In this document: positions 1 through 64,000 of the stretch, in pieces | How the letters are laid out: every line of letters begins with the position of its first letter | How positions within the stretch are numbered: the first letter of the stretch is position 1 | NCBI GenBank assembly: GCA_977016875.1 | Contig: CDRNST010000067.1 | Location: forward strand, 1,736,001 to 1,800,000 | Direction of reading: 5' to 3' | Length of the DNA: 64,000 nucleotides | DNA from: Pavona decussata | Lineage: Eukaryota | Translations under genes and position numbers: made by a program | Notes under the pieces: model-generated | Seen by the model: only the letters and a program-made list of their open reading frames with translations | What the model was told of the DNA's origin: nothing | Databases searched by the model: none

Positions 1-34259: not shown

Positions 34260-37140
34260 CCCTTGCGCTCCGGATCGGGTCGTATACGACCCGAACAAAG
34301 AGGACGCCTTATGATATCTTGTATGAAGTACCAACACGCGACCTAAAGCCTGCAATTCCTTTTGGGATAGATTTGAAGCAAACACGAGCAAATTTTCGAT
34401 TCGATCGCCATTTCTTCATCGTTTTTTCGTACTTTTTCATTCGGAGTTGAGTATGGACTTCCTACAAAGATGACGGCGGTTAGATTTAGCACGGAAGAGG
34501 TTATAGAACAAGTTGCTTGGGGTGATTCAGAAAAAGAAATGGACAGTGGTCATGATGACTTTGTTGGAGACACCGAAGATGAAAAGGGTCATGTGTTGAC
34601 ATTGCCACGGCAAATGAGGAATATTCCAGCACACGAAAGAGTACCCATGCTCCTGATGGATCGAGAAGTGAATTCAGCAAGTCTTTTTATAGATTTTGTT
34701 TGTTTTTGTTGGTCGAAAGTTGATTTTTGTAGTTTATGAAGGCTGATTTTGAGAATAACTTTATAGCTATCGTTTATACACAAATTTGATCGACAATTTT
34801 CAATCGGATAACTTGCATGCTTATGTTTAGCCACAAACAACTGATTATTCTTTCCCGCATTATTTTTATCTAGGCGTCAAAAGATAATGAAGACTCTGAG
34901 GACTCAGGGGATGCTGTGATACCAGAGGAAAGTGGTGTAAGTTGTAATTGCACTAATTTTGTTATTTTGATATCTATAATAAAATGTAAACTATTTTTTC
35001 GTGGTTTTGTGACTCTCTTGTTGTTTCTATTTTAGTCATCTGAAGAGAGTGCAGATGAATGTTTGGCTGCTGTTGTTGGAGTGGTGAAAGGTAGAGGGAG
35101 GGCAAGAGGCCTTGGCAGGGGAAGAGGCAGAGGTGGAGGAAGAGGCAGAGGTAGAGGCAGAGGTAGAGGACGGAATCCACCACGAGATGTATTACCAGAT
35201 ATTCAGTGGGAGGAATTTCAACGTGTAGAGCGGAATCCTGGTGAGAACGTTACATTCAATGAAATTCCGGGACCATCACGAGCAGCTATGATGGCTGAAT
35301 CTGTGAGTGATCATTTCAAGTTGTTTATCCCAGACACTTTAGTACAGAGCTGAGTGACTGAAACAAACAGATATGCAAGGCAGTCCAGGCTCGCAAAGCC
35401 CACTAATATGAAATGGACTAAAGTGACTTTTGAAGAAATTCTGGCATACTTGGGCATAGTAATTGCCCTGGGACTGGTGAACTTACCCTCTGTCGCAGAT
35501 TTTTTCTCCACTGAGCAAATTTTGTTGCATCCATGGTTTCCCTCTGTCATAAGCAGAGACCGTTTTCAACAAATAAGCCGGTATTTTACTGTTGCCAATG
35601 AGACTCTGTATCCGAACGACAAACTTGCAAAGGCAACCTGTGATTGATCATATGATTTCTAAATTTAGAAATCTATGGACACCTCATAGAGAGATCAGCA
35701 TTAATGAGCAAATGATTGGCACTCGATGTCGAATAGGCTTTATTCAATATATGCCAGCAAAACCAGTGAAATTTGCTGTAAAAAACTGGGTTTTAGCAGA
35801 TTCGGTTTATCCGTATGTGTGCAATTTTCAAATCTACACAGGGCGTGATGGGTGGACTCCAGAGCATGGACTCGCTAAAACGTGCGGTGATGGATTTACT
35901 GGATCCATACCTGGACAAAAGGGTATAGACTCTATGTCGATAACTTTTACAGCTCTGCTCATTTATTCAAAGAGCTGTTTGAGAGGAACACCCTTGCTTG
36001 TGGTACAGTCCGACAAGATCGGAAGGGTATGCCAAACCAACTCAAGACTAAGAACACGGAAGCTTATCAGAAAGGCCAGTCCTCATTCCTCAAGCACAAC
36101 AATCTTACCGTCATGAGATGGAAAGATAAAAGGGATCTCTTTGCCCTTTCCACATTCCATGGGAACTCTGTGGAACATGACATGCCAAGAAAACCCGAAA
36201 TCATTCTTTCCTACAACCAATTTATGAATGGCATTGACAGGAATGATCAGCTTTTGACATATTATTCCTTGAATGTCAAGTCCATCAAGTGGTGGAAAAA
36301 TCTGTTTTGGAGGCTGTTTGAGCTAAGCATTGTGAACATATTTCAAATCTTAAAATTCAAAGCACGAGATGCAGTTACTCAGAAACGCTTGAGACTTGAC
36401 CTGGCTCAGCTGTTGGTGCAATCACTGGTTGATCAGCGTACAATTCAGCCAGAATTCCCTGGACCTGGAAGACCAACACCTGATTTGGACAGGCTCAAGG
36501 GAAAGCACTTTGGCACTGGATCAAAGAAAGGGAATGCAAGAGGGAGGTGCAAAGTGTGTGCCAAGGAGAAGAAACCCAATGGAAAGTACAAAGACACAAA
36601 GACAGCAAACTATTGCGAACGCTGTGAGGTCTTGTGTGAGGGAGACTGTTTCCGGATCTACCACACAAAGCATAAGTATTAGCCAAAGGTTGACTTTATA
36701 ATTAATTTTATTGTGTATTTTTAATAAGTATTACAGTTGAAGTATAAATTAGAACAATATTTAGTCTTTGTGGTAAATAAACCTGTCCCAACTAAAATTC
36801 AAGATGGCTGCCATACCAGGTCCAAGAAAAAACTGTTTTGAGAGGGAAGTATTTGATAGATTCACTTGAACTTTGCCTAAATCTCTTCCCTAATAAGATC
36901 ACTTCAATAGCAGGAAAGGTACTTTTCAATCAAATTCATTGCTTTAAGGGACAGTGAAATTCAAATTTAATATATTTTCTAAAAAAAATTAATTTATGCA
37001 AACATTCTGTCAATCATTATACCGACCAGAATGCCCACAAGCCAAAAATTTTTTACATCTATGTATTCCTTATCATTTGAGCTTTCAGAAAATGTATATG
37101 TATTGATAGGCTATACTTCAAACAATGAAAAGGAATTTCC
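34260..37140 (+). mobile_element. piggyBac DNA transposon (5' end present, 3' TIR not found)
   Basis: TTAA|CCCTTGCGCTCC 5' terminus with the subterminal palindrome TCGGGTCGTATACGACCCGA, followed by a transposase. Confidence 0.8.
34470..36682 (+). pseudogene. piggyBac (PGBD4-like) transposase with two 5' introns, disrupted
   Basis: Exons 34470-34667, 34874-34936 and 35036 onward splice in frame. Motifs ETNRYA, ISRDRFQQI, ISINEQMI, QYMPAKPVKF, YVDNFY, WKDKR, YNQFMNGIDRNDQ, KWWK, and a C-terminal Cys-rich domain. Contains a stop and frameshifts. Confidence 0.9.
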
Positions 37141-37597
37141 CCTATTAAAAGCATCAAAAATACATATGAATTTGTCAAATTAATTCAGGTAATAAGGGGT
37201 TGAAGTTATGGTAACATGTTACTCGAGAGAAGATTAAAAAGCATTACCATAAGAACACAAATATCAAAAGTACACATGCGACCTATTTCCATATCGTCAT
37301 AACAACCGACTTTGTCTGGCATATAGGCGTTACATCGTAGTAGTTATTGTCTTGTGCAAATTAACAGCATGAGCATATTGCATGGTTTGCTTACGTTTTT
37401 AGCCAAAGAAAATTACTTGTTTTCATCATCTTCCTTGCCTCATTGTAGCTAATGCCAATAAAAAAGGGAACAAGCGGCCCAATGCTGAAAAACGTGGGGT
37501 GTTTTTGTTCCACGAGTTGTTGTCAGTCAAGGAGAGTACATGGAAGAGGTGACAGCGGAGCAAAGAAGGAGGTGGAATTTTGTGATAAGTCTATCTA

Positions 37598-40500
37598 TAG
37601 TCCAGCTGCTATCGACCAAAAAAATGCTGAATCGTTCACTTCAATGATAAAAGCATGAAACTTTCCCAGATTAATAACACCCCTAAGAAAAACATTTTTT
37701 GATATGAAGCCAGACCAAATTCACTACTGGCACCAAGTACTGCGCATGTCATAAAATACCCAACATGGAAACGAGGCTGACAATATATACCCTGCTTAAA
37801 CGTCTTTTCTTAAGAAATTTTGGTGAATAGACTTTCTAATATTCATAAATGAGTCTTTCGCTTTGCTATGAAACTTTAAACATAGTCACGTGACTTTTTC
37901 CTGGAAACTGACAAGGTAAAACATGGGATCCCTATGACCAGACTTATAAGAAACATTAAGAAACACGTTTTCTGTACTTTTAGAGTCAAAATTGGTCCCT
38001 TTTTGATTACTTATAACCTTTGAAGAACTGAACGTTTCAACACAGCTATAAGTTGTTAATAGGGCCATAATCTGGGCACGCTTCTATAGCACTGCATGAA
38101 AACGAGGATTAATAGCAGCTACCTTTACAAATGTATGCAACTAATAATTTTATCTTAAGTAGCCGAAAATTACAAATATATATTATGTATGACCTTATTA
38201 TTAAGGATTTCTTCCACCATAGATGCTTCTTCGAATGCGTCTATGGACAGTGGCTTGTAGCAGGCTATTACAGACTGGGCACTAGAGCCCAGGTTTCGCA
38301 CGGCTTTCAAGATGGCAGCTACCATGTCAACTTACAGTCATCGCTGGTAAGGAATATTTTTCCTGTTAACATTAATAAAAGCTTGTATTTTTTGTAATCA
38401 ACACACAACACATACACTTTTGGACTAATTTACGAGATACAAGTAAACAGTTTTCATTTAGAATGATTATTAATTGTTTTCTAAATCGACTCTGTAATTG
38501 CAAGGTGGTAAAGCTACATGTATAATTGAAATCACACTCAATGAAGCGTCAATTTGAGATGATATAGAATAAGTCATTGCAAACAGTACAAAAAACCGAT
38601 CCAGTTTAATTTCTAAGTCCACTAGCAAATATTAATTTTGCTGGTGAGGTTTTTATTCACTGGCAAAGGTCTCATAACTTCAATAGTGTACTGATTGTAT
38701 AAAGATTCTACTAAAAATGTTTGCATGAATTCCACCATCAAACCTACTGCTGGTTTTCTGTTCAATTTTGGGTCAAAGTTGTAATTAGAAAATTTACTAG
38801 TAGAAATTTCAATTTGCTACTAGATTTTGTTTTGGTTCGTCCAAACTCGCAAACATATTTTGGGCATCCTTTAAGTTAAGTGTTAATTATCCCAACAAAC
38901 TTGATTTCAGTTACAATTAAGGACCGCATCAAAAGCATGGACTGGGAGCAGTGCCTCATCTGCCAGGAAAGGACAAAGGAGGATTTGCAGTGTCCTGCAA
39001 ATTCAAAGAAAAAAGACGCTGGCGCTGGCTACACTTCATTTGTAAGCAACCTCGAGGAATTCCAGAGCCTTGGAAATACACCTACAATTATAAACGTCAA
39101 CAACTTGGATGAAGGTCACGGAAGAGAGCACACCCTTCGAGAGAAAAAGGCGTCATGGTAAAAGTCCTGTAGAGACTTGTACAGCAACACAAAGCTTGAA
39201 TGTGCCAAGAAAAGAAAACTCGCTGATGATGAAAAGAAGAAAAGTGATGAAATTGTAACGGAAGAAAGGAGTTCCAGCCCCCTTAAGGCCAGACGATCTA
39301 GTGTTCCAAGTTGTCATCAGGTCACAGAGAACAACTGTTTCTTTTGCGATACACTTGATACACCCGAAAATCTTCATGCCGCTTCCACCCTCGAAGTCGA
39401 CCGAAAAGTTAGAGATTGTGCCTTTCTTTTGAAAAAATAGCAAACTTACTGTTAAGTTGTCTGCTGGTGACTTAATAGCGATTAATGCAAAGTACCATGC
39501 AAAGTGTTTAGTTAGTCTGTATAATCGAGCTAGGCAGTTGAAGGTCCAACCTGCAAATCACACTATGAGTTCACCAAGCGACCTAGATGAAGTTGCTTTT
39601 GCAGAACTCATTGCCTACATCGACGAAAGCCTCGAATTGAAGAGCTTGCAGTGCTAAAGCTTTCTGATCTGGTGAAATTTTTCTTCTCAAAAAAGCAGGA
39701 ACTTGGAATTGAGTGTGGAAAAATAAATGCTACGAGATTGAAAGACAGAGTATTGTCAGCTTTTCCTGTTCTTACGGCACATACCCAAGGAAGAGATGTG
39801 TTGTTGGCATTAAAGCACAAAATCGGAGGCCTGTTAAAGGAAGCAAAAGAGAAGGATTGCGAAGCATGGCACCTGGCAAAAGCAGCAAACATTGTCCGGA
39901 GAGATATCCTGCATATAAAGAATTTACTTAACGGAACGTTTGCACAAGAATGCCAGAAAAATGCAGTTCCAGCATCCCTTAAAACTCTGATAGGCATGAT
40001 TATCAAAGGCCCAACCACCAAGATTGACCCTGCAGACAGTCAGGCGTGTCTTACAGTTGCCCAGCTAATCGTCTTCAACAGCATCTCGCGAGTTCGCGTT
40101 CGATCAGAATCTACTGGCAGCACTCATCATGTCAGAGCTAGAGAGTGCCCGCTACCTATCTATGCAGCACTAAAAATTCACGGAGCCACAAGGGATAAGT
40201 CTCTGATAGATACATTTTTCAATCTGGGGATGTGCATTTCGTATGATAGACTACTTTCTATGTCCACTAAAATCACTAACAGTGTTATAGAACAGTACGA
40301 GGCTGAAGGAGTTGTAAGTCCATCCAAACTCAGCAAGGGTCTGTTCACCACTGCAGCGGTTGATAACATAGACCACAACCCTAGCTCAACCAGCGCCCAT
40401 GATTCATTCCACGGCACCGCAATTTCACTAGTCCAGCATCAAACTGCCGAGGAACCAGGGAATGAGAGACCCACTGACATCTTCGACCCCAACAAATGTC

Positions 40501-43500
40501 CTACCTCCAAGAAGATAGCCCAACTACCATCACATTACAGTGAAGTACCACCCGTCGCCCTACCCTCAAATGAGCTTCGCGCTCCAGAAGTCACTGCACA
40601 GCTGTCATCCCATCCTCAAGTGACATTCACCAGTGAAACCAATCATGAGTAAGATTAGCTAGAGAATACCAAGGAAGTTCTCTCCAAGACAGAGCGTGAT
40701 AAAGAAGATAATGTGTCTTGGGCGGCTTACAGTGCCTCAAAATCCTCATTGTCAAGTCACAAGCCTGCCATGATTTCACTACTACCGATGTTTATGGACA
40801 ATGCGCATTCATTGGCTATGATAGCTCATTCCATGAAAGTGATCAAATCTGCTGTTCAACACATCAACCCCTCCCAAATCCCAGTTATTGCTGTTGACCA
40901 ACCCCTGTTTGCCTTGGCCAAACAAATCCAGTGGACGTTCGGTGCCATGTACAATGAAGATCAGTTTGTTGTCATGCTTGGAGGACTTCACATAGAAATG
41001 GCCGCATTTAACATGCTCGGAAAGTGGTTGAATGGCAGTGGGTGGGCAGAGGCACTTTGTAATGCAGGGGTGGCGACACAAGGAGTAGCTGATTCCTTCC
41101 TGAGTGCAAGCCATTTAACTCGAACACGCCAAGCGCACCAAGTAACCGCAGTAAGTCTGTACATACTGATGAACAAGGCATATGAACACTATAGGGGTAA
41201 TGTTGGAGACAATGATCAGGCCAAATCGTTTCAAGAATGGAAAGGAGAAATGTCAAGGAAAGTCCCGCAGTTTCTGTTCTGGGCCAGAGTACTGGATTTG
41301 CAGCTCTGTTGTCTTCATCTAGTGAGAGCATTCAGGGAGGCCAACTTTCCCCTGTACGTCAAAGCCATTAAGGAGATCTTACCATGGATATTTGCTCTGG
41401 ACCATCCCAACTACGCCAGATGGCTTGCTGTGCATTACAGAGATATGTGTGATCTTCCATTCAAGCATCCGGAGGTGCACACACAGTTCAGCAATGGGGC
41501 TTTTGTAGTACACAAGACAGAGCGGTTGTTTTCTTCTATAGGGCTAGACCATGCACATGAGCAAGTTAATGGTGAGGTCAAAGGTGAAGGGGGTGCAGTT
41601 GCGCTCACAGAAAATCCCGCAGCTCTCAGAAGATGGATGATCTCAGGTCCCGAGTCGGCACGAATGGTAGAAGAATTTGAAGGTGAAATATCCACGGCTG
41701 AGACGCAGGGCCATCACGAGCAGAAGCCAGTTGTTCAAAGTGCGTTTACCAAAGATGTCAGCAATTTGGTCTCTTCAATTGAAGAACTCGGAAATCCATT
41801 CCTGGAAGAAGGCAACGAGCTAACAGCAATTCACACAAGGGACGTCATGGATGCTGCAGTTGTTAGCACCGTTCAAAACGTGAGAAAGATCGGAGAAGGG
41901 CAGTTCCAAGCATTCATCAAAGAAAGAGTCATTGACCGAAACAAGCCCATTACAGAACCTCTCAAAAGAAATAACCTCCCTACATTCAGCACCCAAAGCA
42001 AGAAGACCATTTCAAAAGAGAAAGCTAAAGTGGGAGTTTTGAGGGAGGACTGCGCTCTGTTTTCTAGACTGTATGTAGCTTGCCAAAGCCGGGATAGTAA
42101 TTTGGAGGAATTCTTCTGATTTGAGAACCAGCCGTGGCCTCCATCAATCTCACAAATGGGCCAGCTCAGAGGAGGGCAGAAAGCAGACCTGGTGAAGTGC
42201 TTATCCAATGCCTCTGCGCCGTCAATGGGGCAGCCAACGGTGGATGCAGTAATTCTTGACGGGGCCATTATCGTTAAGATGTTCCTACCAAAAACAGTGC
42301 AGACATTTGAGGAGTACTTCCATAATGTGTTTGCCCCTTATATCCTGGGGCAGCTTCAAGCAGCAAACAGAATTGACCAACTGTGGGATGTATACCGAGA
42401 GGACTCCTTGAAGAGATCCATGCGCGATTAGAGAGGCTCCAGACAACGACGGAAAGTGCTTCCTCAACAAGAATTCCCTCTGATTGGAAAGGATTTCTGC
42501 GAGTCCATGACAACAAGGATGAACTCTTCGAGCTTCTGGCAAGCTAGGTAATAACAATAATTAACAACAATTTATCTAGTAATAACAATGTGATAGATAT
42601 TACGTACAGAAAGATAAACAACAATAATATAGTTCAAAATGATAATTTTGTTTGGTCTTTTAGGTGGTTTCACTGATTCTTCCAGATCGTAAGGAGATCT
42701 ACACCACACACGGGGAAAGTGTCTTGTCTTCATCCACCCATGAAGAGGCGGGCACTCGCTTGATGATCCATGCACTAGATGCTAGCCTGTGCGGTCATCG
42801 ACGAATGAAGATTAGAAGTAATGATACAGATGTGGTCGTGTTAGCGATTTCAGTTGCTAACACAATTCAAGCAGATAAGCTGTGGATTGCCTATGGTTCT
42901 GGAAAGCATCTACACAACCTTCCATCACATTCCATAGCCACGTCGTTAGGTCCAGAGAAATTGTCGGCATTACCGATGTTCCACACTCTAACAGGATGCG
43001 ACACAGTGTCTTTTTTTGGTGGACGAGGAAAAAAGAGCGCATGGGATGTGTGGAAAGTATTTTCGGAACTGACACCAGTGCTCAGATCCCTCACAGAATC
43101 ACCTGAAGACATCAGTGAAGAACGTTTGGCTGTAATCGAGAGGTTCGTGATTCTTCTGTACGATCGAACAAGCAGCCTTACAAAAGTTAACAAAGTGAGG
43201 CAAGAGCTATTTTCAAAAAAGTCGAAAAGCCTTGATAGCACCCCTCCCACTAAAGCAGCACTCGTACAGCATGCAAGGAGAGCAGTATATCAAGGGGGCC
43301 ACATCTGGGCTCAGACTCTTCTACCGCGACCATTACTACCATGTCCTTCTGACTGGGGATGGTATTGTGATGGCAGTTCCTGGGTACCCCTCTGGACAAT
43401 GCTTCCCCAAGCAAAGGATACCTGCCACGAACTGATCAAATGCGGGTGCAAAACTGCATGTAGAGGACGGTACAAGTGCATGAAGGCCAATTTAGCATGT

Positions 43501-44310
43501 ACGTATTTGCGCAATTGTGGCGGCAACTGCAACTAGGATGACACTTCAACAACAGCATAGTTTTTAAGGTGTACATGCAATGATCATCTCACGTTTAGTG
43601 TTGCCCTGTAGAAGGAAATGTTATTTTTGTAAGTAGCAATGTCAAACTTAATAGCAATGACGCAAGTGACACTTGAACAACACAGAATCTTGATTTAATC
43701 CGGCAAAATGAGTACTACATGTAATAAAAATAATTTCAACATCCGTGGAAATTGCGTTTGTTATAGCAAATTCACATTCGAACTAATGTGTCTCCTTATG
43801 TGAAAGTAGTCTTAATTTAGGCTACCAGCCTCGTTTTCATGCAGTGCTATTTAGAGCATGCGCAGTACCAAAAAGAATGTAATTTTTAGCTGTGTTATTT
43901 TGTCAGGTTTATATTTTAACGACGAAAGAGGAGGTAGTTTTGACTCTAAAAGTACAGAAAACATGTTTCTTAAAAGTCTGGTCATAGGGATCCCACGTTT
44001 TACCTGGTCAGTTTCCAGGAAAAAGTCACGTGACTATGTTTAAAGTTTCATAACAAAGCGAATGACTCATTTCTGATTATTAGAAAGTCTCTTCGACAAA
44101 TTCCTTCAGAAAATGAGTTTAAGCAGGGTATTTAGTTTCAGCCTTGTTTCCATGTTGGGTATTTTATGACATGCGCAGTACTCAGCGCCAGTAGTAAATT
44201 TGGTCTGGCTCCATATCAAAAAATGTTGTTCTTGGGGATGTTAGAAATATGGCAAAGTTTCATGCTTTTATCATAAAAGTGAACAATTGTGGTCGATAAC
44301 AACTGGACTA
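37598..44310 (+). mobile_element. Complete Academ DNA transposon (~6.7 kb, ~0.5-kb TIRs, 3-bp CTA TSD)
   Basis: CTA|TAGTCCAGCTGCTATCGACCA ... TGGTCGATAACAACTGGACTA|CTA. Inverted arms at ~37598-38115 and ~43821-44310. Confidence 0.92.
38938..43536 (+). pseudogene. Academ transposase with XPG/FEN1-like nuclease domain and C-terminal Cys-rich domain
   Basis: MDWEQCLICQ, AKYHAKCL, AAVDNIDHN, VDQPLFALAK, LGGLHIEM, LDHPNYARW, DHAHEQ; HEEAGTRL, SNDTDV, TGCDTVS; CGCK...C...CGGNC. Intron ~42548-42663. Several stops and frameshifts. Confidence 0.9.
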
Positions 44311-45864
44311 CTAGAAGTTTCTTGAAAACGCGGAATTTAAAATTGCACCTTATTGCCTATATGGCGGCGTGCAGCTTTTTTCCTGCTAGCTAGGTTAATT
44401 TTGTCCCGTTTTAAATGAATTTTGCGTATATCTGAGACTGTATCTACTAGTACGGGCTTAGTTAATTCCTTGTGTTTAAGACAAATTGTTTCTGGTGTTC
44501 AATGTTAAGTTTGAAAGGCAAAACTGCGATCGGGTGTGACGGAGCTTAAAGGACTCGCAAAATGATTATAAAATGGAGAACCAACATACTACCACAAATT
44601 ATCTCACTTCATCGTTTTGGCCACATTCTATAGTATTTTTTGTGCTCAACGGCCACTCTTACGACGACCTTCACAAACTTTACACAACATTTGTAAATAA
44701 CACTGCTCGCCATCCTGCCTTATCCACCGGCAACTTCATCACTCAGGATACCGCAAGTCACGCGGACGAAGAGAATGTTGGCTGCTGTCGTTGTACACTT
44801 CGACTAAAACAACTGCGAGGAATAAGGACAAATGCCCGAGAAAATGTCAAATAAAGAACCTCAACATTGTACAATTTAGAAGTCTCGCAATCCCAACATT
44901 CTGAAACCCAACTGAAACGTGTTCTGCAAGCAGTTTGGTCCATTTCAAACTTTTTCGCTTGATACTATTTGGCAAAAACATGGCTAATCTAGCCAGACGT
45001 TGTGAGAAAATCCTTCAAGGTGAGTCCAGGAGACTGTAATGGCCACTAAGTAATCTTCTAAGCAGTAAAAAACTGAAAACAGCAGATAAACTGACTTCGA
45101 GACTCTCCAAAGAGTAGCTGCCCGCACGAGCACAAGCAACAGTCAGCGGTAGTCAGAACAGATCATGAGCAACTTTTGATCTTATAGACCCCAGATTTTA
45201 AAAGCGCGAAGACACGATGGGAATTATTAAACTCACAAAGGTTTTTACATAAAAACAAGTCTGGTGACCCCTCTTTCTATATTTTCAATATGATATTATT
45301 ATTGAGAGGAAACAGAAAAAAAAAAAATTATACGGAAGGAAATTTTCACTGCATAAAAAATGTCTTTTTCCCAATTTAAAAGAAATCCATTCCGTAGAAT
45401 TTTTTTTAAAATCACGTGCATTTTCCTTTTCAAATGCCAAAAGCTATTACTGAAAATACAGGGTGTAACAGGGTTAATTTTTTAATTATTAGTGCCACAA
45501 GCTAAAAAGTAGGTCTGAATAATCCTTTGAAAACGTTGCCATGGAAACTGCCCATGCCAAAATCACACTTAATTTTGGTCAACTATAAATTATATAATTC
45601 AACCCTACAAAAGTGTTACAATGTCTTTGCTTTATCTTTTTGTCCTATTCTTTTAAAGTCAAACTGTCAAAAAGCTGAAAACTGGTAACAGCCACCTTAA
45701 ATGTTTCAAATAGCGTACTTAGCAACACTTTCAACTTAAGTTTGTTGCTTTGTATTGTTTTTAACTTTCATTCATATTAACACAAGTCAAATGTGTCTTT
45801 ACTTAGCGTTTTTTATTTAGATGTTTTAGCAATTTTCACAAACTGAAATTTTTACCTTTTGTTT

Positions 45865-47200
45865 AGCATTGTCAGTAACTGACATAATTAAATTTTTAAA
45901 TTTATAAATGAGATTCGTAATTCGGAGATTGCGAACGGCGACATTTTGGTGTTGTACGATGTGTCTTCCTTGTTTACAAACGTACCCTTAGACGAAACAA
46001 GAGAGATACTCGCAAATAGAGCTTTCACCAACAATTGATTTAATACAACATAAGACTTGAACCTCACCAGATCCGGCCTTGTCGGCCTCCTTTGTGTAGC
46101 CACCAAAGGACAACTGTTACAATTCAATGGTGCCCTGTACGAAGACTGATTAGCTAATGTTTTCACGTCCTCCATCAAAGAAAACCTTGAATGAAAGGGG
46201 AAACTCCCTTCTTTCTACCGAAGGTACGTTGACAATACGCTCACCATCATGCCGAACAAAGTAACAGCAACTAACTTCCTGGACACGCTCACATTCCTCT
46301 GTAAAATTCACAATGGAAATTGAATGCAATGGCATGCTCTCATTTCTGGGTATCCAGCTACTAGACCGATCGCCTCAAATAGAAATAAAGGTGTACGTAA
46401 AACCTACAAATACAGGTTTACTCTTGCACTATCAGTCATGTTGACAATCTGTACAAACAGGGTCTATTGAGAACTATGCTTGATCACTTATCTTCTTCTT
46501 GGTCATATTTCTCAGACGAGTGCGACCGATTGAAGACAGTTTTCTCACGTTTGAAGTACCCAAAACATCTTGTCAACTCTACCATCAAAAAGGTCTGTGA
46601 CCAGCAGCCCCTTTAACCAGCTTAAGAGGCAGGTGACACGGTTCGTGCAGTCTTGCCATTTAAAGACCAAATCTCAGCAGATACTGTGAGGAAACAACTA
46701 AAGGAAGTGAGCCTTAAAGTGCACACCAACATTCAGCCCGTGTTTGTGAGCCGAAAAATAAATATTGTACAAGAACTAAAAGCCACTACTTGTAATTCAA
46801 CAGTGTGTAGTTTATAAAATTTCAATGTGACCTGTGTGATGTGGATTATGTCGGGTACACAAGCGTACATTTACATAATCGTGTAGAAAGACATAAATAT
46901 CAGTCCTCCTCCAATGTCAAACACTTCAAGAACATGCACAGGATGGTCCCTCAGGACCTGCTGAACCGTTTTGAGGTACTCAAGAAATGTAGAAACAAAT
47001 TTGACTGTTTAGTGCACGAAGTGCTTTTTATAAGAAACTTAAAGCCAAATCTTAACGTGCAACCAGAGTCTATTTGTGTGAAAGTATTTGTGTAATTTTC
47101 GCACACCGTTATGTTAAATTTCGTGCCTAGGTCGCTTTTACTGATGTAATTTGCATGATCTGCTAAATAGTTCCCTTGAAAAGGGATTTTATCATTCCTT
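45865..47200 (+). mobile_element. Penelope-like element fragment (RT + GIY-YIG)
   Basis: YDVSSLFTNVPL, RRYVDN, FTMEIE, KPTNTGLLLHYQSH, DYVGYT and KKCRNKFDCLVHEVLFIRNLKPNLNVQ. Confidence 0.85.
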
Positions 47201-47894
47201 TTAGCTGTTGTATGCTTGGACAAATTCTTTTCACACGGAAAATGCAGCAGATCATAGCATGATCATGGATTCCATCAATAGTCAACCTGAACAACTACCA
47301 AAAAGTTTTCGAGAGCAAGCTCTGACTGAAAAAGGCCAGGCCTATCAGGAATGTCACCATTCAACTATAGCGTTATTCCCAACGCCCTTGATATTCTCTA
47401 TGTCCTTCATCCATAAGCTAATCCTGCCTCAATAACGCCAATTATCTCCAAACAAGTTTCTTCTGATGCAAAGGTGTACTAGTAAAGCATAAGAAACTTA
47501 AGAATGTTTGAAAATAGTAAGTATTGTCAACAATGTAAGCAATAAGTATTGTCAGTATTGTATGTATTGTTAATAGTGTAAGCAGTGTTCAATATTGTAA
47601 TTATTGTGTTATGTAAAGACCATTTTTTGTTGAAAAAAATCTCTCTCTCTCTCACGAACATTTCATTGGAGGGGAATGATCATTGACATCCCTTCTGATG
47701 CCAATTTAAAAGAATACAACAACTAGATTTCATCTCTCATCCTAAACATACATGGGCTTTGGGAATGAGAATGTTGTCACATGATTTTGCAATATTTTAA
47801 AATGTAAATATTTGAAAATATTTAAATGAATACTTGTGTCACCCTGTGTGCGGCAACGAAGCTTGACTTGGAGGCCATCAAGATCTAAACTGAG

Positions 47895-49070
47895 ATGACG
47901 ATGGGATACCTTGTGTGGTTGGCCAGGCACCATTTCCACTCAGATTTTGATGTAAACGCCCTTAAAGCTAAGAAGAAGGAGATAATGGAGGCCATGCTGG
48001 TGATGTTGAGAGACGTACCTCCGACAAAGATGCGAAAATTGTTCCACCAGATGAGCAGCAATTCAGAGGAAGAGGAAGAGGAAGAGAGCAGGTCTCCTAA
48101 CAAGAGACCTCGCAGAATCATCGAGAGTAGCAGTGACAGCGAGCAAGAGGCTAACCCTAACCCTAAGCGGGCAAGAAAAGAGGTAGTGGCAACCTCGAGA
48201 AACGTGCCAGAAGAGGGAGAAACCTCGGGAGAAACAGCAGGAGAAGCAACAGAAGCAACAGCAGGAGCAGCACCAGGAGCAACAGCAGAAGCAGCAGCAA
48301 AAGTGGCAAAGGGGAAACGAGTTCATCACAAAACATCCTGCTGCCATGTTCCTGGGTGGTCTTTCAAGGGCCAAGATCTCATAAGGCATCTCCGTCGAGT
48401 TCACCTCTAGAGAGGAGACATCTGTGAAGAAGACCTTGCAGAGATGTCAAAAATTATGAATCAAGGCAACAAGGCACGTCACCCGCGCTCCCAAGGCCGA
48501 TTGAAGAAGTGGTGTCCCGTCAAAGGATGCTCAAGCCTGGTATCCTACCTTACCAAGCACCTGAGACGGGCCCACAACCTCAAGAAAGACAGTGCCGAGC
48601 TTGCTAACATAGTGAAGGAGGCGAAACCGTACAAGGGCTTCTCAGAGCTGGAGCATGTGGGGGATTCATCTTCAGATGAAGAAGCTGCAGTCATCGATGC
48701 TCCGAAAACCCTAACCCTAAAGAAACAAGAAAAGACCAAACCTGCAGCAACTAACCCTAACCCTCAGCAAGAAGAGGAAGAAGAAGAGGAGGAGCCTGAG
48801 GAGCCTAACTCTGATGACATCTCTGACCATGACAAAGTGACAAAACCAGAATCTGAAACTAACAAAACAACAGTGAAGAAAACACCGAACCAAACGATAA
48901 CACATCAGATGACACTTCCTCAGGGTCAGAGTCCGAGTAATTCGAAGAATTCGCAGACCAGGAGGAGTTCTTTAATGCAACATCGTTCAAGAACTACCGC
49001 CATCAATGGCTCTGCGGATTCTTCAAGTACCTATCGTTACCAGACGCCGGTAACAAGAAGACAGTCTTGG
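47895..49070 (+). pseudogene. Low-complexity acidic protein with two C2H2-like fingers, probably mobile-element derived, truncated
   Basis: CHVPGW...LIRHLRRVH and WCPVKGC...LTKHLRRAH, poly-E tracts, an in-frame stop at 48408-48410, and HQWLCGFFKYL in another frame. Confidence 0.5.
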
Positions 49071-51104
49071 AATAAAATATGTAAACTCTCATTCTTTAAA
49101 AAAAAAAAAAAGAATGTCACCGTGAAGAAAAGGAAAAGGAAGATCGCCTCATGAACAAATTTAACAAAGTTTACAAAAATTGGAAAAGACAAATCACCCA
49201 AATCGAAACATTCCTGGCCTCAGAACCATCACTATTGCAAACCGAGAAAGACAAAAAAATCTTCAATAATATTTTGAGCTGCAAGTTTCTGGGTGCGGTT
49301 GGAAAAAAACATCAAGGTGGCGTGAGCAACAACACCAATGAAGCAGACAGTAAAAAGTTTGAGGTTAGAGGTTTGTACTTTGCTATCAATTCTTTTCCAG
49401 AATTTGAAAATGGAAAGGACTTTGAAATTAAGCTTAGTTTTTCCACCCTTGCCAATGATCAGGCAAAAGAAACCACGAACTTGCTGTCTAATTGTTAAAT
49501 ATCATTGATTTCACTGAAATTGCTTTGACTAAAATAAATATACAATTTATATAATACGAAATTGTTTGATATCATTAAAGTTCTTGTCATTTTGAACTCT
49601 TAGTCAATGTCTTTCTTCTACTGTGATGGTTACTTTATCTCAGCATTTTCTCTAGATATCTTTGTATAGAATTGTTATACAATTATGAATTGTTATATAA
49701 GTATGATTTTGTTGTCATGATCATGGCATTTTTCTCCCTTTGAGACAAACCATTTTGCCGTAAAAAGATAGCAAGGCAAATTACTAGTTACACAAATGGT
49801 AACCTGCATTTCAAATTGTATAGCAGTAGCCACATGAGTACTTCGCTTGCCTACTTTTTGGAATGGAAGACGTCACAACTTAGTCAAAACCTTATACACT
49901 ACAAACTCAATTACAGTGCAGATTCCTTTACAGGGCACTATTGATGTAGACCAACAAGCACCGCCTATCACGACACAAGAGAATGTCAAACTAGAAATGG
50001 ACCACCATCGTCTGAATATCATGTTAAGTCATAGGAAAACAGATCTACCAGAGGTGGTAGAAATTAGGTGCAAACCTAATCTTATGGCCAAAACAATGTA
50101 GTTACTGAGAAAATTCAAAGGAAGCTTCGCAGCAATCAAACCCAAAACAAATCCTCCTCTTGTAAAAACCATCCCGCAATCTGAGGAATCACATTGCATT
50201 GATTGGTTTCTGGAACCCTCAGATCAGATCTATCGATGTATGGATAAACAATTTAAGGTATTCCTGGAGGCTAATATTATTATTATTTGAACATTTCAAT
50301 CACGTATCTACATGTACAAATTGTTAAAAAAATCACTTAAACTTCACTAACTTTTCACATGTAACATGTTCTTGCATGTAGCTTTTTTGAAAATATTTTT
50401 TATGATACATAGGAGAAGCGAGGCCCTGTTAGGGGTAAATTCCAACAGGCGACATGGCGTTGAAACGGCGACACGAGAGCCACGAACTACGACAAACAAC
50501 AGACTGCTCCAATGAATTACCGAAAGCAACCCCAATGCCAAAATAAAACGACAGCGAATTTCGCAATTGCTAAGATTTTGAAGCACTCGCGTGCAAATAA
50601 TTACTCAATGATAAAATCTCTCCTCATTTCATGTCATTTTACTGTCTCGTTTCCTTTTATTGGAAATAATAACATTAATTAACAACTGAAAGTCTGTGTT
50701 CTTAATAAATTAGGGATCTTGTTATTTTTACGGCTGTAGATTGTCATTTGCGTAACTCCCTTTTATAGCTTTGACAGCTTTGCGTATCATGTTTGCGTCC
50801 CCACATGCTCAGCCTAGCTGTAGTCAGCTAGCAGACAGTCGAGTGTTTGAGTCATCATCAAAGATCAAAAGACTTCACGATTCGAATTTGCTTTACTGAC
50901 CTTTACTTGAGTTTTACTTGGCTGCTGACAGTACGGGAAAGCACAAAAAGCACAAGAAGGAAAAGAAAAAGCCAGAAAAATAAGACAAGTCTGAAAGGAG
51001 AGAGAGACCAGGTGAGTCAGTATTCATTAATCAGCTGCCAGTGTTGTGTCATATGGAAGAGAAGTGACTCGTTTCATTGCTTCAATTCAAATCTCTTTTA
51101 TTTT

Positions 51105-51269
51105 TAGACTGCTAGCTGTCTCTCATTTTTCTTTGCGATAGTCGAGTCAGCGCGAACCGAGAATGCGTGACTCGCAAGCGGCTATGCTGCTGGCCGACTA
51201 ATTTGCATAATTGTCATTTCCGCTCGCACATGTGGCTCTAAGCAACAAAGAGCGACAGCTCGCAGTCTA
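51105..51269. mobile_element. Short MITE with TAG...CTA termini
   Basis: TAGACTGCTAGCTGTCTCTC ... GAGCGACAGCTCGCAGTCTA. Confidence 0.7.
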
Positions 51270-51279
51270 CTTAATTTTA

Positions 51280-51740
51280 CAATCAATAAAGTATATAGGA
51301 GTGCGGTTGACAATAAATGGATGAGATTGGGGAGGTTGAGCGTGATAGCGAGAATTATGAAGGCCGAGATTTGTGGGTTGTTATCCGACTCAGCTGAACA
51401 AACCGAGCGGATAACACAAACGCTCGGATTTCAGACTAACTGAGCGTTTGTAAAAATCGTTTTAGCGTTGTAAAGACAAGAGTGCTCACAAAATGCAAGA
51501 AAATAAACACTAAACATCACATCAACTTGTAAAGAACCTTTGCAATCGCCTCTTTAGTTTGAGGTTGGCTTACTTTCTTTTCCATCAAATACTGTTAGAG
51601 GCTTAGAGCTGACTTCGTGTTCATCTTTATCATCCACAAGTCCCTCGAAATCTGCTTCTGATACGGTGAAAAATCTTGATATCAACTCCGCCATGACAAA
51701 ATTGCTCAAAGTGCAGGTTAACTTGTTAGCCAACGTCACC
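51280..51740 (-). mobile_element. Possible Crypton-like remnant
   Basis: MAELISRFFTVSEADFEGLVDDKD resembles N-termini of Crypton tyrosine-recombinase proteins. Adjacent GTTATCCG...CGGATAAC palindrome. Confidence 0.35.
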
Positions 51741-53711
51741 TTGCATGTATAAAAACTATCGTCGGCAAAATGACATCACTTTTACATGCATAAAAACTGG
51801 TGTCTAGTTTTCACACAATAGCCAAAAGACACCAAATAGGCGATTTCAACATTGAAATTGGTGCCACCTGCTCCGAGAAAACCTACGTGGCTAACACACA
51901 GACGGAGTGGGAGAATTTAAGGCCTCGTTTTTACAGTGGTACAGGGCAATATTGTCTCCTCGGTGAGTATTATTACAAGGGTATGTGAATTAACAATAAC
52001 CATCAGCAAAAAGCCCAAAATATCCTGTTAAAATGGACATTGTCGAAAAAATATCCCTTACAACACCTTAAAATACAAATACTCCTCTCCAATAAGCCAT
52101 CTCTTGGTAGACGAGAATTAACGTCATTAACCCACTGCGGTTCTTGTCGTTTTCACCAAATCTTCTATTTCAAGGGAATTTAAGAATCCCTTAGGCAGTT
52201 GGGAGGGTAGGGGTTATGGTGTTTGTATATATTACTTAGTAATATACAATCAGTAATTGGCTCAAGGACCAAATTATTGCCCAGTTTTGATTCCTTCATT
52301 GTTGTTCATTTATTACCACAGTACGCCTTCATGAAATCCAGTATAACATGGTTAAAGGAATCCCGTCAAAAAAGACGAAAAAGAAAATGGTAAGAGGACC
52401 TTACAAGCGTGTTGACAGTGTAGTTCAAGACGAAGACCTACTGCTGAAGCTCAGAAGTTACACTGCTCTTGTGGAGGAGTTCAGCTATTAAAGGGGAGAG
52501 GACCAAGAACAGCTTCTAGAGAAGTTTAAGAAGGGTGAGATTGTTGTCTGTTAAGATTCAGACTTTGCTGTTTTCATCTATTTGGGATCCTTTTTTTGTA
52601 CCTTGTACAAAAGTGACTACCGTAAGTCACTATACATTGTATTTACTTTTGCAGATGTTGAAAGTCATTATCCTGGATCCCGGGCAATCACGGAACTACA
52701 CATCGTATGTGGTTAGATGTGGAGTGACTAGAGCTGTGAACAGATTACGATACCATCAGCACTTCAGGGACAGTATGTATACTTCATTTGTCGGAAATTC
52801 TCGAGTTATGCATCATGAGACGGAATATTATTTAATAGTGATTTGTGCATGTAGATTGTAGATGTAACTAGGACCCCCGTGAAGATATTATGGCAAACTT
52901 TTACGTCTATTGAAAAGATATGGATCAGTTGTTATAACATAAAAGTGAGGTTGTTCGTTTTGCAGATCATGAAATTAAATTAGATACGAGCTTCGATATA
53001 ATTTGGTTGGACTCATGAAAAGTTCGATGTTTGACCCGAGCCTAGTTCAAGTCAGTTACTAACTGCATCCCTTTTATTTTTTTTTGTCAGATCACCGAAA
53101 AACGTGCAAGAATCCTGTTAGAAGTGAAGACATCCGTGACCTTTTTGCTGCGTCCAGAAAAAAGTAAAAATGAATTATTGACTGTGATTACCGTGAACTG
53201 TTAGTGACCTTGTCCTTTTGGTGCAAATCAAATAAAGGAGACATACTTACCAATCAATGTTGTATTATTTCTTTGTTTAGTGATCCCAGTGAAACTAATA
53301 CAAGCGGTACTAATGACAGTGATTTAGATAACGCCCTAAGTGATTCAGAGAAGTCAGAGGAAGGTTTATTTCTGGAAGTTAACATTATTTTTCCCCTTAA
53401 AAGTGTTAAAAAGATTCGCTATTTAAGTTAGTGCGAGTGAGCAAAAGTGGGCGGTTGGTGTCTATATGGCTGACAGTGTGATTGAACAGAATACCGTATG
53501 TCGGTTACAGGACACGCTATTTCAACTCATAAAGCCAAACTACGTAATTAGTTGGTAAGAGAAATGATGTACGTTTACATGTGAAAATCTTTCAACATTT
53601 GGGTAGTTCACAACAGTAACAGAAAGTAGGTTTGAAATAATGAAAAATGATGAAGAAAGGTTTGAAATAATGACTTCGAATGCGTTTTTTTTAATTCTTT
53701 GACAAAGGTGT

Positions 53712-54000
53712 CTAAAACTGTGGGCCCCAAACCTTATGTCACGCACAAAATATGTCGCACCTTGCACGCCTGTTTCCTACATGTAAATCCGCTCTCATAG
53801 GCGCGACTTTACGTAATGTAACATTTATTTTAGTTTCTTATGTAGGTATATACACTGTATACAGGCAACTTATGTTGTATTGTAAAACTCCCTGACGAAG
53901 TGCGTTAGTCACACGAAACGCGTAGGAGAAAAGGTCAGAAAATAGATCGTTTTACAACTCTTAGAGTTTGCAGAAGTGCTACTCACTAGTTCATTCTTAA
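53712..54000 (+). repeat. Second copy of the Penelope-like 3'/pseudo-LTR segment (first copy ~31990-32290), intronic
   Basis: CTAAAACTGTGGGCCCCAAA..TTATGTCACGCACAAAATATGTC ... GTGCTACTCACTAGTT is shared by both copies. Confidence 0.9.
53888..53928 (+). ncRNA. Minimal type-I hammerhead ribozyme motif
   Basis: CTCC-CTGACGA-A-GTG(loop)CAC-GAAA-CGCG-TA-GGAG, giving stem I CTCC/GGAG, the conserved core, a palindromic CGCG stem III and a GUA cleavage triplet. The copy at ~32168-32210 has core mutations. Confidence 0.7.
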
Positions 54001-57000
54001 AAAAAAATTAAAAAATAAAAAAAATCCATAAAAAAACTGATGTCATCCCAATTGATCTATTAAATCAGTTAATCAGTTAATAGACCAAACCAAAATAATT
54101 GGATGTTTTCCTTAATTACCAGATGTTTAGAGGTACTAGACCCAGTGGTAGTGGCTCTTCCAAGAGAACTTCAGACTGGAAACCTTGAAAAAGATCACAT
54201 TTTTTACAAAGTGATTACAAACGCAATAGAATCTGCCCAAACGTCGGGAGATGCCAGGCAGCAGTTTTCGCATGATAAAGACGTCATGTTGTTCTCCAAA
54301 ACTCTTGGATTCCACAGCCATGACAAAATTATGAACTTGCTTCGTGGCCCAGGTTTCAAGGGCTAGAAGAAAGGAGGTACATATGACTTTCAATGGAAAG
54401 ACTGGAATCTCCCAGTTGTTCCCTCAAAGAAAACCAGAGGAAAAGATAAAGGCGGCTATACTACAAAAGATGGCATCATTAAAAGCCTTCTGGTCTCCTA
54501 TCTCTTACTTGCACAAGTGGAAGAAAGCAGGGTGGTCCCACTGATTGAACAGCCACATCTCTGCATTATTCCGGTTTGGCTACCGACGGAATAAGCATCA
54601 AACCTGGTCTACAATTTGACACTCGTCTTAAAGATTTGGTAGGGCTTCTTTTCCCAGTCAAATTGGAGTATGTCAAGACAAACCCATCACCTGACCCAGC
54701 CACTTTGAAGGCCTTGTTTGTTACCGAGGTGAATTGCGGAATAATTACTTCGTTGGATAACAATTTGTCCCTTCCAGTTGGCGTAGAGTACTCTGGAAAA
54801 AAGCGTTTCCGGTGAAAATACGGCAGAACGCATCCAAAAGCGCGTCACACAACTGCAAATTTGTCTGCGATGTCTTATGCAAAGCACATCAACGGACATG
54901 AATGTTATTGTCGGTTCGAGGGAGTGCTGCTCAAGCCGTTGTGAAGGTATGTTAACGTAAGTTAACTGCTTTGTTTTGACTAATATTGGTCAAACTGTAT
55001 TATAGTAGCTTTCAAGTCATCTATAGCTAAAAGTCTTTCTTTTTCTCGTACACAACTCGAATAAGAATGAAATGCAGGCTTAATTACAGAAAATAAAACC
55101 GATCAGTGAGGTTAATGAGTGATTAATCTGCAGTTACGCTGATAGTCAGTCATGAGCTCCCACCTGGATTAAAAATATATCACCTCATTGTTAACGCTTA
55201 AAAGGTAGTTACAGAAGTTTGTTACCATTCTTAATGAAGTATTCATTTCAAGCATGCTTAACACTATTATCTAGTAAGATATAATGATTGAAGAGTAAAG
55301 ATATAATTATATTTACTTTACTTTTCCATATAGCTTGTCTACAAAGTGCAACAGTTTGCCCAGCCTGCAGTGAAAAAGGGCAGACGTCTATAGGTGGTCC
55401 ATTGCGCGCCTGTGAGCCGTGTTTGGGTTCGGGGTGCAAGTGTGTGAAGTTGATAGTACTTGCGTGGACAGCAGATTGCGAAGAGAGTAACAAGCAGGCC
55501 ATGGAACAGATAATACAACTTTCCGCAAATGGGGAAATTGCTGAACATCTGAAGTACCTAAGGCCGTTTCCTGAAGCAGTTCACCTTGCAAAGTGCTGAT
55601 TTATACTACAATGGTGAACAATTTAATCTGTCGAATCTTCGTGTGCTGTATAACGATGGAGATGAAGGCATCAAACGACACATGCGACAAGAAGTCACCC
55701 TCAGCGCAATACGAAATCGTGATAGAATGTCAGTGGAAGCCATGCTTTTCATCGCAAAACCATCCGTAAGAGGGATTATAGGTAAAATACCACAACTGGT
55801 GCAGACCGTTATCCCTGAGCCTTTCCGCCTGTACAAAGGGAACGCCAAAGGGGTTTTGGTAAACCCTACCGGCATCTGTGTTGCTGATCATGGTAGCATT
55901 TTTATAACTGACAACAAAAAGTCCTGCTTGTTCCTTGCACGTGTTCACTATCCTGTTGAGATTACAGAGTTGTCCAAGTCCTTACAAGGCCCGAATGGTG
56001 TCATCTATGTGAATGGAGTCGTCTTCGTAGCTGATACGGGCATGGAAGATTAGCATACAAAGCCGTGGTGCCGTCAGTCTTCACAGACCCGAAGAAGATG
56101 AAAGTTGACGAGTTACGCGTTCAACTAGAAGAAAGAAATATCCCAATTGTCGCAGAACCAAGGAAGAAAGATTCAGTGGGCGCATTAGCAAACTGGATCT
56201 CCGATCAAAGAAAAGCAGTTAAATATTCAGCAACCGACCTAAGTACGCTACCCCCTGATAAAGAAATCAAATGTCCCTTGGCTGTAACTGCTGCTGCAAC
56301 AGACATGCTTATGGTTACTGACAGTCACTCTCACTGTGTACTCCAAGTGACTATAAACAACAATGGTGCATGCTTACTAGGAACTGTCAGTGAGCTAATG
56401 AAGTTACCTGAACCCTCAGAGCCTTATGGGTTGGCCTTTGCAGGATCTGTACATTGCAGACTCGAGCAATAACGGTGGGATTACGAAGTTCAACCTCCCA
56501 ACTTCACAGAGTGTTATCCTTGTGAAAAACGGCACACCACTCTGCCAAACTGTCCACGGGGTAAATGTGACCAATGACGGAAACGTTATATTCACTGACC
56601 GAGATTCTCGCATGCTTCGAGTTCTATGACAAGATGGCACACATACAGAGATAAAGGTGCTTGCTGGATCCGGTGCGGAGGTCTCGAAAGACGATTCCTA
56701 CCTTGCTGCTTCGTTTGCGCAGCCAACAGCCTTATGTGTTGAGGGAAAAACTGTCTTTGTTGCTGACACGGCTGCAGGAGCTGTTAAACTGGTCACACCT
56801 ACAAGTTCTCTATGCAAATTTCTAGAGATTCTTGATCTGCTCTGCAAGATGTTTGGAGTTCATCTAAAAGGAGTACCAGGAGAAATCCATGCCATCGAGG
56901 AAGCTGTTTCATCACTTCATGAAATGAGTTCCATGTTTGAACAATGGGTTGATGAAGTGCAAACAAAAATGGGGAAAAAAGTTACCACGCAGGGTCCGCA

Positions 57001-58239
57001 GGGAACAATTTTCTCAAAGAGTCGCCGCAGCTTAGAAATTTTGACAGAGTCACTGACAGTGCTGGGAGGATTTCTGGACCACACAAGTCCAGAGTTTCAC
57101 AGCGTTCTCAAGTTGGCAGTGATCCTGACCCTTGTCGTTGAGAACTTTTTCAGCAAAATGTGTTCAAGAAATGACATGCCAACTGTGTTGGAATTTGCGC
57201 ACTTGTTTGCCCCCACCATCCGCGACTCCTTGAAGCAGCTGACAGACACTAGCTTCTTGTATTACACATTGCCTTCAACTTACTATGAAGCGCCAGAAAC
57301 AATGAAACTTGCGTTTCGGGCTCTGCCGTCAATTCCTTCTCCGCCTTCGGTACAAATGCCAAAAGAAGATCAACATTGATGAGAAATTGAAGGGACAACT
57401 TTGGAAAGCCTGTGCGCCAACTGACGGTGCGAAACCAAAGTACGAAAGATAACGTTGGCACCCTTCCCATATTTGCCTATACCACTCCTGACCCTCCTCC
57501 ACAACCTTTGAATTTCTCTGCCATGGTCAACCAGACGGTAAGGATAGCCAGATGATGACCCGAACTCCTATTTTGACCTTGAATTATACGTCCCCACCTT
57601 TGAAGACTGTTTGTACTTCACCCACCACGGAAAGGTCAACGTTCATCGTGATGCAGTCATTCGTATCGTCTATGAAAGAGATTTACAGAAACGAGAGAGT
57701 TTCATAAATCTCACCGTGGAGTTCTATGGGACATTGTTAAGCGATCTCCATGATGTTGTGGACCTTTTGCCTGAAGGTGAAAGCTGTGAGGAGACCAGCA
57801 ATCAAGAGTCTGAGGAGGAAAACGCTACACAAGTGTCTACTGAAACCAGACCAGTACGGACATTACATGGCAAAACAGTAATTCGGCCAAATCGCTTGGA
57901 CTTATAACTATGAGCAGTGCAAATAAGTACACATCGATGAATCTTGTTCCTGATTTTGATATATTCTTTTAAAAAGAATCACATAGATGTCACTTTATTG
58001 ACTTTATTAGCCCTGTATGGTCCCCGTAAGATAATATTATTAAGCCAAATTCTGACAGGGACATTCCAATGTTTCAAATCTTCGGTGCGGCAGTGGACGA
58101 AATTCCGACAACAACATAAGTACCTTCCGAAATTGCGACATGATCAGGTTTGAAATTCAGATGGGGACATGCATACCCCCCCCCCCCCCCCCCAACAGGG
58201 CCTCAGAAGCAGCTAGATCAATTTTAGACGTCATGGAAC

Positions 58240-60695
58240 ACACTCAAAAAGATCTCGAGAATCTTCCATCCCTCCCACAAGCCTTCCCCAACATTTCTCA
58301 ATTACACTTTGACACCGCCGGACTTGCTAAGCTGTTAGGTAATCTCGACATCAAAAAAGCCGCTGGCCCAGATCAGATCCCCTGCTGGGTATTGAAAAAT
58401 GCAGCTCAAGAAATCGCCCCATTCCTGCAACGGTTTTTCTCACTTTCATTGCAGATTGGGGACGTCCTCCTTGACTGGAAAAATGCAAACGTACATGCCA
58501 TCTTCAAAAAAGGAGACAGGTCACTGGCTTCGAACTACAGACCCATCTCCCTCACCTCTGTTTCTTGTAAGATCATGGAACACTTCATATTTAGTCACAT
58601 CATGTCCCACCTTGAGGAGTTTAAGATTCCATCCGACATCCAACATGGTTTTCGTAAATTTCATTAATGTGAAACCCAACTACTCACCACCCTCGATGAT
58701 CTTGCTAGAAACCTCGATCATGGCAAGCAAAGCGATATTATCCTGCTGGACTTTGCTAAAGCTTTTGATACCTTTGTACACCAAAGCCTTCTTCTCAAGC
58801 TACGCCATTACAGCGTACAAGGTTCAATCAACAAGTGGATTCAAGCTTGGCTTTGCTACAGGGAACAATCTGTTTTGGCGGAAGGAGTTAAATCAGCACC
58901 TGTACCAGTCATGTCTGGCGTTCCACAGGGCACTGTACTTGGCCCCTTAATGTTCCTTATCTACATTAACAATATAGGTGTAAATATAGAGTCCCGCATC
59001 TGTCTCTGCCAATGATACCCTCTTATATGCAACGGTGAGCAGCAAGGATGACGCCAATACCATACAGCAAGACCTTGATAGCTCAGTTGCCTGGACCAAT
59101 CTCTGGCAAATGTCCCTTAATCGTGACAAATGCAAGATCCTGAATGTTTATCGATCAAAAAATCCAATCAACCATCAGTACAGTATGGGGTTCCTTTGGA
59201 ATCTGTATCCCACCATCCGTACTTGGGAGTTGAATTGTCTTCCAATTTGAATAGGAGCTTTCATTGCTGCCGCAGCGAGGGTGCCTGAAGCCACCGAGAA
59301 AGGCAGCAACTCTAATCGGCACAGAAATATACTTATGGGGCTTTCTTGCAAAATGCAAAGGATTGTGGTCACGCAAAGATCAAAGGAACAAAGCATTGTG
59401 GTTAATTTTGTGGGCACCACAATGCAATGCGCTGCTTTGCTTTTTCCAGTTTCAGACAGAGCAAGGGAGAGAAATCAAGGTGAGTATTTTTTGTCGTTTT
59501 GAATGCCCTTGATTTTGCGGAATTTTTCTACTTTGTTTATATTTTCTAAACTGCATCTCTTTTAATTTCAGAACGTAATATATTTGCAATTTCAGCGTCA
59601 TGTATATCCTCAAGGTAAAAGTGAAGGTAAATTCTTGAATGTTGTGTTGTTGATTACGTAAGCTTATCTGCATTGATTATTTCCAACTTTGTTCATTTTT
59701 AAATACAAAACAAAGGTACTCAAGCTATGTACTTACACTATAATTTGAACACTACCTGCCTACAGTATTTCATTCCAATCGTGCAATCTTCTGATTATCA
59801 CGATTTTTTTTCAGCAGGGCAAAACTGCATTTTAGCTCAGCTTAAGTCATGAATATGTGAATAACATACACATTTGAAATGATTTACTGGATGTTAGTCG
59901 TTTTCAATGACATGCTTGACATGTAAACAACATTTTATTTTCTAATAGATTTTTATTTACGCAAATCATTGTATTCACTGCAACCTAAATTTAAGTTTTC
60001 CATTGCTTCCTTTGGTGTGAATTTTCACACTTTGTTCTAAACTTGATCACTTGGTGCATGTTTATACGACTCGTTCCAAACTTGATCACTTGGTGTATGT
60101 TTATACGCCCCGTAACACAAAAGTTAGATTCATTTATATCTTACCAAATAAACAAGTGCAACAGGAAACAACATTTCAAATGTCCGATATTTTGAGCCTC
60201 GTAGCTGTTTTACAGGTTTTATGTAATCACTCTAATAGAGGGCGTCTTAGGAACGCTCACTACTTAGTAACAATAAGTATTAGTCAGAAGTCTGTTCCAC
60301 CGTTAAGTAAAATCACACTACAATTTATTGTATATTTAACAGCTTCAAACAAATACAATTGTAAGTTCTGTTTCCTTTGCACTTTCAACATGTCATTAAA
60401 TAGACATTTCCGTTGTTATACACGTTTTTTGTCATCACTGCGTTTTCCCATTTCACATAGGCACCCTGGGTCATTTTCAACTCTTTCAACCTCCCCTCCT
60501 TATTCTCATCATAACAGCACTCACCTGCCTCCCCAAGGCAGCATTCACTCCCGTTCCAGTATACTAGTATAGAGAATATTGTAGAGAAGGCTAACCGGTC
60601 CCTTGGTTTCATCAGACGTAATCTTTATTCCTGTCCAGAAAGTGTTAAAAGTCAGGCCAATCCCATCCCCATTCGTCCTTGTCTGGAATACACCG
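58240..60695 (+). mobile_element. CR1/jockey-group LINE RT fragment interrupted by a ~1.3-kb insertion (~59250-60568)
   Basis: KAAGPDQIP, NYRPISLTS, QHGFRK, LDFAKAFD, SGVPQGTVLGP and YLGVELSSNL. Resumes as IENIVEKANRSLGFIRRNL...PCLEY at ~60569. Confidence 0.85.
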
Positions 60696-60728
60696 GGTCC
60701 ACTGGGCTTACACAGATGTTGATGGGAA

Positions 60729-61560
60729 ATGGAAAGTAAACAGTTTTCAGATGGCTCAGTGTGTCAGTACAAGGGAAAGATTCCGTTCTATGACATAAGT
60801 AATGCAGGCATTCCTACTGAACAGAATTTTTATGAGACCATCCATGGGAAGTCAGTTTGTGACGCTCTTGGGGCCATAGCAAAGCAAAGTGCAGGCCTTG
60901 ATGTACTGCGAAGAAAAGTGTTAATCAGAGATGCAGAGGAATTCTACAATTATTGTGACCAAAACCTCACTGTCCAGAACAAGCAGAAGACCAATTATGA
61001 TAGAAGAGTAGAAGTTTCAAAGCGGGAATACATTTTTGTATCCAAAAATGACATCCAACATGGACGAGATGCAAACCAGGCAAAAACTGTCAAAGGGAAT
61101 AGGATGCTCCATGTAGATGGTGCAGGCAAGTTACGAATCAGAAAGCTTTCGTGTCTCTGTGAAGGGTGCCGGAAATTGATGCAGTGTAGAAACATCAGTT
61201 ATGTGGGTCCATGGGAAACGAAGACCCTAGCCACGAGTCAAGCAAAAGAACCGGTAACTGTTGACAGAACAAGTGCAAGTAACAGTGACCTAGGGAACCA
61301 TGAAGCTAGCACTTTAACTGCTACAGCAACACAGCAGCAGCCACTACATGTAGCTACTGGAACATGGGTGGCTGTTTTTTATGATGACAAGTGGTACCCT
61401 GATGTAGTAAGAAGCCACTAATGAAAATGAAGCTGAGGTGAACTTTATGGAGTATGCAGGAAGATCTAGAGCACAGCACACATTTAAGTGGCTGCAAGAA
61501 GAAGACAGGGCATGGTTACCGAAGAAAGAAATCCTTTGCGCACTTTAGGAAGCGCCCAGT
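60729..61560 (+). pseudogene. DNA transposase C-terminal fragment (SDG...QYK / HGKS..DA.G family, tentatively Sola2-like)
   Basis: QFSDGSVCQYKG, FYETIHGKSVCDALG, RKLSCLCEGC and a Tudor-like GTWVAVFYDDKWYP. Confidence 0.65.
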
Positions 61561-62642
61561 TAATAACCGCCACTTTTCATTTTGCTAAGCCGTTTTTACA
61601 AAGGTTGACAGTATTTTTCAAAAAGTGTTGAATGTCTAAACTTGGAACTTGGAACTTGAAACTGGCTGAGTGATAACTGAACTTAGGACTGCTTTAATCA
61701 TGATTTTTTTTCCCCTGACCATTTGGAGTGGAACTCATTGTTAGCATTCAAAAACAAAACAGTTCATGTTCTTATTTTTGTATGAATTGTAGCACATTGT
61801 TGTATGAATAAGGTAATACTCTAAAAAATGTCCTGTCCGTAACCATTGCCTATGTTAGCTGATTGTAAACATCAGATTTGTTTATGCAACCAATTTATTT
61901 TGCATATATTTAAAGTAAGTACCCATCTTGTCAGTAGAATTAAGGCTACCTCCAATGGTGTAAAGCCTACCTCAAATTTTATCATTCTTGTTTACTACAT
62001 CCAGTTAAAAGTTGTTACTAGTATTTTAATTTGTTAAGTGCTCTTCTGCCAAATGCTGTTTATTACCATTTACAGAAAGAAACAGCTTTCAGAATACAAT
62101 TTCATCACGTCCCGTCCGTAACCTTATTTCATAACCATTCAGTAAATATTGGAGGTTTTTTCTAAAATAAGGTTAGTGTTTGTCCCCTAAGTATTGTTTC
62201 CAGTTACAATAAAGGTTGAATTTAAAATAAAATATTTGCACGCAAATAGGATTTTTATGCCCCTTTGTCTCTGTGTAATAAGTAAATGTAAATAGGAAAA
62301 GTCTTGGGGAGGAATCTATTGTAATTGAGGGAACCCCCTCTTGTATTTCATTGGTCAGGTGATCATTCGCTCCATGTACTCGTCATTCTTCTCTCGTTTT
62401 AGATCGATCAAGACGTGTTTTTTGTTGCAAGGTAAGCCTACAATTTTTTCCCTATCTCTTGTCTTTTGAGGGTTTTCGTCTCAATCATTGGTTTAGCTGC
62501 GGGTAACTTGTCCCCCCCCCCCCCACTTTTTTCTTGGCTCGTATACTTTTTGTGTCATCTTTGTTTGCATCGCATGATTTCTTTGTCTCACAAGCGCTTG
62601 CTCCCTCGTGGTCGTTGCTTTCTTAGTTGGGGTTTTTTTCCC

Positions 62643-63170
62643 ATGGCTTCTTATCGTCATACGGTTCTTGTCTTGGGTCATTCGTTCGTCCAGCGAACAA
62701 AGAAGCTCTTGAGGCTAAGTTTGATCCTCGGGTGGATATTTCTTTCGGCATCTCAGACGACGCCATTGTTCATTTACATGGCAAAGGTGGTCGTACGGTC
62801 CTTGGTTTGCGTAGTGATCTGGATGTTGTGTCTTCGCTCGCCCCCGATGTAGTCATTTTGGATATCGGCACAAATGATCACGCATCGAGGAGCTGGTGAA
62901 TTTGTTATTGGACACTTATTTGGTCCGAGCGATCGGTGTGTGAGGTGATACCTCAATTTGGCCAACCTGCCTTTAACGCAGCGGTCCCGGTCCTGAATCA
63001 ATATCTTCGGGTGGTTTTGGACCCGTTTTTTAATGTTTTTTGTTGGCAGCACAGGGGTTTTAGTAATCCCTCGGTGAGTCCGTATTTACCAGATGGTGTC
63101 CATGTGAATAAAATTGGGTCAATACTGGTTGTACCGGAGTTATCGTGGCGCCATGTTGCATACTTGTTCC
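62643..63170 (+). pseudogene. SGNH/GDSL hydrolase, frameshifted (Ngaro/DIRS-type accessory ORF)
   Basis: Blocks VLVLGHSFV, HGKGG, PDVVILDIGTND and YLPDGVHVN. No RT or recombinase nearby. Confidence 0.75.
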
Positions 63171-63600
63171 CTGTTGTATTTCACACCTTCGCTGTAACTG
63201 TATACTCTCCATTTTTATGTTTGCTTATTTATTCATTTTACTTTCTTGGGGCTAGTTTGCATGGGCGGCTGTCTCACACGGTCCATTTTTTATCCACTAT
63301 TAGTGTTTTTCTATTCATGCATGTTAATTTGAGGACTTGTTTCCCTGGTTGGCCATATTTGATCGAGATTTTTTCCCGATATACAATTTTGTTGCATTGT
63401 TTTGTTTTCGTTCCTTGCTTGAAGTCTGTTGTCGACCCAATTTTTTGTTCTGGGGCCTTGTTCCAGTAAAGCTCGAGGTTTTATTCCTTACTTTCTTTAT
63501 TGTTGTGGCTTTTTTCCACAACAATTTTTAATTTATTTATTTTTATTTATTGATTTATTTATTTATTAGACGTTTCTGAAACTTGCTATTGTGGTAGCAA

Positions 63601-64000
63601 TTAGGCGTTTAAGGAACTTGCGGTTGCGACGGCATTATGCCAGCCACGCTCGTTCCTGCCTTTCATACGCAATTTCTGTACCATTTATCCCGAGGCTTTT
63701 GTTCCTCTGTTTTGTTTAGTTGTCTTAGGCTCTGTTCCTGGTTTTCTGTTAGATGTTGCAAGGCTTTGTTCCTACATATTCTTATTTGATTAGGCGTTTA
63801 AGGAACTTGCGGTTGCGGCGGCATTATGCCAGCCATGCTCGTTCCTGTCCGAGCCTTTTGTTCCTTGGTTTTGGTTTGGTTGTCCCAGGCTCTGTTCCTG
63901 GTTTTATGTTAGATGTTGCGAGGCTTTGTTCCTCCACATTCTTTTTTGATTAGGCGTTTAAGGAACTTGCGGCTGCGGCACCCATGTGTCAGCCATGCTT
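63601..64000. repeat. Tandem direct repeats (units starting 63601, 63790, 63950; 189 and 160 bp)
   Basis: TTAGGCGTTTAAGGAACTTGCGG(T/C)TGCG recurs three times and the array runs off the window end. Confidence 0.9.

Follow-up and report, generated by a model that had tools for sequence, protein, structure and literature searches.

A 64,000-nucleotide stretch of Pavona decussata DNA—hereafter the window—contains on its + strand a coding region that combines transposase motifs with a β-propeller. This raises the question of whether the propeller and the catalytic core belong to one protein, to which superfamily such a transposase belongs, and whether the locus derives from a mobile element or from a host gene. 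The window copy is, with high probability, a dead transposase gene that stems from a cut-and-paste DNA transposon of a large unnamed lineage nearest to the P element/THAP9 (P) superfamily. It spans approximately 54112–57907 on the + strand. As an initial annotation of the sequence had noticed, the copy is decayed: The translations reveal a pseudogene with approximately seven frameshifts (near 54580, 54800, 55598, 56040, 56440, 57378, and 57530) and approximately six in-frame stops (54364, 56627, 57377, 57388, 57539, and 57545). The production of a protein from it is impossible, and it is an ordinary dead copy. Since a contig from a DNA sequencing run is identical to the window over 54028–57232, the frameshifts in this part are not peculiar to the assembly—with the reservation that the run may be from the same sample. 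In tblastn searches, intact paralogs match the window collinearly over approximately 54112–57528 with E values of 1e-115 (C86 copy) and 1.5e-86 (C519 copy), and this similarity is far beyond chance.

The initial annotation let the gene start at 52348. Homology to the family begins only at approximately 54112, and farther upstream, all that remains is a weak, collinear resemblance to the sequence preceding the closest paralog, the C86 copy. It consists of three tblastn matches at window positions 51794, 52520, and 53063, with counterparts at 2412–2582, 3392–3469, and 3797–3877 of the paralog sequence L024 and E values of 3.5e-6, 1.8e-4, and 1e-3. They delimit a possible upstream part of the unit (51794–53150, + strand)—5′ exons or element body—in which a Pfam scan detects no family. 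The first coding block (54112–54946, + strand) comprises a helical, HTH-like N-terminal region, the start of the RNase H-like domain (first catalytic Asp at 54585), and the start of a Cys cluster; it is broken by the stop at 54364 and by the frameshifts near 54580 and 54800. The Cys cluster is interrupted by a GT..AG intron of 387 nt in phase 1 (54947–55333, + strand), with the donor AAG|GTATGT and an acceptor ATAG| that follows a pyrimidine tract. The C86 paralog has a 373-nt intron at the same codon (L024 5545–5917), and removal of the intron restores the family pattern C..CE.C in both copies. As judged by the splice signals and the paralog, 54947–55333 is a true intron and the only one among the gaps that had been proposed between exons; most of the proposed exons are parts of a single continuous coding sequence that frameshifts have divided. 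Sequencing runs guessed to be RNA gave two short contigs of low depth (56142–56394 and 56488–56668), neither of which contains a splice joint.

Downstream of the intron, the segment 55334–55596 (+ strand) carries the rest of the zinc-type module of approximately 12 Cys residues, the strand β4, the second catalytic Asp at 55474 (ADCEES), and the PExVHxxK motif, here FPEAVHLAK (55567–55593). The frameshift near 55598 leads into the first helical part of the insertion domain (55601–55861, + strand), which contains the motif RNRDRMSV with RDRMSV at 55718–55735. It is followed by the propeller (55862–56770, + strand). At 56771–57376 (+ strand), the insertion domain resumes with its second helical part, and RNase H helix α4 carries the catalytic Glu at 57140 in LVVENFF—as part of TLVVENFFSKM (57128–57160)—before NDMPTVLEF (57170–57196). 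The longest intact ORF of the copy covers 56657–57379. The C-terminal region (57379–57907, + strand) was assigned by tblastn to L025, P0002, and P0003. It features a conserved GxxVRQ..TKD..GTLP motif (57379–57528) and a degenerate acidic tail, and it holds several stops and one frame change. Together with ATDGISIKPGLQFD, the first Asp motif (54579–54620), and AWTADCEESNKQAM, the second (55462–55503), all peptide motifs of the initial annotation are thus found on the + strand where it had placed them.

The acidic residues of these motifs are conserved. In the homologs, D118 and D286 are invariant in all 30 sequences and E869 in 26 of 26; in the same 30, the Cys columns, the second Asp, and the His vary little or not at all. 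In a model of a homolog, D118 lies in a predicted strand (residues 108–121), D286 just after another (275–285), and E869 in a helix (866–875)—positions that fit β1, the segment after β4, and α4 of an RNase H fold. Profile alignments pair the D, D, and E motifs of the family with those of P-type transposases (D230, D303, and E531 of the Drosophila enzyme). The spacing between the two Asp residues amounts to 168 residues and that between the second Asp and the Glu to 583. The former includes a Cys-rich module of approximately 60 residues, inserted between α1 and β4, which is probably zinc binding; it corresponds to the 12-Cys cluster that had been noticed between the two Asp motifs.

The six NHL-type repeats seen in the initial annotation were all located on the + strand and form a six-bladed NHL β-propeller, with blade 1 at 55862–55912, blade 2 at 55988–56038, blade 3 at 56272–56325, blade 4 at 56419–56464, blade 5 at 56549–56602, and blade 6 at 56720–56770. 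The region is broken by frameshifts near 56040 and 56440 and by the stop at 56627. The assignment is based on Pfam, a PDB profile search, and a homolog model: One piece of the window exceeds the curated Pfam cut-off for NHL (30.1 bits versus 20, E 4.2e-7), and the family profile matches NHL propellers of the PDB with E values down to 6.5e-22. The model of the homolog P0002 superposes with the NHL domain of TRIM71 (Z 29.6, rmsd 2.7 Å over 255 residues) and with the six-bladed Pizza6 (TM 0.79). Between blades 2 and 3, at 56089–56148 (+ strand), lies a SAP-like helix–extension–helix motif. The SAP-like domain of the initial annotation is hence present as a motif, although in this copy it stays below the Pfam cut-off (18.1 versus 23.9 bits, E 0.002). 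The SAP cut-off is exceeded by 5 of 30 homologs, with E values down to 1.3e-11, and also by the closest paralog, which has three copies of the motif and reaches 95.1 bits (E 1.5e-27). By these profile matches, the family does possess the motif, which is eroded or has diverged in the window copy. In the model of P0002, helices are predicted between propeller strands at the position of SAP (residues 503–539).

Whether the propeller is truly part of the transposase can be judged from the relatives. Frameshifts cut the window on both sides of the propeller, which could make a separate gene or a nested insertion look as if it lay inside the transposase. In three copies of the same genome, uninterrupted ORFs run from the N-terminal core through the propeller to the Glu helix, and as these intact relatives are single ORFs of approximately 1160–1210 aa, the NHL part is not a separate gene. 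Each of 30 full-length homologs, which derive at least in part from other species (one is from Priapulus caudatus, and one cluster has a Porites lobata member), is likewise a single protein. The arrangement of the parts is constant, including between subfamilies that are only 20–25% identical. AlphaFold2 predicts P0002 as one confident multidomain protein (pLDDT 82.7, pTM 0.78). A separate gene or a nested insertion is therefore extremely improbable, and both ideas were rejected on the basis of intact ORFs and homologs that span core and propeller; the claim that propeller and SAP sit inside the core of one polypeptide holds. In the model, the propeller occupies residues approximately 400–751, between β5 and the helix with the invariant Glu, the site of the GTP-binding domain in P transposase. 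Propeller and SAP form a module of approximately 350 residues that is enclosed by the helical insertion domain. In the predicted structure, VIA-align matches the first helices of the latter with the P chain as far as residue 426, and the family motif DRMDV—DRMSV in the window—pairs with the MRV..AAQV..S start of the PF21788 insertion domain in a weak hhalign alignment (E 0.018).

With the propeller left out, structure searches with a model of a family member (its N-terminal 391 residues) return one strong match, the Drosophila P element transposase. Foldseek yields E values of 2e-7 (6pe2_A) and 3e-7 (6p5a_A) with a probability of 1.0, the next match being at 0.024, and VIA-align yields a Z of 11.0 over 260 residues, the next being 5.8; the sequence identity in these structural alignments is only approximately 10–14%. 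A fold search with the full model of 1164 residues is filled with propellers and lacks P transposase, so that a separate model of residues 10–400 was needed. The nearest ESM Atlas clusters are THAP9/P transposase families carrying PF21787, PF21788, and PF21789. Profile alignments (hhalign) with the canonical P-like ORFs of the same genome, weak with seven sequences (probability 6–13%) and convincing only with 30, relate the N-terminal part (probability 89.7%, E 1.9e-6), the middle part (weak, E 0.018), and the C-terminal part (E 6.5e-4). The first-Asp motif pairs with DEM and the second Asp/His region with DGAS and DxxHLxK; the three alignments are collinear, with the D, D, DxxH, and E motifs all paired. 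The top PDB sequence match of the C-terminal profile is again the P transposase 6p5a, at the Glu motif VEHFF..HPTPLQF. The family is thus very likely a new variant of the P superfamily, in line with the P/THAP9-like core proposed at the outset. The checks by which the initial annotation said it could be refuted were carried out, and none spoke against it.

The pieces of the window copy were searched separately, and Pfam finds NHL and a weak SAP in them and no transposase family. When the PDB is searched by sequence, either a single protein or the whole-family profile retrieves NHL proteins only, and the N-terminal profile returns nothing useful. PF21787 matches below threshold in 5 of 7 members, with a best score of 20.7 versus the curated cut-off of 24.6 bits. 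No member exceeds the curated cut-off of any Pfam P-transposase family (PF21787, PF21788, and PF21789), for which the genome's own canonical P-like ORFs reach 75–90 bits, and neither PF21788, the GTP-binding domain, nor PF21789 has a match in 30 members. A THAP domain, which the initial annotation had not found either, is absent from every Pfam scan (window pieces, upstream part, paralogs, and 30 homologs). The N-terminal extensions of some members give weak zf-BED (E 0.0039) and PB1 (E 3.6e-4) matches. One homolog has a weak Pfam match to a PHD finger.

These features could also point to another superfamily of the DxxH group of DDE transposases, such as Dada, Kolobok, hAT, or MuDR, with the likeness to P reduced to a shared fold. 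Such a placement draws on the remote sequence similarity to P, the lack of THAP and of a Pfam GTP-binding domain, the weak BED-type matches—BED fingers occur in hAT—and target duplications of 6–7 bp like those of Dada (PMC3706591). It is nevertheless unlikely: P transposase alone heads two structure searches, with hAT-like, Transib/RAG, Mos1, and integrase cores far lower, the ESM Atlas neighbors are P/THAP9 families, and the sub-threshold Pfam matches are to PF21787 only. To our knowledge, no solved structure exists for Dada, Kolobok, or MuDR, so that the comparison of structures extends to the cores just named. Dada, compared by its description only, resembles the family as a DDE transposase with DxxH, zinc-finger motifs, long proteins, and aquatic invertebrate hosts. 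It differs by much shorter D–D and D–E spacings (approximately 68 and 176 versus 168 and 583 residues), by many introns, by the lack of a reported propeller, and by strict insertion into snRNA and tRNA genes (PMC3706591), whereas the flanks of eight copies of the present family are unrelated to each other.

In the 602-Mb genome, tblastn matches to the family number at least 98. Public data contain 1199 protein clusters of it at 50% identity, and the members, for example those from Porites lobata and Priapulus caudatus, are labeled only "hypothetical" or "uncharacterized". A tblastn search of the genome, as the initial annotation had proposed, yields intact relatives with ORFs of 1158, 1201, and 1193 aa; the intact C519 ORF lies at L025 4591–8196. 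These relatives reside in elements of approximately 7.6–10.5 kb, which end in TIRs of 16–21 bp and have short subterminal repeats arranged in arrays. Many copies are non-autonomous through internal deletions, and some of these retain the 3′ end of the ORF. In one subfamily, the TIR TCGCCCCATGTAACGGAATCC (approximately 21 bp) is found at both ends of the eight copies with unrelated flanks, and seven of them have target duplications (7, 7, 7, 6, 6, 6, and 6 bp), the eighth having none. A second, C519-type subfamily has the TIR CAGGGTCCCAAAGGGG (approximately 16 bp); the flanks of the single copy read, ACACGATG and ACCATGGT, give no clean target duplication. Within intact subfamilies, the copies are 96–97% identical to one another, and the intact relatives in this genome have apparently been mobile recently. 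The initial annotation had found no TIRs. This is correct for the window copy—an inverted-repeat search around it returns only short imperfect pairs that have no matching duplications and were rejected as TIRs—but does not extend to the intact relatives.

The window copy and the C86 copy are the sole members of their subfamily, at 46–56% amino-acid identity, and a search of the genome DNA with the window copy finds no close copy. For this subfamily, neither TIRs, duplications, nor close copies were found, and a conserved intron is present. The two could hence be members of a domesticated host gene family, with the window copy as a pseudogenized duplicate, and in addition to the intron at the same codon, the open reading frames in both exons of the C86 copy and the collinear upstream similarity, which could represent further exons, would agree with this. 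A gene under selection would, however, hardly look like the C86 copy, where the SAP–NHL segment is repeated exactly three times in tandem and the conserved C-terminal region is missing. In addition, the window copy is heavily broken, the other members of the family behave as mobile elements, introns are usual in P elements too, and recognizable TIRs vanish in old copies. Domestication is accordingly improbable, and the reading of the window copy as a dead transposon copy is retained.

The family shares with the Drosophila P transposase (PDB 6P5A/6PE2) and THAP9 a helical DNA-binding region and, after it, a split RNase H fold, with D on β1, D after β4, a DxxH..K motif, E on α4 in a (V)E(N/H)FF..R..P..L.F motif, and a large insertion between β5 and α4. 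The proteins of both also end in an acidic C-terminal tail, and the elements have TIRs with subterminal repeats as well as non-autonomous copies with internal deletions. In contrast to P/THAP9, the family lacks THAP and a Pfam-detectable GTP-binding domain and adds the Cys-rich module and, in the insertion domain, the propeller plus SAP. Its proteins have 1150–1500 aa compared with the 569 residues of the 6p5a chain, and its target duplications of 6–7 bp compare with 8 bp in P elements (PMC7776569). The propeller itself has the six-bladed NHL fold of TRIM-NHL and NHLRC2-type proteins (for example TRIM71/LIN-41 and Brat), with Pfam NHL above cut-off; unlike in TRIM-NHL proteins, it is internal to a transposase, interrupted by SAP, and free of RING, B-box, and coiled coil. 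The RAG1–RAG2 recombinase combines a Transib-derived core with a six-bladed kelch propeller subunit. By analogy, the family may likewise be seen as a DDE enzyme with a six-bladed propeller beside its catalytic domain, whereas the RAG propeller is a separate protein made of kelch repeats, and RAG/Transib cores are only weak structural matches (Foldseek E above 0.03); the likeness is one of analogy only.

The enzyme would bind the TIRs and subterminal repeats and, like P transposase, would cut and rejoin DNA at its D–D–E site. The role of the propeller is a guess: The propeller–SAP module may lie next to the active site, where it would help to grip target DNA, chromatin, or a partner molecule (protein or RNA), and it may partly substitute for GTP, which has a regulatory role in P elements. 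The insertion domain of P transposase contacts DNA at the transposon–target junction, and the enzyme is described as unique among transposases in that this domain binds GTP (PMC7776569). A whole propeller with SAP at this site is an unexpected transposase design. As a tentative and rather doubtful extension, the family could be a distinct, widespread, and still active DDE lineage off the P/THAP9 stock, in which the nucleotide-cofactor domain was rebuilt around an NHL propeller and SAP and acts as a built-in, RAG2-like partner that brings the active site to target DNA, to chromatin, or to a cue of RNA or protein—controlling where or when the element integrates. A literature search found no paper describing a P-transposase relative with a propeller and SAP in its insertion domain, which agrees with the initial annotation that knew of no such architecture. 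The family is large and entirely unannotated, and naming it would help the repeat annotation of invertebrate genomes. Since intact copies with known ends are present in the genome, the activity, the cofactor need, and the role of the propeller are directly testable.

The broken transposase copy in the window belongs to a family of transposases with an internal NHL propeller, and this family probably works like the P element and THAP9 transposases, its closest kin. The copy consists of broken reading frames on the + strand at approximately 54112–57907. All peptide motifs of the initial annotation are found where it had placed them, as are the candidate catalytic codons Asp 54585, Asp 55474, and Glu 57140; the six NHL-type repeats lie between 55862 and 56770. 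The pieces were searched separately rather than as a joined or frame-corrected protein: Pfam features an NHL repeat in the piece at 55586–56053 (+ strand; 30.1 bits, E 4.2e-7, above the curated cut-off), a second, weaker one at 56426–56629 (+ strand), and a SAP motif at 56089–56148 (+ strand; 18.1 bits, E 0.002, below the cut-off), and reports no transposase family for any piece. Intact paralogs align collinearly by tblastn on 54112–57528 (E 1e-115 and 1.5e-86). Homology to the family stops short of 52348, the start first proposed, and what precedes the window copy resembles, weakly but collinearly, the sequence ahead of the C86 copy (the closest paralog of the window copy) only at 51794, 52520, and 53063. 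Directly downstream, at 58140–59300 (+ strand), a broken reverse-transcriptase coding region of the non-LTR retrotransposon type is recognized by eye; its frames overlap (58140–58667, 58399–58950, and 58875–59250) and are separate from the transposase copy.

The frame of the window copy changes near 54580, 54800, 55598, 56040, 56440, and 57378, and again near 57530, and in-frame stops are located at 54364, 56627, 57377, 57388, 57539, and 57545. Because of these breaks, most of the segments initially described as exons are frameshifted pieces, while the gap at 54947–55333 is taken, as judged by its sequence, as a real phase-1 intron of the window/C86 subfamily. It opens with GTATGT after an AAG and closes with ATAG behind a pyrimidine tract. 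In the C86 paralog, the very same codon is interrupted by 373 nt of the GT..AG type (5545–5917 of its locus, L024), and once either interruption is excised, the family pattern C..CE.C reappears. No intron occurs at this codon in the C519 and C66 subfamilies. A contig from a DNA run, whose sample is possibly the same as that of the assembly, spans 54028–57232 with zero differences from the window, so the breaks within this stretch are present in the reads too. In two runs guessed to be RNA, short low-depth contigs at 56142–56394 and 56488–56668 match the propeller region of the window copy with few or no differences, which could be low-level transcription or DNA carry-over.

The longest intact piece of the window copy (56657–57379, 240 aa) matches at least 98 places in the 602-Mb genome, several of which sit in open frames of 1100–1200 codons. 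Three copies on other contigs were read, namely on C519 (L025:4591–8196, 1201 aa), C66 (L026:4941–8522, 1193 aa), and C86 (L024:5881–9357, 1158 aa), and all are open across the parts: in each, one uninterrupted frame runs from the Cys cluster through the second Asp and DxxH motifs and the NHL repeats, which include a SAP-like stretch, to LVVE(N/H)(L/F)F. A word search yields nine public protein relatives, all unnamed, and a profile built on the N-terminal 390 residues, propeller excluded, retrieves 1199 clusters (50% identity), of which 179 score E <1e-30. The only names attached to relatives are "unnamed protein product [Porites lobata]" and "uncharacterized protein LOC106814524 [Priapulus caudatus]". 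An alignment of 30 full-length members is collinear, with D118, D286, H322, D374, and a set of Cys invariant (numbering of the public homolog P0002); E869 is invariant in all 26 members long enough to reach it. Since the parts share one frame and align collinearly among these homologs, a separate NHL gene or a nested insertion is excluded. In the C86 paralog, residues ~253–933 form an exact threefold tandem repeat of a ~227-aa segment comprising the SAP motif and four propeller blades, which reflects a very recent duplication or else an artefact of assembly; this ORF stops before the conserved C-terminal region of the family.

The only transposase family appearing in Pfam scans of members is PF21787 (TNP-like RNase H, N-terminal part), which stays sub-threshold in five of seven and in 4 of 30 members (best E 1.9e-4 to 5.6e-4; 20.7 bits against a cut-off of 24.6). 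The comparison was made with A2, an alignment of canonical P/THAP9-like ORFs from the same genome that carry PF21787 at 75–90 bits plus PF21788 and PF21789. By hhalign, the 30-member N-terminal alignment matches A2 over 161 columns (probability 89.7%, E 1.9e-6), pairing DGM.LKPG..D with DEM.V...L.FD. The block from β4 onward is weak (E 0.018), yet collinear, and pairs (S/T)xD(S/C)ES.N with T.DGAS.N, PDxVHxGK with sDxxHLxKttRN, and DRMDV..eiSs with MRV.LAAQVlS. The C-terminal block matches at E 6.5e-4 with the Glu motifs paired, and the first C-terminal profile finds as its best match among PDB sequences 6p5a, the Drosophila P transposase (E 0.054), with VVENlFSEMR...DMP.vLeFayR opposite VEHFFGSMRS...DHPTPLQFKYR. 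The P-type motif correspondences proposed at the outset emerge again from the profile alignments and the 6p5a match.

The AlphaFold2 model of P0002 (m9bff0ba71e1f; 1164 aa, 30-sequence alignment) is confident, with a mean pLDDT of 82.7 and a pTM of 0.78. Searched as a whole, it retrieves propellers only, including Pizza6 (TM 0.79), and superposes its range 400–750 on the TRIM71 NHL domain with a Z of 29.6 and an rmsd of 2.7 Å over 255 residues. A second model of residues 10–400 (pLDDT 85.8) retrieves by Foldseek the P element transposase strand-transfer complex (6pe2_A, E 2.0e-7; 6p5a_A, E 3.1e-7; probability 1.00); the runner-up has an E of 0.024, and all lower matches are other DDE transposases, RAG1, and integrases. 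When 48,161 chains are searched exhaustively with VIA-align, only 6p5a_A reaches Z ≥8 (Z 11.0, 260 residues aligned, model 1–391 versus chain 154–426), with retroviral integrase cores as runners-up at Z 5.8. The closest ESM Atlas clusters by shape are THAP9/P-transposase families (TM by query 0.47–0.54). In the P0002 model, D118 lies within the long first strand 108–121, D286 directly after strand 275–285, and E869 in helix 866–875. As judged by strand and helix position rather than spatial contact, these are the predicted places expected for an RNase H-type transposase; the catalytic residues of fly P transposase are D230, D303, and E531 (PMC7776569).

As read from the model and the alignments (P0002 numbering), a helical N-terminal region is followed by β1–β3 and α1 (108–207), a Cys-rich module (210–270; ~9 conserved Cys plus a His), β4, α2, and β5 (275–318), and helices with the DxxH..K and RN(R/K)DRMDV motifs (320–396). 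The propeller spans 400–751 and carries three helices, the SAP-like part, between blades 2 and 3 (503–539). Long helices (753–863), the Glu helix, a conserved GxxVRQ..TKD..GTLP stretch, a small β-rich C-terminal domain, and an acidic tail complete the protein. This order of parts places the predicted propeller between β5 and α4, the position that the GTP-binding insertion domain occupies in P transposase (PMC7776569). SAP is strong in the C86 paralog (Pfam 95.1 bits, E 1.5e-27) and is found by Pfam in 5 of 30 members. The region ~1019–1136 of P0002 is modeled confidently as a small β-rich domain plus two helices and matches no Pfam family. The lack of a THAP domain noted initially holds for the window copy and for all family members scanned with Pfam. 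N-terminal extensions of some members feature weak BED-finger and PB1 matches. Directly upstream of the C66 ORF, a frame of 344 codons (L026:3855–4889), in the same frame and separated by one stop codon, resembles the N-terminus of the 1475-aa public homolog P0082 (E 4e-9). Since it encodes a finger of the CxxC...HxxxxHH type and a PB1-like stretch, it is likely to supply this subfamily with a DNA-binding N-terminus.

The C66 copy is matched at 96% identity by a partner on contig C38, and many short copies fuse its end regions (query 21–911 and 8636–9870). As some of these retain a bit of the 3' end of the ORF (8163–8447), the ORF belongs with these ends. Eight C66-type copies with unrelated flanks all start with (T)CGCCCCATGTAACGGAATCC and end in its reverse complement, with arrays of GGAATCCGGAATCC internal to the ends; the full element measures ~10.5 kb. 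Direct repeats of 6 or 7 bp (e.g., AAAGGAG, CTCCTTT, and TGCTCAA) flank seven of the eight. For the C519 copy, a partner on contig C351 is 97% identical. Inverted copies of CAGGGTCCCAAAGGGG form the ends of the C519 copy, GGGCTCC repeats lie internal to them, and both end regions recur together elsewhere in the genome. The right end (L025:8303–8891) is a very abundant ~590 bp repeat (4560 first-look candidates, copies 90–95% identical) that probably arose from this transposon family as a MITE-like derivative. Such ends, repeats, and duplications typify, at the level of sequence, cut-and-paste DNA transposons that have non-autonomous derivatives, and the close similarity among intact copies points to recent activity. 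The initial statement that inverted ends are lacking applies to the window copy and not to its intact C66 and C519 relatives: for the window/C86 subfamily, neither a genome DNA search for close copies nor an inverted-repeat search around the window copy found element ends. It is improbable that this subfamily represents a domesticated gene.

The family is filed as a deep lineage of the P kind and not as a plain member, because it reaches no Pfam family at the curated cut-off, has neither a THAP domain nor a recognizable GTP-binding domain, and makes duplications of 6–7 bp, in contrast to the 8 bp of the P element. Compared with P element and THAP9 transposases, it bears the Cys module and the propeller–SAP module in addition. 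A closer relation to another superfamily of the DxxH group is unlikely: Dada also has 6–7 bp duplications but differs in spacing, introns, and target choice (PMC3706591), a separation drawn from its description and not from sequence. For this P-like lineage, the propeller is a candidate docking module, for target DNA or chromatin, for RNA, or for a partner, and perhaps replaces GTP control. A full-text literature search found no paper joining an NHL domain or propeller to a P-type transposase; repeat libraries may still contain such elements.

A second unusual P-like family in the same genome features giant ORFs of 1296–2401 aa, located on contigs C167 (L060:2710–6600 and 7551–9485), C88 (L062:2269–9474, minus strand), and C84 (L061:4978–8673). 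In these ORFs, PF21787 (P-type RNase H) and PF21788 (GTP-binding domain) occur together with CCHC zinc knuckles; a YqaJ-type exonuclease is either fused to them or encoded by the next ORF.
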